Origin: Burkholderiales bacterium
Lineage (GTDB): Bacteria > Pseudomonadota > Gammaproteobacteria > Burkholderiales > SG8-39
Assembly (NCBI GenBank): GCA_035550695.1
Contig: DASZOS010000051.1
Coordinates: forward strand, 13,519-77,518
Length of the DNA stretch: 64,000 bases
Reading direction: 5' to 3'
The stretch's first letter is position 1; the number at the start of each line of letters is the position of its first letter. Positions 1 to 64,000 of the stretch are shown here, piece by piece. A program made the position numbers and the translations under genes. Under the pieces are notes generated by a model. It was not told where the DNA came from, made no database searches, and was given only the letters and a program-made list of their open reading frames with translations.

Positions 1-116
1 ATGAAGTTCCTGATGTCGAACACCCAGTCCGCGCGCGCCAAGTAGTCCGTTTTTCCGGATAAAATCAACAGTTTTGCGGGTCCGGGAGGGCGCATGACCT
101 CTCCGGAACCGGTTAC

Positions 117-2915
<2,799 letters not shown>

Positions 2916-4112
2916 ATGGCGGTGAATCTGTCGCCGCCGGACCCGGCCCGTCTGCATCGGGTCGCCGGCGTCGAGCTGGGCGTGGCGATGGCGGGCATCA
3001 GGAAGGCGAACCGCAGGGACCTTCTCGTCATGCGGCTTGCCGAGGGCGCGCGGGTTGCCGGGATTTTCACGCGCAACCGGTTCTGCGCCGCGCCGGTGAC
3101 GCTGTGCAGGAGGCGTCTCAAGAATGCCGTGCGCGCGCTCGTCGTCAATACCGGCAACGCCAACGCGGGAACCGGCGCCGACGGGCTGCGGCGTGCGAAC
3201 CGGGTCTGCGCCGCGCTCGCTGCGCAGCTTGGCTGCAGGCCGCAGCAGATCCTGCCGTTCTCGACCGGCGTCATCATGGAGCCGCTGCCCGACGAGCGCA
3301 TCATCGCTGAGCTGCCGCAGGCCGTGGAGAACGAAAGCGACTGGCTTTGCGCAGCGCAAGCCATCATGACGACCGACACAGTGCCGAAAGCCGCGTCGGC
3401 TAAGGTGAAGCTCTCAAGCGGCGAGGCGACGGTCACCGGAATTGCGAAGGGCGCCGGGATGATCCGGCCCGACATGGCGACCATGCTGGCGTTCGTCGCC
3501 ACCGACGCCAAGGTCGACGCCGCCAAGCTGCGCGCCATCTGCCGGCGCGCGGCCGATGCGTCGTTCAACTGCATCACGGTGGACGGCGATACCTCGACCA
3601 ACGATTCGTTCATCGTCGTCGCGAGCGGCGCCGGACCGGCGGCGGCATCGCCCAAGGATCTCGCGCTGCTCGGGGGTGCCGTCACCGACGTCGCGCGCCA
3701 GCTCGCGCAGGCGATCGTGCGCGACGGCGAGGGCGCGACCAAGTTCGTCACGGTGCGCGTCGCGCGCGGCCGCAGCGTCGAGGAATGCAGGCGCGTCGCG
3801 TATGCGATCGCGCATTCGCCGCTGGTGAAGACGGCATTTTTCGCCTCGGATCCGAACCTCGGAAGGATTCTCGCCGCCATCGGCAATTCGGGAATCGAGG
3901 TCGGAAACCTGAGCCTGTACATCGACGATGTGCTGGTCGCCACGCGCGGCGGCCGCAACCCGGGCTACCGCGAGGAGCAGGCCATCGCGGCGATGAAAAA
4001 GCCCGAGTTCACCGTGGGCGCGGTGCTCAACCGGGGCAAGGCCGAAGCGACGGTGTGGACTTGCGATCTTTCCTTCGACTACGTGAAAATCAACGCCGAG
4101 TACCGCACTTGA
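2916..4112 (+). CDS. argJ: bifunctional ornithine acetyltransferase / N-acetylglutamate synthase ArgJ
   Basis: 398-aa ORF starting right after the secA stop; ArgJ-family sequence including the autoprocessing region [11 protein letters not shown]. Confidence 0.95.
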
Positions 4113-4963
4113 ACAAGGACCTGGAGCAGATCCTGGAGAGGCTGGCCGAGATCCTGCCGGCGCCTGCGCGGGAGACCGACTGGTCGGCGAGCGTGGCAAT
4201 GCGCTGGCGCAGCGCCGGCCGGCGAGGGGCTCCGGGCTGGCTGCAGCCGGTGCGCCACATCCATCGCATCCGCCTTTCCGACCTGCGCGGGATCGACAAG
4301 CAGATCGCGCGCGTCGAGCAGAACACGCGGCAGTTCCTCGACGGCAGGCCGGCAAACAACGTGCTGCTTACCGGGGCGCGCGGCACGGGCAAGTCTTCCA
4401 TCATCAAGGGCCTGCTCAACAAGTACGCAAGGCAGGGCCTGCGGCTCATCGAGGTGGAGAAGAACGACCTCGTCGACCTGCCGTTCATCGTCGATCAGGT
4501 CGCTTCGCGCAAGGAGCGCTTCATCCTGTTCTGCGACGACCTCACCTTCCACGGCGCCGAGGAAGGGTACATCGCCCTCAAGGTGGCGCTCGACGGCTCG
4601 ATTTCCACCACCTCCGAGAACCTGCTCATCTGTGCCACGTCCAACCGGCGCCACCTGATGCCGGAGTACATGGCCGAGAACCTCGAGACCCGCTACGTGG
4701 GCGAGGAAATCCATCCCGGCGAGACGGTGGAGGAAAAGATCTCCCTCTCGGAGCGCTTCGGCCTGTGGGTGAGCTTCTATCCTTTCGACCAGGACGAGTA
4801 TCTCGACATCGTCGGCCACTGGCTCAAGCACTTCGGCGTCTCCACGAGCGAGAAATCGAAGGAGGAGGCGTTGCAGTGGGCGCTGCAGAAAGGCTCGCGC
4901 AGTGGCCGGGTGGCCTACCAATTCGCACGCGACTGGGCTGGTCGGCATTTCAAGAAGCGCTGA
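4109..4963 (+). CDS. DUF815-type AAA ATPase
   Basis: TTG at 4109 overlaps the argJ stop; Walker [10 protein letters not shown], Walker B FILFCDDL; the longer ORF from 3785 is out-of-frame overlap with argJ. Confidence 0.8.
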
Positions 4964-5867
4964 TATCGTTGAAGTAGCGGCCGCCGTGATCCAGCGCGGC
5001 GACGGCTCGTTCCTGCTTGCGCAGCGGCCAGACGGCAAGGTGTACGCCGGCTACTGGGAATTTCCCGGCGGCAAGGTCGAGCCAGGCGAGCCCGTCGCCG
5101 CGGCGCTCGCTCGCGAGCTCCACGAGGAGCTCGGGATCGATGTTCAGCAATGCTATCCCTGGATCACCCGGACCTTTACGTATCCACATGCCAGGGTACG
5201 TCTGAACTTTTTCCGGGTCACGCGATGGAGCGGCGAGCCGCATCCGAAAGAAGACCAGGCGATCGCCTGGCAGCCGCCGGGTGTGACGATGGCTGCGCCA
5301 ATGCTGCCGGCGAATGCGCCGGTGCTCGCCTCCCTGCAACTGCCATGGGAATATGCCATCAGCGACGCCGCGCGACTCGGCACCGCGGTGATGCTTGACA
5401 AGCTCGGGCGCCGGCTGGAGCAAGGATTGAAGCTCGTGCAGGTGCGCGAGCCTGGTCTGAACTTCGAAGAAAGAAAGGTCTTCAGCGAAAGCGCGATCGG
5501 GCTGGCCCGCCGCTACGGCTGCAAGGTCATGGTCAAGCAGCCGTTCCCCGGCGCCGATGGGTTGCACTTCACGGCTTCGGAGCTTATGGCTTTGAAGGAG
5601 AAACCGTCCACCGGCCTGGTGGCCGCGTCCTGCCATAGCCGCCAAGAGCTCGAGCACGCCATGGAGCTCGAATGCGACTTCGTGGTGCTCGGGCCGGTGA
5701 AGGAGAAGGGGGGACGCCCGCCCCTCGGATGGGAGCGCTTTGGGCAGATCGCGCGCGGCGCGAGCATGCCGGTGTACGCGATCGGCGGCCTGGCGCGCGC
5801 CGATCTCGAGGACGCGTGGCGCGCGGGCGCACACGGCCTCGCTATGATTCGCGGCGCTTGGAGCTAG
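4902..5867 (+). CDS. Nudix hydrolase (MutT-like) fused to ThiE/TMP-synthase-like domain
   Basis: Nudix box [23 protein letters not shown]; C-terminal TIM-barrel-like part (VYAIGGL); start ambiguous (4902, or GTG at 4986). Confidence 0.85.
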
Positions 5868-6036
5868 GCTCTTCCTCTTCCTCCGAGGTCTGATCTTCCG
5901 CGGGCATGCGGTAGGACTCCGTTGCCCAGGCGCCGAGGTCGATCATCTTGCAGCGCTCGCTGCAGAACGGGCGCCACTTGTTGTCGGGCGCGAAGGCCGT
6001 CAGCTTGCCGCAGCGCGGGCAGGCAACGTTCTTCAC
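5842..6036 (-). CDS. yacG: DNA gyrase inhibitor YacG (zinc ribbon)
   Basis: 64 aa; CPRCG...[13 protein letters not shown], acidic tail; conserved position next to zapD/coaE. Confidence 0.9.
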
Positions 6037-6791
6037 AGGTTGCAGAAGGTCAGCTCGAACGCGACGTCCCAGTCGGCGGTCCGCTGCCGCAGATCTTCAC
6101 CGTTCTGGGCGATGAAGCGAATGTTCAGCACATACTTGTTGGCGCTAATCTCCGGCACGCAAGGGGTTGCGCGCTCGAGCCGAAGCCGCAGCATCTGTGC
6201 CGTGCGGCCGCCGAGCATCTGCTGGAACATGCCTTGCTGCGCGCACAGCGTCTGCGGCTTGCCCGACTCGCGCAGGATCCGCAGGATGATGGCGGAGCCG
6301 TCGCGCAGCGGGTAGAGCGGCCCGGTCCAGGCGGCAAGCTGGCCGGTGCGCTCCGCGGCCGGCCGGTGCAGCCAGTAATGATACGAGGGAAGGTCGAACT
6401 CGCAGGCGCCGCCGGGAATGCCGGTGCGCTGCTTGATCGACATCAGCCAGTCGTTCTCGCGCAGGTACTGTCCGATCTTGCCGGTCATCGAGAATAGGGC
6501 CGCCGACGCCTGCTCGATATCGCGCAGCACGCTCGCCAGCGCCTCTTCGGCGATATCCGGGTTGTTCCTGAAGGAAAGGAGCACCTGCTTCTGGCGCTCC
6601 AGCTCCTGCAGCAGGTCCGACTTGAGATCCGCGCGGCTCGAGACCTCGAGGATCTCGAACAACGTGAGCAGCGCCATGTGGTGGTCGTGCGGGTCGGTGC
6701 GCGCGATGAAATGGCGCGAGCGCTCGAACAGGTCTTCCAGGCGCAGCAGCGTGCGGATGCGCTCGTTGAGCGGATATTCGTAGGTGATCAC
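6033..6791 (-). CDS. zapD: cell division protein ZapD
   Basis: N-terminus [18 protein letters not shown] is typical of ZapD; GTG at 6791 preferred, and the longest ORF would start at 6845. Confidence 0.85.
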
Positions 6792-6848
6792 TGAATCTTC
6801 ACCGCGTGAGCCTGCCGGATTCTGAGCGATTTGCGCTCGCAGCACAAC

Positions 6849-7460
6849 TTAAGTCGGCTTCGCCTTGCTGTATTCAAGGTACCTCTGGTGCAACGCGGCC
6901 ACCTGTTTGCGCAATGCATCGAGGCTGCCGCTGTTGTCGATGACATCGTCGGCAGCGGCAAGGCGCTCGGCGCGGCTCGCCTGGCTGGCAAGGATCGCGC
7001 GCACTTCGGCCTCTGCGAGCCCACTGCGGGCGCGCACCCGGGCGATCTGGAGCGCTTCGGGGCAATCGACAACCAGTACGCGGTCCACGCGACTCCCGTA
7101 GTCGGCCGATTCCACAAGCAGCGGCACCACGTGCAGCGCGTAAGGTCCCTTTGCGGCTGCGATGCGCCGGCGCGATTCGTCGCGAATCATCGGATGCAGC
7201 AGCGCCTCGAGCGCCTTTTTCGCCACCGGGTCGGCGAATACGCGCGCGCGCACCTTGGCGCGGTCCATGGCCCCGTCGGCGCCGATGACCTCCTTGCCGA
7301 ATAGCCGCTGCACCTTGGCGATCGCGGCCCCGCCGGTCGCCGTGAGCTCGTGCGCGATCGCGTCGGTGTCGACCACCGTCGCCCCCAGGCGCGCGAACTC
7401 CTCGGCGGCCGCGCTCTTGCCGCTACCGATTCCGCCGGTGAGGCCGACCACGAAGCTCAT
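6849..7460 (-). CDS. coaE: dephospho-CoA kinase
   Basis: MSFVVGLTGGIGSGKS P-loop start at 7460; the upstream part of the 331-aa ORF overlaps pilD out of frame. Confidence 0.93.
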   Translation of the reverse strand: MSFVVGLTGGIGSGKSAAAEEFARLGATVVDTDAIAHELTATGGAAIAKVQRLFGKEVIGADGAMDRAKVRARVFADPVAKKALEALLHPMIRDESRRRIAAAKGPYALHVVPLLVESADYGSRVDRVLVVDCPEALQIARVRARSGLAEAEVRAILASQASRAERLAAADDVIDNSGSLDALRKQVAALHQRYLEYSKAKPT

Positions 7461-8329
7461 CCCGCGAGGCGCAGCGCCGGGAGACGCTGCAGGATGCCCG
7501 GTCCCCAGAACATGGCGACGATGCCGGCGAAGGCCAGGTAGGGCCCGAAGTGGAACTTGAACTTCCAGTCCCAGCCACGTCGTGCCGCGAACATCTGCAG
7601 CGAGCCGAACACCAGCCCCACCACCGAGGAAAGGAGGATCACAAGCGGGAGCAGCTTCCAGCCGAGGAAGGCGCCCACCGCGGCGTAGAGCTTGAAGTCG
7701 CCGTAGCCCATGCCGTCCACGCCGCGCAGCGCCTTGAATCCCGCGTTGACGCACCACAGGAAGAGATACGCAGCCGCCGCCCCGATAACCGCGTCGCGCA
7801 ACGGAACAAAGCCGCCGGCGAGGTTCACCAGCAATCCGATCCACATCAGCGGCAGCGTGAGGTCGTCGGGCAGGTAGCCAGTCTGCTGATCGATGAAGGC
7901 GAGGGCGATGGTGAACCAGGCGAAAATGGCGGCCGCCACGGCGTTAAGGGTCGGTCCGAAACGCCACGCGGCGTAGGCGGCGGCGGCTCCGGCGAGGAGT
8001 TCCACCAGAGGATATCGGACGCTGATCCGCGCGCGGCAGGCCGAGCACCTCCCCCGCAGCGCGAGCCAGCTGACCAGCGGAATGTTTTCCCACGGCCGGA
8101 TGCGATGGCCGCATGCCGGGCAGGCCGAGCGCGGAACGACGAGGTTGTAGCGCTCCTCGGGTGCTGCGGCCCCGCCAGCGAGCTCGGCGCACTGGGCGCG
8201 CCATTCGCGCTCCATCATGCGCGGCAGCCGATAGATGACGACGTTCAGGAACGACCCGACGCACAGCCCGAGCACGAGTGCCAGCCAAGTAAACGCGGCT
8301 GGCTGAGCGAGCCAGCCCAAACTAGCCAT
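7457..8329 (-). CDS. pilD: prepilin peptidase / N-methyltransferase (A24 family)
   Basis: 290 aa; CPACGHRIRPWENIPLVSWL Cys motif, polytopic membrane protein, GYGDFKL active-site region. Confidence 0.93.
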   Translation of the reverse strand: MASLGWLAQPAAFTWLALVLGLCVGSFLNVVIYRLPRMMEREWRAQCAELAGGAAAPEERYNLVVPRSACPACGHRIRPWENIPLVSWLALRGRCSACRARISVRYPLVELLAGAAAAYAAWRFGPTLNAVAAAIFAWFTIALAFIDQQTGYLPDDLTLPLMWIGLLVNLAGGFVPLRDAVIGAAAAYLFLWCVNAGFKALRGVDGMGYGDFKLYAAVGAFLGWKLLPLVILLSSVVGLVFGSLQMFAARRGWDWKFKFHFGPYLAFAGIVAMFWGPGILQRLPALRLAG

Positions 8330-8332
8330 CGC

Positions 8333-9553
8333 CTAGATGGCCGCGCCGAGCTTGAAGATCGGCAGGTACATCGCGACCACCATGCCGCCGATGAGCGTGC
8401 CGAGCACCACCATGATGATCGGCTCCATCAGGGACGAGAGCGCTTCGACTGCATCGTCGACCTCGGCCTCGTAGAAATCGGCCACCTTCGAAAGCATCGC
8501 GTCGAGCGCTCCGGTCTCCTCGCCGATGGAGCACATCTGGATGACCATGGGCGGGAACACATTCGCGTTCTGCATGGCTGCGTTGAGCGACGTACCGGTC
8601 GCCACCTCGCTCTGGATCTGCTTGGTGGCCGCCTGGTAGACGTAGTTGCCCGCGGCGCCCCCCACCGAGTCGAGAGCCTCCACGAGCGGCACGCCGGCGG
8701 CGAACATGGTCGAAAGCGTCCGCGTCCAGCGCGCGATGGCCGACTTGCGCACCAGTTCGCCGAAGATCGGCATGCGCAGCATCAAGCGGTCCATGAAGAT
8801 CTGCACTGGCACGGAGCGCTTCCAGGTCTCGAGGAACCCCCAGATCGCGCCGATGAGAGCGGGGAAGATGATGTACCAGTAGTCGACGAACCAGTCCGAG
8901 ATGGCCATCACCACCAGCGTCGGCGCCGGAAGGTCCGCGCCGAAACTGCTGAATACCTGCTTGAACGCGGGGATTACGAAAATCATGATAACCGCGGTGA
9001 TGATGATCGCCACCGCGACGATCGCCACGGGATAGAACAGCGCCGACTTGATCTTGGACTTGATCGCCAAGATCTTTTCCTTGTACGTGGCGAGACGATC
9101 GAGCAGGCTTTCAAGAATGCCCGCCTGCTCGCCGGCCTGCACCAGGTTGCAGAACAGCGCGTCGAAGTACAGCGGATACTTGCGGAACGCGGCGGCGAGC
9201 GACGAGCCGGTCTCCACTTCGGTCTTGATTTCGCCGAGGAGCTTGGCGACCGCGGCGTTGGTGGCGCCCTTGCTCACGATCTCGAACGATTGCAGCAGCG
9301 GCACGCCGGCCTTCATCATCGTCGCGAGCTGGCGGGTAAAGAGCGAGATGTCCTTTTCGGTGACCTTGCCGCCCAGCCCCTTGCGGTGCTTCTTGACCCG
9401 GGTGACCAGGATGCCCTGCCGGCGCAGCGTGGCATTGACCACGGCTACGCTGCTCGCGCGTATGTCGCCACGGATCGTCTTGCCCGCTTTGTCCTTTCCC
9501 TCCCAGGAAAAGGTGGCTTCCTTGCCCTTCGCAACCGCCGCTGCCGTCGCCAT
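8333..9553 (-). CDS. pilC: type IV pilus assembly platform protein PilC (GspF family)
   Basis: 406 aa with two GspF-type repeats; directly upstream of pilD. Confidence 0.93.
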   Translation of the reverse strand: MATAAAVAKGKEATFSWEGKDKAGKTIRGDIRASSVAVVNATLRRQGILVTRVKKHRKGLGGKVTEKDISLFTRQLATMMKAGVPLLQSFEIVSKGATNAAVAKLLGEIKTEVETGSSLAAAFRKYPLYFDALFCNLVQAGEQAGILESLLDRLATYKEKILAIKSKIKSALFYPVAIVAVAIIITAVIMIFVIPAFKQVFSSFGADLPAPTLVVMAISDWFVDYWYIIFPALIGAIWGFLETWKRSVPVQIFMDRLMLRMPIFGELVRKSAIARWTRTLSTMFAAGVPLVEALDSVGGAAGNYVYQAATKQIQSEVATGTSLNAAMQNANVFPPMVIQMCSIGEETGALDAMLSKVADFYEAEVDDAVEALSSLMEPIIMVVLGTLIGGMVVAMYLPIFKLGAAI

Positions 9554-9631
9554 CCGCGCTCGCTCCCTTCGTTGACCCCCGCGCGCAGCATAGCGCCGCG
9601 AGAGCCTTTTGTGAAGGCTTAAGTCCCGCTT

Positions 9632-10951
9632 CTAAGCTTCTGACGCCTCGGTATTTTCTACCGATTCCGGGGGGCGGAAAATGCGCACGGTTTTGACCGT
9701 CCGGCCCTGCGCGTGAACGATTTCCATCGGTACATTGTTGATCTTGATCGAGACGTCGGCCTCCGGGATGTCCTGCAGGTGCTCGACGATGAGCCCGTTG
9801 AGCGTCTTAGGTCCGTCGGTCGGAAGCGACAGTCCGAGCGCGCGGTTCACCTCGCGCACCGGCGTCGCGCCATCGGCGGTGGCGGCGCCGCTGCGGTCCC
9901 AGGCGAGCGCGATGGCCGCGGGCAGCGAGGTGGTGAACTTGCCGATGATCTCCTCGATGATGTCCTCGAGCGTCACCAGTCCCATCAGCTCGCCGTATTC
10001 ATCGACCACCAGCGCGATGCGCTCCTTGTTCTCCTGGAAGTACTGCAGCTGTGTGAGCACCGTGGTCCCGGCGGGCACGAAATACGGCTCCTCCAGAACC
10101 TCGAGGATGGCCTGCTCGTCGAGCCCTCCCGAATGCAGGGCGCCGAGGATGCGGCGCAGGTGCAGCACGCCGGCGAGCTCTCCTTCCCGGTTGCGGAATA
10201 CCGGCAGGCGCATGTGGTAGCTGGTCGCCAGCTTGTGCGACACGGTTTCCATCCCCTCCTCGAGGATCACCGACTCCACGCGCGAGCGCGGCACCATGAT
10301 GTCCTCGACCGTCACGTTGCCCAGGTCGAACAGGTTGAGCAGGATGGAGACGTGTTTCTTCGGCATGAAGTTCGACGACTCCAGGACGACGGTGCGGATT
10401 TCCTCGGGCGACATCGGCTGGGCGCCGGCCTCGGGAGCGCGCAGGCGGAACAGCTTCAGCAGCGGGCGCAGGATGACTTCGGTGGAGTTGGTCAGCAGAT
10501 GCACGAACGGCGCCGAAATGACGGCGAGCACGCGCATCGGCCAGGCAACCAGCCGCGCGATGCCTTCGGCGTTCAGCTGTCCGAGCCGCTTGGGTACCAG
10601 CTCGCCGACGACGATCGAGGCGTAGGTCACGCCGATCACTACTCCCGACGTGGCGACGATCGAGGCGGCCTTGCGCTCCAGGCCGAGCGACTGCAGCCAA
10701 GCGGCGAGCGGGCCGGCAAGCAGCGCTTCGCCGAAGATCCCGTTCAGCAGGCCGATCGACGTGATGCCGATCTGGATGGTGGACAGGAAGCGCGTCGGAT
10801 GCTCGGCGAGGTTTATCGCGGCCGATGCCAGGGCGTCGCCCTGATGCGCCCGCGTCGCGAGGCGCGGCCTGCGCGCCGTGAGCAGGGCCACCTCCGACAT
10901 GGCGAACAGGCCGTTGAGCACGATGAGGCTGGCAAGAATCAGGATGTCCAT
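9632..10951 (-). CDS. HlyC/CorC family transporter (DUF21-CBS pair-CorC_HlyC)
   Basis: 439 aa; N-terminal DUF21 membrane domain (LNGLFAMSEVAL), CBS region, C-terminal CorC domain. Confidence 0.88.
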   Translation of the reverse strand: MDILILASLIVLNGLFAMSEVALLTARRPRLATRAHQGDALASAAINLAEHPTRFLSTIQIGITSIGLLNGIFGEALLAGPLAAWLQSLGLERKAASIVATSGVVIGVTYASIVVGELVPKRLGQLNAEGIARLVAWPMRVLAVISAPFVHLLTNSTEVILRPLLKLFRLRAPEAGAQPMSPEEIRTVVLESSNFMPKKHVSILLNLFDLGNVTVEDIMVPRSRVESVILEEGMETVSHKLATSYHMRLPVFRNREGELAGVLHLRRILGALHSGGLDEQAILEVLEEPYFVPAGTTVLTQLQYFQENKERIALVVDEYGELMGLVTLEDIIEEIIGKFTTSLPAAIALAWDRSGAATADGATPVREVNRALGLSLPTDGPKTLNGLIVEHLQDIPEADVSIKINNVPMEIVHAQGRTVKTVRIFRPPESVENTEASEA

Positions 10952-10974
10952 GCGTTCACCTCACGGCACAGCGG

Positions 10975-11814
10975 TCACGCGCGCTGGAGGACCACTTCCA
11001 GCACGAAACGGCTGCCCACGTACGCGAGCAGCAGCATGAGAAACCCGGTTAGCGTCCAGCGCACGGCGGTGCGCCCGCGCCAGCCGTAGAGCGCGCGGCC
11101 GGCGAGCAGCAGGCCGAAAGTCAGCCACGAGAGCACCGCGAACACGGTCTTGTGGTCTGCGCGCAGCGGCCGCCCGAACAGGGTCTCGGAGAACGCGATG
11201 CCGGTCGCGAGCGTGAGCGTCAGGAACACGAATGCTGCGCCGATCACGCGAAACAGCAGCTTCTCCAAGGTGAGTAGCGGGGGCAGGTTGGAGATCAGCG
11301 GCGATCCCTTGCCGTGCAGCTGGCGCTCGGCCACCGCCATCAGCGTGGCGTGCAGCAGCGCGATCACGAACAGGCTGTAGGCGACCATCGCCAGCCCAAG
11401 GTGCAGCTTGAACCCGACCGCCTGCGCATGCGCCACGCTGGAGGCGAGCCCAGGAAAGACCGCCGGCAGCGGCACCGCGATCGCGGCGAGCGGCAGCACC
11501 AGCGGCTGCATGCCCTCGAGGTCGTAGAAAAGGCTCTCGATCCAGTAGATCGCGACGCCGAGCCACATCATCACCGAGAGCGCCTGCGCGAAGCCGAAGT
11601 GCAGCTCGCGGGCGAACACGCCCTGGTAGAGCACCCAGCCGTGCAGCGCGAGGGGAACGAGCAGGGCGCTGCGCTCCCAGGCCTCCAGGCCGCGGCGCGC
11701 CGCAGGCTCGGCTTCGGCAAGTCGGCGGCGGTTGCGCCAGCGCGTGTTCCAGAAGTGCCACGCCAAGCCCACGTACATGGCCGAGGCGATGCCGTGAATT
11801 ACAATGTCGGGCAC
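10975..11814 (-). CDS. cytochrome c assembly family inner membrane protein (YpjD/CcsA-like)
   Basis: 279-aa polytopic protein, GTG start; divergent from ffh as in many proteobacteria. Confidence 0.75.
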   Translation of the reverse strand: MPDIVIHGIASAMYVGLAWHFWNTRWRNRRRLAEAEPAARRGLEAWERSALLVPLALHGWVLYQGVFARELHFGFAQALSVMMWLGVAIYWIESLFYDLEGMQPLVLPLAAIAVPLPAVFPGLASSVAHAQAVGFKLHLGLAMVAYSLFVIALLHATLMAVAERQLHGKGSPLISNLPPLLTLEKLLFRVIGAAFVFLTLTLATGIAFSETLFGRPLRADHKTVFAVLSWLTFGLLLAGRALYGWRGRTAVRWTLTGFLMLLLAYVGSRFVLEVVLQRA

Positions 11815-11833
11815 CTCCCCAGTCTATCACTCC

Positions 11834-13183
11834 ATGCTCGACAACCTGACTGCGCGCCTCACGCAGATCGTAAAGCACATCCGCGGCGAAGCGCGCCTGA
11901 GCGAAGCCAATATCCAGGAAGCGCTGCGCGAAGTGCGCATCGCGCTGCTCGAGGCGGACGTGGCGCTTCCCGTCGTGAAGCACTTCATCGACGCGGTGCG
12001 ATCGAAAGCCCTGGGCGAGGAAGTGGTCGGCAGCCTGACGCCCGGGCAGGCGCTCGTCGGCGTCGTGCACCGCGAGCTCACCAGGCTGATGGGCGAGGCG
12101 AACGTCGGCCTCGATCTCGCGGTCCAGCCGCCGGCGGTCATCCTGATGGCGGGCTTGCAGGGCTCGGGCAAGACCACCACCACCGGCAAGCTCGCCATGC
12201 TGCTCGCTGCCGGCAAGAAGAAAGTGGCGGTGGTGTCGTGCGACGTGTACCGGCCCGCCGCCATCGAGCAGCTGAAGACCGTTGCAGGCCAGGCGGGCGT
12301 CTCCTTTATTGAATCAAACGTTGGAGAAAATCCCGTAGACATCGCGCGCCGGGCCATCGACCACGCGCGCACGCACTACATGGACGTGCTCATCGTCGAC
12401 ACCGCCGGGCGGCTCGCCATCGACGAGGAGATGATGCGCGAGATCGCCGAGCTGCATGCCGCGGTGAAGCCGGTCGAGACGCTCTTCATCGTCGACGCGA
12501 TGCAGGGGCAGGACGCTGTCAATGTTGCGCGCGCGTTCAACGAGCGGCTGCCGCTCACCGGCGTGATTCTCACCAAGCTCGACGGCGACGCGCGCGGCGG
12601 CGCCGCGCTCTCGGTGCGCCATGTCACCGGCAAGCCGATCAAGTTCGCCGGCGTGGGCGAGAAGCTCTCCGGCATCGAGCCGTTCCATCCCGAGCGCATG
12701 GCGGCGCGCGTCCTGGGCATGGGCGACATCCTGTCGCTCGTGGAGGAGGCGCACGCCAAGGTCGACCTCGAGGAAGCGAAGAAGATTGCCGACAAGGTCC
12801 GCAAGGGCAAGGCGTTCGACCTGGAAGACTTCAAGTCGCAAATCTCGCAGATGAAGAAGATGGGCGGCGTCGCCTCGCTCATCGACAAGCTGCCGGCCCA
12901 GCTCGTCGGCCAGATCAACCCGGCGCAGCTCCAGGACGACAAGCAGTTCCGCCGCATCGAGGGCATCATCAACGCGATGACGCCGCAGGAGCGCGCCAAG
13001 CCCGAGCTCATCAAGGCCTCGCGCAAGCGCCGCATCGCCGCCGGCGCCGGCGTGCCGGTGCAGGCCGTGAACCAGCTCCTCAACCAGTTCGAGCAGATGC
13101 AGAAGATGATGAAGATGATGAAGGGCGGCAATCTCCAGCGGATGATGCGCAACATGAAGGGCATGCTGCCCGGAATGCGCTAG
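11834..13183 (+). CDS. ffh: signal recognition particle protein Ffh
   Basis: MLDNLTARL start; GLQGSGKTTT, DTAGR; Met-rich M domain at the C-terminus. Confidence 0.96.
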   Translation: MLDNLTARLTQIVKHIRGEARLSEANIQEALREVRIALLEADVALPVVKHFIDAVRSKALGEEVVGSLTPGQALVGVVHRELTRLMGEANVGLDLAVQPPAVILMAGLQGSGKTTTTGKLAMLLAAGKKKVAVVSCDVYRPAAIEQLKTVAGQAGVSFIESNVGENPVDIARRAIDHARTHYMDVLIVDTAGRLAIDEEMMREIAELHAAVKPVETLFIVDAMQGQDAVNVARAFNERLPLTGVILTKLDGDARGGAALSVRHVTGKPIKFAGVGEKLSGIEPFHPERMAARVLGMGDILSLVEEAHAKVDLEEAKKIADKVRKGKAFDLEDFKSQISQMKKMGGVASLIDKLPAQLVGQINPAQLQDDKQFRRIEGIINAMTPQERAKPELIKASRKRRIAAGAGVPVQAVNQLLNQFEQMQKMMKMMKGGNLQRMMRNMKGMLPGMR

Positions 13184-14343
13184 TGCGCGGCCGCGGCGCC
13201 GCTGCCCTCGCCGCGGCGACGGCGCTGAATCTGCCGTTCGGCACGCTGTACGCCTTCAGCGTTTTCCTGAGGCCCATGGAGGCGCTGCTCGGCGTCGGAC
13301 GCGCAGAGATGAGCGTGGTTTTCGCGCTCGCCACCATCACTCTCACCGTGGCGATGAATCTCGCGCCGTGGCTCTACGGGAAACATCCATCCTGGCTGCT
13401 CGCGCTCGGCTGCGGAGCCTGCAGCGCGGCGGGGCTCGCCCTCGCCGCCGGCGCCTCGAGCTTCGCGCAGTTCGCCTTCGGCTACGGCGTGCTCTTCGGC
13501 GTGGGCGCGGGCGCCGGTTACATTCTCGTGCAGCAGGGCGTGAACCAGACCGTGTCGAGCCGAACCGGGCTCGCCAACGGATACGTCGTCAGTCTTTACC
13601 CGCTGGGCGCCATGATCGGCGCGCCGCTGTTCGGCTGGACGATCGAGGCCTGGGGCATCCGCGCCACGCTCGCCGTCCTCGGCGTCGCGGTGTTCGCCGG
13701 CTGCGCGCTGACCGCCGCGCTACTGCGCGCCGCCGAGATCCGCATGCACGACGCCTCGGCTACCTCCGAGGAGCAGCAAGACGCGCAGCACTCGCTAGTC
13801 TTCCTGCTCGCGAGCGTGTTCTTTCTCGCCGCGGCCGCGGGCCTCATGGTGATGAGCCAGGCCGCGGGGATGGTCCAGGCCTACGGCGGGGACACGGCCA
13901 TCGCGGTCGGCGCGACCACGCTCATCACCGGCGCGGTCGGGGCCGCGCGCATCGCCGGCGGCTGGCTCGTCGACCGCTTCGCCGTGCCCGTGGTCGCTGC
14001 CGGCGCCCACCTCATTTCTCTCTTGGGAACAGTTACCTTGTCGGTGTGGCCGAGCCCGATTGTGGCGGTGTCCGCTCTCTCCATGATCGGCATCGGCTAC
14101 GGCCTCGTCTCGGGCCTCACCGCCGCGGCGATCGCGCGGTACTGGCACCGCAACGCATTCGGCCGCGTCGCTGGCCGGCTCTACATCGCGTGGTGCGTCG
14201 CGGCCGTCAGCCTGCCCGTGCTTGCCGGCTGGCTTTACGACCTGACGCGGGGTTACGGCACCGCCGTGCTCATCGCGGCGGGCGTGAACTTGCTCGGAAT
14301 GTGGGCGGCATGGCAGCTGCCGGCGCACATGAAGAACCGGTAG
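13183..14343 (+). CDS. MFS transporter (oxalate/formate antiporter-like)
   Basis: 386 aa, about 12 hydrophobic segments; GTG start overlaps the ffh stop (TAGTG). Confidence 0.75.
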   Translation: MRGRGAAALAAATALNLPFGTLYAFSVFLRPMEALLGVGRAEMSVVFALATITLTVAMNLAPWLYGKHPSWLLALGCGACSAAGLALAAGASSFAQFAFGYGVLFGVGAGAGYILVQQGVNQTVSSRTGLANGYVVSLYPLGAMIGAPLFGWTIEAWGIRATLAVLGVAVFAGCALTAALLRAAEIRMHDASATSEEQQDAQHSLVFLLASVFFLAAAAGLMVMSQAAGMVQAYGGDTAIAVGATTLITGAVGAARIAGGWLVDRFAVPVVAAGAHLISLLGTVTLSVWPSPIVAVSALSMIGIGYGLVSGLTAAAIARYWHRNAFGRVAGRLYIAWCVAAVSLPVLAGWLYDLTRGYGTAVLIAAGVNLLGMWAAWQLPAHMKNR

Positions 14344-14352
14344 AGTGAAGGC

Positions 14353-15282
14353 ATGTCCCAGGCCGCCAACCGCACGCTCGTCTGCAGCGTGCTGTTCATC
14401 GACATCGTCGGCTACTCGAAGCGGGGCGTCGACGATCAGGTGCGGCTCAAGCAGAAGTTCAACGCGGTGATCTCGGGCGCGCTGCAGCAGGTGCCGCGCC
14501 ACGAGCGTATCGTCGTCGATACCGGCGACGGCGCCGCCATCAGTTTCCTGGAGAACCCGGAGAGCGCCCTGTTTTCGGCGCTCGGGATTTTGGACCACAT
14601 CGGCGAGGTGCCCGTACGCATGGGCATCAACCTCGGACCGGTCACGCTGATGGAGGACATCAACGGGCGCGACAACGTGGTGGGCGACGGCATCAACTCG
14701 GCCGAGCGCATCATGGGATTCGCTCGCGAGGGCCAGCTGCTCGTGTCGCGCTCGTTCTTCGAGGTCGTCTCGCGCCTGTCGCAGGAGTACGCGGCGTTGT
14801 TCAACCAGGAGGCGCCGCGCACCGACAAGCACGAGCGCGCGCACGACCTGTATTCGATGAGCGACGCGGTGCGCGTCGGCCGTCGCGTCGCCCAGGCGCA
14901 TGCGCGCATGAAGGAAGAGCGCCGCGCTGCGCCGGCCGCTGACGCCGCCCCGCCTCGGGTATTCGATGCCGGCACCCACTATGTCGTCTCGGGTTACAGC
15001 GAGGCGGCGGTGCGCGAGCTGGTCCGGCAGCTCGAAGGAAAGGGCCACAAGCTCGTTTCGGCGGTCGTGCAGGTGGGCAGCAAGTGGCTGGCGGGCGTGG
15101 ACAATCCCAAGCTCGCAGTCGCGGCAACGGTCGAGGAGTTCGGCTTCAAGCGCATCGTGTCCGCGCCCACGCGCGAGGCCGTCGCTGCCAAGGTCGCGGA
15201 TCTCGTCGACCGCGGCGCCGTGCTCGTCCAGGAGCCGGAGTTCGCCGACGGCGTCTGGACCGCGGTGTGCGAGAAGCTCTGA
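14353..15282 (+). CDS. class III adenylate/guanylate cyclase domain protein with uncharacterised C-terminal domain
   Basis: Cyclase homology domain: metal Asp motifs LFIDIVGYS and DTGDGAAISF, transition-state GDGINSAERI; residues ~200-309 match nothing I recognise. Confidence 0.75.
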   Translation: MSQAANRTLVCSVLFIDIVGYSKRGVDDQVRLKQKFNAVISGALQQVPRHERIVVDTGDGAAISFLENPESALFSALGILDHIGEVPVRMGINLGPVTLMEDINGRDNVVGDGINSAERIMGFAREGQLLVSRSFFEVVSRLSQEYAALFNQEAPRTDKHERAHDLYSMSDAVRVGRRVAQAHARMKEERRAAPAADAAPPRVFDAGTHYVVSGYSEAAVRELVRQLEGKGHKLVSAVVQVGSKWLAGVDNPKLAVAATVEEFGFKRIVSAPTREAVAAKVADLVDRGAVLVQEPEFADGVWTAVCEKL

Positions 15283-15293
15283 GCGCCAGAAGC

Positions 15294-15323
15294 TTCCCAG
15301 AAACCTGATTTCTCCCGTATAAT
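15294..15323 (+). promoter_or_regulatory. candidate sigma70 promoter of the rpsP operon
   Basis: TTCCCA (15294-15299), 18-nt spacer, perfect TATAAT (15318-15323), 34 nt before the rpsP ATG. Confidence 0.4.
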
Positions 15324-15356
15324 CCGCGCCTTTTCGCGGTTTACGGGGACCTCCCA

Positions 15357-15608
15357 ATGGTTGTGATTCGACTGCAGCGCGGCGGCGCGAACAAGCGCCC
15401 GTTCTTTCACGTCGTGGTGGCGGACTCGCGGCGCGCGGCGTCGGGCAAGTTCATCGAGCGGCTGGGGTTCTACGACCCGAAGGCGCCGCAGGGGCGCGAA
15501 GCGCTGCGGGTGAACATGGAGCGCGTGAAGCACTGGACCGGCAAGGGCGCGCAGCTTTCGGCGACGGCGAAGCGCCTGGTCAAGCAGTTTGCAAAGAAAG
15601 CCGCCTGA
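15357..15608 (+). CDS. rpsP: 30S ribosomal protein S16
   Basis: 83 aa, [25 protein letters not shown]. Confidence 0.97.
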
Positions 15609-16089
15609 GCGGCTGATAAGGATGGGCCGCGTAGCCGGATCCTACGGCGTGCGCGGATGGGTGAAGGTAGCGCCCGACCGTGGCGCCGAGGAAGCGCTGG
15701 CGGGGGCGAAGGAATGGTGGATCGGCGCCGAGCCTTATCCGGTAGCGCAGGCGAAGATCCATGGCGCCACGGTGGTAGGCAAGCTCGCCGGAATCGAAAC
15801 CCGCGAGCAGGCGCTGGGTTTGAAGGCACAGCCGGTCGCGGTACGGCGCGAAGCGTTGCCCGAGCCGGGCGAAGGCAGGTACTACCTCGCGGACCTCGTG
15901 GGCCTCGAGGTGCTGAACGAGCAGGGCGAGACGCTCGGCGTGGTGAAGCAGACGTTCTCGAGCGGCGCGCAGGACGTGATCGAAGTGGCCGGCGAGCGCA
16001 CGCGGCTGATCCCCTGGGTGGCCGCGGTAGTGAAAGAAGTGAATTTGTCGAAAAAGCAAATTCACGTGGACTGGGGAGCGGACTGGTGA
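15589..16089 (+). CDS. rimM: ribosome maturation factor RimM
   Basis: [15 protein letters not shown] motif; TTG start at 15589 (alternative ATG at 15622). Confidence 0.9.
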
Positions 16090-16829
16090 TCCGCTTCGAC
16101 GTGGTGACGCTGTTCCCCGAGATGTTCGCCGCGGTGGCCGGGAGCGGCATCACCGGCCGGGCCCTCGAGAAAGGGTTGTGGGCGCTGACGACGTGGAATC
16201 CGCGCGATTTCACGACGGACAATTACCGGATGGTCGATGACCGTCCTTACGGCGGCGGGCCGGGCATGGTGATGCTGGCCGAGCCGCTGGAGCGAACATT
16301 GGACGCGGTGAAGACCGCGGGCGGGGGCCGGGTGATCTACCTGTCGCCGCAGGGCAGGAAGCTCGATCACCACAGGGTGATGGAGCTCGCGCACGAAGAA
16401 GCGCTCACGCTGCTTTGCGGGCGCTACGAGGGCGTCGACGAAAGGCTGCTCCGGCGGCGCGTCGACGAGGAGGTCTCCATCGGGGACTTCGTCCTTTCGG
16501 GCGGCGAGCTGGCGGCGATGGCGCTGATGGACGCGGTGGTCAGGCAGCTGCCTGGCGCGGTGGGGGATAGCTTCTCGGTGACGGAAGAATCCTTCGCCGA
16601 CGGGCTGCTCGATTGCCCGCAGTACACGCGACCCGAGGTGTACCGGGGCGATCGGGTACCCGAGGTGCTGCTTTCGGGGCACCATGAGAAGATCCGGCGC
16701 TGGCGGTTGAAGCAGGCGCTGGGACGCACCTGGGTGCGAAGGCCGGATCTGCTGGCGGTCCGGAAGCAGAACCAAGAGGAAAGCAGTCTGCTGGAGGAAT
16801 TCCAGCAAGAAAGCGGAGCGAAGTCATGA
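16086..16829 (+). CDS. trmD: tRNA (guanine37-N1)-methyltransferase
   Basis: GTG at 16086 overlaps the rimM stop; [26 protein letters not shown]. Confidence 0.95.
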
Positions 16830-17203
16830 ACCTGATCCAGACACTCGAGCAGGAAGAAATCAAGCGGCTCGCCAAGAACATCCCCGATTTCTCGCCGGGC
16901 GACACGGTGGTGGTGAACGTGAACGTCGTCGAGGGCGAAAGAAAGCGCGTGCAGGCGTTCGAAGGCGTGGTGATCGCCAAGCGCAACCGCGGCCTCAATT
17001 CCTCCTTCATCGTGCGCAAGATCTCGTCCGGCGAAGGCGTGGAGCGCACCTTCCAGACCCACTCGCCGCTCATCGCCTCGATTGAGGTGAAGCGCAAGGG
17101 CGACGTGCGCCGCTCGAAGCTGTACTACCTGCGCAGCCGCTCCGGCAAGTCGGCGCGCATTCGCGAGCGCACCGGCGGCCAGGAAACGGAAGCAGCCGAA
17201 TAA
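16826..17203 (+). CDS. rplS: 50S ribosomal protein L19
   Basis: 125 aa; ATGA overlap with trmD; [16 protein letters not shown]. Confidence 0.97.
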
Positions 17204-17223
17204 AACAAGCATAAAATCGGGCT

Positions 17224-18330
17224 ATGCGCAGAGAGACCGCTGCCATCAGCCCGATCGCCGAGATCGTGTCGGCGATCCGCGCCGGCGACATCGTGATCCT
17301 CGTCGACGACGAGGACCGCGAGAACGAAGGCGACCTGGTTTTTGCGGCCGACTTCGTCACGCCCGAGAAGATCAATTTCCTCGCGAAGCACGGGCGCGGC
17401 CTGATCTGCATGCCGATCACCGAGCCGCACGCGCAGCGCTTGGGCTTGAGGCCGATGGTCGAGCAGAACCGCTCGCGCCACGGCACCAATTTCACCGTCT
17501 CGATCGAGGCCGCCGAGGGCATCTCCACCGGCATCTCCGCGCACGACCGCGCGCTGACCGTCAAGGCCGCCGCCGCGCCCGACGCCAAGACCGAGGACAT
17601 CGTGCATCCCGGCCACGTTTTCCCGCTGGTGGCCCAGCCCGGCGGCGTGCTGGTGCGCGCCGGGCATACCGAAGCCTGCTGCGATCTCGCGCGCCTCGCC
17701 GGGCTCACGCCGGCGGCGGTGCTGTGCGAGATCATGCGCGACGACGGCACCATGGCGCGGCTGCCGGATCTCATCGAGTTCGCCGCGCAGCACAAGCTCA
17801 AGATCGGCACGATCGCCGACCTGATCGAATACCGCAGCCGCAACGAATCGCTGGTGCAGCGCGCCTCCGAGCGCGACATCCGCACGCCCTGGGGCGAGTT
17901 CCGCCTGGTGGCGTATCGCGACCTGGCGCTCGGTTCGATCCACCTCGCGCTGGTCCTGGGGACGCCGAGCGCGCAAGACGATATCCTCGTGCGCGTGCAC
18001 GAGCCGCTCTCGCTCATCGACCTGCTCGACGCTGGACCGAGCACCCACTCGTGGGGCGTGGGCGAGGCGCTGGAGGCCATCCGCAAAGCCGGGGCCGGCG
18101 TCATGGTGCTGCTCAACTGCACGCAGAGCACCGAGGCGCTGGAGGCGCGGCTCGCCGAAAGCGGTGTGCCGCGCCGGGCAATGGACCTGCGCCTCTACGG
18201 CATCGGCGCCCAGATCCTGCGCGAGCTCGGCGTGCGGCGCATGCGACTGATGGCGGCGCCGCGCAAGATGCCGAGCATGGCGGGATTCGGCCTCGAAGTC
18301 ACCGGCTACGCCGACCTCCCCAAGCGCTAG
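17224..18330 (+). CDS. ribBA: bifunctional 3,4-dihydroxy-2-butanone-4-phosphate synthase / GTP cyclohydrolase II-like
   Basis: 368 aa; [15 protein letters not shown] (RibB) followed by a RibA-like C-terminal half. Confidence 0.92.
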
Positions 18331-18343
18331 GCGGGAGCCTCAC

Positions 18344-18757
18344 ATGCGCCTCGGTATCGTCGCCAGCCGGTTCAACGAAGAGATCTCCTCGCAGCTGCTC
18401 GAGCGTGCGCGCGCGGCGGCGCGCGAGCTGGGCGTCGAGGTGACAGTGATCAACGTGCCCGGCGCGCTCGAAATCCCGATCGCGCTGCAATGGATGGCGC
18501 AATCGGGCCGCTTCGGTGCGCTCGCGGCCGTCGGTGCGGTGATCCGCGGCGAGACCTATCATTTCGAGGTGGTGGCGAACGAGTCGGCGCGCGGTCTGAT
18601 GGACGTCGCGCTCGAGTTCGGCCTGCCGATCGGCAATGGAATCCTCACCGTACGCGATGAGGTACAGGCCATGGCGCGGCTGGAGAAGGGTGCCGAGGCG
18701 GTGCGCGTGGCGGTGGAAATGGCGAGGCTGAAGGAGCGCATGCATGAAGAGCGCTAG
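18344..18757 (+). CDS. ribH: 6,7-dimethyl-8-ribityllumazine synthase (short form)
   Basis: 137 aa; [27 protein letters not shown] motifs; N-terminus shorter than E. coli RibH. Confidence 0.9.
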
Positions 18758-19172
18758 GCGCCAGGCGCGGGAGATCGCCCTGCAGGCGCTCTACGCCTGG
18801 CAGTTGTCGGGCGACGATCCGCTCGCCCAAGCGCGCTCGATCGAGGGTTTCGAGAAGACCGATGCCCGGTTTGTCGAAGTCCTGCTGCGCGGAGTACTCG
18901 GCCGCGCCGACGAGTTGCGCGACATGATGAGCCCGCATCTCAGCCGCGAGTTCGCGAAGCTCTCGCCGGTCGAGCGCGCCATCCTCTACATCGGCACCTT
19001 CGAGCTCGCCGCGCATCCCGAAACGCCCTTCAAGGTGGTGCTGAACGAGGCGGTGGAGCTCGGCAAGAGCTTCGGCGCCACCGACGGCTACCGCTTCGTC
19101 AACGGCGTGCTCGAGAAAATCGCCGCCGACCTGCGTCCCGACGAGGTCGCGCGCGCCAGAACGAACGTCTGA
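18744..19172 (+). CDS. nusB: transcription antitermination factor NusB
   Basis: 142 aa; [17 protein letters not shown]; conserved ribH-nusB-thiL order. Confidence 0.93.
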
Positions 19173-20104
19173 ACGAGTTCGACATCATCAGGCGCTACTT
19201 CGACCGGCGGCCGAAAAGGGCGCTGATGGGAGTGGGCGACGATTGCGCGCTGGTGCGGCCGGACGCGGGGCTCGATCTCGCGGTCACCACCGACCTGCTG
19301 GTCGAGGGGCGGCATTTCCTGCCCGGCGCCGAGCCGCGCGCGCTCGGCCACAAGGCGCTCGCGGTGAACCTGTCCGACCTCGCCGCAATGGGCGCCGCGC
19401 CCCGATGGGTGACGCTGTCGCTTGCGTTGCCGGCGGCCGACGAAGCGTGGCTTGCCGCGTTCTCCGAGGGCTTCTTCGCACTCGCCGAGCGCCACGGCGT
19501 GGATCTCATCGGCGGCGACACCACGCGCGGGCCGCAGCTCGTGATCAGCGTTACGGCGCTCGGCGAGGTGCCTTCGGGACTCGCGCTTTACCGCGGTGGC
19601 GCGCGCGCCGGCGACGACATCTGGGTCTCGGGCGAGCTGGGCGGTGCGGCGCTCGCCCTCGTGCACCCCGAGATCCCCGAAGCGGCGCTGCGGCTGCACC
19701 GCCCCGAGCCGCGCGCCGAGCTCGGGGAGCGCTTGCGCGGCCTAGCGCACGCCGCGATCGACGTGTCGGACGGCCTCGCAGGGGATCTGCGGCACATCGC
19801 GGAGCGCTCCGATCTCGGCGCCGTGGTGCACTACGCGGACATCCCGCGGCCGGCAGCGTTCGCGAAGCTCGACGACGAAAATCTGGAGCGCGATTGCGTG
19901 CTGTCCGGGGGTGACGACTACGAGCTGCTGTTCACCGCTGCGCGCGAGCGCCGCGCCGAGCTCGAAGCGCTGTCGCGCGAGCTCGACATCGCGCTGACGC
20001 GCATCGGTAGCGTGCACAAAGGCGCGGCCGAGGTGGTCGTGCTCGATGCGCACAAGAAGCCCATCGCCTGCCGCGGCGGATTCGACCACTTCGGCGCCCG
20101 ATGA
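19169..20104 (+). CDS. thiL: thiamine-monophosphate kinase
   Basis: GDDCAL and GGDTT motifs; the conserved N-terminal EFDIIRRYF lies upstream of the first ATG (19226), implying a CTG start at 19169 overlapping the nusB stop. Confidence 0.85.
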   Translation: MNEFDIIRRYFDRRPKRALMGVGDDCALVRPDAGLDLAVTTDLLVEGRHFLPGAEPRALGHKALAVNLSDLAAMGAAPRWVTLSLALPAADEAWLAAFSEGFFALAERHGVDLIGGDTTRGPQLVISVTALGEVPSGLALYRGGARAGDDIWVSGELGGAALALVHPEIPEAALRLHRPEPRAELGERLRGLAHAAIDVSDGLAGDLRHIAERSDLGAVVHYADIPRPAAFAKLDDENLERDCVLSGGDDYELLFTAARERRAELEALSRELDIALTRIGSVHKGAAEVVVLDAHKKPIACRGGFDHFGAR

Positions 20105-20586
20105 TCGTCTTCCGGCCGAGCGCGGGCTTCGCGTTCTCGCATCCCGCGCATTTCATTGCGCTCGGCTTCGGTGCGGGCCTCGCGCGCATCGCCCCCGGTA
20201 CCTTCGGCACGCTCGCCGCCTGGCCGGTAGGCTGGGCGCTCGCCGGGGCCAACGCCGCGGTCGTGCTCGGCATCGTCGGGGCGTTCTTCATCCTGGGCGT
20301 CTGGGCCTGCGGGCTCACCGGCACGCACCTCGGCATCGACGACCACTCTTCCATGGTATGCGACGAGTTCGTCGCCTTTCTGCTGGTGCTCGCCATCGTG
20401 CCGCGCGAGCTCGGGTGGCAGCTCGGGGCCTTCGTGGCATTCCGCTTCTTCGACATCGTCAAGCCGCCGCCGATTCGCTGGCTAGAGCGCCGCTATAAGG
20501 GCGGCTTCGGCGTCATGGTCGACGACATCGTGGCCGCAGCCTGCGCACTGCTCGTCCTCGCCGTCGTCAAGAGGCTCGCCTTCTGA
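20101..20586 (+). CDS. pgpA: phosphatidylglycerophosphatase A
   Basis: 161 aa; ATGA overlap with thiL; FRFFDIVKPPPI motif. Confidence 0.9.
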   Translation: MIVFRPSAGFAFSHPAHFIALGFGAGLARIAPGTFGTLAAWPVGWALAGANAAVVLGIVGAFFILGVWACGLTGTHLGIDDHSSMVCDEFVAFLLVLAIVPRELGWQLGAFVAFRFFDIVKPPPIRWLERRYKGGFGVMVDDIVAAACALLVLAVVKRLAF

Positions 20587-21062
20587 TGGAAGCGCTGGCA
20601 AAGAGGCTGGGCGAGCGCCTCAAGGCGTCCAGGGCCATGCTCGTCACCGCCGAATCCTGCACCGGCGGGTGGGCCGCACAGCTCGTCACCTCCGTTCCGG
20701 GGTCCTCCGAATGGTTCGAGCGCGGGTTCGTGAGCTACTCGAACGCCGCGAAGCAGGAACTGCTCGGCGTGCGCGCGGAAACGCTCGCGCGCCATGGCGC
20801 GGTCAGCGAGCAGACCGCGCGCGAAATGGCGCTCGGAGCGCTCGCTCGCGGCAAGGGCACGCATGCGCTTGCGATCACCGGAGTCGCCGGGCCCAGCGGC
20901 GGCAGCCGCGAGAAGCCCGTCGGCACCGTCTGCTTCGCGTGGGCCGATGCGGCGGGGTGCCGCTCGGAGACGGCGCGCTTCACGGGCGATCGCGAAGCGG
21001 TGCGCCGCCTGTCGGTTATCCATGCCCTCGAAGGGGTGTTGAGGCGTCTTGACGCGGCCTGA
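20586..21062 (+). CDS. pncC: CinA C-terminal domain / nicotinamide-nucleotide amidohydrolase
   Basis: 158 aa; AESCTGGW...VSYSN...TGVAGPSGG. Confidence 0.85.
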   Translation: MEALAKRLGERLKASRAMLVTAESCTGGWAAQLVTSVPGSSEWFERGFVSYSNAAKQELLGVRAETLARHGAVSEQTAREMALGALARGKGTHALAITGVAGPSGGSREKPVGTVCFAWADAAGCRSETARFTGDREAVRRLSVIHALEGVLRRLDAA

Positions 21063-21082
21063 GGGAGCCCATACATAGGGAC

Positions 21083-22421
21083 ATGGCTTCCGTCCGTCCT
21101 GCCGCCGTCGCCGGCATGTTTTATCCCCGCGACGCCCGCGCGCTGGGCGCGGAGCTCGAAGATCTGCTCGGCGACGTCGCGCACTTCGCGCCGCGGCTGG
21201 GCTTTCCGAAGGCCCTGGTCGTCCCGCACGCCGGATACGTTTATTCCGGCCCCGTCGCCGCGCGCGCCTACGATGAGCTCGGCCCGGCGCGCGACATCGT
21301 GCGCCGCGTGGTGCTGCTCGGCCCGGTGCACCGCGTGCCGGTGCGCGGACTCGCCGTGCCCACCTGCGACGCTTTCGAAACGCCGCTGGGGCGCGTGCCG
21401 ATCGACCGCGCCGCGGTGCAGGCGGCGCAGGCGCTGCCGCAGGTGGTGCGAAGCGACTCGGCGCATGCGATGGAGCATTCCCTGGAAGTGCAGCTGCCGT
21501 TCCTGCAGAAGCTGCTCGGCGAGTTCTCGCTCGTGCCTTTCGCGGTCGGCACGGCGAGCGTGGATGAAGTCGCCCAACTCCTCGAGCATCTGTGGGGCGG
21601 ACCGGAGACGCTGGTCGTGATCTCGACCGACCTTTCGCATTACCACAGCTACGACGAGGCGCGGCGCATCGATGGCGAGACGCTCGCGCGGATCGCCGGT
21701 TACGCCTGCGACATCGACCACGAGGAAGCCTGCGGCGCGACTCCGCTGAACGGCCTGCTTGCGCTGGCGAAGAAGAAGAACGTGCCGATCAAGCTGCTCG
21801 CGGCATGCAACTCCGGCGACACCGCGGGAGGGAAAGGACAGGTCGTCGGCTACTCGTCGTTCGCCCTGTACGAGAACAGTGGCGTGTCGCTCGATGTCGC
21901 GGGGCGCGTGCTCCTCGGCGTCGCACGCGGCGCGATCGAGAGCCGGTTGTCCGGCGCCGAGCACAGCCTTGCGCAGGACCCGTGGCTCAACCAGGCGGGT
22001 GCAAGCTTCGTCACTTTGAGGAAGAGCGGCGCGCTGCGCGGCTGCATCGGCAGCCTCGACGCGCTGCGTGCGCTCGGCGCCGACGTGGCGGAGAACGCGG
22101 TAGGCGCCGCGTTTCGCGATCCGCGCTTTCCGGCGCTGGCGTCCGACGAATGGCCGCAGTGCCGGGTGGAAGTGTCGCTGCTGTCGCGGCCCAAGCCGCT
22201 GCGCTTTGCCGACGAGGCGGATCTCCTCGAGCAGGTCGTCGCCGGCGAGGACGGGCTCATTCTCGAAGCGCAGGGAAGGCGCGCGACTTTCCTGCCGCAG
22301 GTCTGGGAGAGCGTCCCGGAGCCGCGCGCTTTTCTCGATGAATTGATCAGGAAGGCGGGGCTGCCGGCGGACACGCGGCTCGCGCGCTGCAAGATTTCGC
22401 GGTACCGGGTGGTGAAATTCG

Positions 22422-22432
<11 letters not shown>
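21083..22432 (+). CDS. AmmeMemoRadiSam system protein B (Memo-like) fused to protein A (AMMECR1)
   Basis: N-terminus AVAGMFYP...VVPHAGYVYSG (Memo); C-terminus GASFVTLRKSGALRGCIGS (AMMECR1) in a single 449-aa ORF. Confidence 0.85.
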
Positions 22433-23489
<1,057 letters not shown>

Positions 23490-23539
23490 AAGCCGCACCC
23501 GGCTCGGGTGCGTGGGTCGCGGCGCTGTGCACGAGCCGC

Positions 23540-24703
23540 ATGCTCGCCGCGACGTGGTTCGTCGCCTACTCGGCGGTATTGCCGCTCACGCAGGTCGAAT
23601 GGGGCCTGTCCGGCAAGCAGGCGGGGCTCATCCAGTCGGGTTTCCATCTCGGCTACCTCACTTCGCTTTTCATCGTCGGCTTCATCGCGGACCACTTCGG
23701 CGCGAAGCGCGCCTATATCGTCACCGGGGTGGCGGCCTGCCTCAGTCCATGGGCCTTCGTGCTGTTCGCCGACGGCTTCTGGTCGGCGTTCTGGCTGCAC
23801 GCGTTTACCGGCCTGTGCCAGGGCGGCACGTACACGCCGGCGCTCTCGCTCATCAACGACAACGTCGAGCACGAGCGCCGCGGCCGCGCGATGGGCTATT
23901 TCATCGCCGGATCGAGCGCCGGCTACGCCATCTGCCTCGGGGTCGCGGGGCTCGCCATGAAATTCACCGACTGGCGCGGAGCGCTGGGCGTGGTCGCGGT
24001 TCTGCCGCTGATCTCGTGGGTGTCGGGCGTTCTGGTGCTGCGGCACACCCCGAACTTCGTGCACGAGCGCCCGGTGGGCGAGCCGCTGTTCGCTGCGCTG
24101 CCTGCGGTGCTGGGAAACCGCAAAGGCATGCTCTCGATCTGGGGCTACAGCTTCCACAACTGGGAGCTCCTCGGCATCTGGGCCTGGCTGCCGGCTTTTC
24201 TCACGGCGGCGTTGCTCGCGCACGGCTCATCGCCGGAAAACGCGCTGCTATTCGCAGGCATGACCTATGTCGCGAACATCGCCGGCTCCATCGCCGGCGG
24301 CACCATGGCCGACAGGTGGGGCCGCACGCAGACCATCCTGACCTGGTCCTGCTTGAGCCTCGCGATATCCTTCTCCATCGGCTGGCTGATCGCGTTGCCG
24401 ATCGCGTTGCTGGTGGCGCTCGCCTGCCTGTACAACTTCGCCGGCATTGCCGATTCCGCCACTCACTCCACCGTGCTCGCCGAAAGCGTGCCTCCCCATT
24501 ACCTCGGCGTAGCCTTCGCGGTGCGCTCCGTGATCGGTTTCGGCGCGGGCGTGATTAGCCCGTTCGTTTTCGGCTGGGCGCTCGACTTCGCGGGCGGCGG
24601 CAAGAGCTCGACCGATGCGTACGCCTGGGGCATCGCCTGGGCGACGCTCGGCATTGGAGGATTGCTAGGTCCGGTGGCCACTCGGCGACTGCAGAAACTA
24701 TGA
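23540..24703 (+). CDS. MFS transporter
   Basis: About 387 aa and polytopic; ATG at 23540 chosen because the longer ORF (23399) overlaps the previous gene. Confidence 0.75.
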   Translation: MLAATWFVAYSAVLPLTQVEWGLSGKQAGLIQSGFHLGYLTSLFIVGFIADHFGAKRAYIVTGVAACLSPWAFVLFADGFWSAFWLHAFTGLCQGGTYTPALSLINDNVEHERRGRAMGYFIAGSSAGYAICLGVAGLAMKFTDWRGALGVVAVLPLISWVSGVLVLRHTPNFVHERPVGEPLFAALPAVLGNRKGMLSIWGYSFHNWELLGIWAWLPAFLTAALLAHGSSPENALLFAGMTYVANIAGSIAGGTMADRWGRTQTILTWSCLSLAISFSIGWLIALPIALLVALACLYNFAGIADSATHSTVLAESVPPHYLGVAFAVRSVIGFGAGVISPFVFGWALDFAGGGKSSTDAYAWGIAWATLGIGGLLGPVATRRLQKL

Positions 24704-25320
24704 AGCCGTGCTCTGAGGCGTGCGAGCGCAATCGCGCGCCTATCTTCGAGGTGCTCGAGCGCGTTTTCGCCGACCGCCGGTTCGTCCTGGAGATCGGCTC
24801 GGGCACCGGGCAGCACGCGGCCTATTTCGCGCCGGCGCTGCCGCACCTCGTCTGGCAACCGAGCGACCTGGCAGAGCATCTGGATGGAATCCGCCAATGG
24901 GTCGACGATTGCGCTGCACCGAACCTGCGCGCGCCGATCGAGCTCGACGCCGGGCGCGACTGGCCGCAGCTCGAGGCCGACGCGGTGTTCTCGGCCAACA
25001 CCTGCCACATCATGTCCTGGCCGCAGGTCGAGCGCATGTTCGCGGGCGTCGGCCGGCTGCTGCCCGCGCGCGGCGTGTTCGCGCTTTACGGCCCGTTCAA
25101 CTACGGCGGCCGGCACACGTCCGAGAGCAACGCGCGCTTCGACGCCATGCTGCGCGCGCGCGACCCGGCGAGCGGGCTGCGGGATTTCGAAGCGATAAAC
25201 GAGTTGGCCAGGCGTGCGGGACTCGGGCTGGAAGAGGACAATGCCATGCCCGCGAACAATCGCATGCTCGTCTTCCAGAAAAAAGGGGTCAAAAAAGGGG
25301 TCAGAGCAATTTTCCCGTAA
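24700..25320 (+). CDS. DUF938 / class I SAM-dependent methyltransferase-like protein
   Basis: 206 aa; VLEIGSGTGQH; ATGA overlap with the MFS gene; the last ~9 codons are encoded by REP sequence. Confidence 0.75.
   Translation: MKPCSEACERNRAPIFEVLERVFADRRFVLEIGSGTGQHAAYFAPALPHLVWQPSDLAEHLDGIRQWVDDCAAPNLRAPIELDAGRDWPQLEADAVFSANTCHIMSWPQVERMFAGVGRLLPARGVFALYGPFNYGGRHTSESNARFDAMLRARDPASGLRDFEAINELARRAGLGLEEDNAMPANNRMLVFQKKGVKKGVRAIFP
25293..25315 (+). repeat. REP-like terminal inverted repeat (left)
   Basis: AAAAGGGGTCAGAGCAATTTTCC; perfect reverse complement of 26060-26082; partial direct duplicate AAAAGGGGTCA at 25281-25291. Confidence 0.85.
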
Positions 25321-26005
25321 CATCTTTGGGTGGACGACCACGCCGCGGTTGCCTCACCGATCGTCCAAGTTTCGCCTCCGCATCCTCCAAGAAAGCCTCC
25401 GAACCGAGCGCCGAATCCGTATTGATGGCGTTGCGAATTTGCGCGACTACGGATTCATCCATGGAAACGGAAAACAAGGAGCGGAACGCCTCTTGCCGTT
25501 CCTGCGCGGTCGTGCCCAAGCGTGCGTGAATCGGGTGCTCGGTAATCAGGCTGTTAACGCGGCTTGCCGTGTAATGCGCATGGCTTGACCATGGATAGTC
25601 TGCAGGATCTGATACCAAGCCAGCGCGTACCGGATTGAGTTCTATGTACCGGTGACACGTGAGCAGATAGTTTTCCGAATCGACCAAGCTTGATTTGAAA
25701 CGTCCTTCCCAAAGCGTCCCGGTGCGCCCATGAACGCTATTGATGACGCGTACATAGCGACGTCCCAGGTCTTGCAGCGTCGCCGCGACAGCGCCTTGCT
25801 CCGAGGGCGTAACAAGCAGGTGTACGTGGTTGCTCATCAGGACGTATGCATGCACCGCGCAGCCTCTTCGGGCGGCGGATTCTCTCAGGCATTTGAGATA
25901 AAAGCGGCGGTCGACGTCGCCAAAGAAGCACCCAGCGCGATTGTTGCCGCGCTGGATTACATGCTGCGGAACACCAACAAGCTCTAGCCGAGGGGGCCGG
26001 GCCAT
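25301..26005 (-). CDS. REP-associated tyrosine transposase (IS200/IS605-like Y1 transposase, RAYT)
   Basis: 234 aa; HUH motif SNHVHLLV; Tyr region HRYIELNPVRAGLV; the stop codon lies inside the left REP. Confidence 0.85.
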   Translation of the reverse strand: MARPPRLELVGVPQHVIQRGNNRAGCFFGDVDRRFYLKCLRESAARRGCAVHAYVLMSNHVHLLVTPSEQGAVAATLQDLGRRYVRVINSVHGRTGTLWEGRFKSSLVDSENYLLTCHRYIELNPVRAGLVSDPADYPWSSHAHYTASRVNSLITEHPIHARLGTTAQERQEAFRSLFSVSMDESVVAQIRNAINTDSALGSEAFLEDAEAKLGRSVRQPRRGRPPKDVTGKLL

Positions 26006-26059
26006 GCCTCCTCAACGCATCACAGCGAAAAAAGTTGCGCTACTGCCCGACTTGTTTCC

Positions 26060-26082
26060 GGAAAATTGCTCTGACCCCTTTT
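26060..26082 (+). repeat. REP-like terminal inverted repeat (right)
   Basis: GGAAAATTGCTCTGACCCCTTTT; overlaps the stop codon of the neighbouring dehydrogenase gene. Confidence 0.85.
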
Positions 26083-26956
26083 AGTCCTTCATGAGCAGAT
26101 TCATCAGGCTGGAGGTGTCCCAGCGCTTGCCGCCGCGCGCCTGGATGTGGGCGTAGAACTGGTCGACGAGCGCCGCCACCGGCAGGCGCGCGCCGTTCTT
26201 CCTCGCTTCCTCGAGGCAGATGCCGAGGTCCTTGCGCATCCAGTCGACCGCGAAGCCGAAGCCGTCGAACTTCACTTCGTTCATCTGCTTCCAGCGGTTT
26301 TCCATCTGCCAGGACTGGGCGGCGCCCTTGGAAATGACACCGATGACCTTTTCAACGTCGAGGCCCGCGCGCTTGGCGAACGCGATGCCTTCGGCGAGGC
26401 CCTGCACCAGGCCCGCAATGCAGATCTGGTTCACCATCTTGGTGAGCTGGCCCGCCCCAGGGCCGCCGATGAGGTCGCACATCTTGGCGTAGACGTCGAG
26501 CACCGGCTTCGCCCTGGCGAAATCCGCCGGCTCGCCGCCGCACATGATGCCGAGCTGGGCGTTTTGCGCCCCGGCCTGGCCGCCCGAAACCGGCGCGTCG
26601 ATGAAGCCGATGCCTTTCTCCTTCGCCCTGGCGTGCACTTCTCTCGCCACGATGGCCGAGGCAGTGGTGTGATCGACGAGGATCGCGCCGCGCTTCATGC
26701 CAGCGAGGGCGCCGCTGTCGCCGTAAACGACCGAGCGCACGTCGTCGTCGTTGCCGACGCACATCATGACGAAATCGCAGTCCTTGGCCGCCGCGCGCGG
26801 GGTGGCGGCATGCTTTCCGCCGTACTCCTTCGCCCACTGCTGCGCCTTGGCGGCCGTGCGGTTATAGACGGTGACGTCATGGCCACCCTTTTTCACCAGG
26901 TGGCCCGCCATCGGGTAACCCATCACGCCCAGCCCGAGGAAAGAAACTTTCGCCAT
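26081..26956 (-). CDS. NAD(P)-dependent oxidoreductase, 3-hydroxyisobutyrate dehydrogenase family
   Basis: MAKVSFLGLGVMGYPMAGHL Rossmann start at 26956; 291 aa. Confidence 0.88.
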   Translation of the reverse strand: MAKVSFLGLGVMGYPMAGHLVKKGGHDVTVYNRTAAKAQQWAKEYGGKHAATPRAAAKDCDFVMMCVGNDDDVRSVVYGDSGALAGMKRGAILVDHTTASAIVAREVHARAKEKGIGFIDAPVSGGQAGAQNAQLGIMCGGEPADFARAKPVLDVYAKMCDLIGGPGAGQLTKMVNQICIAGLVQGLAEGIAFAKRAGLDVEKVIGVISKGAAQSWQMENRWKQMNEVKFDGFGFAVDWMRKDLGICLEEARKNGARLPVAALVDQFYAHIQARGGKRWDTSSLMNLLMKD

Positions 26957-27029
26957 GGCTTTGTCTCCGAAAGGTTTTTTCGATGGTACACCAGGCCGTT
27001 GACAGGGCGCCGTCAACCATTACAATGGC

Positions 27030-27046
27030 ATGGACGTTTATACAGT
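27030..27046. promoter_or_regulatory. candidate operator upstream of recA (LexA-like half site)
   Basis: ATGGACGTTTATACAGT; its reverse complement matches 28819-28835 at 15 of 17 positions; 77 nt before the recA ATG. Confidence 0.35.
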
Positions 27047-27122
27047 ATCCGGTGCCGGCCCAGGCGCAGGTTTCGAGCGCGCTGCCGTTAGATGCCGACA
27101 GCTCAAAACAAGAGGTACAGCG

Positions 27123-28193
<1,071 letters not shown>

Positions 28194-28643
28194 ATGGCCG
28201 AGCCTGATACGCCTGCCGAGCTCAAGGCGCGGGCGCTCAGGCATCTCGTGCGCCGGGAGCATTCCCGTGCCGAGCTCGCGCGCAAGCTCGCGCCGCATGC
28301 CGAGTCGCCCGAGTCGCTGCAGAGGCTTCTCGACGAGCTCGCCGTGAAGAAGCAGCTTTCCGACGAGCGTTACGCCGAGGAGCGCGCGCGCTGCCTTGCG
28401 CGCAAATACGGCGCGGCGCGCATCCGCCAGGATTTGGCGACGAAAGGCATCGACCCGCAGGTGATCGATGCGGTATCGAGCGGCGACGAGCTCGAACGCG
28501 CCCGCGCGATCCTCAATCGCAAATATCGGAACCCGGCCGAGAGCCGTCAAGAGCTGGCGCGGCGTGCGCGCTTTCTGCAGGGACGCGGTTTTTCCATTGC
28601 GGTCATAGGACGATTGCTGAGGAGCAGCGAGGAATTTCCGTGA
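28194..28643 (+). CDS. recX: recombination regulator RecX
   Basis: 149 aa immediately after recA; RecX-type helical repeats (RALRHLVRREHSRAEL). Confidence 0.9.
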   Translation: MAEPDTPAELKARALRHLVRREHSRAELARKLAPHAESPESLQRLLDELAVKKQLSDERYAEERARCLARKYGAARIRQDLATKGIDPQVIDAVSSGDELERARAILNRKYRNPAESRQELARRARFLQGRGFSIAVIGRLLRSSEEFP

Positions 28644-28818
28644 CTAGCTCACAAATCGTGCATCCTCGTGTGCACGGCGGCGTGCGCCTTGGCGAAGTTC
28701 CTTCCGCCAAGGTCCACAGCGTTCTCGGGATTGCCGCCAGGGGCTTCAATGAAGTTCCTTCCGCAAGGGTTGCGGAGCGCGAACCGCGGCGCGCGCTGAT
28801 TTCGCGTCATCCAATACT

Positions 28819-28835
28819 ACTGTACAAACGTTCAT
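28819..28835. promoter_or_regulatory. candidate operator upstream of the 112-aa ORF (same motif as at recA)
   Basis: ACTGTACAAACGTTCAT, 39 nt before the ATG at 28874. Confidence 0.35.
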
Positions 28836-28873
28836 ACTCTCACAGGCGCTGCCTGTAGAGAGGGGGTGAGGGT

Positions 28874-29212
28874 ATGGACGCAGCACAAGCCTTGGCGGTG
28901 GTCAGGTCGCTCGCCAACGGCGTCGATCCGGAAAGCGGCGAAGTATTCGCGCCGGAAACGCCTTACCAGCGGCCGCAGGTGGTGAGAGCCCTGTACGAAG
29001 CGGCGAGCGCTCTCGAGCGCATCGAGCGCTTCGAGCGGCGCAGGAGCCAGATGCCGCAGAAGACCGGCGAGCCGTGGAGCGAGGACGAGGATCGCAAGCT
29101 CCTTGCCGCGTTCGATGCCGGCCGCGCGCTGCAGGAGCTCGCCGCCGCGCACGAGCGCACGATGGGCGCGGTCCGCGCGCGACTGCTCAAGTACGGCCGC
29201 ATCAACGCGTAG
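28874..29212 (+). CDS. hypothetical small protein with Myb/SANT-like C-terminal helix-turn-helix
   Basis: 112-aa ORF; purine-rich GAGAGGGGGTGAGGG stretch (containing GAGG) ends 3 nt before the ATG; C-terminal WSEDEDRKLLAAF...ELAAAHERTMGAVRARL; no family recognised. Confidence 0.5.
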   Translation: MDAAQALAVVRSLANGVDPESGEVFAPETPYQRPQVVRALYEAASALERIERFERRRSQMPQKTGEPWSEDEDRKLLAAFDAGRALQELAAAHERTMGAVRARLLKYGRINA

Positions 29213-29224
29213 CCGCAGGCATTT

Positions 29225-29251
29225 CCCCGGGGCGTCCGCGGCGCCCCGGGG
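29225..29251 (+). terminator. GC-rich hairpin after the small ORF (no U tract)
   Basis: CCCCGGGGCG / CGCCCCGGGG 10-bp perfect stem with a 7-nt loop. Confidence 0.35.
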
Positions 29252-29280
29252 CCTGTTGCCTCTGAAGTAGAATCGGGCTG

Positions 29281-31892
<2,612 letters not shown>

Positions 31893-31896
<4 letters not shown>

Positions 31897-32234
31897 AGAG
31901 AATCGTCATTGCAGCGGCACTGGCGGCGCCGGGCCTTGTGGGGGCGCATCACGGCTGGAGCGAATACGACTCGTCCAAGGCATTGACTCTCACGGGCAAG
32001 GTCGTGCAGTCCGGATACGAGCATCCCCACGGGCACGTCCGGCTGGCAGCGCCCGGCAAGACCTGGCACGTCGTGCTTGCCCCGCCTTCGCGCATGGAGC
32101 GCCGCGGCCTGGAGAAGTCGGCGCTCGCGCCCGGCGCCACGGTAACGGTCGAGGGCTATCCCAATCGCAACAAGGGCGAGGAGATGCGCGCCGAGCGCAT
32201 CCGCGTGAACGGCAAGACCATCGAGCTGCGATGA
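31893..32234 (+). CDS. secreted His-rich small protein (DUF6152-like)
   Basis: 113 aa; signal peptide ...GLVGA then HHGWSEYD; HPHGH motif; ATGA overlap with the alaS stop. Confidence 0.6.
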
Positions 32235-32719
32235 CGCCGCGCGCAGGCCCGCTCGGTGCGCTCGAAGCATCCGGGCTGGGCCGCGCGATGCGCGAGTGGC
32301 TGTGGCTGTATCCGAGCGTCGAGATCGTCCATATCGTCGGCATCGCGCTTCTGTTCGGCTCGATTGCGGTGCTTGATCTGCGGCTGCTCGGCTGGTCCCG
32401 GCGCGTGTCGGCGAAACGGCTGGCCGGACACGTGCTGCCGTGGACCGCGGCGAGCTTCGTGCTCATCGTGCCGAGCGGCCTCATGATGTTCACCGCGCAC
32501 GCGGCCGACTTCATCGCCAGCGGAGTTTTTGCCGTGAAGATGGGCCTGATCCTGCTCGCCGGGGTGAACGCCGCGGTGTTCCACATGGGGGTGTTCCGCA
32601 CCGTCGGCACCTGGGACATCGATGCGCCGCCGCCCGCCACGGCGCGCGCGGCGGCCGCGCTGTCGCTCGCGGCGTGGATCGCGGTGATCGCCTGCGGGCG
32701 GCTTCTCGCTTACTTCTAG
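32231..32719 (+). CDS. small integral membrane protein (4 TM, CopD/DUF2214-like topology)
   Basis: 162 aa; ATGA overlap with the upstream gene; four hydrophobic helices. Confidence 0.6.
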   Translation: MTPRAGPLGALEASGLGRAMREWLWLYPSVEIVHIVGIALLFGSIAVLDLRLLGWSRRVSAKRLAGHVLPWTAASFVLIVPSGLMMFTAHAADFIASGVFAVKMGLILLAGVNAAVFHMGVFRTVGTWDIDAPPPATARAAAALSLAAWIAVIACGRLLAYF

Positions 32720-32721
32720 AT

Positions 32722-33687
32722 CTAGAAGCCGATTCTCTGTTTCCGCGCGCGAGCGTCCCGGATGTCGTCCGGCCCGACCTCGCGCCTTCCGGCCACCTTC
32801 GCGTTGCCGAACGCCGAGTGGATGGCACGGCGCATCTCGCGCGGCGGCAGCGAGGCGAACTTGTCGAGCGCCGCCTGCGACAGCGTCTCGGGGAATTGAC
32901 GCCCCCAGTCGTGCGAGTCGCGGATCTCGCGGTAGATGTTACCGGCGATGCGCGCCGCACCGTCGGCGTCGGGAGGGTCGATCTCGTAGACCGCAAGCCG
33001 GTTGAGCAGCGGCTCGGGTATGCGCGCCACGTCGTTGGCGGTCGCGAGCCATACCGCGCCCGAGGCATCGATCGGCAACTCGACGAACTCGTCGACAAAG
33101 CGGGTTGCCGTCTCGTTCTCGAGCAGCTCGTACAGCGCGCCGAGCGGGTCGTACTGCCCCTCGGCGCTCGCCTTGTCGATCTCGTCCACCACCATCACCG
33201 GATTGGCGTAATCGCCGTTCACGAACGTGTCGAACACCTTGCCGGGCTTGGCGTTCTTCCACTGCGAGGAGGCGCCCGACAGCACCCAGCCCGCGGTGAG
33301 GGAGCTCATCGGCACGAAGCCGAATCCGGTGCCGAGGAGCTGCGCTATCTTGCGTGCGAAATGTGTCTTGCCGATGCCCGGCTCGCCGAGCAGCAGCATC
33401 GGCGGCAGCTCGATCGAGTCGTTCGAGTCGACGCAAAGGGCGAGGTGCTTGCGGATATCCTCGAGAACCCGCGTGAAGTTCGGCAGCTGGTCGAACAGCG
33501 CATCCATCTCGGGCAGCGCCGAGGGCTTCACCGTGAAGCGCTGGCCGCCGAGGCGCAGCATCTTCTCGTAGATCGAACGCAGCGCCTCGTTCGCCGTCGG
33601 AGGAAGCTGCTGCAGCGCCTTTTCAACGTTCCCGACGTCGTAGACGTCCTTGAAGCCCGCGATCGGAATAGCGACGCTCGCCGACAT
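32722..33687 (-). CDS. stand-alone Lon-type AAA+ ATPase module
   Basis: 321 aa; Walker A GEPGIGKTH, Walker B VMVVDEIDK, then DPLGALYELLE...ATAN...PEPLLNRL, which parallels the Lon ATPase domain; no protease domain. Confidence 0.8.
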   Translation of the reverse strand: MSASVAIPIAGFKDVYDVGNVEKALQQLPPTANEALRSIYEKMLRLGGQRFTVKPSALPEMDALFDQLPNFTRVLEDIRKHLALCVDSNDSIELPPMLLLGEPGIGKTHFARKIAQLLGTGFGFVPMSSLTAGWVLSGASSQWKNAKPGKVFDTFVNGDYANPVMVVDEIDKASAEGQYDPLGALYELLENETATRFVDEFVELPIDASGAVWLATANDVARIPEPLLNRLAVYEIDPPDADGAARIAGNIYREIRDSHDWGRQFPETLSQAALDKFASLPPREMRRAIHSAFGNAKVAGRREVGPDDIRDARARKQRIGF

Positions 33688-33818
33688 TTGTCACCTACCT
33701 TCCTTTTTTGTCGCCGGTAAAGCCACCTCCAGCGAAAACGCTAGCATGACGCTTTGTGACTAGCAAACCGCAGGCCTGGCAGAGGCTGCTCCCGAGTGCT
33801 AATTTTCCCTGCGCCGAC

Positions 33819-34259
33819 ATGACTACTAGAACGACTTCCTACCACCCGGAGTTGACCGCCGAAGTGTTCAACCGCCGCAGCGAGGGGCATCTCCCGGGGC
33901 TGCTCGGCGTCGACATAGTGGAAATTTCCGCAGACGCGGTCGTAAGCCGGCTCCCGGTGCGCCGCGAGGCGATGGCACCCAACGGGTTTCTGCACGCCGC
34001 CTCGGTCATCGCTCTGGCGGACACGAGCTGCGGCTACGGCTGCGTCACCCACCTGCCGCAAGGTGCGAGCGGGTTCACCACCGTCGAGCTGAAGTCGAAC
34101 TTCCTGGGCACCGTGCGCGACGGCACGATCCTGTGCCGGGCGACCCCGGTGCACCTTGGCCGGACCACCCAAGTGTGGGACGCCGAAGTCACCGCCGAGG
34201 CGAGCGGGACAAGAATCGCCCTGTTTCGCTGTACCCAGATGGTGCTCTGGCCGCGGTAG
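33819..34259 (+). CDS. PaaI-family hotdog-fold thioesterase
   Basis: 146 aa from the ATG at 33819; NGFLHAASVIALADTSCG and VELKSNFL motifs. Confidence 0.85.
   Translation: MTTRTTSYHPELTAEVFNRRSEGHLPGLLGVDIVEISADAVVSRLPVRREAMAPNGFLHAASVIALADTSCGYGCVTHLPQGASGFTTVELKSNFLGTVRDGTILCRATPVHLGRTTQVWDAEVTAEASGTRIALFRCTQMVLWPR
34051..34259 (+). repeat. 209-bp direct repeat, copy 1 (in-use 3' end of the thioesterase gene)
   Basis: 203/209 identical to 38166-38374 with no indels (hand alignment). Confidence 0.9.
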
Positions 34260-34298
34260 CAGGGCTGCTCGGCCAGCGCGGAAAGGCGCGACGCCCCG

Positions 34299-35201
34299 TT
34301 ATGCGCTGCCCGGAACGATTCCCTTGGGCAGCGCCGTGCAGTGCTTCGCGATGTCGCCGGCGCGAGTGAACCAGACCCGGTCCTTCAGCTTGTGCTGCGC
34401 GCAATGCCGGAGCGCCTGGCGCAGCGGGCGCGCGCGGAACGGGTGGCCGGTGATAAAGCCATGCAGGGACAGCGCGAAGACGAGCGGCTGCCTTTCGGAC
34501 CTTTCCAGCATCTCCTCGAACTGATCGATGATCATGTCGGCGAACTCGCGTCCCGAGTGGTCGCGCGTCGCGAGCTTGGTGGCGTCGTTCATCTCCAGCG
34601 GATAGGGCACCGAGAGCAGCGGCCCCGAGCGGGTTCGCATCCAGATCGGCTGGTCGTCGAACGGCCAGTCGAGCAGGTGCGTGTAGCCCGCTTCCTTCAG
34701 GAGATCGGGCGTCAGGCTGGATTCGAGCGCCGCTGGCCCCATCCATCCGGTCGGCCGCTTGCCGAGGTGCTTCTCGATGGTCTCGGCCACTTCCTTGATG
34801 ATCCGGGCTTCGTCCTCTTCCCAGTACATCTGCATCTGCTCCGAATTGGTGCGCCCGTGGCCGAGGACGTCGTCACCGCGGGCCCGGATCTTTTCGATGA
34901 TGTCCGGATAGTGCAGGCAGACGTCGCTGTTCAGGAGGATGGAGGCCGGCCAGCGCAGATCGTCCAGGATCTCGAACAGGCTCCAGTTGCCTACCCGGTT
35001 GCCGTAGTCGCGCCAAGCGTAGGTGCGCGTGTTCTGCGGGCCGCCGCGGTTCGTCGGGTCCATCCCCGTCCCGGCGCCGAAGGCGAAATGCTCGATGTTC
35101 AGCGCGACATAGAAGGCGAGCCGCTTGCCTTCCGGCCAGCTGTAATCCGGCCGCTTCACGATCGGCGAATGGTCATAGCGGGCATGGCGTGGCATCTTCA
35201 T
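34299..35201 (-). CDS. polysaccharide deacetylase family protein (PuuE-like)
   Basis: 300 aa; KRLAFYVALNIEHF...GHGRTN pattern of the NodB/PuuE-like fold. Confidence 0.75.
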   Translation of the reverse strand: MKMPRHARYDHSPIVKRPDYSWPEGKRLAFYVALNIEHFAFGAGTGMDPTNRGGPQNTRTYAWRDYGNRVGNWSLFEILDDLRWPASILLNSDVCLHYPDIIEKIRARGDDVLGHGRTNSEQMQMYWEEDEARIIKEVAETIEKHLGKRPTGWMGPAALESSLTPDLLKEAGYTHLLDWPFDDQPIWMRTRSGPLLSVPYPLEMNDATKLATRDHSGREFADMIIDQFEEMLERSERQPLVFALSLHGFITGHPFRARPLRQALRHCAQHKLKDRVWFTRAGDIAKHCTALPKGIVPGSA

Positions 35202-35329
35202 GTTGGGTGCCTCCTCTTGTTGGTCGTCCGGCGTTCATTGACCGCCCTGCCAGCATGTAATACGCTGCCTTCGCTGGCCAGGTCCTGAACCGAGTTCATT
35301 ATAAGAGCCGCAAATTGAGGAGGTGAACA

Positions 35330-36349
35330 ATGGTCCGAGCTCGTAGTGGCGTGTTTTTGTCGTTCCTGCTCTTGCTGTCCGCCTCCGCCGCCCAGGCGCA
35401 GCCCAAGAACGTCCGGATCATGATGGACTGGGTCGTCCAAGGCACGCACGCCCCGTTCTTCGTCGCCGACGAAAAGGGCTATTTCAAGAGCGAGGGCCTG
35501 GCGGTGGTGATCGACGCCGGCAAGGGCGCGACCAACACGGCGGTGAGCGTGGCCAGCGGCGTTTACCAGATGGGCTACGGCGACCTGCCGACCATGATCC
35601 GCTTCAACGCGCAGAACCCGGCTTCGCCGCTCACCACTGTCTACGTGAGCTTCGATGAGTCGCCCAACTGCATCGTCTCGCTCAAGTCCAAAGGCATCCG
35701 CACGCCGGCCGACCTGGAGGGCAAGAAAATCGCGGGCGGCCCCGGGGCCGCGGTCCACGACACCATTTCGATCCTGCTCAACGCGTCGGGCCACAAGAAC
35801 GTCAAGATCAACTGGGTGCCGGTGACCCCGCAGCTCTTTCCCTCGGTGCTGCGCAAGGGGGAAGTGGACGGCCTGGGCGCCTTCACCAACTCGCAGATCC
35901 CGGCGCTCCTCGACCTCGGCTTCAAGATGGAGGAGCTTTCGGTCCTGAAGTACTCGGATTTCGGCGCCAATCTCTACGGCCTCGGGCTCATCGTCACCAA
36001 GAAATTCGCCGATGAGAACCCGGAGGCGGTGCGCGGCCTGGTCAGGGCCTTCAATCGCGGGCTGAAGGACACCATCGCCAATCCGGAACAGGCGCTCGCC
36101 ATCATGAAGGCACGCGATCCCCTCATCAAGGTGGAGACCGAGAAGGTGCGCCTGCAGATCGTCCTCGGGCACACGGTCACGCCCTACGTCCAGCAGCACG
36201 GCCTGAGCTCGGTGACTCCCGAAAGGCTGAAGCAGAACATCGATGCGACGGTGGCCGCCTACCAGCTTGGCAAATCGCCAGACCCGGCGACGGTCTACAC
36301 CGACAAGTTCCTGCCGCCGCAGGCGGAGCGGATGGTGCCGAAGAAGTAG
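35330..36349 (+). CDS. ABC transporter substrate-binding protein (NMT1/THI5, NitT/TauT type)
   Basis: 339 aa; signal peptide ...SASAAQA; NMT1-like body. Confidence 0.85.
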   Translation: MVRARSGVFLSFLLLLSASAAQAQPKNVRIMMDWVVQGTHAPFFVADEKGYFKSEGLAVVIDAGKGATNTAVSVASGVYQMGYGDLPTMIRFNAQNPASPLTTVYVSFDESPNCIVSLKSKGIRTPADLEGKKIAGGPGAAVHDTISILLNASGHKNVKINWVPVTPQLFPSVLRKGEVDGLGAFTNSQIPALLDLGFKMEELSVLKYSDFGANLYGLGLIVTKKFADENPEAVRGLVRAFNRGLKDTIANPEQALAIMKARDPLIKVETEKVRLQIVLGHTVTPYVQQHGLSSVTPERLKQNIDATVAAYQLGKSPDPATVYTDKFLPPQAERMVPKK

Positions 36350-36353
36350 CCGC

Positions 36354-37154
36354 TCAGCCCTGCACCGCGAACACGCCGCCGTCCGCGCCGCGGGTCGCCC
36401 AGCCGGTCATGCGACGTTCGAGCACGTTGGCGACGAGGTACATCGCGATGCCCATCGCGGCGGTCACTAGCAGCGCAGCGAACGCGAGGGGCACCTCGAA
36501 CTTCGAGGAGGCGACGAGCATCAGATTGCCGATGCCCTTGTTGCCGGCCACCGTCTCCGCCACGATGGAGCCGACGAACGCCACGGTGATCGCCACTTTC
36601 AGCGAGGCGAAGAAATAGGGCATCGAGCGCGGCAGGCCCACCTTCTGGATGATCTGCCAGCGCGTCGCCCCGAGGGCCCGCAGCACGTCGCGCAGCTCGG
36701 GCTCCAGGGTCGCGATGCCGGTGGCCACGTTCACGAGGATCGGAAAGAACGAAATCAGGAAGGCCGTGATGATGGCGGGCACGATGCCGATGCCGAACCA
36801 GATGACGAGGATCGGGATCACCGCGACCTTCGGCACCGAGTTGAATCCGATCAGCGCGGGATAGAAGGCATCGTAGATCAGCGTCGAAGAGCCGATGGCG
36901 ATGCCCGCGAGCAGGCCGAACACCACCGCGAGCAGGAAGCCGATCCCGGTGGTGACGAAGGTCTGCCAGCCGCTCAGGAGAAGCGGCGCGCGGAACTGCC
37001 ACATGGCCTCGAACACCGCCGAAGGCGCCGGCAGCACGAATTGCTCGATCTTCAGCGCCCGCACGACGATTTCCCACAAGATGAAGAAAGCAGTGATCAC
37101 CGCCCAGGGCAGGACGCGGCGCACGGTTTTTCGGCGCAGCTCCGCGAGCCTCAC
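36354..37154 (-). CDS. ABC transporter permease (NitT/TauT family)
   Basis: GTG at 37154 overlaps the formamidase stop (GTGA); six-TM permease with the EAA-like region ALGATRWQIIQKVGLP. Confidence 0.85.
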   Translation of the reverse strand: MRLAELRRKTVRRVLPWAVITAFFILWEIVVRALKIEQFVLPAPSAVFEAMWQFRAPLLLSGWQTFVTTGIGFLLAVVFGLLAGIAIGSSTLIYDAFYPALIGFNSVPKVAVIPILVIWFGIGIVPAIITAFLISFFPILVNVATGIATLEPELRDVLRALGATRWQIIQKVGLPRSMPYFFASLKVAITVAFVGSIVAETVAGNKGIGNLMLVASSKFEVPLAFAALLVTAAMGIAMYLVANVLERRMTGWATRGADGGVFAVQG

Positions 37155-38134
37155 GTCGGTTTTCTGAGGATGTTCTTGTTGAGCATGGCGTGAACTCCCT
37201 TGATATTGTTCACGGTCTGCGTCACGTGCAGGTCTACCGCAAGGCTGCCCAGGGCGTAGGCCTCGTCGCGGGAAATTCCCGTCAGGTCGACGATCCATTG
37301 GAGCATTTCGCGCAGCGCCTGGCGCGCCGCGTCGTCCAGGTCCGCATCGAGGCCGAAGGTGAGGTAGTGCGTCGGCGTCTCCGCCCGCGGCAGGCGCCAC
37401 TCCAGGTCCTTGCGCACGCGGAACTCGAACGTGCCCTCGAGCGCCGTTTCGGCCGCCGTGCCGTTCACTTCGCCGTCGCCTTGGATGGCATGGCCGTCGC
37501 CGGTGGAAAAGAGCGCGCCCTCGTTCAGCACGGGGAGAAACACCGTGCTCCCCGCCACCAGCTCCTTGCAGTCGATGTTGCCGCCGAACTCGCGCGGCTC
37601 CTTGCTGTTCTGCCGCCCCGCCTCCGCCGGCGGCGCGACGCCAAGCTGCCCGAAGAACGGCCGCATCGGCACGCGTAGCCCCGAGGGCAGGACAGCCATG
37701 TTGCTGCCCTCGTCGAGGGCGATATGGATCAGGCGGTAATAGGGGTAGTCCCCGGGGAGCGTCCCCATGTACCGGCGGAACAGGTTGTACGCCCAGTCCT
37801 GGCGCAGCCCGATCTCGAGGATCTGGATCTCCAGCACATCGCCGATCGCAGCGCCGCGCACGAAGACCGGGCCCGTGAGGATATGGTTGCCCGTGCCGCG
37901 CTTGACCTTCGCATGGATGTCCAGGAGCTCCGGTGGGACCTTGAACCCTCTCGTCTTCGGCGGGAGCCACTCCGGATTACCGGACACGCACTCGATCACC
38001 ACCCGGTCCCCGGAATCCACCGTGAGCACAGGCGGCAACGAAGCGTCGAAGAATCCCCAGTGGACCGTTTCCGGCGTCGAGCGAAGCAGATGCGTGGTGG
38101 CGGCCAGGACGGACTTGTCGCGCGGGATGTTCAT
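37151..38134 (-). CDS. acetamidase/formamidase family protein
   Basis: 327 aa; FmdA/AmdA-type sequence (GNIDCKEL, FSTGDGHAIQGDGEV). Confidence 0.85.
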   Translation of the reverse strand: MNIPRDKSVLAATTHLLRSTPETVHWGFFDASLPPVLTVDSGDRVVIECVSGNPEWLPPKTRGFKVPPELLDIHAKVKRGTGNHILTGPVFVRGAAIGDVLEIQILEIGLRQDWAYNLFRRYMGTLPGDYPYYRLIHIALDEGSNMAVLPSGLRVPMRPFFGQLGVAPPAEAGRQNSKEPREFGGNIDCKELVAGSTVFLPVLNEGALFSTGDGHAIQGDGEVNGTAAETALEGTFEFRVRKDLEWRLPRAETPTHYLTFGLDADLDDAARQALREMLQWIVDLTGISRDEAYALGSLAVDLHVTQTVNNIKGVHAMLNKNILRKPT

Positions 38135-38165
38135 GCTAACCCTCCTCGGTTAACCTCCTTATGTT

Positions 38166-38374
38166 ACCTGCCGCAAGGCGCGAGCGGGTTCACCACCGTC
38201 GAGCTGAAGTCGAACTTCCTGGGCACCGTGCGCGACGGCACGATCCTGTGCCGGGCGACCCCGGTGCACCTTGGCCGGACCACCCAAGTGTGGGACGCCG
38301 AAGTCACTGCCGAGGCGAGCGGGGCAAGGATCGCCCTATTTCGCTGTACCCAGATGGTGCTCTGGCCGCGCTAG
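38166..38374 (+). pseudogene. 209-bp direct repeat, copy 2: orphan 3' fragment of the thioesterase gene (last 68 codons plus stop)
   Basis: Encodes LPQGASGFTTVELKSNF...MVLWPR with no 5' part; 6 substitutions versus copy 1, 5 of them synonymous. Confidence 0.85.
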
Positions 38375-38416
38375 GGATTTGCCAAAACCCTTTTTCCTGT
38401 GCTTCAATTCCAACAG

Positions 38417-38485
38417 ATGACGCACCGGTTCTCCTTCGGCTTCTTCTTTTATTTCCCCTGCCTGCTGGCGGAAGGGACCGGCTAA
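38417..38485 (+). CDS. Phe-rich leader peptide (MTHRFSFGFFFYFPCLLAEGTG)
   Basis: 22 codons with 7 Phe and 1 Tyr, followed by mutually exclusive antiterminator/terminator helices upstream of DAHP synthase. Confidence 0.6.
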   Translation: MTHRFSFGFFFYFPCLLAEGTG

Positions 38486-38510
38486 GCTCCAGCCCACGGA
38501 ATCCAGGAAA

Positions 38511-38543
38511 CCGCCAGCGCCAAAAGCCTGGCGGTTTTTTTTT
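38511..38543 (+). terminator. attenuator intrinsic terminator
   Basis: CCGCCAG...CTGGCGG 7-bp stem followed by T9; the 5' arm can pair instead with GCTGGCGG at 38464-38471. Confidence 0.7.
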
Positions 38544-38558
38544 GCCAAGGTGAAAACA

Positions 38559-39668
38559 ATGACCACCCCACTCGACAACTACCTCGCCATCGTTCCCGCG
38601 GACAAAACCTCGCTCACCGACGACGAGCGCATCGACAACATCGTCCCGCTGCCGCCGCCGGAGCACCTGATCCGCTTCTTTCCGATCCAGGGCACGCAGG
38701 TCGAAACCCTGGTCACCGAGACGCGCCGCAAGCTGCGCCAGATCCTCCACGGGCCGGCCGACCGGCTGCTGGTGGTCATGGGACCCTGCTCGATCCACGA
38801 TCCGGCGGCCGCCATCGCGTACGCGGAAAGACTGGCCTCGGAAAGGAAGAAGCACCGAGGCGAGCTCGAGCTCGTGATGCGCGTGTACTTCGAGAAGCCG
38901 CGCACCACGGTGGGCTGGAAGGGCCTCATCAACGACCCTTACATGAACGGCAGCTTCCGCATCAACGAAGGACTGCGCATCGCGCGCGACCTGCTGGTGC
39001 GCATCAACCAGACCGGCGTGCCGGCGGGCTGCGAGTTCCTCGACGTCATCTCGCCGCAGTACATCGGCGACCTGGTGTCCTGGGGCGCCATCGGGGCGCG
39101 CACCACCGAGAGCCAGGTGCACCGGGAGCTCGCTTCCGGTCTCTCGGCGCCGGTGGGGTTCAAGAACGGCACCGACGGCAACGTGAAAATCGCCGTCGAC
39201 GCGCTGCTCGCGGCCCGGCAGAAGCACCATTTCCTGTCGGTGCACAAGAGCGGCCAGGTGGCGATCGTCGAGACGCGCGGCAACGAGGACTGCCATATCA
39301 TCCTGCGCGGCGGCAAGGCGCCGAACTACGACGCCGCGAGCGTGGAGGCCGCCTGCCGCGAGCTCGCGAAAGCGAAACTGCCCGAGCGGCTGATGATCGA
39401 CTGCTCGCACGCCAACGCCGCGAAACAGTTCAGGCGCCAGATCGAGGTGGTGGCGGACGTGGCCGGGCAGGTCGAAAACGGCGAGCGCCGAATCCTCGGC
39501 GTCATGGTCGAGTCGAACCTGGTGGAAGGCCGCCAGGACGCCGGGCCGGGCAAGCCGCTCAAGTTCGGCCAGAGCATCACCGATGCGTGTCTCGGCTGGG
39601 AGGATTCGGCCGCGCTCCTCGAGCGCCTCGCCGACGCGGTACGCAAGCGCCGCAGCCGGCGCGGATAA
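38559..39668 (+). CDS. aroG: 3-deoxy-7-phosphoheptulonate (DAHP) synthase, class I
   Basis: 369 aa; AAGGTG RBS 6 nt before the ATG at 38559; GPCSIHD and IMVESNL-type motifs; isozyme assignment (Phe-sensitive) is only inferred from the leader. Confidence 0.9.
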   Translation: MTTPLDNYLAIVPADKTSLTDDERIDNIVPLPPPEHLIRFFPIQGTQVETLVTETRRKLRQILHGPADRLLVVMGPCSIHDPAAAIAYAERLASERKKHRGELELVMRVYFEKPRTTVGWKGLINDPYMNGSFRINEGLRIARDLLVRINQTGVPAGCEFLDVISPQYIGDLVSWGAIGARTTESQVHRELASGLSAPVGFKNGTDGNVKIAVDALLAARQKHHFLSVHKSGQVAIVETRGNEDCHIILRGGKAPNYDAASVEAACRELAKAKLPERLMIDCSHANAAKQFRRQIEVVADVAGQVENGERRILGVMVESNLVEGRQDAGPGKPLKFGQSITDACLGWEDSAALLERLADAVRKRRSRRG

Positions 39669-39687
39669 TTCGGCATAATGCGCCAGG

Positions 39688-40230
39688 ATGGCCGAACGCC
39701 CGCAGCAGCTCGCGCACCTCGAGTTCCTGGGTGACGCGCTGCGCTTCGCGAACCAGATCCACGCGCTGATCCCGAAGTGCCCCCTGCTGGAGAATTTTTC
39801 CTCCGAGGAGGTGAGGCTGCTCGCGCACTTCTTGGAGGTGTACCGCGCCGAGCCGGCGATCGAGATCATCCGCGAGGGCGACGGCGGCGACTTCATGCTG
39901 ATGATCGTCGAAGGCAAGGTCGAAGTGCAGAAGCGCGATCGCTGGAACACGCCGCAGCTCATGGCGGTGGTCGAGGCCGGACAGTCGCTGGGTGAAATGT
40001 CGATGATCGACGGCGAGCCGCGCTTCGCCACCTGCGTGGCGACGCAGCCGACCCTCATCGCCGTGCTGCACCGCGAGAGCCTGGCGCGCATCATCGTCGA
40101 GCAGCCGATGCTCGGCGCCAAGATCCTGATGGAGCTCGTGCTCATGCTCTCGCAGCGGCTGCGCGCCACGGGCGAGCGGCTGCTCGGCCTGATGGACGAG
40201 CACTCGCAGCCGGCCGCGCCGCTGCTGTAA
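39688..40230 (+). CDS. cyclic nucleotide-binding domain protein
   Basis: 180 aa; cNMP-binding fold signature IIREGDGGDFMLMIVEGKVEV...GEMSMIDGEPRFATCVA. Confidence 0.8.
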   Translation: MAERPQQLAHLEFLGDALRFANQIHALIPKCPLLENFSSEEVRLLAHFLEVYRAEPAIEIIREGDGGDFMLMIVEGKVEVQKRDRWNTPQLMAVVEAGQSLGEMSMIDGEPRFATCVATQPTLIAVLHRESLARIIVEQPMLGAKILMELVLMLSQRLRATGERLLGLMDEHSQPAAPLL

Positions 40231-40260
40231 GCTGCGCGCCGGGTCGCCCGACTAGACACC

Positions 40261-41219
<959 letters not shown>

Positions 41220-41223
<4 letters not shown>

Positions 41224-42161
41224 GCGCACCGGGAAGAGCTTGCCCGGTCTCCTACCGGCACGGAGCGCGCGCGCTGGCGGGCGCGGCCTTGCTGGAGGTG
41301 GATACCCTGTGGGTCGCTGGCGGGCTCTATGGCAATCCGCTCGCCCTCGAGCGTCTGCTGCAGCTCTACGAAGCGGAGCCGGGCTCGAAGGCGCTGGTGT
41401 TCAACGGCGATTTTCACTGGTTCGACGTTTTTCCCGAGGAATTCGCGCAGATCGAGCGCGGCGTGTCGCGGTACCTCGCCACGCGCGGCAATGTTGAGAC
41501 CGAGCTTGCCGCGCCGTTCGCAGGAGCGGGTTGCGGCTGCGCTTATCCGGACTGGGTGGACGACGCCACGGTCGAGCATTCCAACCGCGTGATCGAGCGC
41601 CTGCGCGCCACGGCTGCCTGCTTCCCGCGGGCGCTCGAGCGGCTCGCGCGCCTGCCGATGCACCTCGTGGCTGCTGTGGGGGGCGAGCGCGTCGCCGTAG
41701 TGCACGGCGACGCCGATTCGCTCGCCGGCTGGGGCTTTTCGCAGGAAACGCTCGGCACCGAGCCGGGCCGGGCCGCGGCCGCGCGGGCGTTCGCGGAGGC
41801 GAACGCGAGAATCTTCGCTTCCAGCCACAGCTGCCTGCCGGTGCTGCAGCAGTTCGCCGGCGGTCATGTGATCGCGAACAACGGTGCCGCCGGCATGCCG
41901 AATTTCCGCGGCACCCGCTTCGGCTTGGCGACGCGCATCTCGGTGCGCGCGAGCGCGGGGGCCTTGTACGGCGCGCGCGCGGCGCATCTTTTCGTCGAGA
42001 CCGTGGCGCTCGACTATGACGCGCGGGCGTGGCGCGGGCGCTTCATCGCGCAGTGGCCTGAAGGCTCGGCGGCCCACGCGTCGTATTTCGGGCGCATCTG
42101 CGAGGGGCCCGGATACCGTACCGAGCAGGCGCTGCGCCGCGAGACGGCGCTCGCCGCGTGA
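41220..42161 (+). CDS. metallophosphoesterase-like protein
   Basis: GTG at 41220 overlaps the stop (GTGA); LWVAGGLYGN, FNGDFHWFD, VVHGDADS and SSHSC resemble calcineurin-like phosphoesterase motifs. Confidence 0.65.
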
Positions 42162-44284
42162 GCCGCGGACGGCTTGTCGTCGCAGCCCTCATTGCCGTTG
42201 CGGTACTCGCCTTCTTCGCGGCGGGCGGCCCGCGCTATGTCAGCTTCGAGTTCCTGAAGGGCCAGGCGGCGAGCTTCCAGGAGTACTACCAGACGCACCG
42301 CCTGCAAACCGCCGCGGCGTACTTTCTCCTTTACGTGCTGGTCGCGGCGCTCTCGCTACCCGGTGCGCTCGTCATGACGCTCGCCGGCGGTGCGATTTTC
42401 GGTTTCCTCTGGGGAACGGTAATCGTGTCCTTCGCCTCCTCCGGCGGCGCGACGCTCGCCTTCCTCGCGTCGCGGTTCGTGCTGCGCGACTGGGTGCGCG
42501 CGAAATTCGCACGCTTCATCGAACCGATCGACGCCGGCATACGGCGCGAAGGCGCCTTTTATCTCTTCACGCTGCGGCTCATTCCAGCGGTGCCTTTCTT
42601 CGCCATCAACCTGGCGATGGGGCTCACGGCGATGCGCGTGCCCACCTTCTACGGCGTAAGCCAGCTCGGCATGCTGCCCGGCACCCTCGTGTTCGTCGCC
42701 GCCGGCAGCAGGCTCGCCGCGGTCGACGGCCCGGCCGGAATCCTCTCGCCGGGGCTCATCGGACTGTTCCTCCTCATCGGCGTGTTTCCGCTGCTCGCCA
42801 AGCGCCTCGTCGGCGTCTTGCGCGCGCGGCGCATCTATGCGCGCTGGCCGCGGCCGGCGAAGTTCGACCGCAACCTCGTCGTCATCGGCGCAGGCTCCGC
42901 CGGGCTCGTCTCGGCGTACATCGCGGCCGCGGTGCGCGCGAAGGTGACTCTGGTGGAGAAGCACCGCATGGGCGGGGACTGCCTCAACACGGGCTGCGTG
43001 CCCTCCAAGGCGCTCATCAAGTCCGCGCGGGTGCTCGCGCAGATCCGCAGCGCCTCGAAGTACGGAATCCGCAGCGCCACGGCGCAGTTCGACTTTGCCG
43101 ACATCATGGAGCGCGTACAGCGCGTAGTCCGGACCGTGGAGCCGCACGACTCGGTTGCCCGCTACAGCGCGCTCGGCGTGGAGTGCCTTCAAGGCGAGGC
43201 GAGGATTACCTCGCCCTGGACGGTGCAGGTGAACGGCCGAACCCTCAGCACGCGCAGCATCATCATCGCTGCGGGCGCGCGGCCTTTCGTGCCGCCGATT
43301 CCGGGAATCGACGCCGTGGAGGTGCTCACTTCGGACACCGTCTGGAGACTGCGCCAGCTGCCGGCGCGCCTCGTGGTGCTCGGCGGAGGGCCGATCGGCG
43401 CGGAGCTCGCGCAGGCGTTCGCGCGCTTCGGCGCGAAGGTCACCCAGGTGGAGATGCTGCCGCGGCTGCTCGCGCGCGAGGATCCGGAGATCTCCGAGCT
43501 GGTGCGCAGCCGCTTTGTCGCCGAAGGCATCGAGGTGCTTACCGGACATCGCGCCAAGCGCTTCGAAGGCGCGAACCTGCTCGTCTGCGAGCACGGCGGC
43601 GGCGAGCGGCGCATCGAGTTCGATGCGCTGCTGTGCGCCGTGGGCCGCATGCCGAACACCGAGGGCTACGGGCTCGAAGAGCTCGGCATTGCGCTCACCG
43701 CCGCGCGCACGGTGGACACCAACGAATACCTGCAGACGCTGTACCCCAATATCTATGCCTGCGGCGACGTGGCCGGTCCCTACCAGTTCACGCACACCGC
43801 GTCGCACCAGGCGTGGTACGCGGCGGTCAACGCGCTCTTCGGCGGGCTGCGCCGCTGGCGGGCGGATTACCGCGTGATTCCATGGGCGACCTTCACCGAT
43901 CCGGAGGTGGCGCGCGTCGGCCTCAACGAAACCGAGGCCAAGGCGCGGAACATTGCCCACGAGGTGAGCGTCTATCGCATGGAAGAGCTGGACCGCGCGA
44001 TCGCGGAGGAAGCGACGCACGGGCTCGTCAAGGTGCTCACCGTGCCCGGCAAGGACCGGATTCTCGGCGCGACGATCGCCGGCGAGAGTGCCGGCGAGCT
44101 GATCGCAGAGTTCGTGGCCGCGATGAAGCACGGCATCGGCCTGAACAAGATTCTCGGCACCATCCACGTGTACCCGACGCTCGCCGAAGCGAACAAGCAC
44201 GCCGCGGGCGTCTGGAAGAAGGCGCACGCGCCGCAAGGCACCCTGAGGAGGCTGGAGCGCTTCCACGCATGGATGCGCGGCTGA
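42158..44284 (+). CDS. TVP38/TMEM64 (DedA superfamily) membrane domain fused to pyridine nucleotide-disulfide oxidoreductase
   Basis: 708 aa; N-terminal ~230 aa polytopic DedA-like; then VVIGAGSAG and GGDCLNTGCVPSK redox-active disulfide, mercuric reductase/DLDH-like. Confidence 0.85.
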   Translation: MSRGRLVVAALIAVAVLAFFAAGGPRYVSFEFLKGQAASFQEYYQTHRLQTAAAYFLLYVLVAALSLPGALVMTLAGGAIFGFLWGTVIVSFASSGGATLAFLASRFVLRDWVRAKFARFIEPIDAGIRREGAFYLFTLRLIPAVPFFAINLAMGLTAMRVPTFYGVSQLGMLPGTLVFVAAGSRLAAVDGPAGILSPGLIGLFLLIGVFPLLAKRLVGVLRARRIYARWPRPAKFDRNLVVIGAGSAGLVSAYIAAAVRAKVTLVEKHRMGGDCLNTGCVPSKALIKSARVLAQIRSASKYGIRSATAQFDFADIMERVQRVVRTVEPHDSVARYSALGVECLQGEARITSPWTVQVNGRTLSTRSIIIAAGARPFVPPIPGIDAVEVLTSDTVWRLRQLPARLVVLGGGPIGAELAQAFARFGAKVTQVEMLPRLLAREDPEISELVRSRFVAEGIEVLTGHRAKRFEGANLLVCEHGGGERRIEFDALLCAVGRMPNTEGYGLEELGIALTAARTVDTNEYLQTLYPNIYACGDVAGPYQFTHTASHQAWYAAVNALFGGLRRWRADYRVIPWATFTDPEVARVGLNETEAKARNIAHEVSVYRMEELDRAIAEEATHGLVKVLTVPGKDRILGATIAGESAGELIAEFVAAMKHGIGLNKILGTIHVYPTLAEANKHAAGVWKKAHAPQGTLRRLERFHAWMRG

Positions 44285-45033
44285 TCCTCGCGCTATTGCT
44301 GTGGCTGCCGCTCGCCTGCCACGGCTTCGAGCACAAGGCGTGGGACGAGCTGCTGAAAAAGCACGTCGTGCTGCTCGACGATGGAAAGGCTTCGCAGCTG
44401 CGCTACTCGGCCATGGCGCAGGAGCGTACGGCGCTGAAAAAGTACCTGGAAGCGCTTTCGAGGGTGGCGCCGGCCGAATTTACCCGATGGTCCCGAGCCG
44501 AGCAGATGGCCTTTCTCATCAACGCCTACAACGCCTTCACGGTCGAGAAGATCCTCACGCGCTACCCGGAGATCCGCTCGATCTGGGACTTCGGTCGTCT
44601 CATCGGCAACCCGTTCAAGGACGAGTTCTTCCTCCTGCTCGGAGAAAAACGAAGCCTCGACTGGATCGAGCACGAGAGCCTGCGGAAAAACTACGGCGAC
44701 CCGAGAGTGCATTACGCGGTGAACTGCGCCTCGGTGGGCTGCCCGATGCTGCGCGAGGAGGCTTACGCTGCGGCGCGGCTCGATGCGCAGCTCGAGGAGC
44801 AGGCGCGGCGCTTCCTGTCGGACCGAAGCCGCAACCGGCTGCGCGGAGCGCGGCTCGAGGTGTCGAAGATCTTCGACTGGTTCAGCAAGGACTTCGAGCC
44901 GCGCGATGGGTACTTCGCGCGCTACGCCGAGGTCCTCGGCGAGGACGCCAGAGAGCGCGGCGCGATCCGCGCCGGCGGATATTCGCTTCACTTTCTCGAT
45001 TACGATTGGTCGCTGAACGACGCAAAGAGATGA
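44269..45033 (+). CDS. DUF547 domain protein (secreted)
   Basis: ATG at 44269 overlaps the upstream gene by 16 nt; signal peptide; FLINAYNAFT and HYAVNCASVGCP motifs. Confidence 0.75.
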   Translation: MDARLILALLLWLPLACHGFEHKAWDELLKKHVVLLDDGKASQLRYSAMAQERTALKKYLEALSRVAPAEFTRWSRAEQMAFLINAYNAFTVEKILTRYPEIRSIWDFGRLIGNPFKDEFFLLLGEKRSLDWIEHESLRKNYGDPRVHYAVNCASVGCPMLREEAYAAARLDAQLEEQARRFLSDRSRNRLRGARLEVSKIFDWFSKDFEPRDGYFARYAEVLGEDARERGAIRAGGYSLHFLDYDWSLNDAKR

Positions 45034-45692
45034 AGCTCGCCGTCATCATTCCCGCGCTGAACGAGGCACGGCGCATCCGCGCCGCCCTCGAAGCGCTCGC
45101 GCCGCTGCGCGCGCGCGGCCACGAGGTGATCGTGGCCGACGGCGGCAGCGACGATGGGACGCCCCGGCTCGCGCAGGGCCTGTGCGACCGGATCGTTGGC
45201 GGCGCGCGCGGCAGGGCGCGGCAGATGAACGAGGGGGCGCGCGCGGCGAGCGCCGATGCGCTCGTCTTCCTGCACGCGGACACGCGCCTGCCGGCGAACG
45301 CCGACGCGCTGATCGCCTCGGCTCTGAGCGGCTCCTGCTGGGGCAGGTTCGATGTCGCGATAGACGCCAGTCACCCGCTCCTCAGGGTCGTCGCCCGGGC
45401 GATGAGCCTGCGCTCGCGCCTCACCGGCATTGCGACCGGCGATCAGGCGATCTTCGTGCGGCGCGACGCCTTCGAAGGCTTTCCCGAGATTGCTCTCATG
45501 GAAGACATTGCGTTCAGCAAGGCGATGAAGCGGCGGGCTGCGCCCGCCTGCCTGCGCGCGCGCGTGCGGACTTCGGGGCGGCGCTGGGAGTCGCGCGGCG
45601 TCCTGAGAACCATACTGCTCATGTGGCGGCTGCGCCTGTTGTACTTCCTCGGCGCGCGACCGGAGCGCCTTGCGCGCCTGTACGAATCTTGA
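45030..45692 (+). CDS. family 2 glycosyltransferase-like transferase
   Basis: ATGA overlap; AVIIPALNE...VIVADGGSDDGT...FLHADT. Confidence 0.8.
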   Translation: MKLAVIIPALNEARRIRAALEALAPLRARGHEVIVADGGSDDGTPRLAQGLCDRIVGGARGRARQMNEGARAASADALVFLHADTRLPANADALIASALSGSCWGRFDVAIDASHPLLRVVARAMSLRSRLTGIATGDQAIFVRRDAFEGFPEIALMEDIAFSKAMKRRAAPACLRARVRTSGRRWESRGVLRTILLMWRLRLLYFLGARPERLARLYES

Positions 45693-46299
45693 TGTAGCGA
45701 TATTGGTGTTCGCGCGCGAGCCGATTCCCGGGCGCGCCAAGACGCGCCTCATCCCGCGGCTCGGCGCGTTCCAGGCCGCCCGGCTGCACGCGCGGCTTAC
45801 CGCGCACGCCATGCACACCGCGGCGGCGGCGGCCTGCGGCCCGGTGGAACTCCACGACACGGCGAAGCAGCGCGGCGCGGACCTCGGCAGCCGCATGTAT
45901 CACGCCTTGTCCGGCGCGTTGCGCCGGCACCGCGGCGCTATCCTCGTCGGCACCGATTGCCCGGCGCTGCGGCCATCGGACCTGCGGCGCGCCGCGCGGC
46001 TGCTCGCGGGCGGCTGCGAGGCAGTGCTCGCCCCGGTCGAGGACGGCGGCTACGTGCTGATCGGCGTGCGGCGCGCGTCGCCGCGCCTTTTCGCCGGCAT
46101 CGAATGGGGCGGTCCCGGCGTTTACGCCGCGACTGCGCAAAGGCTCGATTCGCTGGCGTACCGCTGGCGCGCGCTGCGAATGCTCTGGGATGTCGACCGG
46201 CCCGAAGACCTGGAGCGGCTCAGATCGCTCCGCTTTTCTTCAATACCGTTGCGACGCGCTCGGCGATCACCCGGTAGCCGGCCGCGTTGGGGTGGATAG
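45670..46299 (+). CDS. DUF2064 (CofC-like) transferase
   Basis: AILVFAREPIPGRAKTRL N-terminus, ILVGTDCP, EDGGYVLIG; TTG start overlaps the upstream gene. Confidence 0.75.
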   Translation: MRACTNLDVAILVFAREPIPGRAKTRLIPRLGAFQAARLHARLTAHAMHTAAAAACGPVELHDTAKQRGADLGSRMYHALSGALRRHRGAILVGTDCPALRPSDLRRAARLLAGGCEAVLAPVEDGGYVLIGVRRASPRLFAGIEWGGPGVYAATAQRLDSLAYRWRALRMLWDVDRPEDLERLRSLRFSSIPLRRARRSPGSRPRWGG

Positions 46300-46822
46300 G
46301 ATCGGATTTGAGGCTCGCATTCTTCAGCACCTCGCCGATCACCGCGTCTTCGTAGGGAACGCCGAACTCCTCGGCGACGCTGGCGTAAAAGGCGGGTGGC
46401 GCGATGAAAACCCCGGGCTCGGGGGTGCCGATCAGCAGCACCTGGACGCCGCGGCTGCGCGCGAGCTTGACCATCGCGCGCACGTTTTCTTCGGCCTGCG
46501 CGTTGCCGAGCCGGTGCAGGAAATCGTTGCCGCCGATGGCCAGCAACAAAAGCCGCGGCGCATGCTCGTCCAGAGCGCGCGGCAGCCGGGCAAGCGCTTG
46601 CGCCGTCACCTCGCCGGGAACGCCGGCCCGGATGACGCGGCGGCCGATCAGCCGCTCGAGCTGCGCGGGATAGCTTTCATTCTCCCCGGCTCCGGTGCCG
46701 AAGGTGAGGCTGTCGCCGAAAGCGAGCACCACCGCGTCGTCGGGAAGGCGCTCGAGCTTGGGCTCCGTGCAACCCGCGAGGGCGAGCAACGCGGCGAGGA
46801 GCAGTACGCGGCAGGCTGACAT
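46220..46822 (-). CDS. SGNH/GDSL arylesterase (TesA-like) lipoprotein
   Basis: Lipobox LLALAGC; GDSLTFG, GGND and DPIHPN blocks; alternative start at 46852. Confidence 0.85.
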   Translation of the reverse strand: MSACRVLLLAALLALAGCTEPKLERLPDDAVVLAFGDSLTFGTGAGENESYPAQLERLIGRRVIRAGVPGEVTAQALARLPRALDEHAPRLLLLAIGGNDFLHRLGNAQAEENVRAMVKLARSRGVQVLLIGTPEPGVFIAPPAFYASVAEEFGVPYEDAVIGEVLKNASLKSDPIHPNAAGYRVIAERVATVLKKSGAI

Positions 46823-46903
46823 CGCAGGCAAGCTGGACGCTGAGAGGGGCATGTTACACTTTCGCGCGCAAAAGACCGTGGCGAGCGGCGTTGGAGGGGA
46901 CAC

Positions 46904-47362
46904 ATGAAAGTCAAAAGTCCGAGGAACTTCTGGGCCGGGCTGATGTTCCTCGGCTTCGGATTGTTCTTCGCGGTGTGGGCAGTGGCGAATTATCAAATGG
47001 GCACCGCGGTGCGCATGGGGCCGGCGTACTTCCCGACCCTGCTGGGCGGGCTGCTCGCGGTGCTCGGCCTGGCCGTGCTGGTCGAGTCGATCAGCGTGCA
47101 GGGGCCCGCGGTCGCGCGCTTCAACTTTCGGCCCTTGGTGCTGATCAGCGCCGCCTGCGTGGCCTACGGTTATCTGATGAAGCCGCTCGGCCTGGTGCTC
47201 GCGACCGCCGCGCTGGTTTTCATCTCCGCCTACGGCGGGCACCAGTTCAAGTGGAAGGAGGTCACGATCCTCTACGTCCTGCTCATCGTGTTCTCGGTGC
47301 TGGTGTTCGTGAAGGGGCTGACGCTTCCCTTCCCGCTGTGGCCCGAGTTTCTCGGCTACTGA
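46904..47362 (+). CDS. tripartite tricarboxylate transporter TctB family small membrane protein
   Basis: 152 aa, 4 TM, directly upstream of the tctA-like gene. Confidence 0.8.
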   Translation: MKVKSPRNFWAGLMFLGFGLFFAVWAVANYQMGTAVRMGPAYFPTLLGGLLAVLGLAVLVESISVQGPAVARFNFRPLVLISAACVAYGYLMKPLGLVLATAALVFISAYGGHQFKWKEVTILYVLLIVFSVLVFVKGLTLPFPLWPEFLGY

Positions 47363-47371
47363 GCAGCGGCG

Positions 47372-48877
47372 ATGGACATCCTCCACAACCTGATCCTCGG
47401 CTTTTCGGTCGCGTTCACGCCGATCCATCTGCTGTACGCGTTGATCGGCGTGCTCCTCGGCACGTTGATCGGCGTGCTCCCCGGAATCGGTCCGGTGGCG
47501 ACGATCGCCATGCTGCTGCCGATCACCTTCAACCTGAGCCCGGTGGCCGCGCTGATCATGCTCGCCGGCATCTACTACGGCGCGCAGTACGGGGGCTCGA
47601 CGACCGCGATCCTGGTCAACCTGCCGGGCGAGGCCGCGTCGGTCGTCACTTGCCTGGATGGCTACCAGATGGCGCGCCGGGGGCGCGCCGGGCCGGCGCT
47701 TGCCACCGCGGCACTCGGGTCCTTTTTCGCCGGCTGCGTGGCGACGCTGGTCATCGCAGTCGCGGCGCCGCCGCTCGCCGAAGTCGCTCTCAAGTTCGGC
47801 CCGGCGGAGTACTTCTCGCTGATGGTGCTCGGCCTGGTAGCCGCGACCGTGCTCGCCCACGGCTCGCTCATCAAGGCGATTGCCATGGTGATCCTGGGGC
47901 TGCTGCTCGGACTGATCGGCACGGACGTGAACTCCGGCGTGCTGCGCTTCACCTTCAACATTCCGGAGCTCTCGGACGGCATCGGCTTCGTGATCGTCGC
48001 CATGGGCATGTTCGGCACTGCCGAGATCATCACCAACCTCGAGCAGGGAGAGCGCCGCGAGGTGTTCACCGGCAAGGTGAAGAATCTTTTCCCGACCAAG
48101 GATGACTTCAAGCGCATCTGGGCTCCCATCCTGCGCGGTACCGCCCTGGGGTCGTTCCTCGGCATCCTCCCGGGCGGCGGCGCGTTGCTCGCATCCTTCG
48201 GCGCCTACACCCTGGAGAAAAAGGTGTCGAACCATCCGGAGGAATTCGGCAAGGGCGCGATCGAGGGCGTAGCGGGTCCCGAGGCGGCGAACAACGCTGG
48301 CGCCCAGACTTCGTTCATCCCGATGCTCACCCTCGGCATTCCGGGCAATGCGGTGATGGCGCTGATGATCGGCGCGCTCATGATCCAGGGCATCGCGCCC
48401 GGGCCGCAGGTGATGAACGAGAAGCCGGAGCTCTTCTGGGGACTGATCGCCTCGATGTGGATCGGCAACGCGCTCCTGGTGATCCTCAACCTGCCGCTCA
48501 TCGGCATGTGGATCAAGCTCCTCACGGTGCCCTACCGCTACCTCTACCCCTCGATCCTGGTGTTCATGACGATCGGCGTGTTCAGCCTGTCGAACAACCC
48601 TTGGGACGTGCTCATCATGGCGATCTTCGGCGTGCTCGGCTACGTGTGCGTGAAGCTCGAATGCGAGCCGGCGCCCATGATCCTGGGCTTCATCCTCGGG
48701 CCGCTGATGGAGGAGAACCTGCGCCGGGCGATGCTGCTGTCGCGCGGCGACCCGACGGTGTTCGTCACCAAGCCGATCAGCGCCGGCTTCATCGTCGCAT
48801 CGGTGATCCTGCTGGTGATCGTGGCGCTGCCGGCGCTGCGCAAGAAGCGCGAAGAGGTATTCGTAGAAGAGCTGTAG
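47372..48877 (+). CDS. tripartite tricarboxylate transporter permease TctA family
   Basis: 501-aa polytopic protein; IGVLPGIGP and GILPGGG motifs. Confidence 0.92.
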   Translation: MDILHNLILGFSVAFTPIHLLYALIGVLLGTLIGVLPGIGPVATIAMLLPITFNLSPVAALIMLAGIYYGAQYGGSTTAILVNLPGEAASVVTCLDGYQMARRGRAGPALATAALGSFFAGCVATLVIAVAAPPLAEVALKFGPAEYFSLMVLGLVAATVLAHGSLIKAIAMVILGLLLGLIGTDVNSGVLRFTFNIPELSDGIGFVIVAMGMFGTAEIITNLEQGERREVFTGKVKNLFPTKDDFKRIWAPILRGTALGSFLGILPGGGALLASFGAYTLEKKVSNHPEEFGKGAIEGVAGPEAANNAGAQTSFIPMLTLGIPGNAVMALMIGALMIQGIAPGPQVMNEKPELFWGLIASMWIGNALLVILNLPLIGMWIKLLTVPYRYLYPSILVFMTIGVFSLSNNPWDVLIMAIFGVLGYVCVKLECEPAPMILGFILGPLMEENLRRAMLLSRGDPTVFVTKPISAGFIVASVILLVIVALPALRKKREEVFVEEL

Positions 48878-48879
48878 GG

Positions 48880-49263
48880 CTAGAGCGCCGCCAGGGTCTG
48901 CACCTCGATCAGGTACTGCTCGTGGACCAGGCGGTCGATGACGAGCAGGGTGTTCGGCGGGTACTGGCCGCCGGGAAACATGCGCGGGAACTCGCGCAGC
49001 CGCCATTGCATGAATCTCGGGATGTCCTGCGAATGCACCAGGTAGGTGGTGAACTGCACCACGTTGCCCCAGCCGGCGCCTGCCGACTGCAGTGCTTTTT
49101 CGATCTGCGCGAACACGCCGCTGCACTGCGCCTCGAAGCTCTCGCCCGCGGCGAGCATGCCCGCGATATGCAGCTGCTCGGCTGACTTGACGCGCGTGAC
49201 GTGCGAGTACTGGCCGAGCGGCTTGCCCAGCGCTTCGACGTTGTAGATCTTGATGTCGGCCAT
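48880..49263 (-). CDS. RidA/YjgF family protein
   Basis: 127 aa; GQYSHVTRV...HIAGM...VQFTTYL...IEVQ pattern. Confidence 0.85.
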   Translation of the reverse strand: MADIKIYNVEALGKPLGQYSHVTRVKSAEQLHIAGMLAAGESFEAQCSGVFAQIEKALQSAGAGWGNVVQFTTYLVHSQDIPRFMQWRLREFPRMFPGGQYPPNTLLVIDRLVHEQYLIEVQTLAAL

Positions 49264-49269
49264 GGCCTC

Positions 49270-49683
49270 CTACCTCGATTCCGCCCGGCGCGCCGCCGCG
49301 AGCTCCCGGTTGACGGTGTTGATCAGCTCGGCGCGGCGTACCGGCTTCACGTGGAACGCATTGGCGCCGAGCGTGCGGGCGCGTTCGGCGCTCTTCTCAT
49401 CGGACAGGACCGACACCACGATTAGCGGCGTGGTGGCATTCGGGGTGGCCTCGCGGATTCGCCGCAGCAGCTCGAAGCCGTCCATGCCGGGCATCAGGAT
49501 GTCGAGCAGGATCGCGTCGTAAACCGAGCTCTCGGCGAGCCTCAGGGCCTGCACGCTAGTTCCGGCGAGGTGCACCTCGGCTTTCAGCTCCTTGGACATC
49601 ATGCGCGCCAGAAGCAACCGCGTCGACTCCTCATCGTCAACGATGAGGATGCGCTGCCGGGGGGTGGGCTCCTCGCGCGCCAT
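49270..49683 (-). CDS. single-domain response regulator (CheY-like)
   Basis: 137 aa; ILIVDDE, DAILLDILMPGMDG, conserved Lys (HVKP). Confidence 0.88.
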   Translation of the reverse strand: MAREEPTPRQRILIVDDEESTRLLLARMMSKELKAEVHLAGTSVQALRLAESSVYDAILLDILMPGMDGFELLRRIREATPNATTPLIVVSVLSDEKSAERARTLGANAFHVKPVRRAELINTVNRELAAARRAESR

Positions 49684-49685
49684 GG

Positions 49686-50450
49686 CTAGCGCAGCTGGAT
49701 GCTGCCGGATACCGTAACGGTGATTTGCGACACGCCCGGCTCGAGCGCCACGGGGCCCGGTGCAGCCGCCGTTGCGCGTGCGAGCGGCACGGGGCCGGGT
49801 GCACCGCCGTAGCCGATGTCGAGGTTGCGGATGCGGTAGCCGCCGGCCTTCAGCGACTGGCGCACCAGCTCGGCGCGTGCGCGAAATGCCGCCAGCGCGT
49901 CGGCGATGAGGCCGTCCTCCGCGGCGCGCCGCGTCTCGGCGGACACGCGCACCGACAGGCTGCGCAGTACGAGGGTTTGCTGCAGCCTGCCGATCAGCGC
50001 CGCGGCGGAAGCGAAGTCGCGACTCTCGAGCCTGAGCTCCTGCGTGAGCTGCCAGCTGTCGATGCTGCGCTGGTCTTGCCGATAGCGCGGCAATGTGTGG
50101 TAGTTGCCTGAGCGCAGCTTCAGGGGCGCAAACGCCGCCGCGATCTTGAGCGCCTCCTGCATGCGGCGATTGGCTTCGGCGGCGAGAGCCGCAGGGTCGC
50201 CGCCCTGCAGCTCGACGGCGAGCACCGCGGCGAGCTCGTCGTTCTCCACTTCGCGGCTCGCCTGCGCCTGCAGGCTGATCAGGTCGAAATCCTGCTCCCG
50301 GCGCGCCGCGTCCGGCGCGGTGGCAAGCGATGCGGATGATGCGAGCGCCGCGAGTGCGAGGAGTAGTTGCCGCACGAGCCGGAGTATAGAACCCGCCTGC
50401 ACGACACGCTGCGCTTTTCGTCCGCTTATCGCTTGCGTTCGCGGCGCCAC
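49686..50450 (-). CDS. SIMPL (DUF541) domain periplasmic protein
   Basis: 254 aa with a signal peptide; the C-terminal ITVTVSGSIQL is typical of SIMPL proteins. Confidence 0.75.
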   Translation of the reverse strand: MAPRTQAISGRKAQRVVQAGSILRLVRQLLLALAALASSASLATAPDAARREQDFDLISLQAQASREVENDELAAVLAVELQGGDPAALAAEANRRMQEALKIAAAFAPLKLRSGNYHTLPRYRQDQRSIDSWQLTQELRLESRDFASAAALIGRLQQTLVLRSLSVRVSAETRRAAEDGLIADALAAFRARAELVRQSLKAGGYRIRNLDIGYGGAPGPVPLARATAAAPGPVALEPGVSQITVTVSGSIQLR

Positions 50451-50977
50451 TGGACGTCGTCGCGCCCGGCAGCCCGGTTGAGCACGCGCCCCGCGACGAA
50501 CAGCAGATCGGACAGCCGATTAAGGTATTGCCGCGCGTGCTCGCCTACGGCTTGCTTGTGCCCGAGCGCGACCACGCTGCGCTCAGCCCGGCGGCACACC
50601 GTGCGCGCGAGATGCGCTGCCGCCGCCGCCCGGCTTCCGCCCGGCAGAATGAATTCCTTGAGCGGTGCGAGATCGGCGTTCCACGCTTCGAGCTGCTTCT
50701 CCAGCCTTTGCACCTGCTGCGCCGTGACCAGGCGATGTCCCGGAATGCTCAGTTCACCGCCGAGATCGAACAGATCGTGCTGCACGTCCGAGAACACCTG
50801 GCGCAGCTTTTCGGGAACCTCTTCGGCGAGCACCATGCCGATCGCCGAGTTGAGCTCGTCGAGCTCGCCCAGCGCGCTGATGCGCGCGTCGTCTTTCGCC
50901 ACGCGGGTGCCGTCTCCGAGACCGGTCTCGCCGGCGTCGCCGGTGCGGGTGGTGATCTTCGATAGCCGATGGCCCAT
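50426..50977 (-). CDS. PduO-type ATP:cob(I)alamin adenosyltransferase
   Basis: 183 aa; KITTRTGDAGETGL N-terminus. Confidence 0.9.
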   Translation of the reverse strand: MGHRLSKITTRTGDAGETGLGDGTRVAKDDARISALGELDELNSAIGMVLAEEVPEKLRQVFSDVQHDLFDLGGELSIPGHRLVTAQQVQRLEKQLEAWNADLAPLKEFILPGGSRAAAAAHLARTVCRRAERSVVALGHKQAVGEHARQYLNRLSDLLFVAGRVLNRAAGRDDVQWRRERKR

Positions 50978-52248
50978 TACGTCGAGTCTCCCCCTTTGGC
51001 AATCACCGCGCTATCCAACTCGCCGCGAGCAAGCTGCGTGCGCAGGCGCTCGCCGGGGCGCGCTTGCGCGGCGTCGCGCAGCAGCTCGCCGGCGCCGTTG
51101 TACGTCATGCTGTAGCCGCGGCCGAGCACCGCGGCAGGGTCGAGCCCGTCCAGGCTCGCGCGCAGCCTGGCGAGCTGCGCCTCGCACGAGCGCACGCCCT
51201 GCAAGAAGGAGAAGCCTAGCCGGGCCGACAGCTGGGTCAAGAGCTGTTGGTGGCGCCGCAGGCGCTCGCTCGGATGCACGAGGCGCCGCGCGCAGCCATC
51301 GACCGCCTGGGCGGCGTAATCGAGGCGCCGCCGCATTTCGCGCGCGAGCGAGCGAAGGCATTCGGCAAGCCGTGCGGCGAGCTCTGCGCGCGCCGGGCTC
51401 GCCAGCTCGGCTGCCGCGGTAGGCGTCGCCGCGCGCCGGTCAGCGGCAAAATCGGCGATCGTGAAGTCGGTCTCGTGCCCCACGCCCGCCACTACCGGAA
51501 TCGAGGACGCGCGGATGGCGCGCGCCACGGCTTCTTCGTTGAACGGCCACAGGTCCTCGATCGAGCCGCCGCCGCGCACGAGCAGCAGCACGTCGCATTC
51601 GGCGCGCGCGCTGGCCTTGGCGAGCATCGCCGCGATGCGGCCCGCCGCGGTTTCGCCCTGCACCGGCGCCGGGTAGACGATCACCGGTATGGAGGGATTG
51701 CGGCGCGCGAGCGCAGTGAGCACATCGCGCAGCGCGGCTGCGGCAAGCGAAGTGATGACGCCGATCGCCCGCGGATGCGCGGGCAGCGGGCGCTTGGCCG
51801 CGGCGTCGAACAATCCCTCCTGCTCGAGCTTCTTCTTCACGCGCACGAAGCGTTCGTAGAGTGGACCGAGACCCGCCTGCCGGATGGCTTCGACGGTGAG
51901 TTGGAAGCGGCCGCGCGGCTCGTAAAGCGAGGCGAGGGCGCGCACCTCGACCTGTGCTCCGTTGCGCAGCTCCGAGTCCACCGCGGCGAGCCGGCTGCGG
52001 TACATCACGCAATCGACCTGCGCGGCATCGTCCTTCAGCGTGAAATAGCAGTGTCCGGAAGGCGCGCGCGACAGGTTGGACAGCTCGCCGCGCACCCACA
52101 TGAGCGGGAAGCGGCGCTCGAGCGTGTCGCGCACGCTGCGCAGCAACTGCGATACCGTGACAGCGCGCCCGCCGGGCGGCGCAGAATCGGGTCTGAGGTC
52201 GTCGTAGATCGAAGTCAAGAGCGCAAGCGAGCGTACACTAATCCACAC
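50977..52248 (-). CDS. xseA: exodeoxyribonuclease VII large subunit
   Basis: OB-fold N-terminus VWVRGELSNLSRAPSGHCYFTLKD; 423 aa (start may be the TTG near 52218). Confidence 0.92.
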   Translation of the reverse strand: MWISVRSLALLTSIYDDLRPDSAPPGGRAVTVSQLLRSVRDTLERRFPLMWVRGELSNLSRAPSGHCYFTLKDDAAQVDCVMYRSRLAAVDSELRNGAQVEVRALASLYEPRGRFQLTVEAIRQAGLGPLYERFVRVKKKLEQEGLFDAAAKRPLPAHPRAIGVITSLAAAALRDVLTALARRNPSIPVIVYPAPVQGETAAGRIAAMLAKASARAECDVLLLVRGGGSIEDLWPFNEEAVARAIRASSIPVVAGVGHETDFTIADFAADRRAATPTAAAELASPARAELAARLAECLRSLAREMRRRLDYAAQAVDGCARRLVHPSERLRRHQQLLTQLSARLGFSFLQGVRSCEAQLARLRASLDGLDPAAVLGRGYSMTYNGAGELLRDAAQARPGERLRTQLARGELDSAVIAKGGDST

Positions 52249-52402
52249 CTGCGCCCGCTACCCGCGGCCTCGTCACAGACCGCGTGCCGAGCCCGATTCT
52301 TTCCCGTAAGGGGCTGTTCGCGCAGCGAAAATGATTGCTCAAATTTTCACCGCTACCGTCTTCGAGCGCGCTGTTACAGGCACGTCGCGTGGTATTCAGT
52401 GA

Positions 52403-52438
52403 TAATCCACAAACTTATCCACAGATTTTTGTGGATAT
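52403..52438. promoter_or_regulatory. cluster of three DnaA boxes
   Basis: TAATCCACA (52403-52411), perfect TTATCCACA (52415-52423) and inverted TGTGGATAT (52430-52438); a fourth TAATCCACA lies at 52239-52247. Confidence 0.5.
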
Positions 52439-52571
52439 CGCTTTCTTGACCACAAGCTGCCGCGCATCGGCGACAACGCATATAGTTTTAGTGCACTGCG
52501 CAAGCTTGCCGCGCCGCTAGGGATTGCTTAGAGTCCGGCGCGCGGGGACGGAAAAAACAGAAGGAAAAAGG

Positions 52572-53201
52572 TTGTTCGCAATCATTCAGGCAGCCGGATG
52601 GCCCATCTGGCCGCTGCTGCTGGCTTCAATCATCGCCGTGGCCCTGATCATCGAGCGCTCCATCACCCTGCGCGACGACAGAATCGTCCCGCCGACGCTG
52701 CTCGAGCAGGTGGTGTCCGTGTACCAGCGGCAGGGGGTGTCGGGCGACGTGCTCGACAAGCTTTCGATGGATTCGCCGCTCGGCGTGGTGCTCGCCGCGG
52801 GCCTGCGCAATCATCGCAGCTCGCGCTACGTGATGAAGGAGGCGATCGAGGAGGCGGGGCGCGGCGTTGCGCACCAGCTCGAGCGTTTCCTGACCACGCT
52901 CGGCACCATCGCGACCGCCGCTCCGCTGCTCGGGCTTTTCGGCACGGTCATCGGCATGATCGAGATTTTCGGCTCGCAGTCGCCGACCGGGACCAATCCG
53001 CAGCAGCTCGCGCACGGCATTTCCATCGCGCTGTATAACACCGCCTTCGGCATCGCCATTTCCATCCCTTCGCTCATCTTCTACCGGCATTTCAGGAACA
53101 AGGTCGACACGTACGTGGTGGAAATGGAGCACCAGGCCTCCAAGCTCGTCGACATCGTGCACGGGGAGCGGGTGGAATTCCAGGGCCAGCCGCGCGGATG
53201 A
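52572..53201 (+). CDS. exbB: MotA/TolQ/ExbB proton channel family protein
   Basis: TTG at 52572 after AGGAAAAAGG; GLFGTVIGMI motif. Confidence 0.85.
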   Translation: MFAIIQAAGWPIWPLLLASIIAVALIIERSITLRDDRIVPPTLLEQVVSVYQRQGVSGDVLDKLSMDSPLGVVLAAGLRNHRSSRYVMKEAIEEAGRGVAHQLERFLTTLGTIATAAPLLGLFGTVIGMIEIFGSQSPTGTNPQQLAHGISIALYNTAFGIAISIPSLIFYRHFRNKVDTYVVEMEHQASKLVDIVHGERVEFQGQPRG

Positions 53202-53614
53202 ATTTCCAGCGCGGCAAGGCGAAGGAGCCGCTCGAGATCAACCTCGTGCCGCTCATCGACGTGATGATGGTGATCCTGATCTTCCTGATGATCACCACTA
53301 CCTACTCGAAATACACCGAGCTCAAAATCAACCTGCCGAGCGCCGATGCCGAGAAGCAGCTCGAGCGTCCCAACGAGATCTCGGTGCTGGTGAATGCGCA
53401 GGGACAGTACGTGATCAACCACCACCCGGTCGCCTGGCGTTCGGTCGAGCAGCTCGCCGACGAGCTGCGGCGTGCGGGCGGCACGCTGAAGGAGCCGGTG
53501 GTCGTCATCAGCGCGGACGCGACAGCGACGCACCAGTCGGTCATACGCATAATGGAAGCATCGCGGCTCGCCGGCCTGTCGCAGATTACCTTCACCACGC
53601 AGTCGAACAAGTAA
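53198..53614 (+). CDS. exbD: biopolymer transporter ExbD/TolR
   Basis: 138 aa; EINLVPLIDVMMVILIF; ATGA overlap. Confidence 0.88.
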   Translation: MNFQRGKAKEPLEINLVPLIDVMMVILIFLMITTTYSKYTELKINLPSADAEKQLERPNEISVLVNAQGQYVINHHPVAWRSVEQLADELRRAGGTLKEPVVVISADATATHQSVIRIMEASRLAGLSQITFTTQSNK

Positions 53615-53615
53615 C

Positions 53616-54590
53616 GTGAAGCACTGGTACCGGCGCGGCGCCATGGCGTGGTTGCTGTGGCCGGCGAGCATCGTCTTCGGGTTGCTCGCCTTCGCGCGCA
53701 GACTCTTGTACCGCCTGCGCATCCTGGACAGCTCGCATCCGGGCATCCCGGTCATCGTCGTCGGCAACCTCACCGCCGGCGGCGCGGGGAAGACGCCGCT
53801 CGTGCTGTGGATCGCCGAGTTCCTCAAGGGGAAGGGCTGGTCGCCCGCCATCGTCTCGCGCGGCCATGGCGGCGCAGGCGGCGCCCCGCGCGCGGCCACC
53901 ATCTCCTCCGAGCCTGAGGACGTCGGCGACGAGCCCGTAGTGCTCGCCCGGCGCAGCGGCTGCCCGGTCTGGGTCGGCGGGGACCGCGCCGCGGTGATCC
54001 AAGCGATGCGGCTCCAGCACCCCGAAGTGAATGTCGTCATCCTCGATGACGGGTTGCAGCACTATCGGCTGCGCCGCGACCTGGAGATTGCGGTGGTCGA
54101 CGCCCGCGGCCTCGGCAACGGCTTCCTGCTGCCGGCCGGGCCGCTGCGCGAGCCCGCGCGCCGGCTGCGGACCGTGGATGCCGTGGTATGCCACGATAAC
54201 GAGGCATTCGCGGGCTTCCGCATGTCGCTCGTCGGCTCGGAGCTGCATCGCATGACCGATGCCCGCGAGCGCCGGCCGGCGCAAGGCTTCGCCGGCGAGA
54301 ACGTTCATGCGGTCGCCGGCATTGGCAACCCGAACCGCTTCTTTCTGCATCTTGAGAAGCTCGGCGTGCGCCTGATCCCTCACCCGTTTCCCGACCACCA
54401 CCGCTTCGTCGCCGAGGAGCTCGCGTTCGACGACGGGGCCGACGTGCTGATGACCGAGAAGGACGCGGTAAAATTGCGCCGCTACGCCCGCGCGAACTGG
54501 TGGGTGCTACCGGTGAGCGCAAAGCTCGATCCTGCCTTCGGCGACTGGCTGCTGGGGAAACTGCATGCGCGTCGATCCAAAGCTGCTTGA
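53616..54590 (+). CDS. lpxK: tetraacyldisaccharide 4'-kinase
   Basis: 324 aa; P-loop [13 protein letters not shown]. Confidence 0.92.
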
Positions 54591-54749
54591 GATCCTGGTG
54601 TGCCCGTTGTGCAAGGGCAAGCTCGTGTATCGCAAGGAGGCGAGCGAGCTGGTATGCAAGGCCGACCGGCTCGGCTATCCGGTGAAGGACGGCATCCCGG
54701 TCATGCTGGAGGAGGAGGCGCGAAAGCTCCCGCCGGAAGAAGAAATCGC

Positions 54750-54753
<4 letters not shown>
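54565..54753 (+). CDS. Trm112/YcaR family small protein
   Basis: 62 aa; [14 protein letters not shown]; conserved lpxK-ycaR-kdsB order. Confidence 0.85.
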
Positions 54754-56137
<1,384 letters not shown>

Positions 56138-56189
56138 CGCCGGCCAGCGCTGACCTGATAAAATTCGAGCCCTTTTCGGGGAGAACAAT

Positions 56190-58265
56190 ATGACTGGCGG
56201 CCTCGTCTTCGCGCTCGGGTGCGCGGTTCTTGCGATCGTCTACGGCGTCTGGCAAAGCACCCGCATCCTGCGCCTGCCCGACGGCAACGAGCGCATGCGC
56301 GAGATCTCGGCGGCTATACGCGAAGGCGCGATCGCGTACTTGTGGCGCCAGTACAAGACGATCGCGATCGTCGGCGTGATTCTCTTCCTGGTGATCGGCT
56401 TCGTGCCGGGCCTCGGCTGGGCGACCGCGTGGGGCTTCCTTCTCGGCGCGCTGCTCTCCGGCTCGTGCGGGATCATCGGCATGAACATCTCAGTGCGCGC
56501 CAACGTGCGCACCGCCGAAGCGGCGCGCACCGGGCTCAACGAGGCGCTGCAGGTGGCGTTCAACGGCGGCGCCATTACCGGCCTTCTGGTGGTCGGCCTG
56601 GGGCTGCTCGGCGTTGCCGGCTACTTTGCGCTGCTGTACGCGAATGCCGTCGACAGGACGAACCTCGCGCACGTGATCCAGCCGCTCGTCGGCCTCGGCT
56701 TCGGCGGCTCGCTGATCTCGATCTTCGCGCGTCTCGGCGGCGGCATCTTCACCAAGGGGGCCGACGTGGGCGCGGACCTGGTCGGCAAGGTCGAGGCAGG
56801 CATCCCGGAAGACGATCCGCGCAACCCGGCGGTGATCGCCGACAACGTCGGCGACAACGTCGGCGACTGCGCCGGCATGGCGGCGGACCTCTTCGAGACC
56901 TACGCGGTCACGATCATCGCCACCATGATACTCGGCGCGCTGATGGTGAAGAGCGCCACACCGGCGGCGCTCATCTACCCGCTCGTCATCGGCGGCTTCG
57001 CCATCATCGCGTCCATCATCGGCACCTGGTTCGTGAAGGCGCGGCCTGGCGACGTGAACGTGATGCCCGCGCTGTACAAGGGGCTCGCCGTGGCGGGGGT
57101 CATCGCGCTCATCGCGTTTTATCCGATCACGCTGCTCATGATGGACGACGTCGTGAAGTCGGTGCCTTTCGACATCGGCGGCCGCAGCCGGATGATCACC
57201 ATATGGCACCTCTACGGCACAGCGGTGGTGGGCATGGCGCTCACCGGCTTTCTCGTCTGGGTCACCGAGTACTACACCGGCACCCAGTTCAAGCCGGTGC
57301 GCCACGTCGCCGAGGCGAGCACCACCGGCCACGCGACGAACATCATCGCCGGGCTGGGCGTGTCGATGAAATCGACCGCCTGGCCGGTGCTCGCGGTGTG
57401 CGTCGCGATCCTCGTGTCCTACGGGCTCGCCGGCCTTTACGGCATCGCGATCGCGGCCACCTCGATGCTGTCGATGGCCGGGATCATCGTCGCGCTCGAT
57501 GCCTACGGGCCGATCACCGACAACGCCGGTGGCATCGCCGAGATGGCCGGCTTGCCGGACTCGGTGCGCGCCATCACCGATCCTCTGGACGCCGTGGGCA
57601 ACACCACCAAGGCGGTGACCAAGGGCTACGCCATCGGCTCGGCCGGCCTTGCCGCGCTGGTGCTGTTCGCCGACTACACCCACGCGCTGGAGGCGAGCGG
57701 CAGGAGCCTGAGCTTCGACCTCTCGAACCACATGGTGATCATCGGGCTATTCATCGGCGGCATGGTGCCGTATCTCTTCGGCTCGATGGCGATGGAGGCG
57801 GTGGGCCGCGCCGCGGGCGCGGTGGTGCTCGAAGTGCGTCGCCAGTTCAAGGAGATCCCCGGGATCATGCAAGGTACCGCGAAGCCCGAGTACGGCACCG
57901 CGGTGGACATGCTGACGCGCGCGGCGATCAGGGAGATGATGATCCCGTCGCTGCTGCCGGTGCTGGTGCCGGTTCTCGTCGGCCTGGTCCTCGGGCCGCA
58001 GGCGCTCGGCGGCGTGCTGATGGGCACGATCGTCACGGGGCTTTTCGTCGCCATCTCGATGTGCACCGGCGGCGGCGCCTGGGACAACGCGAAGAAATAC
58101 ATCGAGGACGGCCATCACGGCGGCAAGGGCTCGGACGCGCACAAGGCGGCGGTGACCGGCGACACGGTCGGCGACCCGTACAAGGACACGGCCGGCCCGG
58201 CGGTGAACCCGCTCATCAAGATCATCAACATCGTGGCGCTCCTCATCGTGCCGTTGATGGCGTGA
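56190..58265 (+). CDS. hppA: K+-insensitive H+-translocating pyrophosphatase
   Basis: 691-aa polytopic protein; [13 protein letters not shown]; GNTTKA (Lys variant, which is the K+-independent type). Confidence 0.96.
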
Positions 58266-59896
58266 TCCGCTCGGCATACCGCGCATGTCTAAGGGCGGCT
58301 GCGGCCGCCCTTCTGTTTTCCGGGCTCGCCTGCCAGGCGCAGACGGCGCGCCATTTCATGGTCGCGGCGGCGCATCCGCTGGCGGTCGATGCCGGCTACG
58401 CGGTGCTGAAAGGCGGGGGAACCGCGGTGGATGCCGCGGTGGCGGTGCAGATGGTGCTCGGGCTGGTGGAGCCGGAATCCTCGGGCATCGGCGGCGGCGC
58501 GTTCCTGCTGCACTGGTCGCAGAGCGACAAGCGCCTGCGCAGCTACGACGGCCGCGAAACCGCGCCCGCCGCGGCGAGAGCGGATCGATTCCTGGAAAGC
58601 GACGGCACGCCCATGGCGTTTGCGCATGCCATCGGCGGCCGCTCGGTCGGCGTTCCCGGCGTACTGCGCATGCTCGAGGTTGCGCACCGGCGCCACGGCA
58701 GGCGGCCTTGGGCCGAGCTCTTCCAGTACGCCATCTTTGCCGCCGAAGAAGGCTTTGCGATGCCGGCACAGCTTCACGCCCACTTGGAGCGCGAGCGCAT
58801 GCTGCCGGCCGACCCGGAGGCGCGGCGCGTTTTTTATGGCGCGGACGGAAAGCCGAAACCAGTCGGCGCGCGCGTGACCAATCCGCGGTATGGCGCCACG
58901 CTGCGCATGGTGGCGATGGGCGGCGCCGGCGCCTTCTACAGCGGCGAGGTGGCGCGCGATATCGTCGGCGCGGTGCGCTCGCATGCCAGGCCGGGCGATA
59001 TCAGCGAGGAGGACCTGGCAGCCTACCGCGCGGTGGAGCGCGAGCCAGTGTGCGGTCCGTACCGCGCCTGGCGCGTGTGCTCGATGGGCCCGCCGAGCTC
59101 GGGCGGCGTCGCGGTCCTGCAGATCCTCGGGGTACTGGAGCGCGTGCCGTTCGCGAGCGCCGCGCGCCACTCGGAGGCCGCCGTCCACTTTTTCACCGAA
59201 GCGGGGCGGCTCGCGTACGCGGATCGCGCGCGCTACGCCGGCGACCCGGATTTCGTGCGTGTGCCCGTCGCGCGCCTGCTCGATCGGAAGTATCTCGATC
59301 AACGCGCGCGGCGCATTGGCGAGCGCTCCGTACGTCAGGCGCAGCCGGGCGATTTCGAGGCGGGGACCAGCCATTTTTCCATCGTCGATGCGGTCGGGGA
59401 CGTGGTGGCGATGACCACAACGATCGAGAGCACCTTCGGCAGTCGCATCATGGTGCGCGGTTTTCTCCTCAACAACCAGCTGACCGATTTCGACTTCACG
59501 CCGGGCGGGGCGAACCAGGTTGCGCCGCGCAAGCGCCCGCGCAGCAGCATGGCGCCGACCCTGGTTTTCGAACGCGACGGCGAGGTGCGGCTCGTCGTCG
59601 GCTCGCCCGGCGGGCCGAACATCATCAACTACGTCGCCCGGGCGCTTGTCGCGACGCTCGATTGGGGGTTCGACGTGCAATCGGCCATCGGGCTGCCCAA
59701 CTTCGGCTCGCGCAACGGCCCGACCCTGCTGGAGCGCGGCACGGTCTACGAGGCGCTGCGCGCGGATCTGGAAAGCCGGAACCACGTCGTAGAGTCGGTT
59801 CCGCTGCCGAGCGGCCTGCACGCGATCGAGCGCATTGCGGGCGGCTGGGGCGGCGGCGCCGATCCGCGCCGCGAAGGCGCGGCGCGGGGCGACTGA
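58262..59896 (+). CDS. ggt: gamma-glutamyltransferase
   Basis: GTG at 58262 overlaps the hppA stop; signal peptide; [10 protein letters not shown]; autoprocessing region GTSHFSIVD. Confidence 0.93.
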
Positions 59897-59931
59897 GACT
59901 AGAATGATTGCGGCACCGGGAGGGAGCCGAG

Positions 59932-62900
59932 ATGAAGCCGAGAAGGGCGTCGCTCGGTAAGACCGCGCGCCCGAGCCTGACGGGCATTCTGGCGCGCAAG
60001 CGCCTATTCACCCTGCTTGACCACGTGTGCCAGGGACCTGCAGTGTGGGTCTCGGGCCCTCCGGGATGCGGCAAGACGACCCTGGTGGCGAGCTGGCTCG
60101 ATCAGGCGGGCATCCCAGCCCTTTGGTACCAGCTTGACGAAGGCGACGCCGACGTCGCGACGTTCTTCTATTACCTCAGCGCGGCAGCCGAGCAGCTCGA
60201 CGGTGCACGCCTGCCGCTGCTCGCCCCGGAGCACCAGGCGGGGCTCGCCAAGTTCACGCGGCGCTACTTCCAGCAGCTTTTTTCGCAGCTGCAAGCGCCT
60301 TTTGCGCTCGTCTTCGACGGCTGCCACGAGGTGCCGGCCTCCTCCCCGCTGCACGAGGTGCTGCGGCTTGCCATCCAGGAGCTGCCGCCGGGGGGAACGC
60401 TGATCCTCGTGAGCCGCGAGGATCCGGGGCCGAGCCTCGCGCGCCTGGTCGCGAACCGCGCGCTCGCCCTCGTCGGCTGGGACGAGCTGCGTCTTACGCG
60501 CGAAGAAACCGCCTCGATCGTCGCACAGCGGCTGCCGCGCCTGCCTGCGGCCGACCTCGATCGGCTTTGCGCGAGAACCGAAGGGTGGGCGGCCGGGCTC
60601 GTGCTCATGCTGGAGCAGGCACGTTCCGGCGGCGCGCTCGCCGAGCCTCCCGCGAAAACCCGCAAGCTGGTGTTCGACTATCTCGCCGGGGAGATCTTCC
60701 AGAAGTCGGATGCGCGCGCGCGCAACTTCCTGTTGAAGACCGCATATCTGCCGCAGATGACCGCGGCGACGGCGGCCGCGCTCACCGGCGACCCGGATGC
60801 GGGGGGGATTCTCTCCGAGCTCCACCGCAGCAACTATTTCCTCTCGCTGCGCGAGACTGGCGGCGAGCCGCTTTACCAGTATCACCCGATGCTGCGCGAC
60901 TTCCTGCAGGCGCGCGCCGAGGAGACGCTCGACAAGGAGAGCCGCAGGCAGCTGCAGCGCGCCTCCGCGCAGCAGTTGGAGCAGGGCGGGCACGCGGCGG
61001 AGGCGCTCGCGCTGTATCGCGACAGCCACGGCTGGAGCGACATGGCTGCAGTGATCGAGCGTCACGCGCAAGCGCTTCTCGCCCAGGGCCGCGGCGAGAC
61101 GGTGGCGCGCTGGGTCGAGGAGCTGCCGCCCGAAATGCAGCTCAAGCATCCCTGGACCGTGCACTGGGCGGCGGCGAGCCGGGCGCAGCTTGCGCCGCGC
61201 GAGGCAAGGCTGCTGTACGAAAAAGCCTTCGAGCTGTTCCGCGCGCAGCAGGATGCGAAGGGCATGGTGCTCGCGTGCTCTGGCGCGATGGACGCCATCC
61301 TCTACGAGCTCGACGACTTCTCGCTGCTCGACCGCTGGATCGCGGTGCTCGATGAAGCGGCGAGCAATACGCCGCTCGGCTCGCCGGAGCTCGAGGCGCG
61401 GGTCGCGTGCAGCATGTTCGTGTCTCTCACGCTGCGCCAGCCGCAGCGGCGCGACATCGGGCAATGGATCGAGCGCGCGCTCGCCGCGGCGCGCGGCGTG
61501 CCCGAAGTGAACCTCAAGATCTCGACCGGCCTGCTCGCGGCGCTGACCCTGATGTGGACCGGTCTCTACGCGCGCGCCGCCGAGCTCATCGACGACATGC
61601 GCCGCCTTGCGGAGGCGACCGGGATCACGGTGTTCTCGCTGCTCACGCTGAAGACAGTCGAAGCGATGCACGGCATGCTCACGGCCGAGGGCGCTGCCTC
61701 GGAGAAAGCGGTGCGCGAGGGTCTCGCGCTCGCGCGCGCGACCGGAGTGCATACCTGGACGTTCCAGCTTCTCGCGTACGGCTACGGAGGCGCGCTCGGC
61801 CGCCACAACCTTGCAGCCGCGGCGAGCCTGGCGCGCCAGCTCGAATCGCATACCGCCGCCGGCGGGCGCTTCAACCTGTGCCTGTTCCGGCACTTCCAGG
61901 CCTGGGAAGCCATGCTGCGCAAAGACCTCATGGGCGCGCTGCAGCACGAGAAAGCCGCGCTCAGGATGGCGATCGAAGTCGGCTGCCCCTATTTCGAGGC
62001 GCTTTGCCGCCTCGCGCTCGCGGCAATCCTTGCCGAGTGCGGCGACGAGCGCAAATGCGCCTCGCACCTGCTCGCGCTGCGCGAGTTGGTGCGCGATATC
62101 GACAACCGCCACCTGGAGTTCACCTGCCTTGTCGGCTTCGCGCAGATCGCGCTCGAGCACGGCCGCCAGCGCGCCGGGCTCAACGCTCTGCGCCGGGGAC
62201 TCGAGCTCGGGCGGCAATACGGCTACGCGCACTTCCTGTGGTGGCGGCCGACGGCAGTGGCGCGCGTGCTTGGCCATGCGCTCCAGGCCGGCATCGAGGT
62301 CGACTACGCCCGCGGCCTGATCAAAAGCCGCGGCCTCGTGCCCGAGACGGCGCCGGGGTCGGCCGATTGGCCGTGGGCCTATCGGGTGCAGACCTTCGGC
62401 GGCTTTCGCCTGCTGCGCCACGACGAGCCGCTGCCCATGACCGGCAAGGCGCAGCGCCGCCCGCTCGAGCTGCTGAAGGTCCTGATCGCTTACGGCGGCG
62501 AGCAGGTGAGTGAAAGCCGTGTGACCGACGCCCTGTGGCCGCGGATCGACGGCGATTCGGCGCACCGCTCCTTTACCAGCGCGCTGCACCGGCTACGCAA
62601 GCTCCTGGGCGAGGACCGGGCCGTCGTCCTGCACGAGGGCCGTCTCACCCTCGATCGGCGCTATTTCTGGGTCGACGCCTGGGCTTTCGAGGCGCTCGCC
62701 GCCGAAACCGAGCGCGCTTCCGATCCGCTGCGCGCCGAACAGCTTGCCGAGCAGATGCTCGCCCTTTACCGCGCCCCGTTCATGGCCGGCGAAGACGACG
62801 CAGCCTGGGTCATTGCGCCGCGCGAACGCATGCGCAGCCGTCTGGCGCGCGCCCTGGGACGGGTGTTTCGCCAATGGGAGAGCAGCGGTCAGCTCGAGCG

Positions 62901-62973
62901 GGCTCGCGACGCCTACGAGAAATGCCGCGAAATCGACTCGCAGGCGGTGCCAGAGGCAGGCTTTAAGCTATAG
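59932..62973 (+). CDS. MalT-like STAND ATPase with C-terminal winged-helix plus BTAD (SARP) module
   Basis: GGGAGGGAG RBS region before the ATG at 59932; Walker A GPPGCGKTT, Walker B LVFDGCHE; long helical-repeat middle; C-terminal FGGFRLL...LELLKVLIAYGG...HRLRKLLG then a BTAD-like segment. Confidence 0.8.
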   Translation: MKPRRASLGKTARPSLTGILARKRLFTLLDHVCQGPAVWVSGPPGCGKTTLVASWLDQAGIPALWYQLDEGDADVATFFYYLSAAAEQLDGARLPLLAPEHQAGLAKFTRRYFQQLFSQLQAPFALVFDGCHEVPASSPLHEVLRLAIQELPPGGTLILVSREDPGPSLARLVANRALALVGWDELRLTREETASIVAQRLPRLPAADLDRLCARTEGWAAGLVLMLEQARSGGALAEPPAKTRKLVFDYLAGEIFQKSDARARNFLLKTAYLPQMTAATAAALTGDPDAGGILSELHRSNYFLSLRETGGEPLYQYHPMLRDFLQARAEETLDKESRRQLQRASAQQLEQGGHAAEALALYRDSHGWSDMAAVIERHAQALLAQGRGETVARWVEELPPEMQLKHPWTVHWAAASRAQLAPREARLLYEKAFELFRAQQDAKGMVLACSGAMDAILYELDDFSLLDRWIAVLDEAASNTPLGSPELEARVACSMFVSLTLRQPQRRDIGQWIERALAAARGVPEVNLKISTGLLAALTLMWTGLYARAAELIDDMRRLAEATGITVFSLLTLKTVEAMHGMLTAEGAASEKAVREGLALARATGVHTWTFQLLAYGYGGALGRHNLAAAASLARQLESHTAAGGRFNLCLFRHFQAWEAMLRKDLMGALQHEKAALRMAIEVGCPYFEALCRLALAAILAECGDERKCASHLLALRELVRDIDNRHLEFTCLVGFAQIALEHGRQRAGLNALRRGLELGRQYGYAHFLWWRPTAVARVLGHALQAGIEVDYARGLIKSRGLVPETAPGSADWPWAYRVQTFGGFRLLRHDEPLPMTGKAQRRPLELLKVLIAYGGEQVSESRVTDALWPRIDGDSAHRSFTSALHRLRKLLGEDRAVVLHEGRLTLDRRYFWVDAWAFEALAAETERASDPLRAEQLAEQMLALYRAPFMAGEDDAAWVIAPRERMRSRLARALGRVFRQWESSGQLERARDAYEKCREIDSQAVPEAGFKL

Positions 62974-63038
62974 GTAAGCGATCGGTAAGCGATCCGGCTG
63001 CGCTCCCTCCGCATCATGGACGCTGACAGGAGGGAGTC

Positions 63039-63524
63039 ATGAACATATCGAAACGTCTTGCCATCGCTGCAGTTGTTCCCGCGTTCGCCCTTTCGGGCTG
63101 CTACGTCATTCCGGTCAACCCGGACGGCAGTCCCGCTTGGCCCCCGGGCGCGGTGTGGGGCCCCGGTGTAACGCCGTCGAGCGGAGTGACCGCACCGGCA
63201 CCCGCGCAGAAGCCCACCGTTCCCGCCACGCTCCAGGCGCGTCTGTACCCGGCGAACGAGCTCGCCACCCCGACCGGGATCGTGTCCGGAACGGTGACCA
63301 ACATGATGAGCGGCAAAGGGCGCTTCGTGCTCGATTACCGCGGCGAGCTGCTCAGCGGCGAAGCGACGCGGGTGTCGGGCGAGGAGCGCAAGGGCGTCGC
63401 GAGCGCGTACGGGCGCGGCGGCGCCTACATGAGCTGCGAGTACCAGATGAACACGCCCTATCAGGGCGCGGGGACTTGCCTGTTTTCGGACGGCGCGCGC
63501 TACCAGGTGCACATCGGCCAGTAG
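63039..63524 (+). CDS. hypothetical lipoprotein
   Basis: 161 aa; lipobox FALSGC; Pro-rich linker; no family recognised. Confidence 0.6.
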   Translation: MNISKRLAIAAVVPAFALSGCYVIPVNPDGSPAWPPGAVWGPGVTPSSGVTAPAPAQKPTVPATLQARLYPANELATPTGIVSGTVTNMMSGKGRFVLDYRGELLSGEATRVSGEERKGVASAYGRGGAYMSCEYQMNTPYQGAGTCLFSDGARYQVHIGQ

Positions 63525-63527
63525 CGG

Positions 63528-64000
63528 CTATCCCCCGCGCATCAGGGCGATGAGCTTGCGCGCGTAGTCCGAGCCGCCCTGGCTGGAGAAGCGGTTCATC
63601 AGCGCGAGCGTGATCACCGGCGCTGGTACGCCGAGCTCGATCGATTCGAGCGCGGTCCAGCGCCCCTCGCCCGAATCGGCGACCACCGGCGCGATGCGCG
63701 AGATGTCGTGGGCCTGGGTCAGGACTCTCGCGCACAGGTCGAGGAGCGAAGAGCGCACCACGCTGCCGTGGCGCCAGGTCTCGGCGAGCCGCGCGAGGTC
63801 GATGTCGAGATCGGGGCGCGCGGCGAGCAGCGCAAAGCCTTCGGCGAGCGATTGCATGATCCCGTACTCGATGCCGTTGTGGATCATTCGGGCGAAATGC
63901 CCGGCGCCGCTCGGCCCGCAGTGCAGCCAGCCGTGCTCGGGATGCGGCGCGAGGATGCGGGCATACGGGGCGAAGATCTCGATCGATTTGGGCGTGCCAC
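63528..64000 (-). CDS. gnd: 6-phosphogluconate dehydrogenase (decarboxylating, short Gnd-like), C-terminal part; extends beyond the window
   Basis: MIHNGIEYGIMQSLAEGF...DSGEGRWT; the reading frame stays open to the window edge. Confidence 0.85.
   Translation of the reverse strand, partial: GTPKSIEIFAPYARILAPHPEHGWLHCGPSGAGHFARMIHNGIEYGIMQSLAEGFALLAARPDLDIDLARLAETWRHGSVVRSSLLDLCARVLTQAHDISRIAPVVADSGEGRWTALESIELGVPAPVITLALMNRFSSQGGSDYARKLIALMRGG

Follow-up and report, generated by a model that had tools for sequence, protein, structure and literature searches.

A strain-variable four-gene islet between duplicated thioesterase gene ends in an uncultured soil Burkholderiales

The cryptic prophage e14, at icd/icdC of E. 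coli K-12, is inserted within a housekeeping gene's 3' end and carries its own copy of that end (Hill, Gray and Brody 1989, via PMC13626634). As far as it is described there, e14 measures 15 kb, has its own integrase and is excised site-specifically upon SOS induction. Several features of e14/icd given in that account recur at the locus analyzed here: an intact gene with a displaced C-terminal pseudo-fragment at the far end, copies that differ chiefly by synonymous changes, and an excision that would result in a chimeric gene. The CIMEs of Streptococcus ICESt1/ICESt3 at fda (PMC5704250, PMC6323972) have an att-like repeat of a gene 3' end and a cargo without integration and conjugation genes, as is the case here. 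In Campbell-type integrants, e.g. those of suicide vectors, the direct repeats are the homology segment and form reciprocal hybrids of donor and resident sequence, the insert gene order is circularly permuted, and the integration is reversible by recombination between the repeats. The present locus resembles such integrants in all these respects.

Within the window, the whole stretch of 64,000 nucleotides that was analyzed, a repeat search and MAFFT alignment confirmed what the earlier note had described: direct repeats of 209 nt in the same orientation, at 34051-34259 (copy A) and 38166-38374 (copy B), that align gap-free with 203/209 identical positions. These are the only two copies of the 209-bp sequence in the MAG. 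The thioesterase stop codon TAG is the terminus of both; identity ends directly past TAG on the right and, on the left, between ...CACCC and ACCTGCC. Copy A (+ strand) is the functional 3' end of a gene for a hotdog-fold (4HBT/PaaI-MenI-like) thioesterase (33756-34259, + strand; PF03061 3e-14, TIGR00369 above cut-off). The gene has been reconstituted, its ORF being intact despite the insertion and the repeats consisting of its own 3' end. JGI gene calls place its start at ATG 33819 (146 aa). Over 20 congeners have its orthologue in the conserved gene order AAA-thioesterase-aroG. Copy B (+ strand) is a displaced, non-coding thioesterase 3' fragment. Codon-by-codon comparison of the copies bore out five synonymous differences, at 34064 (T/C, GGT/GGC), 34193 (C/T, ACC/ACT), 34214 (A/G, AGA/AGG), 34223 (G/A, CTG/CTA) and 34256 (G/C, CGG/CGC), and one replacement at 34209 (A/G, ACA Thr/GCA Ala), as had been noted before. 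For five transitions and one transversion at random positions in the thioesterase frame, the probability of at least five synonymous changes is 0.015.

The 3,906 bp separating the repeat copies are occupied by four intact genes. The left junction lies in a 39-nt spacer (34260-34298) that runs from the thioesterase stop to the deacetylase stop and showed no match to the native thioesterase-downstream DNA of relatives. It was also considered as a canonical deacetylase-amidase spacer and rejected; the canonical ones are short and unrelated. The first gene encodes a polysaccharide-deacetylase-family (PuuE-like) hydrolase (34299-35201, - strand, 300 aa; PF01522; TIGR03212). A divergent promoter region (35202-35329), whose minus strand carries a promoter-like TTCACC-18-TATAAT (35327-35298), separates it from the gene for an NMT1/SsuA-family periplasmic substrate-binding protein (35330-36349, + strand, 339 aa; PF09084 3.5e-40, TIGR01728 weak). 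The stop codon of the latter is 4 nt apart from that of an ABC permease gene of the SsuC/TauC/NtrB type (36354-37154, - strand, 266 aa). The GTG start of the permease overlaps the stop (GTGA) of an FmdA/AmdA-family amidase gene (37151-38134, - strand, 327 aa; PF03069 2.5e-32). The right junction is in a 31-nt, AT-richer spacer (38135-38165, - strand) with two Shine-Dalgarno-like motifs upstream of the amidase. The four genes previously proposed for 34260-38165 were thus confirmed, but the names 'PuuE-like' and 'formamidase' rest on matches far under the NCBIfam cut-offs (99 bits versus 424 and 69 versus 500, respectively). Beyond copy B follows native downstream DNA (38375-38549, + strand) with the aroG promoter, a Phe-rich leader peptide and an attenuator. 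The same sequence is found directly 3' of the thioesterase stop in empty-site contigs, and of the DNA that originally preceded the aroG leader region, 209 bp are still in place.

All four cassette genes are transcribed in soil metatranscriptomes. RNA contigs from four metatranscriptomes break at 35273-35274 and resume at 35276-35291, in the divergent promoter region, and in three runs an RNA contig ends at 38133-38140, on the amidase side. Since transcript 5' ends fall in 38135-38165, the amidase promoter probably extends over the copy B junction. A sigma-70 promoter for the amidase is not claimed, as the sole hexamers across the junction (TTGCGG-17-TTAACC) are weak.

Gene clusters orthologous to the cassette are common in soil Alphaproteobacteria. 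In nine complete loci the canonical five-gene order is binding protein (-), deacetylase (+), amidase (+), ATPase (+) and permease (+). Comparison with clusters from soil Xanthobacteraceae/Hyphomicrobiales MAGs and from one congener (G001) showed four orthologous genes with 60-81% amino acid identity, the deacetylase sharing 70-78% with the gene upstream of the amidase. The order in the cassette is amidase, permease, binding protein, deacetylase instead, the binding-protein and permease genes meeting at their stop codons, and the ABC ATPase gene is missing; where canonical clusters hold this gene of ~0.95 kb, the cassette has the permease-amidase overlap. The cassette was thus shown to be a circular permutation of the canonical cluster from which the ATPase gene has been cleanly lost. 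In the rest of the MAG, the ATPase homologue with the highest identity reaches 61%. None of 80 genome loci inspected displays the permuted order. The earlier note had suggested searching for the cassette next to an integrase elsewhere; among 5.8e9 proteins no second location was found, with or without integrase. The next closest protein to the amidase in this set is 79% identical, and the amidase's own cluster (26 contigs) represents this locus every time.

The repeats might be the attL and attR of an integrase-type island, or a CIME-like remnant, of which the recombinase was lost or acts in trans. The earlier note, which interpreted the locus as an island targeting a gene 3' end, had also reported that no integrase is nearby, and a profile search of the 85-kb contig (C51) indeed gave no match to PF00589. 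The footprint, a duplicated gene end with the gene reconstituted, is that of e14 at icd/icdC (PMC13626634), and CIMEs are by definition att-flanked without recombination genes (PMC5704250). The MAG is 63% complete, which leaves room for a recombinase acting in trans, and two PF00589 matches are present on its other contigs. However, the four genes inside the element code for hydrolases or transporter parts, none for a tyrosine or serine recombinase, and a metabolic cluster in rearranged order makes up the entire cargo. The cassette occurs at this locus only, and no second copy of the thioesterase end was detected in 24 congeners or three sister lineages. The hybrid alleles described below require no defined core site; an exchange at any point of the repeat's identical 129-nt core accounts for them. 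A cognate ICE or IME for CIME-type mobilisation was not found. The island interpretation was not supported, and an integrase-type or CIME-like origin is considered quite improbable. Furthermore, no transposase was found among the ORFs, no inverted repeats joining the cassette ends were returned by the repeat search, and RAYT/REP repeats are located at 25.3-26.1 kb only, not at the junctions.

The predicted empty site, with the thioesterase followed by the Phe leader and aroG, is the arrangement of over 20 congeneric species, of three sister lineages (AlaS 93-94% identical), all of which are empty, and of conspecific contigs. The cassette is a genuine, lineage-specific insertion. Its junctions were recovered from eight independent soil or rhizosphere runs; unitigs cross the left junction (34259/34260) in X1-X6, X9 and X14 and the right junction (38165/38166) in X4, X6 and X9, and the duplication is therefore not confined to the assembly of this one MAG. 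At least 12 independent assemblies pass from chromosome into cassette; thioesterase 5' sequence continues into it in 11 or more, and in five the cassette continues into aroG. Among the JGI contigs, three span both junctions (L049, L050, L053), seven run from the chromosome into the cassette (L051, L151, L153, L156, L160-162) and two from the cassette into the aroG side (L052, L066). At least seven assemblies are empty (L059, L060, L062-64, L068, L159), and their flanks show zero fixed differences from those of filled contigs across ~8.4 kb. The cassette is strain-variable, filled and empty alleles coexisting in the same populations.

Cassette depth is 0.4-0.8 of flank depth (unitigs, eight runs, two studies), and the depth of the repeat core equals flank plus cassette (X6: 11.8 / 5.9 / 17.9 for flank, cassette and core). 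As a discriminator between a circle and an integrated cassette, depth ratios were uninformative, because repeat depth equals flank plus cassette under both models. The de Bruijn graph and its edge depths are identical for a mixture of filled and empty strains and for an empty chromosome with a free 4.1-kb circle. The filled arrangement could in principle be an assembly-graph artefact, the chromosome being always empty and the cassette with one repeat a separate 4.1-kb circle or part of another replicon or organism. Graph topology and depths are equally compatible with this, and sample 3300049741 yielded the empty contig L059 together with a closed loop (L054) of haplotype C-CAAG-G. The two ends of L054 (4,115 + 127 nt) overlap exactly over 127 nt, so that at k=127 it closes into a cycle of 4,115 bp, possibly a mere graph loop. 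Yet so many independent assemblies carry chromosomal sequence into the cassette from either side, while ambiguous cases just break within the repeat (L055-L058), that an artefact has little probability. In addition, the 4,115-bp unit has no replication or mobilisation gene, and the cassette/flank ratio never exceeds 1 in any of the eight runs.

The alleles at repeat offsets 13, 142, 158, 163, 172 and 205 are T-CAAG-G in copy A, or T-TGGG-G in some samples, and C-TGGA-C in copy B of this MAG, or C-TGGG-C in other samples. Divergence of the copies is thus partly sample-dependent, and in some runs offsets 13 and 205 are the sole differences. G205, A158 and A163 are confined to cassette-adjacent sequence. 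Filled contigs have the haplotypes T-CAAG-G / C-TGGG-C, empty contigs T-TGGG-C and the loop contig C-CAAG-G. One reciprocal exchange within the 129-nt core relates these three classes exactly to one another; phasing over this core comes from the assemblers' read pairs, k=31 unitigs being too short for it. With the same phasing, both copies have non-resident alleles toward the cassette and resident ones away from it. Polarization by outgroups showed each copy to be a mosaic of ancestral and derived alleles. Such mosaic copies are the pattern of one reciprocal homologous crossover, readable equally as integration or as excision.

Five differences in 209 nt between the repeats, against none fixed in ~8.4 kb of flank, is a significant excess (Fisher p = 6e-6, with a conservative flank count of 3/4,770), and several of the differences also occur as alleles in functional thioesterase genes of other lineages. 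The earlier view that a recent, neutrally decaying duplication fits poorly agrees with this, and the data support standing alleles instead. It had also been proposed that the copies were probably orthologous gene ends from two lineages; one copy per lineage is too simple, both copies being mosaic. Offset 13 segregates too: in one RNA run, C is joined to the thioesterase 5' part of the main lineage, so that the alleles have a more reticulate history than a single event would give.

An in-situ duplicative insertion (MMBIR-like), in which template switching or end joining brought a circularised or tandem copy of the cluster into the site and re-copied the 209 bp of target, after which the copies diverged and empty alleles arose as secondary deletions by repeat recombination, is unlikely but has several points in its favour. 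By outgroup polarity, T13, which copy A shares with the empty allele, is derived, and so is T142, which copy B shares with it; the empty allele is therefore readable as a recombinant of the two copies. Integration requires just as many mutations in total, and the lack of a close cassette relative elsewhere is compatible with long residence. On the other hand, every sister lineage is empty, and four of the five fixed changes would have occurred in the selected copy A with one in the neutral copy B, a skew of approximately p = 0.03 by our own estimate, which assumes for copy A a rate of 0.3 times neutral. C13 and A32 of copy B are shared with a functional allele of the divergent strain L067, and all of the main-lineage empty contigs (at least seven) have the same crossover product. 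Homology-facilitated illegitimate recombination (HFIR) with a linear donor, anchored in the thioesterase with an illegitimate join of the amidase-proximal end to offset 0, is an established single-homologous-arm route for foreign DNA (PMC3240628, PMC3410848) and makes a recombinase unnecessary. It predicts a purely resident copy B, however, while C13 is always there and A32 in some samples. Moreover, copy A is resident in the part away from the cassette, and the cassette-proximal position of non-resident alleles in both repeats fits a circular donor better. HFIR is hence regarded as highly improbable.

We favour, with a probability of roughly 0.6, a strain-variable 4,115-bp unit whose alleles interconvert, or once did, by homologous recombination within the repeat, with no dedicated integrase. 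The unit would comprise one 209-bp thioesterase end and the 3,906-bp cassette, giving the chromosomal arrangement repeat-cassette-repeat. Exchange would be a Campbell-type single crossover of the RecA type within the repeat, RecA dependence being presumed, and the intermediate a putative circular (or tandem) DNA carrying the cassette and a thioesterase end. A donor arrangement with the thioesterase end joined to the cassette was not found, sister lineages included. The present polymorphism may stem from integration into an empty lineage or from excision from a filled ancestor; the haplotypes fit both. The arrangement may persist because the thioesterase stays intact and aroG keeps its native 209-bp upstream region. 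It appears distinctly doubtful that L054 is a real, non-replicating and recombinase-free mobile circle that has the captured gene end as its sole attachment site, goes in and out of the chromosome time and again through the host's homologous recombination and is exchanged among conspecific strains, or that a thioesterase-end-specific recombinase acts here. If the circle is real, this would be minimal gene mobility within a species; otherwise it is ordinary flexible-genome biology.

The locus illustrates clearly, in nature, the movement of accessory metabolic genes into or out of a bacterial chromosome with no mobile-element machinery; the same soils yield filled, empty and reciprocal-product haplotypes, and the cassette is transcribed. 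It also shows that an 'att-like' gene-end duplication alone is no evidence of an integrase island, and that the assembly graphs of repeat-bounded islets in MAGs are ambiguous, one sample giving a loop contig and another an integrated one. Whereas CIME repeats are short att cores that belong to an ICE family already known, with an integrase in related elements, those found here are 209 bp of coding sequence. In contrast to Campbell-type integrants such as those of suicide vectors, the haplotypes were found in natural soil populations. Compared to e14, the unit is small (4.1 kb), purely metabolic, without recombinase and limited to one locus of one species. We regard it as a strain-variable islet of the e14/icd type that was probably made by recombination and lacks a recombinase.

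The window comes from C51, an 85-kb contig of a metagenome-assembled genome (MAG) that is 63% complete and is placed by its AlaS homologues among uncultured soil Burkholderiales. The earlier observation that four genes are flanked by 209-bp repeats was borne out by a repeat search and MAFFT alignment. The direct repeats at 34051-34259 (copy A, the 3' end of a thioesterase gene) and 38166-38374 (copy B, a displaced fragment on the aroG side) align over 209 nt without gaps, are identical at 203 of these positions and are the only copies in the MAG. Identity starts between CACCC and ACCTGCC within the hotdog thioesterase gene and stops exactly after the TAG of this gene. Five of the six differences are synonymous third-position changes, and the sixth is a Thr/Ala replacement; with 5 transitions and 1 transversion, as seen here, at least five synonymous changes have a probability of 0.015. 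The 3,906-bp cassette between the copies has a GC content slightly below that of its flanks and holds four intact genes, encoding a PuuE-like deacetylase (D; 34299-35201, minus strand), an NMT1/SsuA-type binding protein (N; 35330-36349, plus strand), a permease (P; 36354-37154, minus strand) and an FmdA/AmdA-family amidase (A; 37151-38134, minus strand), with spacers of 39, 128, 4, -4 and 31 nt from left to right.

The cassette is a real insertion. The predicted empty site was recovered in relatives: the order AAA-thioesterase-aroG-cNMP is kept without the cassette in more than 20 congeneric species and in three sister lineages with 93-94% identical AlaS. Independent JGI assemblies, gathered by identical amidase or aroG protein, fall into four groups plus empty-site contigs. 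Both junctions are spanned in L049 (20.9 kb), L050 and L053; seven contigs run from alaS/AAA through the whole thioesterase gene into the cassette (L051, L151, L153, L156, L160-L162), two from the cassette into aroG (L052, L066), and four end inside the repeats (L055-L058). The left junction is also present in unitigs of eight independent soil or rhizosphere runs, and the right junction in those of several of these runs (X4, X6, X9). The same protein look-ups returned the empty site in at least seven contigs (L059, L060, L062-L064, L068, L159), without a fixed difference from filled contigs across about 8.4 kb of flank. Thus filled and empty alleles are both recovered, and the cassette is polymorphic. 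Its unitig depth was 0.4-0.8 of flank depth in 8/8 DNA runs, while the depth of the repeat core equals that of flank plus cassette (11.8, 5.9 and 17.9 for flank, cassette and core in run X6). In another species of the genus the same thioesterase/aroG spacer carries a different single ORF without a repeat (L048, G021:C99, 1893-2672), encoding a 259-aa protein that by eye resembles an FkbM methyltransferase; this spacer has taken in foreign DNA at least twice.

An empty chromosome accompanied by a separate 4.1-kb circle would give the same assembly graph and the same edge depths throughout as a mixture of filled and empty strains. Indeed, sample 3300049741 was assembled as an empty contig (L059) plus a loop (L054) of 4,242 nt, with an exact terminal overlap of 127 nt and thus a unit of 4,115 nt, or 209 + 3,906. 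However, at least 11 independent assemblies run from chromosome into cassette and the ambiguous ones break inside the repeats; furthermore, the 4,115-bp unit lacks a replication function and its depth never exceeds that of the chromosome. Real integration into the chromosome is therefore favoured over a separate circle.

Between the two copies 5-6 of 209 sites are different, against practically no site in about 8,400 when the flanks of filled and empty contigs are compared (Fisher p = 6e-6; conservative flank count 3 in 4,770 nt), which means that the copies did not diverge by recent neutral decay. Written as the alleles at offsets 13, 142, 158, 163, 172 and 205 of the repeat, copy A is T-CAAG-G in most filled contigs and T-TGGG-G in L051, L058 and unitigs of runs X3, X4, X6 and X9. 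Copy B is C-TGGG-C in L049, L052 and L053 and C-TGGA-C in the window, L050 and L066. Main-lineage empty contigs carry T-TGGG-C, the loop C-CAAG-G, and the empty site of a divergent strain (L067) C-CGGG-C plus A32, G70, C106, G121 and T196. The Thr allele (A158) was seen only joined to the cassette, the Ala allele both with and without it. With polarity set by the outgroups L067 and L163-L165, C13 and C142 are ancestral and T13 and T142 derived; A158, A163 and G205 are also derived and belong to the cassette-linked copy alone. The earlier note had taken the copies for probable gene ends from two lineages, which is partly right. C13, and in some B copies A32, are shared with the functional L067 allele; yet ancestral and derived alleles are mixed in each copy, so that each is a mosaic, with non-resident alleles proximal to the cassette and resident alleles distal.

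L067 (sample 3300036848) represents a co-occurring strain. Compared with window 33586-42000 it is about 6% diverged in the 5' part of the thioesterase gene (28/465 nt) and 0.4% from the aroG leader onward, so homologous recombination between lineages has a breakpoint in or close to the repeat region. In an RNA contig of run X28 (33860-34097), the 5' part of the main-lineage thioesterase gene is linked with C at offset 13 (34064). T and C at this site thus segregate within the full-length gene as well, and the site does not mark a fixed difference between copies A and B.

Divided after offset 13, the filled (T-CAAG-G and C-TGGG-C), empty (T-TGGG-C) and loop (C-CAAG-G) haplotypes are exactly what a single reciprocal exchange would use and yield if it fell in the 129 nt that lie between offsets 13 and 142 and are identical in both copies. 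Linking these two offsets takes read pairs or single reads no shorter than 131 nt; the phase given here comes from the assemblies, k=31 unitigs being too short for it. The exchange can be read in two ways. A circle with a diverged thioesterase end would have entered an empty chromosome, or the cassette would have been lost from an older filled ancestor whose repeat copies had diverged; both need the same number of mutations, and the haplotypes fit either. One-armed insertion of linear donor DNA by homology-facilitated illegitimate recombination is a poorer fit, since copy B does not carry resident alleles alone.

The amidase 90% cluster (26 contigs) occurs at this locus only, and the next homologue among 5.8e9 proteins is 79% identical; the cassette was thus not met elsewhere beside an integrase, where the earlier note had suggested looking for it. 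The nearest clusters belong to soil Xanthobacteraceae/Hyphomicrobiales MAGs and one congener (G001), and all have the order N(-) D(+) A(+) P(+), with a gap of about 0.95 kb before P holding a NitT/TauT-type ABC ATPase gene. In G001 this cluster lies on two highly similar contigs (G001:C151, L045/L078; G001:C203, L046/L077), which reflects a duplication or else a bin that mixes two strains; the public record calls this MAG 'uncultured Enterobacteriaceae', apparently in error for a Burkholderiales genome. Read in amidase orientation, the window order A P N D corresponds to a circularly permuted form of the usual order, with the break in the D-A spacer, the exact place of the thioesterase fragment in the loop form. 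The ATPase gene has been removed cleanly, so that the A stop and the P start overlap as GTGA, and the N and P stops are just 4 nt apart. The cassette importer has no ATPase of its own; the closest ATPase paralogue in the MAG shares 61% identity, and G000:C19:44657-45430 is a candidate paralogous partner. Judged from gene order, the permutation, deletion and close stops make a circular or tandem intermediate likely in the past of the cassette.

Four soil metatranscriptomes from 2020 yielded 100%-identical contigs across D, N, P and A, and little or none on the aroG leader. The contigs break sharply at 35273-35274 and 35276-35291, within the promoter region between the divergent D and N genes, where a promoter-like site was found at 35327-35298; in all four runs they end and start within 20 nt (35273-35291), one with adapter sequence at 35274. 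These positions are probably divergent transcription start sites. Amidase RNA contigs stop at 38133-38140 in three runs, so the transcript appears to begin within the 31-nt spacer, with a predicted start at about 38135-38141, and its promoter would then overlap the junction with copy B, at which only weak promoter hexamers were seen. Upstream of aroG (38417-38545), genus-wide conservation (L004-L024) covers a Phe-rich leader peptide (MTHRFSFGFFFYFPCLLAEGTG*) and a terminator-like hairpin (38518-38542) that includes a T9 run. The leader ATG and the thioesterase stop share bases (ATGA) in several species, placing the aroG control region against or within the thioesterase 3' end. This overlap may be the reason why keeping the 209 bp upstream of aroG matters.

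The earlier proposal of an island targeting the 3' end of a gene found no support: C51 carries no tyrosine recombinase, no second copy of the thioesterase end was found in 24 congeners or the three sister lineages, and the amidase cluster was seen at this locus only. The repeat search found no inverted repeats joining the cassette ends. A RAYT-type transposase gene (25281-26083) has a 23-nt REP-like repeat on either side, in inverted orientation, with only these two copies in the 64-kb window, and no copy of this element (25.3-26.1 kb) lies near the cassette junctions. The anatomy is the same as that of e14 at icd/icdC (Hill et al. 1989 as cited in PMC13626634) and of att-flanked CIMEs (PMC5704250). 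Both the recombinase that defines such systems and a recurring att site were looked for, and neither was found. The repeat-cassette-repeat structure matches a Campbell-type homologous integrant, of the kind formed by single-crossover integration of circular DNA.
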